NCBI RefSeq assembly: GCF_004010195.1
Contig: NC_057719.1
Coordinates: 33,030,563 to 33,094,562, forward strand
Source: Chiloscyllium plagiosum
Lineage: Eukaryota
DNA length: 64,000 nucleotides
Direction: 5' to 3'
Shown: positions 1-64,000 of the stretch, in pieces
Position numbering within the stretch: the stretch's first letter is position 1
Layout: the number at the start of each line of letters is the position of its first letter
Notes under the pieces: generated by a model
Seen by the model: only the letters and a program-made list of their open reading frames with translations
Databases searched by the model: none
What the model was told of the DNA's origin: nothing
Position numbers and translations under genes: made by a program

Positions 1-199
1 GTTGTCAGACCTGCTGAGATATGAAGACCAACACCAGACATAGCTCAAAAATGAGTTGCCAATTTGATGAAGCCAACACATCATGAAGAAACAGCTGAAG
101 CATTTGAAATCGCCTTCAGCCTGGGATTAAATTTAAGACTACGGTCCACATCATTACAAATGCTAATCATCAGCCATTCTAATTCATCCCACATGATAT

Positions 200-1735
200 T
201 AATATACAACTGAACTCACTGGATACAGCAAAGGCTACAAACTCCAACAACATCCCAGCCGTACTACTGAAGACTTGAGCTGGGGAACAAGCTGTGCCTC
301 TAGCCAAGCTGCTCCAGTACAGTCACAACACTGGCATCTACCCGTAATGTGGAAAATTGGAAAGTGGAAAATTATGTCTTGTCAGGTCAAATCCAATCTG
401 GCTAATTACAACCCTCTGAGCACACTCTCAATCATCAGCAAACTGATGGAAGTTGCTGTTGATACTATTAGAAAGCAGCACTTATTTACCAAGAACTCTC
501 TCACTGATGTTTACTTTGGGTTCTACTAGGACGAGCTGGCTCCACATACCATTGTAGTGTTGGTCCAAACATGGAAAAACAAATTGAATCCAAGCGGTGA
601 GATGAAAATGACTGCCATTAATATCAGGGCAGCATTTAATCAAATGTGATCCCAAGAGCCTTAGTAAAACTGAAGCCAGTGTCTATCAGGAGGAAATCTC
701 CTTAGCCAGCTTGAGTTGTACTGAACACAAAGGACAGTATTTATTTTTGTTAGAGGTCCAACACCCCAGCTCAAGTTATTGTCATGGGATATCCTCGGGG
801 AAATGTACACATCTAACCACTTTAATTGCTACATCAATGACTTTATTAGGCCAGAAGTGGTGATATTCACTACCATGGTACAGTATTGAGTTAGGGCTGA
901 AAATGTGTTGCTGGAACAGCGCAGCAGGTCAGGCAGCATCCAGGGAACTGGAGAATCGACGTTTCAGGCAAAAGCCCTTCTTCAGGGCTTCAGTATTGAG
1001 TTACACAAGTAACTCCTTGGAAATGAAGCCAGTCTTCCCTGCATGCAGCAAGACCCGAGCAATATTCAAGCAGGTGTTGATTAAGTGGTCAATAATATTC
1101 ATACCATCTGAGTGCCAGGCAACTACTGACCACAAGTGCCAGGTAATCAAAATGATTTCTTTTGATATCCAACAGAATTAACTGAGTTGAATCTCCCACC
1201 ATAAACATCTTAGGGTTTACCCACTGTCACAAAGATAAATGGATTCGCTGTAATTTATTGTTCATTCCTAAATGCCCTTGTGGTGGTGGTAGTTGTACTG
1301 GGTTACAACAGCAGGTCAGTGGACAGTAACTCCACAGTGAATAATCTGTCTTCTGACTCCCCAATGTCCACCATCTACAAGGCACAAACTAGGAGTCTGA
1401 ATAAATACGCTCAATTTGCATAGGATAATGGAGCTCAAAAAACACTCAAGAAACTGAACACCATTTAAAACTTGGTAGGTACTCCAACCATTGCTTTAAT
1501 ATTTCTCTTCCCACCACCAGCAGTAGTGTATAACAATAACAAGCTGCACTGCAGCAATTCACAACGGATCCTTCAACAGCACCTTGTGAACCCAGGGGTT
1601 CCACTATCTAGATAAACAAGGGCAGTCGGTGCATTGCAACATCCACACATGCAAGTTCCCCTCAAATCAGAAAGCATCCTGACTTGAAACTGTATTATTG
1701 TTCCTTCATCATTGCTGGGTCAAAATCTGGAACAC
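200..1735 (+). mobile_element. Old decayed non-LTR retrotransposon (CR1/L2-group RT region and 3' part), interrupted by a PLE end at 894-990
   Basis: Frameshifted RT N-terminal motif WKI...KSNLANYNPLSTLSIISKLME (ORF 275-529); its 3' part resembles the reverse-oriented copy near 34860-35330. Confidence 0.65.
894..990 (-). mobile_element. Short PLE terminal fragment with minimal hammerhead motif and 13-bp TSD
   Basis: CAGTATTGAGTTA at 881-893 and 991-1003; minus strand 985-958 reads CTGAAGA-agggcttttgcct-GAAACGTC. Confidence 0.85.
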
Positions 1736-1744
1736 TTTTCCAAG

Positions 1745-2270
1745 AACATAAAACTAGGAGCAGAAGTAAACAATTCAGCCCCTAGTGCCCGATCTGTTAT
1801 TGGATATGATCATAGCTGATCTCGACTCCATTTTCCTGCCTGCTCTCCTTAAGCCTTCAAACCATTAGTACTGAAAAATATGTCTATCTCATTCTTAAAT
1901 TTACTTAACTTCCCATACTCTGGAGTAGTGAATTCCATAGATTCACAACACTTTAGAGAAGTAATTTCTCCTCATCTCTGTTTTAAATCTGCTACCCCTT
2001 ATCCTAAAAATATGGTTTCACAATCTAGATTGTTCCATATGCGGAAATGTCACTTCTATGTCTGCTTTGTCAATCCTGTTTAGCATCTGATATACCTTAG
2101 CAGGATATCCTCTGATCCTTCTAAATGCCACAGAGGCCAAAACTGTTCAATCTCTCTTCATAACATAAACCCTTTTTTGGGTACCAATCTAGAGAACTTC
2201 CTCTGAATTGCCTCCAATACAACTACATCCCTCCTCAAGTAAGGGCTCCCCTAAATTGCGCACAAGTCTC
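1745..2270 (-). mobile_element. Old CR1 LINE 3' end
   Basis: Reverse-complement CR1 tail (aagaacataaaactaggagcagaagta...) followed by decayed RT C-terminal sequence. Confidence 0.6.
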
Positions 2271-3579
2271 ATTGCAGTATTATGCATACACTTACATTAA
2301 GTGGCCTGCAGCCGTTCAAAATGGTAGCTCAGCATCACTGTCTCACATCAATGCTCACATCCCACTACAGATGAAATAAAATACTTAATTAATTTATCTG
2401 AGACCCTGACTGTAGAACACAAGCAGTTTAAAGACAACTATATGTATTGATGCTGTTTGTAGATTTTTCAAAATGGATAGGCTATCATAGACCAGATGGT
2501 CTGCCTCATGCATATTAAATGGTTAGTGCATAAACTTTCCTTGATGTTTGGTGGAGCAGCACATGCAACATTTTTGTGCATGAGAAAAAAATGTTCAAAT
2601 GAAAAGCTATTTTGTTCAATGCGCAACAGAATGACAGCATGGTCTGTCCACCAAAGACTGAACTGTGCTCTTAAAAGATGAAGGAATGGTTAGAAAGGAC
2701 TCTTTCATTTTACACCCATGGTATTGACCACATAATGATCTATGGAATCATTAACAAGTTCCACTGCAGACGTTCCAGAGCCACTCTACAGCAGGAAACA
2801 CCTGCTCATAAGAATAAGCTGGCACTATTTCAGTGGGAGGTCAAATTTAAGCAGCTTTAAATTGAAATCCCAGGATGTATTCTTCTGTAACCTCACTGAT
2901 TGCCATGATGACAGGAAAGAAATCATTAACAAAGCCAGCGTCAAGCTGCTAATAAAGTTTTATGAACTGAGACAGCTTGTGGACTATAGCACCATACTGC
3001 TTTCAACTATGCTGGGAGTTCAATATATCCTTCTGTCTTTATTGTCCAATATTTCAAACATTTGTATTCTCGGAATGGAGGAAGTGTAAATTCTTCATTG
3101 GAGTAATGCTGACTCAACTGGAATCTTTTCTTGTGAGCTGAATTTTATGATCACATTCAGATTCTCACTCCGCCCCTTCCTTTTCTACAAAACCAGACAG
3201 CTCCGCATTTCAGACAGGAGATTGTGATCAGGGCTCCTTCAGATATACAAAACCATAACTGCATTCTAATAGCTACCTCAACTGCGGAACTGTCAGGGGA
3301 AAGCAAACCATCTCCCTTTTTCACGGCAGTGAGCTGCTGTATTCTGAAATTCGAAAATCCAGAATTGCAGGGAGCCACTGACAATTGTTGTCAAACAGTG
3401 AGTATGTAAGGTAAGTGGAATGTTGGAATAGGGTCATCGGGTCAGGCTTGGGGGGAATGATGGAAGTGGTTTAGAGGAGGTTTAGTTAAGGGTCTGTGAG
3501 TTTAGTATCAGTGTCAGTTAAATAGTTAGTTGTGAGTAGCCTAACTTCTCCTGAGTAGTTATTTACTTAATTTGGAATT

Positions 3580-5453
3580 TTAGAATAGAATTAGATTATG
3601 TTTCAAAATGAGACAATTCAATTTGAGACAGGGATAATAAGTTTGAATAAGGGAAACTATGAAGGTGTCAAGGCACAAATTGACAGAGGTGGACTGGAAA
3701 GTTAGATTAAAAGTTATGACTGTACATAGGCATTAGATGGTCTTTAGAGAACTATTACATACCTTACATTAACTGTACATTCTTTCAAAGTGCAAAAACT
3801 CCCTGGACGTTCAGTCAATTTTGGCTAACAAAAGAAGTTCAGAATTATACAAGATTTAAAGAAAAAGCCTATGAAATTGTCAGAATTGGCAATAATTCTA
3901 AGGATTGGGAGGTTTATGAGATACAATAAAAGAAGGACCAAGAAATTGATATGCAAAGAGAAAATCACAAATGAATGCAACCTCGCAAAAAAAAAAGACA
4001 CAAAAATGGATGATAGAAGCTTCTTTGTATTCGTAAAAAGGACCAGTTGGATACAAGATTGGCTTGAAGGTAGGAGACAGAAGGTGATGGTGAAGGGTTG
4101 CTTTTCAGATTGGAGGCCTTTGAACAGCAATATGCCACAAGGAGCAGTGCTGGGTCCACTGCTTTTACATAAATGATTTGCATGTGAAAATAGGAGGGAT
4201 GGTTAATAAGTTTATAGATGAGTCCAAAATGGGTGGTGTAGTGGACAGAGAAGAAGGTGATCTCAGAGTACAACGGTACCTTGATCAAATAGACCAGTGG
4301 GCTGAGGAGTGGCAGGTGGGAGTTTAATTTACATAAATGTGAGATATTACATTTTGGTAAGGCAATCAGGCAGGACTTATACAGTTAATTGTAGCACCCT
4401 GGGGATATTGCCGAACAAAGAGATCTAGAAGTGCAGGTGCAAAGTTCCTTGAAAGTGGAATCGCAGGTAGATAGGGTGATGAAGAAGATGTTTGGCATGT
4501 TTGCCTTCATTGGGCAGTGCTTTGAGTACAGAAGTTGGGAGGTCATGTCATGGTTGTTGATTAGTCCACTTTTGGAATACTGCATTCAAAATTAGTCTCC
4601 CTGCTACAGGAAGGATGTTGTTAAACTTGAAAGATTGACAAAGATGTTGCTGGCATGGGAGGATTTGAGCTATAGGGAAAGGCTGAATAGGCAGGGGCTG
4701 TTTTCCCTGGAGTGTCAGAGGCTGAGGGGTGACCTTGTAGAGGTTCATAAAATCATGAGGGGCATGGATAGGGTGAACAGTGAAGGTCTTTTTCCCAGGG
4801 TAAGGGAGTCCAAATTTAGATGGCATAGGTTTAAGGTGAGAGCAAAGTGATTTAAAAGAGATCTAAGGGGAAACCTTTTTCAAGCAGAGAATGGTTCATG
4901 TTTGGAATGAACTACCAGAGGCAGTGGTGGAGGCGAGTATCATTAAAAAGTTTAAAAATCATCTGGATGGGTATATGAATTGGAAAGGTTTAGAGGGAAA
5001 TGGGCCAAATTCTGGCAAATTGGATGATGTTAGATTGGGATGTCTGGTCGGAATGGTTGAGTTGGACCTAATAGTCTGTTTCTATGCTGTACAACTCTAT
5101 GACTCCATAATGACTGTGAGTCGATTACAGGCAAGTCAGGTGAATTTATAACAGTGAATAGTGAAATGGCAGGGACCCTAAATTATTACTTCCTGTCCGT
5201 TTTCACTGACAAAAATACAGGAAATCTTTCAGAATCAGAGATCATAGTGACGAGAGAGAGTGTGGTATTGATGGAAATTAGTACCATTAATAAGATTGGC
5301 CCGGAGGAATTAATAGCCTTAAAGCTAATAAATCCCCAACACCTGATGGTTTACATCCCAGAGTGAAGGAGATGGTGATAGCGATAGTCAATGCACTGGT
5401 GATTATCTTCCAAAATTCTATACATTCTGGAATGATGCCTTTGGATTGGATGC
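3580..5453 (+). mobile_element. Composite CR1: old ORF2 fragment with a younger CR1 3' portion (about 4040-5110) nested in it
   Basis: [39 protein letters not shown] and LSYRERLNRQGLFSLECQRLRGDLVEVHKIMRG motifs; CR1 tail ctctatgactc near 5095-5105. Confidence 0.85.
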
Positions 5454-8048
5454 ATGATGTGGAGGAGCTGGTGTTGGACTGGGGTGGTCAAAGTTAAAAA
5501 TCACACAACACCAGGTTATCATCCAACAGGTTTATTTGGAAGCACTAGCTTTCAAAGTGCTGCTCCTTTTTCAGGTGGTTGTGGAGCAGAATCATAGGAC
5601 ACAGACTTTACTGCCCCAGGATTGCAATGTCATGGAATGAAATATTAAACAAATTTAGCTTAAGTCTTTCATCTTTTAGAATGACCATGTTAGCTTTGAT
5701 TCCTTTATATGTAAATCCCAGAACCTTTTTAAAGTTACATTATCAAGATAGCTTTTGACAATGGGTGTCACCTTAGCTCAGATAATGCATTGGAGGTGTG
5801 AAGTTAAAGTCTGTCTGTGTTCCAGTGTTAGGTCAGATTGATTCTATTTCTAAAGTGGGAGTTACAGAATCTTACATGGATTTATGCAGTTTTGAGTAAA
5901 AACAAAATGTAATTATGCAAGTACAAATTCACCCCACAAACTGATAGGTGTGTGTGTGTGAGTGTGTACATGTGGGTGTGTGTGGGGTGGGTGTGAGTGT
6001 CTGTGAGAGATTGTGTGTCTGTGTATGAGTGTAAAGGGGTATAAGTCTGTGAGAGAGTGCGTGTGTGTGAGCATACGAGAGAGAGCTTGTGTCTGAGAGA
6101 GGGTCTCTGTGTTGTGTGTGTGTGTGTGCGCATGTATAGTGTAGTGGGGTCACCTGTAATGTGACACGAACCCAAGGTCCAGTTGCGGCCATCCCCATGG
6201 GTACTGAACTTGGCTATCAGCCTCTGCTTGACCACTTTATGTTGTTGCCTGCCCCAAAGTCCGCCTTGGAGGATGGTCACCCAAAGGTCCAATGCTGAAT
6301 ATCCTGGACCGCTGAAGTGTTCTCCGACTGGGAGGGACCACTCCTCTCTGTTGATTGTTGTGCAGTGTCTATTCATTTGTTGCCGTAGTCTCTGCTCGGG
6401 CTCACCAATGTATCATGCCTCAGGGCACCCTTGCCTGCAGCATATAAGATAGACATCATTGGCTGAGTCACATGAGTACCTGACACATACATGGTTGGTG
6501 GTATCCCCACGTGTAATTGTGGTATCTGAGTCAACACTCTGACAGGTCTTGCAGCGTCTGCCATGACAGGGTTGTATGGTGATGATCTGTTTAAGGTTTG
6601 ACAGTTGTTTAAAAGCAAGAGGTGGAGGCATGGGAAAGGTCTTGGCGAGGTGCTCATCCTCATCGATAATGTGTTGTAGGCCATGAAGAACATGGCGTAG
6701 TTTTTTGGCTCCTGGGAAGTACTGGACAACGAAGGGTACCTTATTGGTTGCAGCTAGTGACTGTCTCCTGAGGAGGTCATTACGCTTTCTTGCTGTGGCA
6801 TGTCAGAACTGGCGGTCGATGAGTTGAGCATTGTATCCCGTTCTTATGAGAGCATGTATGAGTGCTTCTAACTGTCCATCACTCCTCCTCATCTGAACAG
6901 ATCCTTTGTATGCATAGGGCTTGTCCGTAGTCAATGGATATTTTAATATTTTTCAGGGGGCAGCTAGAGAAGTGTAGCATGGGGAGGTTATCCATGGGTT
7001 TGTGGTAGAGTGAGGTGCTGAGGTGTCCATTCTTGATGGAGATGCATGTGTCCAAGAATGAGACAGATACTAAAGAGTAGTCCATGGTGAGTTTGATGGT
7101 GGGATGAAACTCGTTGATATCACTGTGTAGTTGTTTCAGTGACTCCTTGCCATGAGGAAGAAAATATCATCAATGTACCTGGTGTATAGTGTTGGTTGGC
7201 GGTCCTGTGCATTGACTGCCAGTTCCGACATGTCACAGCAAAAAACCGTAATGACCTCCACAGGAGACAGACACGAGCTGCAACTCATTGTTCAGTACTT
7301 CCTGGGAGCCGAAAAACTACGCCATGTTCTTCTTGGCCGCCAACACATTATCGATGAGGATGAGCACCTTGCCAAAACCTACCCAACACCTCCCCTTCTC
7401 ACCTTTAAACAACCGTCAAACCTGAAACAGATCATTGTTCACAGCAAACCGCCTGGCCTTCAGGCCAACACCATACAACCCTGTCGCGGCAGATGCTGCA
7501 AGACAGATACCACCATTACACGTGGGGACACCACCCACCATGTATGCAGCAGGTACTCATGTGACTCAGCCAATGTTGTCTATCTCATATGCTGAAGGCA
7601 AGGATGTCCTGAGGCATGTTACATTGGTGAGACCAAGCAGAAGCTATGGCAACGGATGAATGGAAACTGCACAACAATCACCAGACAGGATTTATACCCC
7701 TTTACACTCTCACAGACACACACTCTCTCACAGACACTAACACCACCACGTCCCTCCATCCCCACCCCCACCTCACATACACCCACATGCACACACTCAT
7801 TTGGTCTCCTCTGCACACACCCACACCAACACATATACATATAAGTTTGTGGGGTGAATTTGTATTTGCAGAATTACATTTTGTTTTACTCAAAAACTGC
7901 ATAAATCTTTGTAAGATTCTATTACTCCCATTTTAGAAATAAAATCAGTGTGACCTAACATTGACACATGGACAGACTTTAACTTCACACCTTAAATGCA
8001 TTATCTGAGCAGACGTGACACCCATTGTCAAAATCTATCTTGGAAATT

Positions 8049-8186
8049 AAAAATCACACAACACCAGGTTATAGTCCAACAGGTTTAATTGGAACCACTA
8101 GCTTCATCAGTTGGTTGGACTATAACCTGGTGTTGTGTGATTTTTAATTTTGTACACTCCAGTCCAACACCGGCACCTCCCAATTA
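8049..8186. mobile_element. Mini fold-back PLE of the same family nested in the plus arm
   Basis: Inverted arms aaaatcacacaacaccaggttatagtccaac / gttggactataacctggtgttgtgtgattttt; TSD TATCTTGGAAATT 8036-8048 / TATCTTGAAAATT 8187-8199. Confidence 0.85.
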
Positions 8187-8360
8187 TATCTTGAAAATTT
8201 AACTTTAAAAACTTGTGGGATTTACATATGAAGGAACCGAAGCTAACATGGTCATTCCAAAAGATAAAGACATAAGCTTAATTTGTTTAATATTACATTC
8301 CATGACAATGCAACCCTGTTGCTATATAGTCTGTGTCTTTTGATTCTGCTCCATAACTAC

Positions 8361-8389
8361 CTGATGAAGAAGCAGTCCTCCGAAAGCTA
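8361..8389 (+). ncRNA. Minimal type I hammerhead ribozyme motif (PLE terminus)
   Basis: CTGATGA-agaagcagtcctcc-GAAAGCTA; the inverted partner at about 5546-5574 has a mutated core (CTGAAAA). Confidence 0.7.
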
Positions 8390-11300
8390 GTGCTTCCAAA
8401 TAAACCTGTTGGACTATAAACAGGGGATGTGTGATTTTTAACTTTGTGGATTTGATGCCAGCAAATGTCAGCCCGCTATTTAAGAAGGAACTAAGAGGGA
8501 AAAATGCAAACCTGCTAGCCTTACATCAATAGTGGAGAAAGTGGTATAATCTCTTAGAAAGGATTGGATAAATAGAATGATAAAGATCTGATTGGCCATA
8601 GCATGGATTTCTGAATGGGAAAGAGTGTTTGCCAAACTTGGCACATCAAATAAGAGAAAAGATAATGGCATGGATTAATGTTGGCTAACAGACAGAAAAT
8701 AGAGAATAGATATAACTGGATCATTCTCATCTTGGCAGGTTGTGACTGACAGCTAGAACTCTGATTGGTTGAATCCACATTGCCCCACCCCTAGTATTTT
8801 GGCCCTGAGCCCCAGACTTTTATTGGATAAATATTCATGGATAAGAAAAGTTTGGAGGGATATGGGCCAGCGCAGGCATGTGAGACAAACTTTGTTTGGG
8901 ATTATGGTCAGCATGGACTAGTTAGACGAAAGGTCTATTTCTGTGCTGTATGACTCTGATCTATGACAAGCATTTTTGGAGCTATGGAACTTAGTGTGAC
9001 CCACTCCATGGATTATAGAGTCACTGACTCCTGAGCAAGAATATGCCAACCAGTGCTTGACCATGGCCAAACTCTGGACTGGAATCAAAGGCTGGCTTTC
9101 AGTGTCGTGATCCCATGACTGACAAATGCCTCTTTTGACTTCAGTGTAGACTACTCCCTGAATACCTTGAAACATGATAGGTTCTTGTTGCAAATGTAAT
9201 GTGTTTTCTGAATAAGATGTAGGCAGATGGGTCAGGTGTGAGATTGATGTAGTTCATGAGCATACAACAAGTTGTGCAACCCCTTCAATGAAGACTGCTG
9301 ACTAGCAAGGCAAGATTCTTGGTTGTCTGACCAGCCTTGTTGGGTGTCTTGAAAAACACTAAGTAGGTAAGTTCCCATGCTGAGATTTATCCCAGGATAC
9401 TGAAGAGAGGAGATTGTTGGAGCCTTGGCAGAAATCTTTGTTTCTGCTTCATCCACAGGCGAGATCCCAGAAGCCTGGAAAATAACCAATGCTGTGCCTT
9501 TGTTTAAGAAAGGAAACATGTATAATCTAGGAAATTATTGGCTGGTGAGCCTCACATCAGTTGTAGGAAAATTACTGGATAAGATTCTTCGGGAGAAGAT
9601 TTACTTGCATTGTAAAGTACTAGACTTATTTGGGACAGTCAGCATGGCTTCATCAGGAGAGGTGTTGTTTCACAATTTTCAATTATTGTTTTAAGCAACA
9701 GCCAAGTTTCTGGTATTGAGACTGGCTCGAATGAAATGAGGGGTACGTCGGGTTCCAAGGGATCAATTGTGTTAGGGGATTCTCTAGTCCGAGGTACAGA
9801 CAGACGTTTCTGTGGCCAGCAGCGAAAAAGCAGAATGGTGTGTTGTTTCCCTAGTGCCAGGATCAAGGCTGTCTCAGAGAGGGTGTAGAATTTTCTCAAG
9901 GGGGAGAGGGGCCAGCAAGAGGTCATTGTTTACATTGGAACCAACGACATAGGAAGGGAAAAGGTTGAGATTCCGAAAGGAGATTACAGAGAGTTAGGCA
10001 GAAATTTAAAAAGGAGGTCCTTGAACTGTAATATCCAGATTACTCCCAGTGCTACGAGCTAGTGAGGGCAGGAATAAGAGGATAGAGCAGATGAATGCAT
10101 GGCTGAGGAGCTGCTGTATGGGAGAAGGATTCACATTTTTTGATCTTTGGAATCTCTTTTGGGGTAGAAGTGACCTGTACAAGAAGGACGATTTGCCCCT
10201 ATATTGGAAGGGGACTAATATACTGGCAGGGAGATTTACTACAGCTGCTCAGGAGGATTTAAACTAGTAAGGTGGGGTAGTGGGACCCAGGGAGATAGTG
10301 AGGAAAGAGATCAATCTGAGACTGGTACAGTTGAGAACAGAAGCGAGTCAAACATTCAGGGCAGGCAAGGACAAGGTAGGACTAATAAATTAAACTGCAT
10401 TTATTTCAATACAAGGGGCCTAACAGGGAAGGCAGATGAACTCAGGGCATGGTTAGGAACATGGGACTGGGATATCATAGCAATTACAGAAACATGGCTT
10501 AGGGATGGGCAAGACTGGCAGCTTAATGTTCCGGGATACAAATGTTACAGGAAGGATAGAAAGGGAGGCAAGAGAGGAGGGGGAGTGGCATTTTTGATAC
10601 AGGATAGCATTACAGCTAGGCTGAGGGAGGATATTCCCAGAAAAACATCCAGGGAAGTTTTTGGGTAGAACTGAGAAATAAGAAAGGGATGATCACCTTA
10701 TTGGGATTGTATTATAGACCCCCTAACAGTCAGAGGGAAATTGAGAAACAAACTTGTAAGGAGATCTCAGCTATCTGTAAGAATAATAGGGTGGTTTTGG
10801 CAGGGGATTTTAACTTTCCAAACATGGACTGGGACTGCCATAGTGTTAAAGGTTTAGATGGAGAGGAATTTGATAAGTGTATACAAGAAAAAATTCTCAT
10901 TCAGTATATGGATGTACTACTACAGAAGGTGCAAAACTTGACCTACTCTTGGGAGATAAGGCAGGGCAGGTGACTGAGGTGTCACTGGGGGAGCACTTTG
11001 GGGCCAGCGACTGTAATACTATTAGATTTAAAATAGTGATGGAAAGTAATAGATCAGATCTAAAAGTTGAAGTTCTAAGTTGGAGAAAAGCCAATTTTGA
11101 TGGTATTAGGCAAGAACTTTCAAAAGCTGACTGGGGACAGATGTTGGCAGGTAAAGGGACAGCTGGAAAATGGGAAACTTTCAGAAATGAGATACTGGGA
11201 ATCCAGGGTGAATGAAAGGAAAGGCTAGTGGATTTAGTGAATGCTAGATGACTAAAGAAATTGAGGGTTTGGTGAAGAAAAAGAAGGAGGAATATGTAAG

Positions 11301-12463
11301 ATAAAGACAGGATAGATCGAGTGAATCCTTAAAAGATGGCAGTAGGAGTATACTTAAGAGGGAGATCAGGAGGGCAAAAAGGGGGCATGAGATAGCTTTG
11401 GCAAATTGAATTAAGGAGGATTACAAATACATTAAGGACAAAAGGGTAACGAGGGAGACAATAGGGCCTCTCAAAGATCAGCAAGGCGGCCTTTGTGTGG
11501 AGCCGCAGAAAATGGGGGAGATACTAAACAAGTATTTTGCATCAGCATTTACTGTGGAAAAGGATATGGAAGATAAAGACTGCAGGGAAATAGATGGTGA
11601 CACCTTGCAAATGTCCATATTACAGAGGAGGAAGTGCTGGATGTCTTGAAACGCATAAAGGTGAATAAATCCACAGGACCTGATCAGCTGTACCTAGAAC
11701 TCTGTGGGAAGCTACAGAAGTGATTTCTGGGCCTCTTGCTGAGATATTTGTATCATTGATAGTCACAGGTGAGGTACCGGAAGACTAGAGGTTGGCAAGT
11801 GTAGTGCCATGATTTAAGAAGGGTGGTAAGGACAAGCCAGGGAACTATAAACCAGTGAGCCTGACCTCGGTGGTGGGCAAGTTGTTGGAGGGAATCCTGA
11901 GGGACAGGATGTACATGTATTTGGAAAGGCAAGGACTGACTAGCGATAGTCAACATGGCTTTGTGGGTGGGAAATCTTGTCTCACAAACTTAATTGAGTT
12001 TTTTGAAGAACTAACAAAGAGGATTGATGAGGGCAGAGCGGTAGATGTGATCTATATGGACTTCAGTAAGGCGTTCTACAAGGTTCCCCATGGGAGACTG
12101 GTGAGCAAGATTAGATCTCATGGAATACAGGGATAACTAACCATTTGGATATGGAACTGGCTCAAAGGTAGAAGACAGAGGGTGGTGGTGGAGGGTTGTT
12201 TTTCAGACTGGAGGCCTGTGAGCAGTGGAGTGCCACAAGGATCGGTGCTGGGTCCTCTACTTTTTGTCATTTACAAAAATGATTTGGATGTGAACATAAG
12301 AGGTATAGTTAGTAAATTTGCAGATGACACCAAGAAGGATACCTCAGACTACAACAGGATCTTGACCAAATGGGCCAATGGGCTGAGAAGTGGCAGATGG
12401 AGATTAATTCAGATAAATGCGAGGTGCTGCATTTTGGGAAAGCAAATCTTAGCAGGACTTATA

Positions 12464-12491
12464 NNNNNNNNNNNNNNNNNNNNNNNNNNNN
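12464..12491. other. Assembly gap (28 N) inside a CR1 copy
   Basis: Run of n; the related copy at 23265-24645 has a few hundred bases at this position. Confidence 0.98.
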
Positions 12492-13196
12492 GCGTTGGAG
12501 GCTGAGGGGTGACCTTATAGAGGTTAACAAAATTATGAGGGGCATGGATAGGATAAATGGACAGTCTTTTCCCTGGGGTCAAGGAGTCCAGAACAAGAGG
12601 GCATAGGTTTAGGGTGAGAGGGGAGAGACATCAGGGGCAACGTTTTCCACAGAGGGTGGTACGCGTATGGAATGAGCTGCAGAGGAAGTGGTGAAGGCTG
12701 GTACAATTACAACATTTAAGAGGATGGGTATATGAATAGAAAGGGTTTGGAGAGATATGGGCCAGGTTCTTGCAGGTGGGACTAGATTGGGTTGGGATAT
12801 CTGGTCGGCATGGACGATTGGACCGAAAGGTCTGTTTCCATGCTGTACATCTCTATGACTCTATGACTAAGTTACAAACATAATTGATGAGGGTAGGGCA
12901 GAGATTATTGTCTACCCAGGCTTTATTAAAGAATTTGACAAATTCCTTCATGATCGTCTGGTCTCGGAGATTAAGTCGCTTGGTATCCATGGTGAGTTGT
13001 TATGTTAGATACAAAATTTGCTTGGTCATAGAATACTGTGGATAATTGTGCAGGGGTTTTATTCTGACAGAGGGTCTGTGACCAGTGGTGTTTTGCAGGG
13101 ATCAGTTTGGGACTTTTGAGTTTGTAATATATATTAATAATCTGGATAAACATTAACTCGTCTGATTAATAAGTTTGCGGATGACATGAAAATTAG

Positions 13197-13489
13197 ATTA
13201 CTTACAGTGTGGAAACAGGCCCTTCGGCCCAACAAGTCCACACCGACCCTCCAAAACGCAACCCACCCAGACCCATTCCCCTACACCTAACACTATGGAC
13301 AATTTAGCATGGCCAATTCACCTAACCTGCACATTTTTGGACTATGGGAGGAAACCGGAGCACCCGGAGAAAACCTACGCAGACGTGGGGAGAATGTGCA
13401 AACTCAGTCAGTCGCCTGAGGCAGGAATTGAACCCAGGTCTCTAGTGCTGTGAAGCAGCAGTGCTAACCACTGTGCCACCGTGCCACCC
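13197..13489 (-). mobile_element. HE1-type V-SINE (tRNA-derived head, CR1-like tail)
   Basis: Minus strand ggcacggtggcacagtggttagcactgctg (A box) ... gggttcaattcc (B box), V-domain gagtttgcacattctcccc, tail ggcctgtttccacactgtaagtaatctaa. Confidence 0.9.
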
Positions 13490-13989
13490 ATTAGTAGACC
13501 TGTGGCTCATAAGGAAAGTTATCAAAGCATACAGCACAATATAGATCCGTTGGAAAGCTGGATTGAGAAATAGTGTTTAATCCAGACAAGTGTGGTGATG
13601 TATGTTATGAGATCAATTGCGAGAGGAGTATTGGCATACAGGGGACACAGTGGTGCATGTCCAACTCTTCCTGGAAGTTGGAGGCTGAGGGGTGACCTGA
13701 TAGAGATACATAAAATTATGAGAGACATGGATAGTCAGAGTCTTTTTCCCGGGGCGTAAATGTCAAATATTCGGGGGCATAGATTTAAGGTATGAGGTAA
13801 ATAGTTTAAAGGAGATGTGTGAGATAACTTTTTTTAAATAAAGGGCGATAGGTGCATGGAATGCACCTCCAGGGGAGATGGTAAAAGCACATGATAGCAA
13901 CATTCAAGAGGTATTTAGAAAGATGCATAAAAAGGCAGGGAATGGAGTGATATGGACTGGGATTACAGAAGTCACTGTTTGTGGACCCC

Positions 13990-14860
13990 TATCTGTACTT
14001 TGTGCCCTAGCTACCAACACTGTCTCTCTTCCTCCCACCTATCTGAGAGTGAAACAGACTGTTGGCAACCACGGTCTCTTATATAACTCTGGGACAAGTT
14101 CACAACCATATGCTCATTCAACAATTAGGTTAGCATATTTCCATCTACATAATATTGCTCAACTTGGCCCCTGTCTCAACTCATCGACTGCCAAAACCCT
14201 CTTTCATGCCGTCATTACCTCTAAAATTGACCACTCCAACTCACTCCTAGGTGGCCTTTCATATTCTACCCATGGTAAACGCAGTTATCTGAAACTCTGC
14301 TGCCTGTGTCCTGACTGACACCACATTCCTTTTCCCCATAATCTCTATACTCGCTGAGTTATGTTGACTCCCACTCAGCAGCATCATGATTTTAAAATTT
14401 TCATCTTTTTTTTTTAAAATCATCAATGCCTCACTCTTTAGCTTCCAACCACGCAACTCTTCATAACATCTGCAATGCCTATTTCTGGCCACTTAAGCAA
14501 CTTTGATTGTAATTGTTCCACTCTTGGTGGCATTTCTCCACTTGCCTAGATCTCAAACAAAAGCAAATTGCTGGAAGGACTCAGCAGGTCTGGCAGCATC
14601 TGTGGAGAGAAATCAGAGTTAATGTTTCGGGTCCAGTGACCATTCTTCAGATTTAGGCCTCGATCTCAAACTTTGGAACTCCCTCCCTAATCTTCTCCAC
14701 CTCACTTCTTTCTATAAGGCATTTGTTAAAATCAAAAACCTGAGTCACCTGACCCTCCTTACAGGGCTCAGTGAGGTAATTTTGAGATGAGAGTGCGATG
14801 TGTTTGACACTATTCCTTGAGTCCACCTGCGGTGAATTATTATGTTATGGTGCTTTCGAA
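13990..14860 (+). mobile_element. L2-type LINE 3' fragment, interrupted by a PLE end
   Basis: AYFHLHNIAQLGPCLNSSTAKTLFHAVITSKIDHSNSLLGGL is the typical L2 ORF2 C-terminal motif. Confidence 0.8.
14559..14656 (-). mobile_element. Short PLE terminal fragment with hammerhead-like motif and 15-bp TSD
   Basis: GCCTAGATCTCAAAC 14544-14558 / GCCTCGATCTCAAAC 14657-14671; minus strand 14650-14620 reads CTGAAGA-atggtcactggaccc-GAAACATTA. Confidence 0.8.
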
Positions 14861-15918
14861 ATATAAGTTTTTGTTGACGTTGAACTCCCTCATTTAGCCA
14901 GGAAGTAGAGTCTATAATGGGTTCAACAGTAATGATTTCAAAATATGAGACATTTAAATATTTTTTTATCTGGACACAATGACAAGCACTTCAACGTCAT
15001 CTTTGGCACAGATGTTAATGACACAAAAATCTTTAGCAAAAGCTAAAACTCAGTTACAGCCAATAACCTTCACCCTACTGCTTGACATTTACACAATAAT
15101 GCTTGAATATGTGGAGACTCTGTTGCCAAATTAAGGTTATGTTGAATAATTAAAATCACAGATAGAAATCGATGATTGTTTGTCTCCTTAATCTGGTCTC
15201 TCACCAATGCAAAACTGCACACTACACTATTAATGTTGTCTAAGATGATTGCACCAATGCCACAGACATCTGTTCTTCTGTAAATGATGTCTTGACATCA
15301 ATATCTCACTACACAACATGCTATTTGTTGATGCTTGATGTTGAGACACCCTGAAGGATAACATCAGTGTATTTTACTGGGTTCCTAGATTACTACAGAT
15401 AGAACCTGGATCTTTCTTAGATCTGATGATCCAGTAACGTGCTCTCCAGCATTTTATAACAGACTGTGAACTCTGATATTACACAAGTTGGCTCACCTCA
15501 CCTCAATACTGTCTTCAATGTCAGCAGTCTTTAACATTTTTGCTTTTCTACAGCTCGTGAAGTCATTTTGGTTTCATAAGTGATGCTCAAAAATAACTCA
15601 TTCCCAAATCATATATGTGAAGGAAAAAACAGACCAACGTCTTCACACATTATAACCATCAACCTTGAAAAGGTTTATAAATGCTATGTCCACCGCGAGA
15701 TTAAAATCTTTCTCTTTCACTTGCTACTATCTGTTCCTTCTAGCTGCTAAGTAGTTCCAATAATTCATTTTAACAATGGTAATTAATGCAATTTGTTTTA
15801 ATTCTGGATATATACTTCAGTCTTCAGACATATACCTTTACTCTGCTGAAGCTATGTATTATAATGGCAATAAGGTGAAAATTATGCTAATGGTAATCAG
15901 AAAGGGAACTGAAACTAT

Positions 15919-16727
15919 GGGCTGGATTTTATGAAACAGACAATCCTGGCCCACAAGACCTTAAAGGTTAGGGACAATCTACACTCACTCTCAATGGCTT
16001 CCCTGCAGCAATTTAACACTGGGAGCAGCATTAACTGTTTAAAAGCAAGACATCGTGTTCTACCTCTGCAGGACACTCCAATTTAGAAAGTGACTCGCGA
16101 TTTGATAGCTTTGTAGTCCCACCAGCACCAATGGGTCTCACCATGCGAGGGATTTCAAAGAAGTCTGGAGTTGGGTGTCTCACAGAAGATGACAGGGGGG
16201 AAAAATAGGCCACTCAACTCCTCAAATCTGTTCCTCTACTGAGCTCAATATTCTCACCCCAATCCTCCCCCTTTTAGCGCCATGACAGCAATATCTACCT
16301 CCTTGTTGGAAACACAAAATGCTTTGACCTCAACTGCTTTCTGTGGTCATGAATTCTACAGGCGTACCAGCTACAGGGTTAAGAAGTTTCTCTTCAACTC
16401 AGTCCTAAAAGGTTTACCCCTTATCCTTAAACTATGACCCCTTGACGAGGGGTTTGAAATGTGATTCAAGAGGCCAGGTGGGGGACTGATGATCCTGAGG
16501 TAATACATAGGGCATGGTGCCCTGTAAAAGAAGCTCCTTGCAGCAATCAGGCAGACCACTTGGGGAGTCAAAAGCTTCTCATGGGATGTTCCCCCCAGTC
16601 CATCCTCATCCCACCACCACCACTGACATGGGTGAAATATCAGTGGCGGCAGATGAAGCCCACAAGTGGCCATGAATTGACCATTTCAGGTTCTCAATAG
16701 GTCCAAGGGAAATGTAAAATCCAGCCC
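15919..16727. mobile_element. Non-autonomous TIR DNA element (possibly PIF/Harbinger-like) containing a CR1 fragment at about 16290-16445
   Basis: Terminal inverted repeats GGGCTGGATTTTA 15919-15931 / TAAAATCCAGCCC 16715-16727; TSD not clean (TAT/TTT). Confidence 0.55.
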
Positions 16728-16903
16728 TTTACTTGCTGGATACTAAAGTCTTGGCAGCAAACTCTCTGCAAAATGATTCTGCCAGGTGAATCGGACAAAT
16801 GCAGGAAAACAAACATTTTTACCATGCTAAATTAAGACAACAGGGGAATAAAATACAACCTGTAATATAAATATATCGCATTAATGACATTTCAAATGAG
16901 TAC

Positions 16904-17173
16904 CTGTCACAAGGAAACTACACGTGCCAGCACCAGCCTCATTGATTATGCTGCAGTTGTAAACTCCATAGCTGTCTTTGGAAAGATTGTCCACTCTGAT
17001 CTGTGTATAATCCTGTGATTCAAATCGCCCTGTTAATAAAATCTTATTGCCCAGCTTCCATTCAAAGGTCAGCACACGAGTTGGGTAGGCTTTCAGTACT
17101 CTGCAGGTCATGGTAATGCTCCTGCCTTGACCCTGTCGAATCTCCAGAAATGTAGGCTCCACACTTGGTGGGT
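16904..17173 (-). CDS. MDGA2: Internal coding exon of MDGA2 (MAM domain-containing GPI anchor protein 2), sixth Ig-like domain; 270 bp, phase 1-1
   Basis: Translation [90 protein letters not shown] has the Ig C...W...YxC pattern and closely matches my recollection of vertebrate MDGA2 Ig6 ([30 protein letters not shown]...[23 protein letters not shown]). Minus-strand acceptor ttttgcag|AC at 17174/17173 and donor ACAG|gta at 16904/16903. Confidence 0.93.
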
Positions 17174-17675
17174 CTGCAAAATGGAAAGACATGCTTGAGT
17201 CAATGTGTTCATTTTGTGATCAGGTTTCTTAATGGCAAACAGAAAATTTGGACAAAATTTTTTTAAAATCAAAGCAGTATCTTGTGAAGTAATTGATGGA
17301 GATGATTATGAACAATTAGCAACACATCCAATTAAGACTTGTATAGGTAATGATACCCTTTAAATAATAAAACTGATTGAAAAGGAAGAAAACTTGCATT
17401 TTAGTAGCACCTTATCAGAATAGTTTACAAATATTTTAGAAACACTGGCCAGAATTTGTTGAAAAAAATGCCTTTAATCAATACACACTGTCATAAAACT
17501 GGATGTTGACCAGGACATAATGTTGAGGAAGAGATACCATATCAAGTTTTAGCAAATTAAGCTGGACACATAGAGGGAGTCACAACGGGAAAACATTTTT
17601 GTCACAATGATCATAATTCAGTTAGCTTTAAGGAAGTTACAGAACAGAACAAAACTGAACAGGAGTTAGAATTCT

Positions 17676-18516
17676 CCAACAACAAAAACAGAAATTACTG
17701 GAAAAGCTCAGCAGGTCAGACAGCATCTGTGAAGAGAAATCAGAGTTAATGTTTCAGGTCCAGTGACCCTTCCTCAGAACTGATGGTAGCTAGGAAAATG
17801 TCAGTTTAAACAGAAGATAGGGTGGGGGAATGGGGTAAGAAGTAAATGACTGGTGGGGATAGAGCCCAAAGAGAGAGAAGAACAATTGGACAGACAAAAA
17901 AGTGGATAACGATCTGGCTGGGAGGGTGAATAGCTGTTCATGGAGACTGTTAGTGGCTCAAAATAGGTTGTAATGGCAGACAAGGCCTGGTGTGTGGGGT
18001 TTGGGGCTAGGACCGGGGAGAGTTCAGGCCCTAAAATTATTGAACTCAATATTGAGTCTGGAAGGCTGCAGGGTCCCCAAGCGGAAAATAAGGTATTGTT
18101 CTTCCAGCTTGTGCTGTGCTTCACTGGAACACTGCAGCAAGCCTGAGACAGAGATTTTGGCCAGGGAACAGGGTGGTGTGTTAAAGTGACATGCAACAGA
18201 AAACTCAAGGTCTTTTTGCGGGCAGAACATAAATGCTCTGTGAAGCAGTCACCCAGTCTCTGCTTCAATTCCCAATGTAAAGAAGACCACATTGTGAGCA
18301 GTGATTGCAGGAGACCAGATTGTCTGAAGTATAGGAAAAGTATTGCTTCACCTGGAACGTGTGTTTGGGCCCTTGGATACCAAGGAGGGAGAAGATAAAT
18401 GGGCAGGTGTCTTACCTTCAGCAGTTGCAGGGGAAGGTGCATTGGGGGTGTGGTGGGCTGCTGAGAGTGAAGGAAGAGTAGACCAGGGTGCCCCAGAGGG
18501 AACAGTCTTGCAGTTT
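17676..18516 (-). mobile_element. 5'-truncated PLE (GIY-YIG end and terminus with hammerhead-like motif)
   Basis: VACHFNTPPCSLAKISVSGLLQCSSEAQHKLEEQYLIFRLGTLQPSRLNIEF; minus strand 17777-17747 reads CTGAGGA-agggtcactggacct-GAAACATTA; TTAGAATTCT at 17666-17675 and 18517-18526. Confidence 0.85.
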
Positions 18517-18529
18517 TTAGAATTCTACG

Positions 18530-19260
18530 TTGGGCCAAGGCCAATTTTCTAAGCATAGATTTAAGAAAAGTGGACTGGAAACAGCTACTTGTAGGTGAAT
18601 CAGAGGGGTGGGAGGCAGTCAAAAGGGAAATTCAAAGGTTTCAGAATAACTAGGCTGTCACAATAAAACAGCATGAGACATACAAATTTAGGGCCCTCTG
18701 GGATGTAAAGCAGTGTACAGGATAAGTCAGAAAAAGGAAGCTTATATGTGACATCAAGAACTAAATACAAGAGAAAGCAGGAATGAGTATAGATAATTTA
18801 GGGCTGAAACCAATAAGAAAATCAGGAAAGCAACAAGGGAGCAAGAAAGAATATTGACAATCAAAATCAATATGTATGCAAAGATGTTTTATTAATACTT
18901 GAAAAGTGAGAATATAATTGAGGAAAGAGTTAGGCTAGCAAAAGACTAATATGAAATCCATGTAGAGGCAGGGAATGTAGAAATAAAAACAAAGAATTGT
19001 GCTTTATGTGTTTTTGTGTTTTTATTGTCATTGATGTGGGTTTAAGGCTTAAGGATATTTTGTGTCTGTCTTCACAAATAACATGGATGATGCAGATAAT
19101 GTTTTTAAGAAGGAAGAGAGAGAATGAGTGGATGTGATTAATATTGGGCAAGAACACGTATTAATTGGATTAGCATAATCTGGTGCTGGATTAAATGTAC
19201 ACCCATCAATTAAAAGAAGTTAGGGAGGAACTCACAGAAAGTCTGACCATCATTTTCTCT
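18530..19260 (+). mobile_element. Very old CR1 ORF2 (linker region) fragment
   Basis: A-rich decayed sequence with remnants of ANF...KVDW and LKEVREELTESLTIIF. Confidence 0.5.
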
Positions 19261-19414
19261 TTTGTTTTGTTTTAAATCACCTGTGTTTAATTCCATTCTT
19301 TTTCTCAGTAAGACAGCAAATGAAAACAGCTTTGTGAACAGATTTTATTATTATTTTAATTTCCACCACCAGGAAAACACGCCTGTGGCCAATTGATATT
19401 TGCAAGCAAAGCCT

Positions 19415-20275
19415 GTAAGAGCTATGATTCAGACAGTATGGAAATAGACCCTTTGGTCCAACTAGTGCACACCAATCATGTTCCCAACCAAACTGGCTCC
19501 ACTTGTCTGCATTCGGTTCATTTCCTTCCTATCCTTTCATATTCACGTATTTATCCAAAAATCTTTTATATGTTATAACTGCACCTGCATCCATCACCTC
19601 CTCTGGCAATTCATTCCATATACTAACCACTCTGTGTAAAAAAAGTTGCCCCTCATGAGTTTTTAAAATTTTTGTCCTCTCACTTTAAAATTATTCCCCC
19701 TACTTTTAAAGTCCCTCACCTGAGGGAAAAGATACTTGCTATTCACCTTATCCATGCTTCTCCTGATTTTATAAACCTCAAGAGTACCCCTCAACCTCCT
19801 ACATTCCAGTGAAAAACTTCCCAGCCTATAAAGCTTATATCTATAACTCAAAACTTCCATTTTCAGAAACATCCAAATAACTCTTTTCTGAACCCTTTGC
19901 AATTTATAATAATCTTCCTATAGCAGGATGATCAGAACTGTAAACAGTACTCCAGATGAGACCTGATCAACATCCTGTACAACTCAACATATAATCTATA
20001 GTTAAAAGTCTGAGCAAAGAAGGCAAATATGCTAAATGCCTTCTTAACCACCCTGTTTATCTGTGACACAAATTACAAACAATTATGTACCTGAACCCCT
20101 ATGCTCTATAATAACACCCAGGGCCTGATCATTAATTGTATTAGTCCTGCCCTGTTTGTTTTACCAAAATGAAATACCTTACATTTATCCAAATTGAACA
20201 CCAACTGCCACTCTTTAGTCCATTGACTTAGATGATCAAGATCTCTGTAATTTTTGATAGCCCTCTTCACTGCCC
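19415..20275 (-). mobile_element. CR1 LINE 3' portion
   Basis: QRVQKRVIWMFLKMEVLSYRYKLYRLGSFSLECRRLRG (ORF 19663-19902) plus CR1 tail. Confidence 0.85.
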
Positions 20276-20392
20276 AGCTTTAGACTAGTGCCGACACAAT
20301 GTTCTAGTGGGCTTTGTCAACTTTCTATGATTCTATGAATTGCAAATTATCATAAGTCACCAGATCTAGAAACATAGAAAACTTTCTTTTTC

Positions 20393-20730
20393 AGAATCCC
20401 TACAGTGGAGAAACAAGCTGTTCGACCCAACAAGTCTACACTGATTCTCCGAAGACCAAGCCCCTCAGACTCACCTCCTACTCTGTATTTCCCACGGCTA
20501 ATCCACCTAGCCTACACCTCCCTGGACACTATGCGCAATTTAACATGGCCAATCCACTTTACCTGCACATTGTTGGACTGTGGGATGAAACTGGAGCACC
20601 CGAAGAAAACCCATGCAGACACAGGGAGAATGTGCAAACTCCACGCAGCAAGTTACCCGAGGTTGGAATTGAACCCGGGTCCCTGGCGCTGTGAGGCAGC
20701 AGTGCTAACTACTGAGCCACTGTGCCACCA
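20393..20730 (-). mobile_element. HE1-type V-SINE
   Basis: Same A/B box, V-domain and tail organisation as 13197-13489. Confidence 0.88.
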
Positions 20731-20734
20731 TTGG

Positions 20735-21800
20735 CATGAACAAATATAGGCCATTGGTCCTTTGAGACTGCTTCAATATTTAATATGATCATGGCTGATC
20801 ATCCAACTCAATAACCTTTTTTCATTTTCAACCCAGACCTTTTGATCCCTGAGAACGATATCTAATTCCTTCATGAAAACATAGATGTTTTGGTCACAAC
20901 CATTTTCTGTGGCAGAAAATTCCACAGGCTCACCACTCTTCTGGTGAAGAAATTTCTCATATCTCAATCCTAAGTGACCTACCTCCTACACTCAGACTGT
21001 GACCCGGGTACTGGACTTCCCACTCATCAGGAACATCCTTCTTGCATTGACCCTCTATTCCTGTTAGAATCTTTCGGGTTTTCTATAAGATTCTTCTCAA
21101 CTCCAGTGAATATTAGTCCTAACCGATCCAATCTCCCTTCATCTGTCCATTCTTTGCTCACAAGAATCAGTCTGATGAAACTTTGTGGCACTCCTTCTCG
21201 AGGCAAGATCCCATTCCTGAGATAAGGAGACCAAACTGCACACAGATGTGGTTGCATCAAGACCCTGTACAATTGCATTCCTGCTCCAGTACACGAATCC
21301 TCTCGCCATGTGCCCAACATACTATTTGCCTTCCTCACTACCTGCTGCATCTGCATACATACTTTCATAGCGACAAGGACATCAAAATCTTTTTCAAATC
21401 TCTCTTTTCCCAATCAATGGCCATTCGGATAATACTCTGCCTCCTTATTTTTGCTACCAAAGTGGATAACCTTACACTTATCTTACAGATTTGATTTGAT
21501 TTGATTTACCGAAGAACAGTGAAAAGCTTTATTTATGAGCTGTACAGGCAGATCATAGTAAGAGGGTACAGGTCAAAGGTTGTAAAAAAAATCGAGACAG
21601 AGGCATACAGGCTATGTTGTGTGTGCTAGGTGAGATCAACGTGAACAGATTAGCATTCTTTGAGGTTAGAGAGTCTATTCTTGAACATCTACTGAGCATT
21701 TGCTCACTCACTCAACTTGTCCAAATCACACTAAAGCATCTCAATATCCTCATCATAGCTCACCCTCTCCCCCCACTTTGTGTCACCTGTAAACTTGGAA
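20735..21800 (-). mobile_element. Old CR1 3' portion, interrupted at about 21487-21680 by a (GATTT)n-tailed repeat fragment
   Basis: MQMQQVVRKANSMLG...QLYRVLMQPHL..WSPYLR; the inserted fragment resembles 61010-61190. Confidence 0.7.
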
Positions 21801-23264
21801 AGACACATGCACCATTTCAATGTTAATGTTACAAAAATGGCATGCCATGCCAACTTCTCTGTATTTCACACAAATGTTGTAATTTCACATTAATGACCCA
21901 TTCAAGAGTTAGGTCTAATGGTTAACAGAATGAATACTCTTTTTAAAATGTATTAAATGTTTCTGATTTTCATTCATGTTTGGGCTTAGAAAGCAAATAA
22001 TGTAACGTTTGGTGTCTCAGCTTTTTCAGCAGCAAATCATTGGAAATTTTTAAAACGTCAAAGCTCAAATTGGATATTTTTTCCTACTTTTCTTTCAATC
22101 TCTTGTTTTTTTTTCTTGTCTAAAACAATCTCTTTTCTTAACTTTTACTTGTCTTTTTGAACCTAATTTCACAACAAATACATTTCCTTTAATTCATCCT
22201 CCTCCCCTTTTATTTCTCAACGTTTACATTTCATTGATTACAGTGATATGTCATTGGTTCCATTGCACACCAACTGTTCCAGATTCTCTGCTTCCTACAT
22301 TCACCATCATCAGCTCACAGTGCAAGCAAGAAAAATGGCAAATAAAATTGAGATTGAAAGGTGCAGGGAAGTCTACCTAACTCAGCATATCCCAAGATGA
22401 CGCACTCTATCAAATTCCAGCCAGTAAGGTAGTCAGTTACTGTGCTGTAAGTAAATAAATACAACAATTTTAGACAAAACAAAATCTTCAAAACCGAAAT
22501 GAAGCTGGGTGAGAATTGATGACCAGAATGCTGACAGTTTAATTTTTGTAATATTTAAAATGCAGTCAAGTCCCAGATCAGACTTGCATCAACATCCATT
22601 TGAAGGACAGTACTTTTGACATACACTGGACTGCTCAAAAATTAGATCATGCCTTCAGATCTTGGTATGAGGTTTGAATTCAATCCTCAAACTCAAAGGG
22701 GTGTGTCTAATGATGGTTCCAAACTTTTGCATCGGCACACTTCAATGGGACAAGTAATTCCACAGCACACCCACATTTTTCAACTGTACTGATTGCTCAT
22801 AAACATTACATTTTCTTGCATTTATTATGGTTACACCCACTTGTTTCAGTACTGAGCAATTTACACAATGGTCCATAGACGACTGCCTGGAAGATCTGGG
22901 ATGAGGAGGGATAAAAACACACACTGAGAAGCCAGACCCTCAGTGAAGATTTGCAGCAAAACTCATAACAGAAGACCATGCTGTATGTCAATGAGATCCA
23001 GAGAAAATCCACCCTGACCTGAGAGACATATCTTTGTCGAAGAGAGCTAGCTTTCCATCAGAAAGGAAATGATTCCAGATTAAACACATGGATAATTGTG
23101 GGTAATATCCTTTCTCGAATAGATAGGGCTAGATAAAAGGGAAATGCTGTGAGAGTTAGGGAAATGCTCATTTGGTATTCAATTAATGAATATTTTGTTC
23201 ATAAAATACAAGTTGAACCACAAGCTGAATTTTGTACCCTATGGTCCATCCCGCCAACAAAAGC

Positions 23265-24645
23265 ACTCATAGAGTCATGGAGATGTACAGCATGGAAACA
23301 GATCCTTTAGTCCAACCTGTCCATGCTGACCAGATATCCCAACCCAATCTAGTCCCACCTTCCAGCACCCGATCCGTATCCCTCCAAACCCTTCCTATTC
23401 ATATACCCATCCAGATGCCTTTTAAATGTTGTAATTGTACTAGCTTCCACCAGTTCCTCTGGCCGCTCATTTTACACATGCACCACCCTGTGTATGAAAA
23501 AGTTGCCTCTTAGGTCTCTTTTATATCTTTCCCGTCTCACCCTCAACCTCCGCCCTCTAGTTCTGGACTCCCCGACCCCACGAAAAGAGCTTGTCTATTT
23601 ACCCTGTCCATGCCCCTCATGATTTTATAAACCTCTATAAGGTCACCCCTCAGCCTCTGATGCTCCAGGGAAAACAGCCCCAGCCTGTTCAGCCTTTCCC
23701 TTTTGCTCAGATCCTCCTACCCTGGCAACATCCTTGTAAATCTTTTCTGAACCCTTTCAAGTGTCACAACTTCCTTCCAATAGGAAGGAGACCAGAATTG
23801 CACGCAATATTCCAACAGTGGCCTAACCAATGTCCTGTAGAGCCGCAACATGACATCCCAACTCTTGTACTCAATACTCCGCCCGATAAAGGAAAGCATA
23901 CCAAACGCCTTCTTCACTATCCTATCTACCTGCAACTCCACTTTCAAGGAGCTATGAACCTGCACTCCAAGGTCTCTTTGTTCAGCAACATTCCCTAGGA
24001 CCGTACCATTAAGTGTATAAGTCCTGCTAAGAATTGCTGACCCAAAATGCAGCACCTCGCATTTATCTGAATTAAACTCCATCTGCCACTTCTCAGCCCA
24101 TTGACCCATCTGATCAAGATCCCATTGTAATCTGAGGTAACGTTCTTCACTGTCCACTACACCTCCAATTTTGGTGTCATCTGCAAACTTACTAACTATA
24201 CCTCTGAAGCTCACATCCAAAATGATGAAAAGTAGAGGACCCAGCACCGATTCTTGTGGTACTCCACTGGTCACAGGCCTCCAAGCTGAAAAGCAATCCT
24301 CCACCACCACCCTCTGTCTTCTACGTTCAAGCCAGTTCTGTAACCAAATGGCGAGTTCTCCCTGTATTCCATGAGATCTAACCTTGCTAAACAATCTCCC
24401 ATGGGGAACCTTGTCAAATGCCTTACTGTAGTCCATGTAGATCACGTCTACTGCTCTGCCCTCAACAATCCTCTTTGTTAAAAAAACTCAATCAAGTTTG
24501 TGAGACATGATTTCCCTCACACAAAGCCATGTTGACTATTCCTAATCCTTGCCTTTCCAAATACATGTACATCCTGTCCCTCAGGGTTCCCTCCAACAAC
24601 TTGCCCACCACTGACATCAGGCTCACTGGTCTATAGTTCCCACCA
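23265..24645 (-). mobile_element. Young 5'-truncated CR1 (RT and tail)
   Basis: 242-aa ORF 23717-24445 with YMDYSKAFDKVPH, GVPQESVLGP and KFADDTK; tail ctccatgactctatga. Confidence 0.93.
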
Positions 24646-25082
24646 CTGTGTCTTAACAAAAACAATTTCAATTGTGTTTCAGGAAAGAGGCATGTCGTGC
24701 ATGATATTTAAACAAAACTTTGTGCTGAGTTTACAATACAGCATTGCTCTTTTCCGTTATATCTCATTTTCATATGTCAACCTGTCAGTAATAAGAATGG
24801 TTAAATCTTCCACAATGACTCACTTCCATGATCAAGAATATTTTTATAGAATGGAGTAGAATCATAGAATTGTGACGATGCTGTGGCTTTAAGAGGTTAC
24901 ATTGTCAGTTTTTTTTTAAGAGAGGTTGGAAGGCTGAAGAGAAAAGCAGTCTACCGACACCACTGGAGCAAACAGCTCGTGAGGCAAAAGTGAGGACTGT
25001 AGATGCTATAAATCAGAGTTTAGATTAGAGTGGTGCTGGAAAAACACAGAAGGTCAGACAGCATCCGAGGAGCAGGAAAATC

Positions 25083-25110
25083 GACGTTTCGGGCAAAAGC
25101 CCTTCATCAG
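25083..25110 (-). ncRNA. Minimal type I hammerhead ribozyme motif, intact core
   Basis: Minus strand CTGATGA-a-gggc-tttt-gccc-GAAACGTC: catalytic boxes, perfect helix II, palindromic ACGT in place of helix III, cleavage triplet GUC. Confidence 0.8.
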
Positions 25111-25180
25111 GAATGAGGCTGGGAGCCTCTGGGGTGGAGTGATTTTTATCTCTTCACCCTGGAGGCTCCCTGCCTCATTC

Positions 25181-25208
25181 CTGATGAAGGGCTTTTGCCC
25201 GAAATGTC
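25181..25208 (+). ncRNA. Minimal hammerhead motif (CpG-decayed copy)
   Basis: CTGATGA-agggcttttgccc-GAAATGTC. Confidence 0.7.
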
Positions 25209-25814
25209 AATTTTCCTGCTCCTTGGAGGCTGCCTGACCTGCTGTGATTTTCCAGCACCACTCTAATCGAAACAGCTCGTGAGGCCTTGGGTTTGTTTTA
25301 AAGGTGGAACAATGGAGGCAGCCTAGCTGGGCGTGGCCATCTCTCACAGACCAGGCTTTCTAGGCTTTTTGTAGATTTTAGATTTAACTTTAAGTAGTTG
25401 CTGTTGTGGATTTGAAAAGTAGAAGCTATCTTTTTCCTCTCTCGGTTACAGCTAGGACCTGTGGTTTCTATCTGCTGCAAGTTACCTGTGAGACAGATCT
25501 ATTTTGTTGAATTTTCCTTTTTGCTAAGGAGTGGTTTATGGGATCTAACTATATTGGAACAGTTAATGAGTAATAGTTACTATATCTATTATTCTGTTAA
25601 GTTTTCCAATAGAGTTGTTATTCTAAGTTCCTCTTTCTTTGATTGCATTTTAACTAGAATGTTTAAATAAATTATTTTGCTTCATGTTAGTAGTTTGACA
25701 AGTTGCATTGCATCTGGAACATGACATTTCACATTTGACTTTAACCTAAGTAATAGTTACGGTCCAGGCTACCTTCTTAAAATATTCTGATGGGGTCTTG
25801 TTTGGTCAATAACA

Positions 25815-26020
25815 GAATCCCTACATCGTAGGTACAGGCCGTTCAGCCCAACGAGTCTGCACTGACTCTTCGAAGTGCATCTAACCCAGACACATCCCTA
25901 TCCTTGTAACCCCATATTTACCGTGGCTAACCCACCTAGCCTGCACTTTCCTGGATACTAAGCTAACGTGCACATCTTTGGACTGTGGGAGGAAACCAGA
26001 GTACAGCAATGCTAACCGAT
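25815..26020 (-). mobile_element. HE1-type SINE, internally deleted
   Basis: gaatccctaca...caggccgttcagcccaac...gcacatctttggactgtgggaggaaacc. Confidence 0.75.
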
Positions 26021-27084
26021 TCTACAGTCTGCAGGCGCTTTACATCTGCTGTGATTTTAAATTAAATCTGTTATGTAACTGCTTGCCATGGTCTAGACTT
26101 TTCAATGGCTAGACAGTCATTTCTAAAGTGTAGATGCAGTTGTCACTGTAGACCCTGCAGAATCACCATCATAGCAGGCTCCGAAGGAATTGCATGGGAA
26201 ATTGAAGATTCCACTGGGCAATTCTTCCGCAACTAGAATCCTCTGCAGGTATCCATTGGAGAATTTGGGGGCCTCTGCTACAGTAAAATGAATAGTTATA
26301 ATGGTTAAAAGATTAAATAATTGGTCTAACCCCTGAGTAACGATTAAATTGACATCCCAAACTTCTGACACACCTCTCCTAGACCCTAACATGACACACA
26401 CCTCCTGTACGCCCAGGACCTGATACTGGAAGTCAACATGATGACTTAGTGACTGACTGTGCGTGTGCAGACTTGATATGGTAAAATAATTTCAAATTCA
26501 GCACACATGCATGTGTGCATGCAGAGATGTGAGTGGTGTCAGCAAATCTTGGCCTATTCCCCTGGATCTTCTGCCCATTATTTTAGATCTATACCTTCTA
26601 GGAATCAACTCTCCCACCAGTGCAAACAACTTCTTTCCATGTGGAAAAGAAGAGACAGATAATAATTTCAAAAGTAGATTGGATGGTCACTTAAGAGAAA
26701 TAAACTTGCACAATTATAGGGATAGAGCCCAGGAAGGGGACTGACTGCCTCCCTGAGAGTCACCATGGATTCAATGGCTGAATGGTCTCCTTTTGTTCCA
26801 TAGTTGACACCATCACATACCTTCATCAGATCAAATGCCTCTTTTAAATCTTTGCTTCAATTTAATCTGCTCTGACAACAATCTGGCCATTCCACTTTCT
26901 GCATGATACATTAATACAAGGACTTGTTTTTCTTTGTCAGAGTGCTAAATTTGAAGTCAGTCATGTTAATTAGCTTTACAATTTTATTCTGTCAGCTACA
27001 TGAAAAAATGACAATAAAACAATTTCCATTTATATGACTTTTAATGTATTAAAATAGTCCAAAGCAATTACAAAGATGAAAAAG

Positions 27085-27650
27085 GAAAGATTTGCATCTA
27101 TATAATGCCTTTCACTAACTTAAAACATCTCAAAGTACTTTACAACTAATTAAGTATTTTCAAAGTGTTGTCACTGCTGTAAGGTAGGGAATATGGCAGC
27201 CAAATTGCACATGGCTAGCTCCCGCAAGAGCAATGCGATAATGACCAAATAATTTGTTTTACTGATGTTGTTTAACGGATAAACATTAGCCACAATATCA
27301 ATGTTAACTCCCTTACAATAAAAACAAAAGTTGTTGAAGAAACTCAGCAGGTTTGGCAGCATCTGTGAAGGGAGAAACAGAGTTAACATTTCAAGTCCAA
27401 TATTTCCTCTTCGGAACCACAGATGCCACTAGACCTACAGAGTATCTCCAGCACTTTCTGTTTTTATTTCAGATCTCTGGCAACTGTAGTATTTGCTTTT
27501 ACTTGAAGGACAACTCCCTTGTTCTTTTTCAAAACATGTAACTTGTAGGTGCTTACACTCGCCAGACAGAGCAGACAAGTTTACAATTTAATTTCGCATC
27601 AAAAGACATCATCTCTGACAATGCACCAACCCCTCTGTACTGCACAGGAA
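27085..27650 (-). mobile_element. SacSINE1/DeuSINE-like ancient SINE, interrupted by a fold-back PLE end (about 27315-27511)
   Basis: Minus strand has the tail acagcagtgacaacactttgaaaatacttaattagttgtaaagtactttgagatg...tatatagatgcaaat, which resembles AmnSINE1/SacSINE1 as I recall them; AACTCCCTT is repeated at 27306-27314 and 27512-27520 around the insert. Confidence 0.65.
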
Positions 27651-28429
27651 AGATGAAGCTAATGAGAAATTGAAAATCACAAAATTATTACAACGCATGC
27701 CATTCAATATATCATGTCTGTGCCTGACCTCCGAATGAGCAATGAATCTTGTATCATTCTGTTGCCTTCTTCCCGTAACCCAGCACATGCTTTCTTTTGA
27801 GATAAAAATCCAATATCCTGTCGAATACCCCAATTGAATGTGACTCTATCAACTCTCAGGCAACTCATTCTCAACCTTAACAGTCTGATGAATGTAAAAG
27901 TTTCTCATGCTTTTTCCATTCCTTTTTATCGACTTATCTCAAGTCTGTGCCCTGTCATTCCCAAATCCTTCCACCAATTGGAACACTTATTCCTTATCTA
28001 CTTGTTAATACCTATTCGGATTGATAATATTGTTTTTAGTTGATAAGCTATTTAGTCCAACACCACATATTTATGAACTATGTTGTGGTTTGAAATAAAA
28101 GGATTGTAACAGTATGGATATAAAATTGGCTGGGAGATAGAGAGCTGAGAGTATGGTTAATGTATGTTTCAAACTGGAAGAAGGTTTGTATTGGAGTTCT
28201 CTGTGTAATTGGGATCCTCAATCTCCTGATTTACATTAATGAGATAGAGACCTCTGTATACACAGGAAAGTTTCAAAATTTGTGGATCATGCTAAATTTG
28301 GAAGCATTGTGAATCATCAGAAAGACACTAGAGAACTTCAAAATATAGACAACTTGGTGGAATGGGTGGAAAGGTGATAAATAAAGTTCAATGAAAAAAG
28401 ATTGTACAAAATGATGAATATTGGTAGGG

Positions 28430-30850
28430 AGATAAACCTCTATAAAATTCACATGAATTCCAAAGATTCCCCACCTCTAAGTGAAGGTACTCCTCCATAT
28501 CTCATTCGTAAATCACCTAACTCTTATTCAGAGACTATTACCCATTGGACGTCCGTTGAATTTTGACTTTCTATGCTTCAATGAAATCATTTGTCATTTT
28601 TCTAAACTTGAGATTAAAAAAAAGACCAGCCTCCTCATTGTTTTTCTCACAAGGCAATTCTGCCATCCCAGTGATCAGTCTGGCAAAACTTCATTGCACT
28701 CTCACTGGCAAAGAGGAATTAAAACGCTGCAAAATACTGCAGACATAGTCTTACCAAGTTTCTAAATAATTGCAGCAAAATTTCTTTACTCCATAACACA
28801 AATCTCTTTGTAATAAAGGCTGATGTACCACTTGCCTTCCTAATTGCTTGCCACAGCATGGTTAATGGCTCATAAGCAAGGAAATCAAGGTTCCTTTGTG
28901 TATCAATACTTTTCAATACCTCAGTGTTACATAACCTGTATTTCTACTATTTGACAAATTTCCTAGAGGAATTAAAACGCTGCAAAATACTGCAGACATA
29001 GTCTTACCAAGTTTCTAAATAATTGCAGCAAAATTTCTTTACTCCATAACACAATCTCTTTGTAATAAAGGCTGATGTACCACTTGCCTTCCTAATTGCT
29101 TGCCACAGCATGTTTAGTGGCTCATAAGCAAGGAAATCAAGGTTCCTTTGTGTATCAATACTTTTCAATACCTCACTGTTACATAACCTGTATTTCTACT
29201 ATTTGACAAATTTCCTGTTCATAAATCAATGTTGGATCTGCACAATCTGATCATTATTTTCTAAAAGTCCAGTTATCACTATATTAGGCTAGCAGATGTT
29301 TCATGTTTTCTCTCTTGCTCTTTCTATAATATTGGGATTAAAATTACTGGAGTAGATTTTGAAACTATAGACATTTGGAAAATGATCACCAATAAATCCA
29401 ATATCCCTGCAGCCACTTTCAACATTCTGGCATGTCAATCAGCTGGTACATAGGAACTATTACCTTTAAGTCGCATTAACTTCTCCAGTACTACTTTCCT
29501 TTCGCTAATACTAATTTCTTTTGGTTCCTTATTCTTGCTAGTCTCTTGGTTCCCTAATATTCCACTTTTGTTGTTCCATTTTCCTTCATGTCGACAAGCA
29601 TAGATGACGAGTTTACTTTTTCTGCCATTTCCTGATTCACTGTTATAAACTCTCTTGTCACTACAAATATTCAAATATTTCTTTGCTAATCTTTTCCTTT
29701 TTACACACCCATTAAAAATTTTACAATCTATTTTAAGCGTCTCATTAGTTTACTTTCATATTTTTTTTAAATCTCAGTTTCTTATTTATCTTTTCCTGAA
29801 TTCTAAATTGCCCTACCCCTCAAGCTTACTAACTTTTTTGTGAAACTTTGTAAGCTTCGAATACAATCTTCAGCTTTAGTGAGGATTGGATGAAGAGCCA
29901 TTGGACCTGAAACATTAACTCTGCTTTCTGCTTTCTGTCCACAGATACCCTGCTGAATTTCTCCAGCAATTTTTGTTTTTATTGGCAGTTGCTCGTTTAT
30001 AATTGTAAAATGACATTTTGAAAACTAACTTCTCCACTGGAAATACCATGGAATTTCTGATCATTCTTTCAAGAATTTTTTTTTTCAAATTATAATTAAA
30101 ATTGTTTTAGCCATTGTGCTATGAATACAAATCATATTATTGCTTGTTTCAGTGTTGAGTAATTTGCATATTGTTCAAATTTGTACTGATTTGGAATTGA
30201 TCATTGAAGGTGAGTAATGATTACTTACTTTTTCTACTCAAAGGAATATTAATTTGTTGCAAACCACGTATTTACTATTTAAATGCTAGCCATTGCCTGT
30301 CGACCATCTTATCTTTCAAAGCAGTTTTGTGGTCTACTACAGCTAACCTGTCCCCCTCCTGCCTTCATGGTTTTCTTTGTTCAGATTTAAGACCTTGGTC
30401 TCAGGTTCAACTACATGTTCAAACTTGATGTACCATTCTATCATATCATGGTCACTCTTCCCAAGACACTCCTTTACATTTAGATTATTAATTAGCCCAT
30501 TCTCATGGCAAATATGGATCTCAAGACAGTCACTTTCTATTTGGTTCCTTAACATACTTTCCTAGAAAACCATCTTGTTTACATACCAGGAATTCATTCT
30601 CCATAGCATGTCCTAATTTAGGCCATGCCCAACAATTCCATGACTATTTCGGACCAATAAATAACTATTGCCAATGTTTTCTGTCTTTTACTCTTCCTTA
30701 GCAGCACCCAAACTGATTCTACATCTTATCTGTCTTATTAATCTATTGCTCTAATCCTTCATTAACAGCAATACAGAACTCCATTTTTCTTTTTGTCTAT
30801 CCTTCTGAAACGATTAATATCCTTAAACATTCAGTTCCCAGCCTTGGTCA
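28430..30850 (-). mobile_element. Old fragmented CR1 ORF2
   Basis: QAIRKASGTSAFITK, VVLEKLMRLKGNSS and LGKSDHDMIEWYIKFE motifs; a PLE end fragment lies at about 29885-29982. Confidence 0.7.
28712..29216 (+). repeat. Tandem duplication, unit about 253 bp (28712-28964 and 28965-29216)
   Basis: agaggaattaaaacgctgc...ttgacaaatttcct occurs twice head-to-tail with a few substitutions and a 1-bp indel. Confidence 0.95.
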
Positions 30851-32219
30851 CTGGGTGTCTTTTGAAAACCAGTGAAGCATGTGGAGAAAACCAACTGAGA
30901 AGCAACATTCTGACCAGGATAAGGATAATTTCATCAAATTGTGAATAGGAAGCATTGAACTGCCTCCCAGTCTTGCTCTGCCAATAGCCCATTGTTTCTG
31001 TATTTTTGTTTGTGCATGTGCAATTGAGGGAGTGAGAGAGAGTGAGTGATATGGGAGAGTTTATAAGAGTTTACATTTTTAACTTACAATGTTAAATGCC
31101 AATGGTATACAACACAATGGTTTAGTTAAACTCTAATTACAATAAATTGTAATTCTTGTTAAGTGCAGAAACCTGGCTCATACTTTTGATCACATTTGCT
31201 CTGAACATCAGGTAAATTGGGGAATTTTGTGTACTTATTTTCTTTGTGTATTTTTATCTTTAATATTTTTGATGACACCAACAAAGCAAAGCTTGCTTTC
31301 CAGTCCATTGCCTCAGTGAGATGTGACAACGTAGTCCATACAATCCGTTGTTCCATTAAATTGGTCATTGGTTCATTCATTATTGACTGCAAATGTCTGC
31401 CTGTGCAGCAATTTCAAACACCAAACTGCAGATTATCAGTGCACTCCTGCTCAGTGCATTAGTCAAATACTAATCCTTCATTGAGGACATTCGCTGACTT
31501 CAGCTACAGAAGCCTTGATCAATGACTACACAGTAATACTGCGATATCAATTTTAAAATAAAAACATGGAAATTATTGCATTATTTTGGAGGCTACAAAC
31601 CCATTATACAAAACATTTATAGGCTGCAAACTCATTTGGGATTGATTGGGACCTATTATGCTCAGCTCCAAGTTTAAATGTTCAGTGTTTCTGCTTTGTC
31701 TCCCTGATTGTCATTCATCATTTCCTTTGATGGGTTTGCAATACTTTTATTTGTTTATTAGTTTTTGCATTTATGCCCATTTCAAATTTATCCTAATATC
31801 TGTAAAAAGTGGATACTGGGTGAATACCTATCAAGGATGTCTGGGGAGAGTGGAGGAGGCATTGGGAGCCTGAAGCAGCCTGAAGGATATTATGCACAAT
31901 GTTATGAAAGAGCACTTGGGGCTGGTGACAGAGTGAGGTGTGAGAGTTTGAGGGGCTGATGTTCACAATTAGAATGGGACTGATATCCCAGTAAATAGAG
32001 GCAGTTGATCCAGATTATGGGCCTACCCCATCCACCACAGCCCATTAACACTTCAGCCCTACCTCCAGAGGCAGTGAGCCTCACTCCACCCAATCCATGA
32101 GCCCTCAAAAGAAAACAAAAATGGTGGGCAACAGCCTTTTTAAAGGAAATAGGTATGTCAAGTCAGGAAGTTGACTAACTTGACTTTCCCATCTCCTTCA
32201 CTTTAAGGATATGGAGTAT

Positions 32220-32492
32220 GTTAGTTTAGACTGAGATGAGGAGAAATTTCTTCACCCAGAGAGTGGTAAATCTGTGGAACTCTCTGCCATAGAAAGAGAT
32301 TGGGAACAAAACATCAAACGTTTTCAAGAGGGAGTTAGATATACTTCTTCGGGCTAAAGGAATCTAAGTGTATGAAGCGAAAGCAGGAACAGGATACAGA
32401 GTTGGATGATCAGTCGTAATCATATTGAATAGTGTAGCAGGTTCAAAAGGCCAAATAGCCTACTCCTGTTCCTGTTCTCCATATTTCTATGT
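32220..32492 (+). mobile_element. CR1 3' tail fragment
   Basis: gagatgaggagaaatttcttcacccagagagtggt ... cctactcctgttcct...ctatgtt. Confidence 0.8.
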
Positions 32493-33119
32493 TAAGAGAA
32501 TCAGCTTGACATAAGAATAAGCTTTTGCTACACATTGTTTGTGGTTCTTCTCCTTAAATAAATATGTTTAAAGTTATAGACTTAATTCTTTGATTTGCTT
32601 TGGGAAAGCTGCAGTCGCTGATTTTTATTTGCCTCAGTGAGGAGAAAATGATTTTGTGAGGTGGCAAAATAAAGAGCAGCTCTCCAGTTCTTGTAAATTA
32701 TAGCAGAACTTTCAATCGTGCAAACGTGACATCAGTCAAAGCTGCTGCAGGCCTGGATAAGTTATGAAGCTCTTCCACACAAGTGGAAGAAGGCCTTGAC
32801 CTTATCATCAAGGTTAGATATTCTGTTTATTCTATGGTTGAGGGATTCTTAGCAAAAACATGAACACAGGTTTAAATGATTTGTGGAATGCTGCCCATCT
32901 CCACCAAGACTTGATTGTAATTTCACAGAGATAAATAGCTCTTTTTCATTTCCCATGCTTTAAATTAGATATTGATCGAGTGAACAGTAAATTATGGTAT
33001 GTTTATAGAATAAACATAAACTTCACATGGGTCAGCTCAAAGGGTATCTACCAATGGAGTCAGTTTTAAATATGATATAATAGAGAATATGTCTGTCTCT
33101 GGGAGTTAGACAGTTCATC

Positions 33120-34750
33120 CATAGAACGTAGAACATAGAACAATACAGCACAGAACAGGCCCTTCGGCCCACGATGTTGTGCCGAACATTTGTCCTAGCT
33201 TAAGCACCCATCCATGTACCTATCTAATTGCCGCTTAAAGGTCACCAATGATTCTGACTCTGCCACTCCCACAGGCAGCGCATTCCATGCCCCCACCACT
33301 CTCTGGGTAAAGAACCCACCCCTGACATCTCCCCTATACCTTCCACCCTTCACCTTAAATTTATGTCCCCTTGTAACACTCTGTTGCACCCGGGAAAAAA
33401 GTTTCTGACTGTCTACTCTATCTATTCCTCTGATCATCTTAAAAACCTCTATCAAGTCACCCCTCATCCTTCACCATTCCAATGAGAAAAGGCCTAGCAC
33501 TCTCAACCTATCCTCGCATGACCTATTCTCCATTCCAGGCAACATCCTGGTAAATCTTCTCTGCACCCCCTCCAAAGCTTCCACATCTTTCCTAAAGTGA
33601 GGCGACCAGAACAGCACACAGTACTCCAAATGTGGCCTAAACAAAGTCCTGTACAGTTGCAACATCACTTCACGACTCTTGAATTCAATCCCTCTGCTAA
33701 TGAACGATAATACTCCATAGGCCTTCTTACAAACTCTATCCACCTGAGTGGCAACCTTCAAAGATCTATGTACATAGACCCCAAGATCCCTCTGTTCCTC
33801 CACCTGACTAAGAACCCTACCATTAACCCTGTATTCCGCATTCTTATTTGTTCTTCCAAAATGGTCAACCTCACACTTGGCAGGGTTGAACTCCATCTGC
33901 CACTCCTCAGCCCAGCTCTGCATCATATCTAAGTCCCTCTGCAGCCGATAACAGCCCTCCTCACTGTCCACAACTCCACCTATCTTCGTATCATCTGCAA
34001 ATTTACTGACCCATCCTTCGACTCCCTCATCTAAGTCATTAATAAAAATTACAAACAGCAGAGGACCCAGACCTGATCCCTGCGGAACTCCACTTGTAAC
34101 TGGGCTCCAGGCTGAATATTTACCATCTACCACCACTCTCTGACTTTGACCGGTTAGCCAGTTTTCTATCCAATTGGCCAAATTTCCCTCTATCCCCTGC
34201 CTCCTGACTTTCCGCATAAGCCTTCCATGGGGAACCTTATCAAATGCCTTACTGAAATCCATGTACACTACATCCACTGCTCTTCCCTCATCCACATGCT
34301 TGGTCACCTCCTCGAAGAATTCAATAAGACTTGTAAGGCAAGACCTACTCCTCACAAATCCGTGCTGGCTGTCCCTAATCAAGCAGAGTCTTTCCAGATA
34401 CTCATAAATCCTATCCCTCAGTACCCTTTCCATTACTTTGCCTACCACCGAAGTAAGACTAACTAGACTGTAATTCCCGGGGTTATCCCTATTCCCTTTT
34501 TTGAACAGGGGCATAACATTCGCCACTCTCCAGTCCCCTGGTACCACCCCAGTTGACAGTGAAGACAAAAAGATCATTGCCAACGGTTCTGCAATTTCCT
34601 CTCTTGCCACATAATCCTAGGATATATCCCGTCAGGCCTGGGAGACTTGTCTATCCTCAAGTTGTTCAAAATGTTCAACACATCTTCCTTCCTAACAAGT
34701 ATCTCTTCTAGCTTACCAGTCCGTTTCACACTCTCCTCTTCAACAATACA
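33120..34750 (-). mobile_element. Young 5'-truncated CR1 with an uninterrupted 379-codon RT frame (33471-34610)
   Basis: DWRVANVMPLFKKG, QHGFVRSRSCLTSL, YMDFSKAFDKVPH, GVPQGSGLGP and KFADDTK; tail (gttctat)n. Confidence 0.95.
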
Positions 34751-34859
34751 ATAATATTGTATTGTCACATCCAATGACTGACTGTGTGATAGTCATGTAG
34801 CTAAAAATAGAAAGCTCCTGTAGTCCCTGATGCGCATGGACATCTTCCTGTAGTGGCTT

Positions 34860-35330
34860 TAAAAAAATAATTTCTAGGATGTAGGCGTTGCTGGCTAGCC
34901 CAGTATTTATTGGCCATCGCTGACTGTCCTGGATAAGATGGTGTTGAACTGCCATTTGGAATCACTGTGGATCTTAGGAAGCAGAGGAGCTGTTAGGAGG
35001 GGAGTTCCAGGACTCTGATCCAGGGGCAGTGAGGGCATAAAGATACAGTTCCAAGTCAGGATAATGTGTGGCTTGTAGAAAACTAACACATTCCCAAACA
35101 TCTGCTGCCCTTGCCTTTCTAGTGGTTGAGGTTATGCATTTTAAAGGTGCTGTCGAAAAGCCTTGTGAGTTACTATAATGCATTTTCTAGATGGTACAAG
35201 GGGGTCACTGTGCATCAGTGGTAAAATGTATGAATGTTGAATGTATTAGTTGGGGTGTCAATCAAGTGGGATACTTTGATTTGGATGGTGTCAAGATTCT
35301 TGACTTGTTGGATCTGCGCTTGTTCAGTAG
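34860..35330 (-). mobile_element. Old LINE 3' end, same family as 200-1735
   Basis: Reverse complement resembles 1440-1735 and 2300-2360 (atcctgacttggaact...tcctggaactcc). Confidence 0.6.
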
Positions 35331-35839
35331 GTTTCAGTAATCTGATTCCTGATACCCTTTCAATAAAGAAGTGACCCCACAGTTATGACAAATCCAGTCA
35401 AAATATTAGAAGACAACCTTGAATAAGGGATATGTTTGTTTGGTTCCTGGTGTGCATTTTTAAAAATAATAGCAAATCCACACAGTGATCTTTATTGTGG
35501 ATTAACCTTTTCACAGATTGCATACTGACACCATATTCAAACAATGAACGTTGTTACAGTCACTGAACATTATTACCCAGGACTAATGGATTCTAGGCAT
35601 TTGGTTGCTCACTATCTTTGTTTTATATGCAAATTGCACCAAGTAAAGACATCATTCATCACAACATGTCCCATGATTTTTTCTCCTTTGTATGAACAGT
35701 AATCCTGTGTCCAATATTTTTACTTTTGCCAATACAAATTGATCATTTTATTCCCATTCCTTATTAACTGCTCGATCCTGAATCCATACTGTTATAGCAA
35801 CCCCAATCCCTAAATCTTATTTTATGTTGTGCCCTTGTG

Positions 35840-38800
35840 AGTAGAGAAATAACTCCATAGAGGCCAGTATCCTGTCACCAAGTCACCATTTATTTACACA
35901 TGCATAGTACTTGTCAGTGGTCTAGTTTCTTCAGAGCCAGCTTTCAGAGTGAACAGAGCCTCTAAACTCCTATTTATTTCTATCAGCCAGGGCTCCCTAA
36001 TTGAACCAGATTAACAGTCCCAATCAGGGAACTCAGATTCTATGAAGTCCATCTGGCTGATCTCATTATAATCACTATATCCCTTCCCCTCTAAGTCCAG
36101 GGACCTTAGCCTATTCTGTTTGTTGTAACATCTCCTGGGCAGTTTTCACACTGGGTCCAATTCCTCCGACTTAGCCTTAGATACGGATGGTGTATTACAA
36201 GCTGTAGCCTGTTTTGTGCCCAGAACGTCTCAGAAGAAATTCATCCTCTCCTTTGGGTAGTAAAAGCATTGAGGCTGCGATATCTGCCATGTCCATCTCA
36301 GATTCCAAGGTTTCTTCGATGCTAGGTGGAGGGGGAGGACCCAAGGGTTCTGACAGCCTTTCCTGCTATTCTAAGGGCTGCATATATTTTGTTTCTACCC
36401 CACTTGCAAGTTTGCCACTTTCATGTGGTTTAGGTGCTTGTTCCTGACCACCTCACCTACCTGAACTTTATACGTCACTGGATCTGACTTCACATCGACC
36501 AAGCCTCTTACCTATGCAAGGCCCTTCCCATGGTTCCTCCATCAAATCTTGTCCCCTGAAGTAAACTGTCCCTCTTGTTTAGAAGAGTCTAGTGTCTGGC
36601 ATTGGCATTCTAGATGCTGTTTTGAATCTACCTTCCAGATCCGGGAAGGTCAGATTTAACCTGATATGGAGCCTTCTCCCCATCAGCAGTACCCCTGTAG
36701 TTGCGATCGTGGGGGGCGGCGGGGGGGGGGGTTGTGGATGGGTGTAACGTCAAATAATCAATTAAGAACCAGGATTGCTTGGTATCGAGTGAAGCTTTTG
36801 GCTGTTTCCTTAAGCGTGCCTTCAAAGTTTGGACTGCAGTTTCTGCCAGACCATCGGGTGAAAGAGGATATAGAGCTGTCCTTATAAACAGACGGCAATT
36901 TGAGTTTAGGAGGTATTCGAATTCCCTGCTGATGAACGGTAGCATGTTATCTGTGACCAACACTTTTGCAAGTCTGAGTATTTAAAACAATATGCACCGT
37001 TTTTCTATCATTCCCTGTGTTTGATGAATGAACTCTATGCACAGCCAGCGACTTTGAGTGGGCATCCACAGTGACTAAGATTGTTGAAGCATAACCAAGT
37101 CCAGGGTTTACTTGGCCATTCCCATGAACATGGGTGAGCTGCTGGTGGTAATTTTTGTCCTGGTTGGCATTCTGGCCAATGCCCCACCAATGTAACTATG
37201 CCTGCATCGAATCCTGGCCACCAGACATAACTGCTTACTAGCATCTTCATTTTGGACACCCCTGGATGATTCCAGTGGAGTTCAGCCAGTATCTAGTAGC
37301 AACCTTTGCTTGGATCATAAAATGCCATCCTCTACCGTGATCTGGTCTTGCCAGTCCAGAAAGGTTTCAATTTTGGTTGTGATGGCCCCTTTCTTTCCCC
37401 CATCACTACTGTGTTAGTTTTGCCAGGACTGAACCTTTTGGCATCCACAGTCTGATATTGTGACTGGAAAAGTGTCGAGAAAATTTAAAACCATTATGGA
37501 CTCCTCCATTAATGGAACAAATGGTCAAGTTTCTGGCAGCAGGAGGTAGCTCAAGGCATCTGCATTTTCTGTTTAGCCTCCCTTCCCACATGGTGTTCCA
37601 ACTTATAATTATACACTCTGAGAATAAGGGGCCATGGCTAAATTTGACCTGAGGTTATAGGCAGCACAGTCTTCTTTGAGTAGATGTAGTAGGAGGTTTT
37701 GGGCTGTTACTTTTACAAATTTGCATCCAAGATATTATTGGTGGAACTTTCTCACCTCAAAGATGACCGCCAAATCTTTCTTCTCTATTGGGGCATATTT
37801 TCACTCTGCATCAGCCAAAGTCCACGAAGTAAACACTATTGAGTGTTCCCCTCTATTGGGCCATCTGTAAGCGAACACCATCCCAAAACCATATGGACAG
37901 CATGTTAGCACCAGATCTTGCTTAGGACCATGGTATGCCAACACCTTAGATGATAATACCTGCTTCTTCATTTATCTAAAGGCTATGTCTTGGCAATTAG
38001 ACCATTTCCAAAGACCGACCCTTTTTCAATAATAGATTTAAGGGTGCCAGGATGGATGCCACGTATAATAATCAGTACAACCAGTGCTGCCTATTCCTCA
38101 AAGTGTACTAGTTTGATGATTACTTCACTTCCCGGCCTCTTGATTTCTGCCTCTACCTTTTGTCCATAAGGCAAATGGCACTGGGCGGGCCTTGCAGAAT
38201 CATGGAATTGCTTCCTGGTCAACATGCAAGGTGGCCTTGTCTGCTTTGATAGTCCAGAGACTTTCCTGAAAAACTTCCATGTGTTTAATTAGGACTTCAC
38301 TCAGGCAGCTATTTTCTAATCGAAAAATGTTGAGCCAAACAAGTCAAATTATTCTCAACCAATTTCGCCCCATCAGGCTTTAGCATGAGCTTTTTACGAA
38401 ATTGGTAACTGAACCAGCTCCTTCTCATAAGAGACCAGAAGCCAAATTGTATCATTAATCTGTAAATTTACCCTGGTATTGGTTCTCAGGCTAACTGAAA
38501 TCTTACACAAACTTAAGGGTTGGAGTCCAGAGTGAATTTTGCAAAAGACAGGTTTGGCAATCACTGAAACAGCTACACTGGTATTGACCTCCATTAGAAC
38601 TGGGTGACCATTTAACCAGATTTTTTTTTTTATTCTTTCTGAGGTGGGTGTTACTAAGCAGTTTATCTGTTCCAAATCAGTTGGAGGTGGACCTTCCAGG
38701 GTGTGGACTCTCCTGGATACTGGCCTATATGTTCCCTTACTCGATTCAGGACTGGTGGAACACTTCTGCTATCTTGAGTCCAAATGCTGGCAGCAGTTAT

Positions 38801-39387
38801 AATGGCTTGCTATCCAGGACTCTGACAAAAATGCTTGGCTGAGGCTTGGCTTTGTTTTGGAGTTTTGCTGTGGGCTGACCTAGAGTCCCTCTGTTCAGAA
38901 TATGTCCTGAGTGATGCTATGCAATTGCCTTCACTCAAGTGGTGTTCCCCGAGCTCATTCGGACTGGCAAGGGTGGCCACTTCTATTGGCATACCGTGCA
39001 ACTCATATGCTCCACTTGTCATATTTTTGAACACCAAAGCCAGGTGTAGAGCCTGATTGAAGTCTGGGTTTCAGCTAGTAGGTGCTTCTGCATGGTTACA
39101 TCATTAATCCCACATACCACAGTCTGTCAGCATCTCATTAAGATTTAAACCAAAGTCACATTCCCCTGCCAGTCATCTTGGCCTTGGTCAAAGATCCCAA
39201 CGCAGATTCTCCTGGTCTCGAACTGCTGAGTAAAAGCAAGAGCATCTTAGAATTAGAGGCAGCTTCGGGTCGTAATATTGCTTAACCAAATATGTCAGCC
39301 AGGGCTTCCTGATTGGACCACGTTAACGGTTCTAATCAGGAACTCAAATCCTATGAGATCCACATGGTTGACTATAAGCAGCACTAC
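35840..39387 (-). mobile_element. Decayed Gypsy-type LTR retrotransposon: 3' LTR about 35840-36079, PPT 36080-36092, integrase, RNase H, mostly deleted RT, protease, gag remnant, partial 5' LTR about 39295-39387
   Basis: LNGHPVLMEVNTSVAVSVI (degenerate protease motif), KMKMLVSSYVWWPG and LVTDN..FISREF...DGLAETAVQTLK (integrase); purine tract agaggggaaggga next to the LTR; LTR segment tcagccagggct..ctgatt..acca..ttaac...aatcagg at both ends in direct orientation. Confidence 0.88.
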
Positions 39388-39489
39388 CCAAATGTTTTTC
39401 AAAAATTAAAGTACATTTGGATGTATCTCTACAAGTTGCGCAACATCAAGGGCCATTACTGCACTGTAATGTTTTACATTCTATGTTCT

Positions 39490-40815
39490 ATGTTGGTTTG
39501 TTTGCTGAGCTGGAAGGTTAGTTTTCAGATGTTTCATCACCATTCTAAGTAACATCATCAGTCAGCCTCCGATGAAGTACTGGTGTTATGTCCTACTTTC
39601 TATTTATGTGTTTAGGTTTCCTTGTGTTGGTAATGACATTTCCTGTGTTGGTTATGTCATTCCTTGTGCTGGTGATGTCATTTCCTGTTCTTTTCCTCAG
39701 AGGGTGGTAGATGAGGTCCAAATTGATGTGTTTGTTGATAGAGTTCCAGTTGGAATGCTATGCTTCTAGGAATTCTTGTGCATGTCTTTGTTTGACTTGT
39801 TCTAGGATGGATGTGTTGTCCCAGGCAAAGTGGTGTCCTTCCTCATCTGTATGTAAGGATTCTTATGAATACATGAGTGGATCATGTCATTTTGTGGCTA
39901 GTTGATGTTCATGTATCCCGGTGGCTAGTTTGTTTTGCCTGTTTGTCCAATGTAGTGTTTGTTACAGTTCTTGCAAGGTATTTTCTATGTGACATTTGTT
40001 TCACTTGTTGTCTGTATAGGGTCTTTCAAGTTCATTAGCTCCTGTTTTGGCGTGTTGGGTTTGTGGGCTACTATGGTGACAAGAGGTCTGAGTAGTCTGG
40101 CAGTCATTTCTGAGGTGTCTTTGATGTAGGGGAGAGTGGCTAGGGTTTCTGGGTGCATTTTGTATGCTTGTTTAGGCTTGTTGCTGAGAAATTGATGGAC
40201 TGTGTTCAGTGGATACATGTTCTTTATGAATAACTGTATCGGTGATTTTTCTCTGCTCTTTGTAGTTCCTCTGTGCTACACTGTGTGGAGGCTCATTGAA
40301 ATAATGTTCTAATGTAGCTTTGTTTGTGGGTGTTGAGATGATTGCTTCTGTAGTTCAGTATTTGGTCAGTATGTGTTGGTTTCCTGGTTTGAAGTTCCCC
40401 ATTGACTGTTCGCTCTACTGTGACATCGAGGAATGGCAGTTTGTTGTTGCTTTCCTCCTCTTTTGTGAACTTTATGCCAATAAGGATATTATTGATGGTC
40501 TTGAAGGTTTCCTCTAACTTGTATTATTTAGTGATGACAAAGGTGTTATCCACGTTGTGGACCCAAAGTTTGGGTTGGATGGTCGGCAGAGCTGTTTGCT
40601 CAAGCTCTGCATAGACTGCAGCAAATGATATCGCCAACCCAAGGAAACCTAAACACACAAATAGAAAGTGGGACATAACACCACTGTTTCACTGGAGGCT
40701 CACTGATGATGTTAACTAATATAGTGATGAAACGTCTAAAACTGAACCTTCCAGCTCAGCGAGCAAAGCTACATCCAGAATCTCAATCTGAACTGCAAAT
40801 ATTCTCAAAACTCAG
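39490..40815. mobile_element. Poseidon/Penelope-type PLE (coding on the minus strand) with an inverted terminal repeat at about 40635-40815 and two hammerhead motifs
   Basis: ATLPYIKDTSEMTARLLRPL..VAHKP, KIPCKNCNKHYIGQTG (GIY-YIG) and degenerate WVxxVDxTFVI; about 39490-39630 is the reverse complement of about 40635-40775. Cores CTGATGA...GAAACGTC 40703-40736 (+) and CTGATGA...GAAACATC 39561-39528 (-). Confidence 0.88.
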
Positions 40816-42614
40816 TAAAATACATTTACATTTCCTGGTTCCCCCTTATCTATTATGAATATTCTTCAAAAACTCAAACAAAGTTTTCACTTCCCTTTCA
40901 ACGTTTTAGTTCTATTTCGTCTGTTCCCTACCATAGATAAACACTTGTTTCTATCTCCTCAGCACAATCTTAGTTTTGAATACCACATCACATCACTAAA
41001 ATACTTTCCTGTTGTAACTGAAAGAATCCAACTTTTGCAAGGCTTTCTTTGTATCTGTCGTTCCCATATTTGGCAGCATTGTCCTGAAACTGCATTGTAA
41101 CATCTTTATTACTTCAACATTTCTGGTTTTCAAAACTGCACAACTGCATACAGTTCTGTTCAGGTTTATATAAATTTAACAGTCCATCTAAACTTTTATT
41201 TTTTACACTACTTTCCAGAGAATCAAGTGTTGATTGAGATTTTCTTGATAGTCTGTTGTCACAGTAGTTTTGGGATTAAGTACATACATGTCTGAACATA
41301 TGTTGGAATTACTGTTAAATCTGAAGCAGCTGCACAATGGAACGGTATTTGACAGGGTTTGGAAACAATGGTGTAAGATCATTAATATCTGGGTCTAATA
41401 TGGAGGAGGATGAGTAAAACTGAATTGCTAGTTTTCCCATTCCACACAATGTGAAAACATTCAAAAATTGTATCATGGGCCTCAACGTTCTGAAGTGCAA
41501 AGGCAAAAAATTCAGGATCCAAACAGTTCAGAATATTTTGTCCAAACAGGGTCCATCTCTATTCAACAGTAAATGCTAAAAATAATTCCACAGCTACCCT
41601 TTTACATTTAACAGTTTCTCCAAATCTGACCAAGTGACTAATTGTGTTTTAGAAAAGAAGATAAATGCAGGCACCGAAGCAAACTCCCATCACGACGGGT
41701 TCTATTCCAAACCATTAGCAATCAATTGCATGCACTTGTCACTTGGCTCATTTACCAATAACTGTAAATCAGTTACAAAGTTGCAGAAGAAGGAGAAAAA
41801 TACAAAGGAAAGTTCTCATGTATAAAGTCTTCAGAAGAATAACGATTACTACCTGTGCAATATCCTGAACTCTGAATGGCAGTAAAAGGAACAGATTTGC
41901 CCCATTTTGATTCATTGCACTGCCGCCAAATCACTGATTAAGACGCTGACAGTTCAGGAAGATGAGGACGTGCAAGGAGTAATATATTGTCTGATGTTGA
42001 CTACTGGAAAAACATGAGCTTGTACACAGAATTGATCTCCTCAGAGATCCAATCCAGTATGATCCACTATACCATGTTCAAGAAATAACAACACCTGTGT
42101 TTTGTGTACGAGAACCTGCTGTTAATACATTTTTCAGCCAGCTTCTCTCACTATGACATTAGCCCAATGGTGCGCATCACGCGACCTGTGGAGCCAATGT
42201 CAATCATCAAGGCCTCTGGAGGTGTTGGGACTCAGTAGGTATCACTGCTGTCAGGAATCTCTAAGTTCAAATCTCACTCCAGGATACTTTTGCAAGTGTT
42301 CATGTTGCAGTTCAACAGTTGATAAACAACCCACTAAGAATTCCAACATATCCATATTAACAACTAAAGGGGAAAAGTGGTATAAAAAAGTAAAACAAAT
42401 AAATAATTAATTAGCTTTCCTAAGTCTCACTGCAGGAAACGATAGAATTTTACAGCACATTCATCCCATTTGTCTGTGTCAGCCCTTTGAAACAGACATC
42501 CAGCTTGTCCCATGCTCCTATTCTTTACGTCTAGCCCCACAAATTCACTTCCACTTTGAGTGTTTACCCAAACCCCTTTTGAAAGTTATATTTCAATTTC
42601 CTTCACCATACATC

Positions 42615-43672
42615 AAATTAGGTGGTATAGTGGACAGTGAAGAAGTTTAGAGCAGAAAATATGTTGCTGGAAAAACGCAGCAGGTCAGGCAGCATCCAAG
42701 GAGCAGGAGAATTCTGATCTGCTGCGCTTTTCCAGCAACACATTTTCAGCTCTGATCTCCAGCATCTGCAGTCCTCACTTTCTCCCAGTGAAGAAGCTTA
42801 TCTAAGATTACAAAGGGATCTTGATCAACTGGATCAATGGGTTGAGGAGTGGCAGATGGAATCTAATTTGGATAAATGCAATGAATTGCATTTTGATAAA
42901 ACAAACAAGAGGCAGGACTTATACAACTAATGTCAGGCCTCTGGGAGTGTTGTAGAACAGAAAGACATAGGGGTTCAGGTACATAATTCTTTAAAATTTG
43001 CATCACAGGTAGGTCGAGTAGTTAAGAAGGTGTTAAGCATGCTTGCCTTTATTGCTCAGACCTTTGAGTATAGGCGCTGGGAAGTCACGTTGAGATTATA
43101 CAGGACATTGGTGAGGCCACTTCTGAGGTGCTATGTGCAGTTCTGGTCGCCCTTTATAGGAAGGATATTATGAAACTGGAAGACGTCCAGAAATGATTTA
43201 CCAGGTTGTTGCAGGAATGGAAGGCTTGAGTTAATCAGATAGGCGGGATAGACTGGGACCTTTTTCACTGGAGGGTAGGAGGTTCAGGGTGACCTTATAG
43301 AGGTTAATTAAATAATGAGGGGCATGTATAAGGTCAGTAGCAAAGATATTTTCCCTAGGGTGGGGGAGTTCAAAACTAGGGCCATATTTTTAAGGTGAGA
43401 GGAGAAAGATTTAAAAAGGACATGAGGGGTAACTTTTACACAGGGAGTGATTAGTCTGTGGAATGAACTGCCAGAGGGAGTAGTGGATCCACGTACAAGT
43501 TATGACGTTTATAAGACATTTGGACAGGTACATGAATAGGAAAGGTTTACGGGGACATGGGCCAAATGCAGGCAGGTGGGATTAGTTTAGTTTGGGAACA
43601 TGGTCAACATGGACAACTTGGTCCAAAGGGTCTGTTTCCATGCTGTACGACTCTATGGCTCTATGACTCTAT
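42615..43672 (+). mobile_element. CR1 3' portion
   Basis: KLGGIVDSEE...QWVEEWQME...; tail ctctatggctctatgactctatga. Confidence 0.88.
42650..42785. mobile_element. Mini fold-back PLE end with 15-bp TSD inside a CR1
   Basis: CAGTGAAGAAGTTTA 42635-42649 / CAGTGAAGAAGCTTA 42786-42800; arms gagcagaaaatatgttgctggaaaaacgcagcaggtcag / ctgatctgctgcgcttttccagcaacacattttcagctc. Confidence 0.88.
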
Positions 43673-45792
43673 GAGATCCAGTCAGCAAGATCCAAATTTA
43701 ATTCAAACATGTTCCATAAATAGAACTGCTTATCGCACCTGTAACTGACTTCTTGCCCTCTTTCTTAATATCAACAGCTGTTGCTGTTTTAACATCAGGA
43801 TTCTTTTTAAGTATCAGTTTTATTTTAGCAAAGCATTTTAATGGAGAGTCAAGAAACCCATTTACTTAAATTCAGAGAGAAACAAAGCTGCAGGGTGATC
43901 ATCATTTAAATGGGAAAAAAAACAATTATCATTTCAGCTCTGACTTGTCATTGTCATTGTCAGAGCTTTGGCAAAGAGCTACAAAAACATCATTCAGCTC
44001 ACTTTCAGTCGCTGATTAATCTAGCGAGGATTTTCAGCTATTCATGTTTTTATTTTGGATATTTAATATTCACCATTTTTTTTATTGCTACATACATTAG
44101 AGAGATCGCAAGTATTTTTATTATATATGTATGTTAGCATATACTTGTGGGAATATTGAACAAGAGAGTGAAGAATAATGTTTGAATAATATATTGCTTC
44201 AAAGTAAGGCTGTGGTCCTTTTCATGCAAGGTATTCTGATTATCTCTCCAAAGGATTCTGGAGAAAGCAATAAAAGTTCAAACATAGGTTGTGTCAATTT
44301 CTGAAATGTTACTGCCACCCCATTACATTCAGATACGGCCTTTTTGACAATATCTTACTTTTAAAACACATTCCTCTGTTCTTGTGTTGTCAAGGTGTCT
44401 GGGAGTTGAGCAAGTGCTGCTGATGTCAAATTTCCTGCTCAACAGCACAGGTTCATTTCTGTATTCTTTCACAGTGCTGAAAAATTTTATTATATACCTG
44501 GTGCATCCTGAAAGTGCCTTCCTTGTATTTTATGCTCAACTCATCCATCAATCAGTCGATATTGGAGTTCAAATCACTAAATCTCGAAAAATGCTTATCC
44601 ACAAAAGTTTTCTTTGTATTTTGGGCTTCTTTCATTTCAAACCTTCCAAACTCACCAGGCTGTTAGAACTGTCTCTTTAATGGACATTCCTGTCACTGTT
44701 CAATTTCTGAGGTGGAGCTGTGCAATGTGAAGCTAATTACTTCTCACACCTTTATCAAGGTCACACAGCCAGAAACTCTCCTTCATTTATCAAAATGTTT
44801 ATTTCTGCATCACCGCAGATTACAATCATACATTATTGTACAATGTCACTCACATAGACAAAGGATAAAACATGACTTGTTAGCTAAATCTGTCTGGACA
44901 ACAATCAGTGGGTGGAATTGAGGCACTGAATAATACACTCAATGTTTAACCACGTACATAAAACCAATTTGTAACAGTTGAGTGTAAACATTGAATAAGG
45001 TGAGGAATTTTAATCCCACAAGCCTAGTAGGTTTCAGGGTGCATGCAACGTACTACATCTTGAACATTAAAATTGAAATTATTCTGTCAGCTGCTCTCAC
45101 CTTCATCTACTTTCCGTCTGGCAAGTCAATCTCTTCCATCGTTTCCACCCTGCTTGGCCCTGGAAATTGTACCATTTCCTCTAATCTCCCCAACACCTCA
45201 CACCTGATATGTTCTAATCAACCTGTTTAGAATTATCATTTCACACCTCTGGAGCAAGTGAGGCTTCAACCCAGGCCTCCTGGGTTCAAAGGTATGGCTA
45301 TTACCACCCCACCACAAGAACCCTCAAATAGCCCACTCCATCCTGTTTATTTTCTAATTAACTTGTTCTGAGACTTTTTTTGGAAAAACTGGGACTTGAA
45401 CCCAGAACATCTGACTCATTATTAGTTTATGACACAAGCTAATAGCTCACACTGAGCTTATCTCCTGTATTAGAATAACTTGTTTCGTAGATCCAATTAA
45501 AATGTTAGTCATTTGTCCTGGCTCCCTTATCAGCTATCATCATAATCAGCTTTCTTTTATTAAGCACTGTTCCTGCCTGTTTAATGATCGATCTACTTTG
45601 GAGATCAGGGGAAACAAATATGTAGAAAATAGACAGAGAAGCATAGTGATGAGTAGGAAGTATATCATAGTGAAAGGAGACACAGTCCTCTCAAGCTCAT
45701 AACCAGCCAGGGTCAGAGAACTAACCAGGAATAACTAACTAAGCTCATAAAAGCAGTATGATGTATTTAACTTATCTTTGTTCGCAACAAAT

Positions 45793-46122
45793 GGGCAGCA
45801 TGGTGGCTCAGTGGGTAGCACTGCTGCCTCACAGCGCCAGGGACCCCGGCTTCAATTCCTGCTTCGGGTAACTGTCAGTGCAGAGTTTGCACGTTCTCCC
45901 CATGTCTGCTCGGGTTTCCTCTGGGTGCTCCGGTTTTCTTCCACAGTCCAAAGATGTGCAGGTCAGGTGAATTAGCTGTGCTAAATTGCCTATAGTTTTA
46001 GGTGCATTAGTTAAGGGGAAATATAGGGTAGGGGTGTGGGTGGGTTACTCTTCGGAGGGTCGGTGTGGACTTGTTGGGCTGAAGGGTCTGTTTCTATACT
46101 GTAGGGGATCTAATCTAATCTA
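45793..46122 (+). mobile_element. Full-length HE1-type V-SINE
   Basis: gggcagcatggtggctcagtgggtagcactgctgcctcacagcgccagggacc...ttcaattcc head, V-domain, and (atcta)n tail. Confidence 0.92.
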
Positions 46123-46779
46123 CAAAAAAAAGAGGGACATAAAGTTATTTGGATTATGTTACACCTTGATTGCAACTTAATCTGCATGAGTGTCTCTCTG
46201 AAGTACTTCAGTCCACTGATTAAAGAAGGGAGATACAGGCCTGAGGTGTTGTCATTGGGTTTGGGGGACTTAGCCAATAATGTAACCAAGTTGCTGGTGC
46301 CCGTCAGGCCTGAATGGACAACTCATTTAGTTCAGTCAGCTGATTTTGGACAGTGTGCCTCCTAGATAAGTGTAAGAGGTTCAAGTGAGCAGCGTGGTGG
46401 GAAATGAGTCAAAACTAGGAAATTAAACAGTCATGGCTTCAGCTAACAGAAATGATGAGACGTTGGAAGGGCATTTCTGCTGCTCCCAGATTCACATGAC
46501 TTTTAAACAAAAGTGGCACTAAGGATTTGAAAGCTAAAACTGTTCCATTGTGGGTATCCCAATTTCATGAAGGTGATCTAAAATAAACATTAAGCCCTTC
46601 ATGAAATTATAAAAGGAGCCCAATGCCTGAGAACCATTCAGGACCAAAAGAGTAGCCAATGATTTTTTTTGGAAATATTAGGGGAGCTTGAGGGGCTGGG
46701 ACAGAAAAGAAAGGCCTGTGCTACTCCTAGCCTGGACTCCTGGCTGTATCTTGGGCAGAGTAGGCTGTGACCCTGACCA

Positions 46780-49515
46780 GCTGCGTTTAAACTAAATAGC
46801 CGGGGGGAGAGGACAAACTGGAAGTTTAAGAAGGAAGTTAAAGGGAAAGTAAGAACAAGAGAAGTCAAGAAAGACAATGGAATCAATGGAGCAGAAAACT
46901 CAAAAAAGGATCATGCCGTAAGGTCAAGTGAAATAAGAATTGATAGGAAGGGTGAGGGGAGTAACAAATTAAAAATATTATATATGAATGCACAAAACAT
47001 TAGAAATAAGGTGGATGGGCTTGAGGCTCATTTGGAAATTGGTGGTTACGATGTTGTGGAGATAACTGAGACGTGGCTTTAAGTAGACAGGGCCTGGGAA
47101 ATGAATATTCAAGGCTATACGTGCTATCGTAAGGACAGGCTGACTGGCAGAGGGGGTGGGGTGGCCCTGTTGGTAAGGAATGATATTCAGTCCCTAGCAC
47201 GGGGGGATCTAGAATCAGGAGATGTAGAATCAGTATGGATAGAGCTGAGAAATTCTAAGGGTAAAAAGACCCTCTTGGGAGTTATCCACAGGCCCCCAAA
47301 CAGTAGCCTAGATGTAGTGTGTAAGTAGAATAAGGAGCTGAAATTGGCCTGTCGCAAAGATATTACGACACTTGTTATGGAGGATTTCAACATGCAGGTA
47401 GACTGGGAGAACCAGGATGGTACTGGACCCCAAGAAAGGGAGTTTGTGGAGTGTCTCCGAGATAGATTCTTAGAACAGCTTGTGCTGGAGCCTACCAGGG
47501 AGAAAGCAATTCTGGATCTGGTGTTGTGCAATGAACCAGATTTGATCAGGGACCTTGAAGTGAAGGAGCCATTAGGAGGTAGTGAACACAATACAATAAG
47601 CTTTAATCTGCAGTTTGAAAGGGAGAGGGTAGAATCGGAAGTGACAATATTTCAGTTGAATAAGGGGAACTATGGAGCTATGAGGGAGTAATGCAGAAGA
47701 TGCAGGATCAGTTCATTCCAAAAAGGAAGAAAGAACCTAAGGGGAGGCATGGGTGGCTGTGGCTGACGGGGGAAGTTAAGGACCATATAAAGACAAAAGG
47801 GAAAAAGTATAACATAGCAAAGATGAGTGGGAAATCGGAGGACTGGGAAGCTTTAAAAGAACAACAGAGGATAACTAAAAAGGAAATACACAAAGAAAAA
47901 ATAAGGTGCGAAGGTAAACTGGCCAAAAATATAAAGGAGGATAGTAAAGGTTTTTTTAGGTATGTGAAAAGAAAAAAACGGTTAAGACTAAAATTGGGCC
48001 CTTGAAGACAGAAACGGGTGAATTTATTATGGGGAACAAAGAACTGGCTGAAGAGTTGAATTGGTACTTTAGATCTGTCTTCACTGGGGAAGACACAAGC
48101 AATCTCCCAGATGTAATAGTGGCTGAAGGACCTGAACTGAAGGGAATTTATATTAGGTAGGACATGGTGTTGGAGAGACTGTTAGGTCTGAAGGCTGATA
48201 AGTCCCCGGGGCCTGATGGTCTACATCCCAGGGTACTGAAGGAGGTGGCTCTAGAAATCGTGGATGCGTTGGTGATCATTTTCCAATGTTCTATAGATCA
48301 GGATCAGTTCCTGTGGATTGGAGGGTGGCTAATGTTGTCCCACTTTTTAAGAGAGGAGGGAGAGAGAAAACAGAGAATTATAGACCAGTTAGTCTGACCC
48401 CAGTGGTGGCAAAAATGCTGGAGTGAATTATAAAGGACAAAATTACAACACATCTGGATAGCAGTAACAGGATAGGTCAGAGTCAGTATGGATTTATGAA
48501 GGGGAAATCATGCTTGACTAATCTTCTGGAATTTTTTTGAGGATGTAACTCTGAAGATGGACAAGGGAGATCCAGTGGATGTCGTATACCTGGACTTTCA
48601 GAAAGCCTTTGATAAAGTCCCACATAGGAGGTTAGTGACCAAATTAGGGCACATGGTATTAGGGACAAAATACTGATATGGATTGAAAATTGGTTGGCTG
48701 ACAGGAAACAAAAAATAGTGATAAACAGCTCCCTTTCGGAATGGCAGGCGGTGACTAGTGGTGTGCTGCAGGGATCAGTGCTGGGACCGCAACTTTTTAC
48801 AATGTATATTAATGATATAGATAAAGGTATTAAAAGTAATATTAGCAAATTTGCTGATGACATAATGCTGGGTGGCAGGGTAAAATGTGAGGAGGATGTT
48901 AGGAGAATACAGGGTGACCTGGACAGGCTTGGAGAGTGGACGGATGCATGGCAGATGTAGTTTAATGTGGATAAATGTGTGGTTATCCACTTTGGTGGCA
49001 AGAACAGGAAGGCAGATTACTACCTAAATGGAGTCAAGTTAGGTAAAGGGGCAGTACAATGAGATCTAGGTGTTCTTGTACATCAGTCAATGAAAGCAAG
49101 CATGCAGGTACAGCAGGCAGTGAAGAAAGCTAATAGCATGCTGGCCTTCATAACAAGAGGAATTGAGTATAGAGGCAAAGAGGTCCTTCTGCAGCTGTAC
49201 AGGGCCCTGGTGAGACCACACCTGGAATATTGAGGGGTAGGCCACTTAGAACAGAGTTGAGGAGAAACTTCTTCACCCAGAGAGTGGTGGGTGTATGGAA
49301 TGCTCTGCCCCAGAAAGCTGTGGAGGCGAAGTCTCTGGATACTTTCAAGAAAGAGTTGGATAGAGCTCTTAAGGATAGTGGAATCCTTATGGGAATAAGG
49401 TAGGAACACGATACTGATTGAGGATGACCTGCCATGATCATAATGAATGGTGGTGCTGGCTCAAAGGGCAGAATGGCCTACTCCTGCACCTATTGTTTAT
49501 TGTCTATTGTCTATT
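46780..49515 (+). mobile_element. CR1 ORF2 (endonuclease and RT) with internal deletions near 47690 and 49230
   Basis: GYTCYRKDR..GRGGGVALLV, GVIHRPPNS, KADKSPGPDGLHPRVLKE, GVLQGSVLGP and KFADD; tail (attgtct)n. Confidence 0.92.
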
Positions 49516-50289
49516 GTCAAACCTCCTGGAGCCTTGGGAACCACTACTGGGCCATAAAATCAGAATATCTCCACTGCTCCTCACCCCAACCACCACCATT
49601 ATTCCAGGGCCTGGGTGCAGTTGACACTTGAAGATAAAGTTCCCTATTTCACTCGAGGCAAAATGATGACAACATCAATCCCATAATACCCTACTGAGAT
49701 TATAAATGGCTCATTTTGTGACAATATACACATTGGTATTCCTTTTGGCCAAAGAGCAAAGAAATTTATAATCATAATCATTCAAACTATCAGAGGCTTA
49801 GCTGAGAGAGGGTGTTGTGTGAAACAGACCTCAACAGAAGAAAGATTCAAACCTAAGGAAATGTTGGACTTGAGTTTAAATTACAATTTTTGAGAGTGTC
49901 AATTAGGAGGGTTCTGTGGATACTGAAAGACTGAAATTAAAAAAAAACAGAAAATGCTGGAGAAACTCAACAGGTCTGGCAGCATATATGGAGAGAAAAA
50001 CAAAGTTTCGAGTGCGACTTTTCAGAACTGGAGAGCTCTAAAGGAGAATTTCATTAAGGATTCATAGAAGACTGTTAAGTTTAAATAGTATCCATATCAC
50101 AAAGTAACAATGCCTAATAGTACTTATAACCAGTCGACCTTGTGTGACTTGTATTTGGGAATTGAATTCAAATGTTACCTTTTAGTGAAGCAAGGGCAGG
50201 TGCTGATGTAATTAACTCCATGTTTAAGACTTGTATTTTTTGGTTTAACTCATTATAAACTTGGTAACAGAATAGCGTGTACACACAGA

Positions 50290-50600
50290 ATAAAGAGAAG
50301 ATTTGGATCGGCTTTTTGGATGAGATGTGAACTGAGAGTGCAAGTGCGATCTTAGTTTAAATATAAAAGCTCCACCTACACGATGCAAAGAGGGCAATAT
50401 GGCATTCTTTCCAATGTTATGGCCAATAATTATCTAGTCCCTAACAAGTGTCTGCAAATGGTACCCTGTTTCATGAAACTGACTGTGACACTTTCAACCG
50501 TACAGTTGTGACTACACTAGAAAAGGTATCTAATTGATTGCAAAATGCTTTGAGTTATTCTATGATCAAAGAAGACAATCTATAAATGCCAGTCTTTCTT
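50290..50600 (+). mobile_element. SacSINE1/DeuSINE-like ancient SINE fragment
   Basis: tttttggatgagatgtgaactgag ... tgtgactacactagaaaaggtatctaattgattgcaaaatgctttg...tataaatgccagtctttc; similar to the reverse complement of 27085-27650. Confidence 0.6.
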
Positions 50601-51750
50601 TCTTACAATGTGATCAGTTTGCTCAGGTAACATCTAATATAAATGAGGATAATAGAAAAAGTCTCTTTTATGATCAGATATTTGTCAACCTCCTGAAGCA
50701 TGGTGGATCGCAACTTAACACCTACAAATGTAGACAGGGAGTGAAATCAGATTAAAGACAAGAAAATAATTAGGCCAAAATGTTCACATCAGGTTCCCAT
50801 CTTCAAGTTCTAAATTCTGTTTTGATTTTTACACTTCTATTGTAAATTCTTCCACAAATATTTATAATGGAAACCCCTCATCAAATTACATCATCGTCTG
50901 TCTCCCAATGCTTTCTTCATCATGCCTTCTCCAGCTTTCCATCTTCTCTCTTTATTTCTCTCAAGTCCCCTTTCTATCTTATTCAAACTTGCAATCTCCT
51001 TTCCACCTTTCTCTCAGATTATTTGATTGTTCTCAAAATTCAGATTTTTTTTATAAGGCAAATTATCAAATTTCAATGTAGGAAACAAAAGAAGAAACAA
51101 TTTGTAGGGTATTCTTCCTAGGTGGCTTTTACACTGGCTGACCTCATCTCTCTAAGAAATGCTTTCAATAAGAATCACTTTTACAAAGGTGGATGTTTTT
51201 GTTGATGTTTCTTGAATTTTTTAAAGGATACTCTAAATCCAAGTGTAGTCATTAGGTGTTCCATGTAGTTAAACTTCAGCATGAATAAAAATATTCCTAT
51301 TTATTTCTCAGCCTTTCAATCCATTACTTCTTTTCCATTTTTGAAGTTAATGCAACACAAAAGATTTCAAGTGTGGCAAGGCAGAAGCCTCTCCATTATT
51401 CTTAAAAGAAAATCAGTGTGAAATTCACCATTCTAAAATTCATTGACTAGCTTTTCTTTGAATAAACTTAATAGAACTTTTGAGTTGAAACCATAGTAGA
51501 AGTTAAAGAATACTATCAATAAATATAGCTGACACATCCTGGAAAATGTATTACTCTGCAACTGCCTGAACTGTATGATCCTGAGAGAAAAGATCAAGAG
51601 ATCCTGGGCTGGCTTTTGTACTGGGAAATATGGCTACAGTGTTTCTGCTGTCAATATAAACATCAGTGATGCACCGACATAGCACTCAGTGACCCTCAGG
51701 CCTTTGAATGGTCAGCACCTTATCAAAGAAGAAGTCTGGCCTTTGAATAT

Positions 51751-54700
51751 GGTCCATGTAGGTATCATCGACATAAGTAGAAAGCAGGATAGAAATGTAA
51801 GGCAGGATTTCAGGGAGTTCGGGTGGAAGCTGAGAGCTAGAACAAACAGAGTTGTTATCTCTGGTTTGTTACCTGCACCATGTGATAGCGAGGCAAGAAA
51901 TAGGCAGAAATATCAACTGAACACATGGCTGAAGGGATGGTGCAGGAGAGAGGGTTTCAGGTACATGGATAATTGGGGCTCATTCTGGGGAAGGTGGGAC
52001 CTCTACAAACATAACGGTCTTCACTTGAACCAGAGGGGTACCAATATCCTGGGTGGGAAATTTGCTGGTGCTATTCGGGTGGGTTTAAATGAGCTCAATA
52101 GGGGGATAGTTCCAGTGCACAGGAGGATGAGAGTAGGGAGGGCATGGACAGGATTTCACAGCCACAGGAATGTTCTGGCAGACAGAAAGCTGGTTTGAAG
52201 TCTGTCTGCTTCAACAGCAGAAGTATCTGAAATAAGGAAGGTGAGCTTGCAGCATGCATAGGTACCTGGGACTTCAATGTTGTGGCCATTTCAGAGACAT
52301 GGATAAAGCAGGGTCAGAAACAGATGTTGTAGGATCCAAGGTTTAGATCTTGCGTTAAGAACAGGGAAGTTAGTAAAAGAGGGAGAGGTGTAGTTTTGTT
52401 AGTCAAGGACAATATAACGGTGGCTGAAAGAACTTTTGACAAGGACTTGTCTACTGAGGTCGTATGGGTTGAGGTTAGAAAAGGAGAGGAGAGGTCACAT
52501 TGTTGGGAGTTTTTTATTGGCCTCCGCAGAGTTCCAGGGATGTGGAGGAGAGGATCAGCAAAACGATTCTGGGTGGGAATGAAAGAAACAGGGTGGTCAT
52601 TATGGGGACTTTAACTTACCCAACATTGACTGGAAATGCTATAAATTTAATATGTCGGATGGATCAGTTTTTGTCCAATGTGTTGTAGGAGGGTTTCCTG
52701 ACACAGTATGTCAAAGGGCCAACAAGAGGGAAGGCCGCACTGGATCTGATGCTTGGTAATGAACCGAGCCAGGTGTTTAATTTAGTGGTGGGTGAGTACT
52801 TTGGAAAGAATGATCATAATTCAGTTATGTTTATATTAGCGATGGAAAGGAATAGGTACATACCCCAGGGCAAGAGTTATAGATGGAGGAAGAGCAATTA
52901 TAATGCAGTTAGGCAAGACTTCGGATGCATAGAATGGGGTAGCAAAATGCAGGGGATGGGGAAAATTTAAATATGGAGCTAGTTTAAGGAACAGATATTG
53001 CGTGTCCTTGATAGGTATGTCCCTGTTAGGCAGGGAGGATGTGATAAGGTAAGGGAACCGTGATTTATGAAAGAAATTGCATCTCTTGTTAAGCAGAAGG
53101 AGGCTTATGTGATGATGAGACAAGATGGTTCAGATGAGACAATGGAGAGATACAGATTAGCTCGGAAGGATTTAAAGAGATAGTTTAGAAGAGCAAAGAG
53201 AGGACATGAGCAGTCTTTAGCAAATAGAATAAAGGAGAACACTAAAGCTTTCTATATGTGAGGAATAAAAGGATGACTAGGGTAGGAATAGGGACAGTCA
53301 ACGACAGATGTGGGAAGTTGGGTGTGGATCCTGTGGAGATTAGAGAGGTGCTAAACGAACATTTCTCATCAGTTTTCACTCAGGAAAAGGAGAATATTGT
53401 AGAGGAGAAGAATGAGATACGGGATCTTAGACTAGAAAGGATTGAGGTTAGTTACGAAGAAGAGTTATCAATTCTGGAAGGAGTGAAAGTAGACAAATCC
53501 CTGGGCCAGATGGGATTTATCTGAGGATTCTCTGGGAAGCTAGATAGGAGATATTTGAGTCATCATTGTCTACGGGTTTGGTACCAGAGGACTGGAGGAT
53601 TGCAAATGTGTGCCTTTGTTCAAGAAGGGCAGTAGAGATGACCCAGGAAATTATAGACCAGTGGGCCTTACATCTGTTGTAGGAAATGTTTTGGAAAGGA
53701 TTATAAGAGATAGGATTTATAATCATCTAGGAAACAACAAGTTGATTGCAGATAGTCAATATGGTTTTGTTACGTGCAGGTCATGTCTCACAAACCTCTT
53801 TGAGTTTTTTGAGGTGACCAAGTATGTAGATGAGGGTAGGGCAGTTGACATGGTATACATAGACTTCGGTAAAGCCTTTGATAAGGTTCCACATGGAAGG
53901 CTGTTGGACAAAATGCAGAGGCATGGGATTTAGGGTGATTTAGCAGTTTGGATTAGGAACTGGCTTTCTGTAAGAAGGCAGCGAGTGGTGGTTAATGGAA
54001 AATATTCAGCCTGGAGTCCAGTTACTAGTGGTGTGCCATAAGGATCTGTTTTGGGACCACTGCTGTTTGTCATATTTATAAATGACTTAGATGCAGGCCT
54101 TGGTGGATGGATTAGTAAGTTTGCAGATGACACTAAAGTCGATGGAGCAGTGGACAGTGTGGAAGAATGTTGCAGGTTGCAGGGAGACTTGGATAAACTG
54201 CAGGATTGGGCTGAGAGGTGGCAAATGGAGTTTAATGCAGATAAATATGAGGTGCCCAGGTTGATAGTGCTGTTAAGAAGGCATTAGATGTGTTAGGTTT
54301 TATTGGTAAAGGGATTGCGTTCCAGAGCTGTAATGTCAGGCTGCAACTATAAAAAATGCTTGTGCAGCCGCACTTGGAATATTATGTACAGTTCTGGTCG
54401 CCCCATTACAGGAAGGATGTGGAAGCATTGGAAAAGGTGCAGAGGAGATTTACCAGGATGTTGCCTGGTCTGGAGGGAAGGTCTTATGAGGAAAGGCTGA
54501 GAGATTTGGGTCAGTTCTCATTGAAAGGAAGAAGGCTAAGAGAGGATTTGATAGAGACATAAAAGATGATCAGGTGATTAGATAGGATAGAAAGTGAAAG
54601 GATGATGAAATCAGCTTGTACGAGGGGGCATCACTACAAATTAAGGGGTGATAGATGTAAGACAGATGTCAGAGGCAGATTCTTTACTCAGAGAGTGGTA

Positions 54701-54885
54701 AGGGTGTGGAATGCCCTGCCTGCCAATGTAGTTAACTCAGCCACATTAGGGAAATTTAAACAATCCTTGGATAAGCACATGGGTGATGATGGGATAGTGT
54801 AGGGGGATGAGCTTAGGTTAATTCACAGGTTGATGCAACGTCGAGGGCCGAAGGGCCTGTTCTGTGCTATTCTGTTCTATGTTCT
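51751..54885 (+). mobile_element. 3.1-kb CR1 (ORF1 esterase end, endonuclease, RT, tail), decayed, with a deletion near 54253
   Basis: VHVGIIDI...RVVISGLLPAP...LYKHNGLHLNQRGTNIL (SGNH block V), PGNYRPVGLTSVVG and KFADDTK; possible TSD AATAT 51746-51750 / 54886-54890. Confidence 0.92.
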
Positions 54886-55546
54886 AATATCTCCACCAAA
54901 TAGTCCCACCAATGCTATTAGGAATTATGGCCACTTCTGAAATTGCACCTCGTTACGAAAAGACATTGATGACAGAGCCTCGATTCTCTGTCCATCTGGG
55001 GTCTTGCCAGGGTCAAGTTGGCAAGTCTCAGAAACAGATTTTTTTTTAAAATGGGGATGCTGAGGCTACACTTGACAAGTCTTGGAGGAAACGAAACCTC
55101 GTAGCATGGAGAGGAAATCTGGTGGGAATACCTTGAAAGTGTCCTCTATTGTGTATTTGGGAACACAAAGCTCTGCTCACATAAGAATCATCTGGCATCC
55201 TAAATACTTAATATGGACCTCCCAATTAAGGGAAAATCCCAAAGGTGGTAGGAGGAGTGCCTTATATGACCACATACCTAAGAGCCTCAACTGAACCATA
55301 GGTGAGCATCTGATGCCTATTCGTCATGGATAAAAGACCTATGAAAGCGATGAAGTGACAGTGCAATAGCAGTTTTACAACCCTTCCTCTCTGTCACCCC
55401 AGCCTCAGGGAAAGTGTAAAGCTTAGAAAATCATCTCGGCTGAGAATTAACACTAACTGAAGCCCATACCTTCAGTAAAGACTGAGCATTTCAGGTATAA
55501 GCAATCTTAATTTTAATCAAAAAAAATGAAATTACATAAAAGCAGT

Positions 55547-56863
55547 TCAATGAACAAATCTAATTCCTGCTTTTGTGAATAAAATGCCGTTTTTAAAAAA
55601 TGTTAAATTTATTTAAAGCCTTAATTATTGAAATCACTAGTGCTTAAAAGGGGAGAAACTCTTAAAAATTAAAAAAGAAAACATTTAAGGGTGTGGAAAA
55701 TTTATGAATGTACAACAGAATCAGAATTATGATTTTATCCAAGTGTTTTCTGATATATGTGCAAAATATTGGAAATGATAATGACAAAAGCTGATGTGAA
55801 ATGTCTGTCAGAAACATAACAATGGTAAGACAAGTGAGAAAAACAGAAAGGCATGTCTGCACAGACATTATGAATTTAAAGTTATTATGGACAGACTGTT
55901 CATTACACTAATAGATTAGCATAACAACAAATGAATTAATCAATACTATTTTAAAAAATGGTTTGTGCTAATTCATCAAAATACAGGATGACTCCAAATT
56001 TCCAAAGGCATTAGAATGAATATCGAGGGATTTTCACTCAAGTCAGGAGCACGAACGTCAAGAAAATTCCTGACTCCACAAACCCAACCAGGGAGAAAAT
56101 GGTTGGAACATCTATCAAATGTTCTTAAAAGAAGTAGATGCAAAAAAAAAGGGGCATTGGTCAAAATGTTCCAGAAAATACTGGATTCTGGGAGCATTCC
56201 AGCATCAATGAACAAATCTAATTCCTGCTTTTGTGAATAAAATGCCGTTTTTAAAAAATGTTAAATTTATTTAAAGCCTTAATTATTGAAATCACTAGTG
56301 CTTAAAAGGGGGGAAGCTCTTAAAAATTAAAAAAGAAAACATTTAAGGGTTGTGAAAAATTTGTGAATGTACAACAGAATCAGAATTATGAATTTATCCA
56401 AGTGTTTTCTGATATATGTGCAAAATATTGGAAATGATAATGACAAAAGCTGATGTGAAATGTCTGTCAGAAACATAACAATGGTAAGACAAGTGAGAAA
56501 AACAGAAAAGCATGTCTGCACAGACATTATGAATTTAAAGTTATTATGGACAGACTGTTAATTACACTAATAGATTAGCATAACAACAAATGAATTAATC
56601 AATACTATTTTAAAAAATCGTTTGTGCTAATTCATCAAAATACAGGATGACCCCAATTTTCCAAAGGCATTAGAATGAATATTGAGGGATTTTCACTCAA
56701 GTCAGGAGCACAAACGTCAAGAAAATTCCTGACTCCACAAACCCAACCAGGGAGAAAATGGTTGGAACATCTATCAAATGTTCTTAAAAGAAGTAGATGC
56801 AAAAAAAAGGGGGCATTGGTCAAAATGTTCCAGAAAATACTGGATTCTGGGAGCATTCCAGCA
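55547..56863 (+). repeat. Tandem duplication, unit about 658 bp (55547-56204 and 56205-56863)
   Basis: tcaatgaacaaatctaattcc...gggagcattccagca occurs twice head-to-tail with roughly a dozen or more differences by eye. Confidence 0.96.
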
Positions 56864-56879
56864 GACTGGAAAATTATTT

Positions 56880-57000
56880 GCCCATAGTGTTAGATGAAGG
56901 AAAAAATGTAGGGGAATGGGTCTGGGTGGGTTGCGCTTCGGCGGGTCGGTGTGGACTTGTTGGGCTGAAGGGCCTGTTTCCACACTGTAAGTAATCTAAT
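56880..57000 (+). mobile_element. HE1 SINE 3' fragment
   Basis: gtaggggaatgggtctgggtgggttgcgcttcggcgggtcggtgtggacttgttggg...gtaagtaatctaatc. Confidence 0.85.
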
Positions 57001-57568
57001 CATTAATGTGGTGTCCCTGTTCAAGAAGAGAGGGAGATAGAAAACAGGAAACTTTTGTCTTCCACTCTCCCAAAGGAGTCCCTGCACCTAGTCAAAGGAC
57101 ACCCTATATATCCAACTAGGCCCCAGACTTATCCTTTGCCTCTTCAAGAAACTTCAATACATTTAAACACATTGAAAAGTATAAAGGAGAATGGAAGAAT
57201 TAAGTGCCCTTTGGGATTATTAAGAGCAGACATGGATAAATTCATTGAAACTGTAATGTTCATTATAACTGTCAAAGGTTTCAATCTCCTGCCCTTTAAT
57301 TTAAAAAAAAGTCATGTCTTAGAATATCATTAATGCAAATTGTATCTACTGGAAGGCAGCTGTCTCTGTATAAAACACATGTCCAAAATATGACCTGCCT
57401 TCAATCTCCTCAATGTCATGGTAGATGCTGGATACAGGAGCACTATTTTGGCCATATCAGAAGTCTCCTCCCTGTGAAAATTCAGGTTTATATTTTATAC
57501 CCACTTTTTGTATTTGTGAAAATGTTTGTTGCTTCATTAATTTTCTGGTTAGAGACAGATAATGAGGA

Positions 57569-58238
57569 GAGTCTAGATTAGACCTGCACATCCCCCAATG
57601 TAATTGATTGTATCCATTGCTCCCAATGTGGTATCCTTTACATTGAGAAGGCTAGACGCCTTCTCACTGAGTTCGTTAGGGATCATCTCCAGGACACCAG
57701 CACCAATCAACCCAACTGCCCAACATTTCAACTCCCTCTCCCAATCTGCCAAGGACATGCAGGTCTTGGGCCTCCTCCACCGCCACTCCCTCACCACACG
57801 ATGCCTGGAGGAAGAAAGCCTCATCTTCTGCCTCGGAACCCTTCAGCCACAGGGCATCAATGTGGACTTCACCAGTTTCCTCATTTCCCCTCCCCCCACC
57901 TTACCCCAGCTCCAACCTTCCAGCTCAGCACCATCCTCATGACCTGTCCTACCTGCCAATCTTCCTTCCCACCTTTCCACTCCAACCTCCTCTCTGACCT
58001 ATTACCTTCATCCCCACCTCAATCCACCTATTGTACTCTTGGCTACCTTCTGCCCAGCCCCACCCCGCTCCCGTTTATCTCTCCACCCCGGAGGCTCCCT
58101 GCCTTCATTCCTGATGAGGGGCTTTTGCCCAAAATGTCGATTTTCCTGTTCGTCGGATGCTGCCTGACCTGCTGTGCTTTTCCAGCACCACTGTAATCTA
58201 GACTCTGATCTCCAGCATCTGCAGTCCTCACTTTTGCC
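57569..58238 (+). mobile_element. 5'-truncated PLE (GIY-YIG and terminus) with 14-bp TSD and a short inverted end at its 5' junction
   Basis: ACAGATAATGAGGA at 57555-57568 and 58239-58252; AQHFNSLSQSAKDMQVLGLL...LEEESLIFCLGTLQPQGINVDF; gagtctagatta at 57569 is the reverse complement of 58194-58205; degenerate hammerhead at 58111-58138. Confidence 0.9.
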
Positions 58239-60236
58239 ACAGATAATGAGGATACCATAGTTTCTATTTTTATTATAAAATAAACTTATGTTAGATCTTC
58301 AACATGGTAAAATTATGTTAAGTATATGTCTTGTATCAACACAGAAGCCTAGCATCAAGAGCCTGCAGAATGAAGACTGTAGTCACATATATTAAAAATG
58401 CAGCAAATAGTTTTTTTCAATCTGAGGCAATGTCTCAGCAAATTATCAAGACACACTCTTTTACCACTATAGGATGTGGTGTGTAGCTTCCATGCCAATT
58501 ACACAATTGGCAGGAGGGTAAAAAGCATGAGTGTGGAATTTTACAAATGCTGAATTGTAGATTGGAATCCCTGCAAATTATATGTGATGATTCAGCCTCT
58601 TTGCAGTTGATGAAGTGCCTGCCACCAAACAATGCCTGACAAGGCAATACGGAGAAATCAAAGTTTGCCTTCATCTGGTCCTGGTACTACTTTGCGAAAA
58701 AATCAGTAATCTAAAGAAGATTTGCACAGCTCATTCAGTCATTTCCACGCTGTAATGTAGAGGAATATGTGCAGAGCGAATAATGTTTCTGAGTTACAAT
58801 AGTCATTAACTACTGTTCAAAATGTTCTATTTAATGGAATCTATTGAACACCATACAAAATAGACTTTCAGCCACAATGCTAAAAGGTTTTATCATAAAA
58901 TTGGGAAGTAAAAATAACAGGGGTTGATTCAGGCAAGTCAGCTAACACAACGGAGTGTATCCTTCTGAGAACGAGCTCCAACTGGTATCTCAATGTCATG
59001 TTGCAACTTTCATTGCAACTGAGCCCGTGACATCTGATGCAGGAGCACCAGCACAGCATGAAAGAAAATATTTTATTTTCCCGCTCAGTCTTCATCACCA
59101 TCAAAAATACACAGAAGCATCACATATTAATTGCACAACCTACATCAATATGCCACAGAAAGACTGCAAATTCTATTGAGCGAAGGGAAACCCAAAGTAA
59201 AAATAGTTCTGGATGTTGATAACTGATGATCAGCTTGATATATTGCAAGCTGATTAATTAAACTGACAAAAACTTTATCAAGATCACATCAGTAGGCTTA
59301 GGACAATCTAAATTCATAGCAATCACTTGCATTACATTAACTGCTGTGCTTGCAGCTCATTGGTATATACATTTTAGATTAAGATTAAAACATTGGGTAT
59401 AAATTGCAAGACAAAAATGCAAGAAATCTCACAGCACTTCAAGCAAATTTGTGAAAAATATAATTTCCCTTTGTGTTTCTTCTGATGTGTTACTTTAAAA
59501 TTATCAAAGGGCACAAACTATCCACAGAAAAATGCTTAATTTGACAAATAGTTCCTGACAGTGTTTAGCAAACTGCTATATCATGAACACTGAATTCAAA
59601 TTTTCAAATTATCGACTGGGATTTGAACTCACGGTCTCTGTCTTATTAGTCCATACTTCATACAGCTGATAACATAAACAGAATACTACCGTGCCTAGAA
59701 GTTTGGGTATTTTGTTGCTGCCCAGGAAGGTGGGGGGCCTACAGGAATATGACGAGGTTGAGGAGCAGGAGGCAGTGGGGTGGGAGATCAGTCTAGAATG
59801 GACCTCAGGATAAAGGCATCAGTAAGAGTGGAGAGATGACAAGTGCAGAGGTGGCAGCAGAAAAGGAAGTAAGTGTAGGGACAGCAAACGAGGTAGGGAA
59901 ATGATTTAGAGAAAGAGACTAAGGCATCCATGCTAGCTCATTTTTAACCAAGGACACATTTTTCAACTTTCACTGTAGTGACCATCAGCAGAGGTAACCA
60001 CAACAAAGAAGATTTTAAAATATTTATAAAGTCTACATTGAATTAACATTTTCTGCATTTTAAACTGTATTAAAGTAATTCATTGCAGGTAGCCTTGTTT
60101 ATTAACTAATGTGCTATTTTTACATTTTACAGTAAAAACCAGATATAGCAATATCTGAACTAGTAAGGTTCTGAACTTGTAATCTAAAGGCCTGGAATAA
60201 GCATCTCAAGATGTTGAAATCTATATTCTCCTAGTA

Positions 60237-60319
60237 CAGGTTCACAATCCTTTATCCGAAATTCTGAAATCCAAAAAACAACTGGTCTCAAGGATTTCGG
60301 ATAAAGGATTGTGTACGTG
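60237..60319. mobile_element. 83-bp Tc1/mariner-pogo-type MITE with TA TSD
   Basis: 26-bp TIRs with 2 mismatches (caggttcacaatcctttatccgaaat / atttcggataaaggattgtgtacgtg), flanked by TA at 60235-60236 and 60320-60321. Confidence 0.8.
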
Positions 60320-61777
60320 TATCTGCTTTTGATATGCTCTGTGTTGGCTTTCACATGCGTCTTTATAATGTTTGAATGTTACAAAGTAACTGGATCTGTT
60401 GCTCTCTTGGGATAGGGTTATTTTTCTTCTCTCAGAATCTGAGTATCTTTCTGGTTTTTGTTTCGGGCACAATTTGAATGGATTTCTCCAAAATTAAATC
60501 TTGCTTGTATATTAAATAAAACTGACAAAAACTCATAAATAATCTCCATTGTGACAGTTTTCCGGTTACCTTTTTGCGGAGAGAACTGAGCCCCGGTGTA
60601 GCGCAACTTATCTTGGTGCAGCTGAATGCTAGTGCAGAATGGACGAAAGGCTTGGAGCGGAGTGTAACAATTGTTGGACTGGGGCCTGGCCCAGGCGGTC
60701 AGACTATGTGCTGAGATGTTACTATTTGAAATTCTTTACTGGACTTTAATATCAATCCTTTTACTACGTTATAACTATTTTGTTTCTAACTTCTTTTTTA
60801 AACACTGCAAGGTACTTTTTCTTTTATTCCTCTTTTGTATCCAAGATTTGAATCTAAAATGGTGCCTTAAAGGCAGCCATTGTAAAAACCTTTCAATGTA
60901 CAGCTGTACTTCTATACTGGAGTCCATGTGACAATAAAGGATATTCTATTCTATCTATAGTGAGAATTAATGAAATTGAAATTCCTCTGTAAGGCAAAAT
61001 CTTCTGGTAAATTTGATTTGATTTATTATTGTCACATGTACCTAGGTACAGTGAAAAGTTTTGTTTTGTGGGCAGTACAGGCAGCTCATACCACACAAAG
61101 ATCACAGGGTGATTCTACAGAGTGAGAAATAAAATGTTACTCCTACAAAAAAGGTGCACAAAAAGCAAAATTAACATTTGGTTTGAAAATTGAAACACTC
61201 TTGACCATCTCCACCTCAGCACCATTGATGTTGCTCATTGAAGAATTATATATGGTCTCAGACTGAAGTAATTATCAAATATTTTAAAAACTTTATCACA
61301 AAACTTTATCTTAAATATATATTTATTTTTATATTCTGGCGTCACCTAAGGACCTGTCTAACTAAAAATGATAGAGGATAAGCCACTATAGAGTTTTAAG
61401 AAGAGACACTTGTCTTACATAACAAGGTGCAGTTAATTTCATAAAGCTATAGGTAGAATTAACATCAACTAGTTATGCATTATACAATTATCAGGAGTTA
61501 AATATGTTATATATGTTTTATTCAAGACATAGTACAAAATGAACTGTTCCTCTACGAAACATAATCAGATCAGATGGTGTTCATTATAGCTTAGCACTAA
61601 TTCTCTCACATCCATTAACTTAAACAACAAAGAAGAAAGATAAATAGTAGGATATGTTGATAGGGTTAGAGAGGAATTATCTATTTCTGAACTGTGACTT
61701 CTACATATTTATATGCAGCCGTATAAGGTATACTTGTTTTATGATAAATTCCAAGATTTAACACTGAATTTAATTCC

Positions 61778-63214
61778 GTGGGTAAAAACAATGACTGCAG
61801 ATGCTAAAAACCAGAGTCTAGATTAGAGTAGTGCTGGAAAAGCACAGCAGTTCAGGCAGCATTCGAGGAGCAGTAAAATCGACATTTCGAGCAAAAGCCC
61901 TTCATCAGGAATACAGGTAGAGAGCTTGAAGGGTGCAGAGATAATTGAGAGGAGGGTGACCGTCGCGTTGTTGTGGTTTGGCGGTGGATGAGTCCAATGA
62001 CCTGCATATCCTCGGTGGAGTGGGAGGGGGAGTTGAAATGTTGAGCCACTGGGCGATTTGGTTGATTGGTGCGGGTGTCCCAGAGATGTTCCCTAAAGCG
62101 CTCTGCTAGGAGGAGTCCAGTCTCCCCAATGTAGAGGAGTCCGCATCGGGAGCAACGGATACAACAAATGATATTGGTGGATGTGCAGATAAAATTTTGA
62201 GGGATGTGGAAGGCTCCTTTAGGGCCTTGGATGGAGGTGAGGGAGGAGGTGTGGGCGCAGGCTTTGCAATTCCTGCAGTGGCAGGGGAAGGTGCCAGGAT
62301 GGGAGGGTGGGTTGTAGGGAGGCGTGGGCCTGACCAGGTAGTCATGGAGGGAACGGACTTTGCGGAAGGTGGAAAGGGGTGGGGAGGGAAATATATCCCT
62401 GGTGGTGGGGTCTGTTTGGAGGTGGCGGAAATGTCGGCGGATGATTTGGTTTATGCGAAGGTTGGTAGGGTGGAAGGTGAGCACCAGGGGCGTTCTGTCC
62501 TTATTACGGTGGGAGGGGTAGGATCTGAGGGCGGAGGTGCAGGATATGGACGAAATGCGTTGGAGGGCATTTTTAATCACGGGGGAAGGGTAATTGCGGT
62601 CTCTAAAGAAGGAGGCCATCTGATGTGTTCTGTGGAGGAACTGGTCCTCCTGGGAGCAGATACAGCGGAGGCGGAGGAATTTGGAATATGGGATGGCATT
62701 TTTGCAGGAGGTAGGGTGGGAAGAGGTGTAATCCAGGTAGCTGTGGGAGTCGGTGGGTTTGTAAAAAATGTCAGTGTCAAGTCGGTCGTCATTAATGGAG
62801 ATGGAGAGGTCCAGGAAGGGGAGGGAAGTGTCAGAGATGGTCCAGGTAAATTTAAGGTCAGGGTGGAATGTGTTGGTGAAGTTGATGAATTGGTCAACCT
62901 CCTCGCGGGAGCGCGAGGTGCCACCAACGCAGTCATCAATGTAGCGGAGGAAGAGGTGGGGAGTGGTGCCTGTGTAATTACGGAAGATGGACTGTTCCAA
63001 TTATCTATTTTTCTATCAGTCAGGGCATCTGACTCAGGAAATATATTGCTAGCTGTAAGCTTTGAACATGAACGCGATTGAAGATGAATTAACAAGGTGT
63101 GCAAAGAATAAACTTAAATTGTTTTAGATCTTAAACACTGAGGCAAAATGAATATTCAAAAACTCAACTGATAATTGAACGTCGATTTTACTGCTCCTCA
63201 GACGCTGCCTGAAC
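61778..63214 (-). mobile_element. Young 5'-truncated PLE (RT and GIY-YIG, 382-codon frame 61852-63000) with captured DNA and a 16-bp TSD
   Basis: FLRYIDDCVG, LPFLDLSISI, IFYKPTDSHSYL and CIRCSRCGLLYIGETG...ERFREH; hammerhead motif at 61908-61881 (CTGATGA-agggcttttgctc-GAAATGTC); CACTGAATTTAATTCC at 61762-61777 and 63215-63230. Confidence 0.95.
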
Positions 63215-63916
63215 CACTGAATTTAATTCCAACAATTCTTCCCAGCTCATCCTTGGCTCCTCCAGTTCAGAAGTGAGGAAATATGGTCCCTCAAGGTAAT
63301 CCAGTTAATTCCACACAATTATATCTGGCTACTGTCAGAATTGCAGGTCAGATGTAGTTGAAAGCTTACATGATCCATGCTCAGCTTTTCCAAAACAAAA
63401 AACACTTTCATATTTTGCCCTTTTCTCTACCTTAAAATTAGCAGGAGACACACATAATCAAATAATTATTCATATAATCAATCATTTATCTCCTTTGATC
63501 TTGGTATTGAAGGGGGCAACATTGCTTATTATTCAATATATATTAATATCTTGCTTTTCTGTTCAGTCAAATCCACGTGGAGCAATCAGAGTGTTCCAAA
63601 TGCCTGAAGATGGTGTCATTTGGAGAAAACTTCTGTACTAAAACTTATGTCCCATTTTGTTTTTTTACTCCAGTTGTATTAAAGCATATTCCTTCAGTGT
63701 CTTTTTGTTTGCTTCTACCAAACTTCCAGTTTCTGCAGAGCATTGAGTTTTTGAATATTCATTTTGCCTCAGTGTTTAAGTTCTAAAACAATTGAAGTTT
63801 TTTCTTTGCGCACCTTGTTAATTCATCTTCGATCGCGTTCATGTTCAAAGCTTACAGCTAGCAATATATTTCCTGAGTCACATGCCCTGACTGATAGAAA
63901 AATAGATAATTGGAAC
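62994..63916. repeat. 174-bp inverted duplication: 62994-63167 is the reverse complement of 63743-63916
   Basis: gttccaattatctatttttctatcagtcaggg...ttcaaaaactcaa versus ttgagtttttgaa...ccctgactgatagaaaaatagataattggaac, with about 6 substitutions. Confidence 0.96.
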
Positions 63917-64000
63917 CAATTAAATTACCATTTTAGAACTATAACGAAGTTGAATGATCGCTAAAAGTGCAGTTATCTCTGCCCTGTTACTTTGCTTCTT

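Follow-up and report, generated by a model that had tools for sequence, protein, structure and literature searches.

How did an inverted copy of neighboring host DNA come to lie between the two arms of a Penelope-like element (PLE)? An insertion in the window, by which we mean the whole 64-kb stretch that was analyzed, raises this question. A sequence-only reading had described the insertion as a PLE that gained the inverted copy in a single integration event involving at least two template switches. Here we examine which parts of that description stand, whether the captured DNA is genuine, and which of several routes could have produced it.

The insertion, its element and related copies

All of the parts originally described, namely perfect 16-bp TSDs that enclose a PLE, a captured segment, a filler and an inverted stub, are present in the sequence (Table 1). 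The 16-bp direct repeat has no other occurrence in the 64-kb window. The proposal that 174 bp of the insertion are the reverse complement of DNA past the right TSD is borne out by an ungapped match of 168 positions out of 174 (96.6%, E 3e-79) between 62994-63167 and the reverse complement of 63743-63916, with the source starting 513 bp away. A BLAST search of 61700-64000 against the window reveals no third copy of this segment there. The capture sits exactly at the meeting point of the two arms, inside the perfect TSDs.

Table 1. Features of the capture-bearing insertion and its surroundings (positions in the window; strand given where assigned)
Feature	Position	Strand	Remarks
Frame with Ig-domain exon, MDGA-family gene	16884..17219	-	Pfam Ig; sets host-gene sense as minus
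Candidate filler template, left flank	61485..61494	-	May be chance
Left TSD, 16 bp	61762..61777		Perfect match to 63215-63230
Three bases separating left TSD from family-like tail end	61778..61780		Untemplated or subfamily-specific
3' pLTR with tail (primary TPRT end)	61781..61957	-	Very high depth in 4/4 runs
Minimal hammerhead-like motif, decayed	61881..61908	-	CUGAUGA, stem II, GAAA
Internal-deletion joint, about 255 bp lost	61957..61960	-	End of ORF and 3' UTR gone
5'-truncated body	61960..62999	-	C-terminal part of RT with YIDD, thumb, Cys-rich linker, GIY-YIG nuclease
Microhomology, 6 nt, common to element and captured sequence	62994..62999		Source ends in these 6 bases (63911-63916)
Captured inverted copy of 63743-63916	62994..63167	-	Two-copy depth, separate contigs
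Filler, 10 nt	63168..63177		Separates capture from stub; probably locally templated
Inverted pLTR stub without tail, 37 nt	63178..63214	+	Putative second-end cDNA
Right TSD	63215..63230		Joined to stub and capture by a contig in organism B
Source of capture	63743..63916	+	AT-rich (32% GC) non-repeat DNA, 513 bp past right TSD

Several features point to a 5'-truncated EN+ Penelope-like element of Neptune type by motif definitions, whose sense is the minus strand. The reading frame is open from 63000 to about 61960 (347 codons), and the 347-residue query retrieves 687 proteins at E ≤ 1e-30. Among five homologues scanned with Pfam, all four full-length proteins carry both RVT_1 and GIY-YIG, and the fifth, which is shorter, gives no match. 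The element copy's own Pfam match to GIY-YIG is weak (E 0.04-0.05, below the cut-off). In translation, a CxxC immediately before LLYIG supplies the pair of cysteines that the CCHH motif places between GIY and YIG, and the linker between RT and nuclease has a CX2-5CxxC zinc-finger-like pattern that is also present in full-length homologues; the CCHH cysteines and the Neptune-type linker are used here as defined in PMC8557442.

This frame and these motifs uphold the RT/GIY-YIG body that had been proposed, although its limits require revision. The element runs to 62999 rather than ending at 62993. In addition, the stretch from 61778 to 62993 had been taken as continuous PLE sequence, which overlooks the internal deletion at 61957-61960. 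This loss was found by alignment with the copy at 57583-58238, and a loose end of the family falls at 61958. The 3' pLTR is 83-86% identical to the ends of the copies at 24986-25269 and 58061-58226, and in alignment the window's other tailed ends stop three bases earlier than this one, which ends with 61778-61780. We infer that the element is a dead copy and a fixed or widely shared fossil.

The pLTR includes a short motif with a hammerhead-like core, and its stem II forms in the predicted fold. Rfam yields no match at the gathering score in the window, and none of six weak hits in 61700-64000 is a hammerhead or was accepted. The idea that the stub ends at the hammerhead cut site was rejected, as the stub extends 6 nt beyond the cut that the usual rule predicts. 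This overshoot fits the use of uncleaved RNA. Minimal hammerheads have been described in PLEs (PMC6155905).

The joint between element and capture can be placed using homologous proteins. Among nine close homologues that extend past the joint (two more that start too near to it were excluded), the codons covering 62992-62997 correspond to E in eight and Q in seven, and the preceding V is found in six. Moreover, the loose end of the family in assembled runs keeps register up to 62999. Together, these observations identify 62994-62999 as microhomology between element and source. In the 770-bp right flank, the plus strand contains this hexamer a single time.

At the other end of the insertion, the stub at 63178-63214 is an inverted match to 61850-61886 within the element itself, with 33 of 37 positions identical. 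The inversion had been recognized from the start, but the piece is 37 nt long, not 35. Four other copies of the family are present in the window, all with TSDs of 13-16 bp (with one mismatch in one). Three of these four copies (24986-25269, 42649-42785 and 57569-58238) carry at the 5' end an inverted pLTR piece that lacks the tail, and the remaining one (894-990) is a single tail-less arm. An inverted stub is the norm in this family and so needs no special event, leaving only the capture to be explained. The template switch that had been invoked for the inverted pLTR piece is therefore unneeded, and the piece fits priming at the second nick. A TSD, an inverted 5'-truncated copy and a tail of 30-40 bp at a single end are hallmarks of PLEs, and the capture-bearing copy shows this pattern, with a 16-bp TSD and a stub that lacks the tail. 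Its stub ends 69 nt before the tailed end, compared with 32-36 nt for the three other stubs, and none of the arm joints of the three other two-armed copies contains captured host DNA. Unlike a classic twin-priming inversion, the stub consists of pLTR sequence and not of the RT-coding sequence beside 62999. Elsewhere in the window, the short inverted pairs at 5461-8446 and 39490-40774 look like PLE arms.

We also compared the TSDs with the pLTR RNA just past the stub end, read in the stub direction, using three scoring schemes and two nulls. The five copies together give p values of 0.0003-0.021, where n is small and one of the five copies is single-armed. The corresponding values are 0.002-0.018 for the other four copies and 0.20-0.48 for the capture-bearing copy alone. 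The likeness across the five copies hints that the second overhang primes on element RNA.

Contig support, copy number and age

A search for supporting reads listed 23 runs from organisms A (the same species, with the best-matching runs), B and C, and four of these runs were compared over 60741-63740. The source arm lies outside this interval, so contigs from the source align onto the captured arm. In organism A, a contig of run X16, from another study, covers 62959-63078 with no differences and spans the joint between element and capture by 35 and 79 letters. In organism B, an ungapped contig of run X5 (63112-63739, 14 differences) spans capture, filler, stub and TSD. The other 59 letters of this contig would extend it to 63798, which mirrors 63112, a hint that organism B carries both arms. 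In organism C, run X10 has one contig that covers the source and right flank and enters the stub by 25 bases, and a contig at the left that enters the element by 13 bases. The contigs at the left TSD extend 30, 30, 28 and 13 letters into the element, below the 31-letter threshold, and none of the contigs listed for organism A spans the filler.

Inverted repeats next to high-copy elements can be assembled wrongly, and an artefact of this kind had to be considered. However, the arms differ at six sites, and 63049-63159 is covered twice in both organism A runs (X3 and X16), each time by one contig with 0 differences and another with 5, which is the pattern that capture and source should give. With the joints also spanned in X16 and X5, we give an assembly artefact almost no credence, and the structure TSD-element-capture-filler-stub-TSD is confirmed as real.

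Depth in the bin 63041-63140 is 24.9, 52, 10.6 and 71.8 in the four runs, versus 1e5-1e6 in the element, and most unique flank bins have a depth of about 10-48. In organisms A and C the depth over the 174 bp corresponds to about two copies, and the locus accounts for both, so the segment is not a repeat. Depth and the window BLAST together rule out a multicopy repeat or family sequence, in agreement with the original view of the capture as local, non-PLE sequence. Host DNA can lie between pLTRs in PLEs (PMC3846280), and the capture could in principle have arrived in the element RNA by transduction from a donor copy, or belong to a repeat family. Given two copies that both lie at this locus and no third in the window, we regard such an origin as very improbable.

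No empty site is found among the joints and pieces listed for the four runs, and all three organisms appear to carry the insertion, which indicates that the event is old; B and C are too closely related to A to provide an empty site. The divergence between the arms (6/174, or 3.4%, CI 1.3-7.4%) is similar to that of the flanks between organisms A and B (30/1034, p 0.63) and between A and C (45/1138, p 1.0). These counts, with capture and stub present together in organism B, place the capture before at least the split of A and B. An age close to that of the split from relatives that share the insertion fits one integration event, as does the position of the capture inside the TSDs. The sequence-only reading is partly supported, its single event being probable and the switch that it had assigned to the stub unneeded.

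Candidate routes to the captured segment

The host gene had been named as MDGA2. The frame at 16884-17219 has its best PDB match in MDGA1 (5oj2_A, residues 515-607, E 6.7e-25), which supports an MDGA-family exon on the minus strand but does not tell MDGA1 and MDGA2 apart. Motif scans of frames of at least 25 aa and at least 75 aa reveal no upstream MDGA exon in 17219-64000, and so the insertion site is probably intronic, with gene and element probably pointing the same way. The copy itself is antisense to the host gene, as had been stated, but the template strand is not fixed by this fact. A capture made by first-strand cDNA would have been copied from the plus strand, as the sequence-only reading implies. 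Had the second end produced it, copying would have been from the minus strand, in the form of a resected overhang or of host pre-mRNA. Neither the template strand nor the strand made first can be read from the sequence of one copy.

We consider it likely that the capture arose during integration, by one polarity or the other. The account that we tentatively prefer, at a little under an even chance, involves one integration event in which both target nicks are extended, the second end copies the minus strand, and the ends anneal at the microhomology. Judging from the TSD and tail, the nuclease would cut the strands 16 bp apart. The plus-strand 3' end would prime cDNA synthesis from the tail, proceeding leftwards in the RNA and halting in the RT coding region at 62999. 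The minus-strand 3' end would prime on pLTR RNA to yield the 37-nt stub, as appears usual in the family. This second end might then acquire the 10 filler bases and copy, in the outward direction, 174 nt of minus-strand sequence from its own flank. The template could be its own overhang, single-stranded after 5' resection and folded back, with host synthesis of the polymerase theta type. Alternatively, it could be the nascent pre-mRNA of the host gene, which would carry the minus-strand sequence and be reached by a jump of the RT. We lean modestly toward the folded-back overhang. The released copy would anneal to the end of the first-strand cDNA via the 6-nt microhomology, which is evident in the sequence although its use is conjectural, and fill-in and ligation would retain both TSDs.

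Resection of the 5' strand at the right-hand end bares the minus strand. This consideration, together with the assignment of L1 cases to the reciprocal end, leads us to favor copying by the second end over copying by the first strand. However, a source 513 bp from the site counts against it, as this is far beyond the 15 bp typical of L1. Furthermore, no bases are shared before 63743 and at the end of the filler, and hence the self-annealing homology of a reciprocal-end fold-back is absent from the point where the second end would prime.

A less likely alternative, the path of the sequence-only reading, is that the first strand switched templates. The cDNA end would leave the RNA, use the 6-nt microhomology to pair with plus-strand bases 63911-63916, copy 174 nt siteward, and then join the stub-bearing second end with the 10-nt filler. 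Unwound or displaced DNA, a resection fragment or antisense RNA could each serve as template. This course would place the sole clear microhomology where priming is needed, and final end joining typically leaves a filler. The filler can also be read as a patchwork of the start of the capture (8 nt, p about 0.012), comparable to synthesis-dependent end joining, the subject of PMC2943611 and PMC5728401. In addition, an SDSA-like switch of the growing cDNA is the model cited for templated insertions of L1 (10.1101/2024.08.27.596794), and the extra 5' nucleotides of ZfL2 are described as largely flank-derived (PMC4245944). However, the plus strand would have to be single-stranded 513-686 bp from the nick, and resection removes that very strand. 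Six base pairs are also weak for invasion of duplex DNA, and the patchwork reading requires a slip plus the loss of one base. Less probable still is a later repair patch, in which a normal two-armed copy formed first and a subsequent break near the arm joint was mended with DNA templated nearby, replacing part of the element. The separate internal deletion indicates that later damage may have occurred, and microhomology and filler are compatible with end joining at any time. The element's own end and the stub differ at 4 of 37 positions (11%, CI 3-25%), more than the arms of the capture, but these intervals overlap and some of the stub differences are at CpG sites. Also contrary to a later patch are the presence of the capture in organism B and its location precisely at the arm joint, a small target within a 1.4-kb insertion. 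Finally, with a frame open over 347 codons, the element cannot greatly exceed the capture in age.

The filler does not decide the mechanism, as two local candidates for its origin carry similar weight. It matches 61485-61494, inverted, at 10 of 10 positions, and the window contains this 10-mer nowhere else; the chance of such a match within 1.77 kb of flank is 0.4-0.5%. A second match, of 8 bases, is to the end of the source at 63905-63912, with a chance of about 1.2%. The left-flank match suits a minus-sense template that spans both flanks, such as pre-mRNA, and would need RNA or the minus strand of the other end. The source-end match suits the first-strand path and would need the plus strand. 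A pure fold-back of the second end's own strand fits neither candidate. A 9-nt match to the element's own 61940-61948 was set aside because the matching bases differ in other copies.

Relation to known insertion junctions

The locus adds a Penelope case to the class of complex TPRT junctions already known from L1 and ZfL2. Purified PLE protein from anole nicks and extends both strands in vitro and uses uncleaved RNA, and the same report calls the completion of insertion after the first nick open (PMC11167929). For L1, reciprocal-end cases include an inverted duplication as well as an inversion that accompanies twin priming, and two fold-back cases show 6 and 14 bp of homology (PMC11702581, including its Fig. 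S9). Like them, the shark insertion has flanking TSDs and a truncated 5' end, and local genomic DNA separates its RT product from the reciprocal end. Its features also recall the L1 case that pairs twin priming with a local inversion, and another in which the pieces lie several hundred bases away. In contrast with these L1 cases, it is an old germ-line PLE insertion common to several species, no self-annealing homology is visible at its priming point, and its stub derives from the pLTR and not from truncation-adjacent RNA.

Foldback inversions of L1 are described as 52-220 bp long in three plus one cases, or about 0.3-0.4%, alongside one co-insertion of pre-mRNA (PMC10191854). The shark capture resembles them in size range, position at the 5' head, inverted orientation and a nearby pre-mRNA as possible template. 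However, the L1 foldbacks adjoin the target site, whereas the shark source is 513 bp off and a pLTR stub lies between capture and TSD. A set of 22 templated L1 insertions, typically shorter than 250 bp and within 15 bp of the site (10.1101/2024.08.27.596794), offers another parallel, since here too a non-element template of less than 250 bp is duplicated into the insertion; the shark capture is 174 bp of two-copy local DNA inside the TSDs. These are tumour L1 events with templates typically within 15 bp, unlike the distant shark template. In zebrafish, ZfL2 has locally templated bases at the 5' junction that aid end joining, which fits the 10-nt filler, but ZfL2 is a LINE of the L2 clade for which only several extra nucleotides are described (PMC4245944).

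Known PLEs share the inverted tail-less stub, one-sided tail, TSD, microhomology at joints, internal deletions and capture of host DNA (PMC3846280, PMC8557442). The spacers of Adineta PLEs differ from the shark capture in that they are 0.9-1.5 kb before the 3' pLTR, and the account of them gives no local inverted source (PMC3846280), whereas the shark source is 0.5 kb away. Among the titles and abstract openings searched, which cover few subscription papers, none reports an inverted capture with a local template where PLE arms meet.

We regard the capture as genuine and as a one-off, probably a scar left when copying and repair closed the insertion. On its own, the locus is a single dead copy, of a type that L1 and ZfL2 also show, and it does no more than narrow the mechanism. 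Nevertheless, because the fossil retains TSDs, both arms and microhomology, and its local source can still be seen, it cleanly documents how an insertion was completed. The side and orientation of captures relative to the direction of host genes would separate DNA fold-back, copying of pre-mRNA and first-strand switching. The arm pair would fold as a long hairpin in the pre-mRNA, as any such inverted pair would. A broader proposal, which we think rather unlikely, is that Penelope RT at both nicks regularly jumps from its RNA to nascent host RNA or to exposed flank DNA 0.5-1.3 kb off, ahead of the joining of the arms. If this is true, shark PLEs would continually generate short, local inverted duplications and, through them, intronic double-stranded RNA. 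Their arm joints would then preserve information on the strand that the germ line exposed or transcribed when each insertion occurred.

Flanking sequence and duplications

The 5'-truncated Neptune-type Penelope-like element (PLE) has a left flank that differs among the sequencing runs. At position 61557, the runs of two related species carry 11 bases that are missing from the window and from both Chiloscyllium plagiosum runs, and thus these bases were probably lost in C. plagiosum. Elsewhere in the window are two head-to-tail duplications, which could reflect either real tandem duplication or overlapping haplotypes that were assembled end to end.

Features of the window, with the studied PLE as reference for family
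Position	Feature	Details
881-1003	PLE copy, same family	TSD-flanked
894-990	single tail-less pLTR arm of the 881-1003 copy, no second arm	13-bp TSDs on either side; about 4 additional bases at inner end
5461-8446	large two-armed inverted structure, third PLE family
8044-8150	small fold-back piece
12464-12491	28 consecutive N	within a repeat
24970-25285	PLE copy, same family	TSD-flanked
28712-29216	head-to-tail duplication	253 bp, 98.4%
39490-40774	copy resembling a second PLE family member	inverted ends, 157 bp, 83%
42635-42799	PLE copy, same family	TSD-flanked
55547-56863	head-to-tail duplication	659 bp, 97.9%
57555-58252	PLE copy, same family	TSD-flanked
60841-61240	high-copy repeat, left flank	depth 1e3-2e5 in all four runs

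An apparent second and a third PLE family

The copy that looks like a member of a second family also carries hammerhead-like motifs. The third family is a distant relative, with 24-29% protein identity to the studied element, and the fold-back piece is nested within its two-armed structure.

The one-sided tail

Four further copies belong to the family of the studied element, and in the three that were measured the tail-less end stops 32-36 nt short of the tailed end. In addition, the TSDs of the four copies, taken together, are similar to the stretch of tail RNA whose place they take (p 0.002-0.018). Thus, priming on the RNA by the second overhang may account for the one-sided tail.
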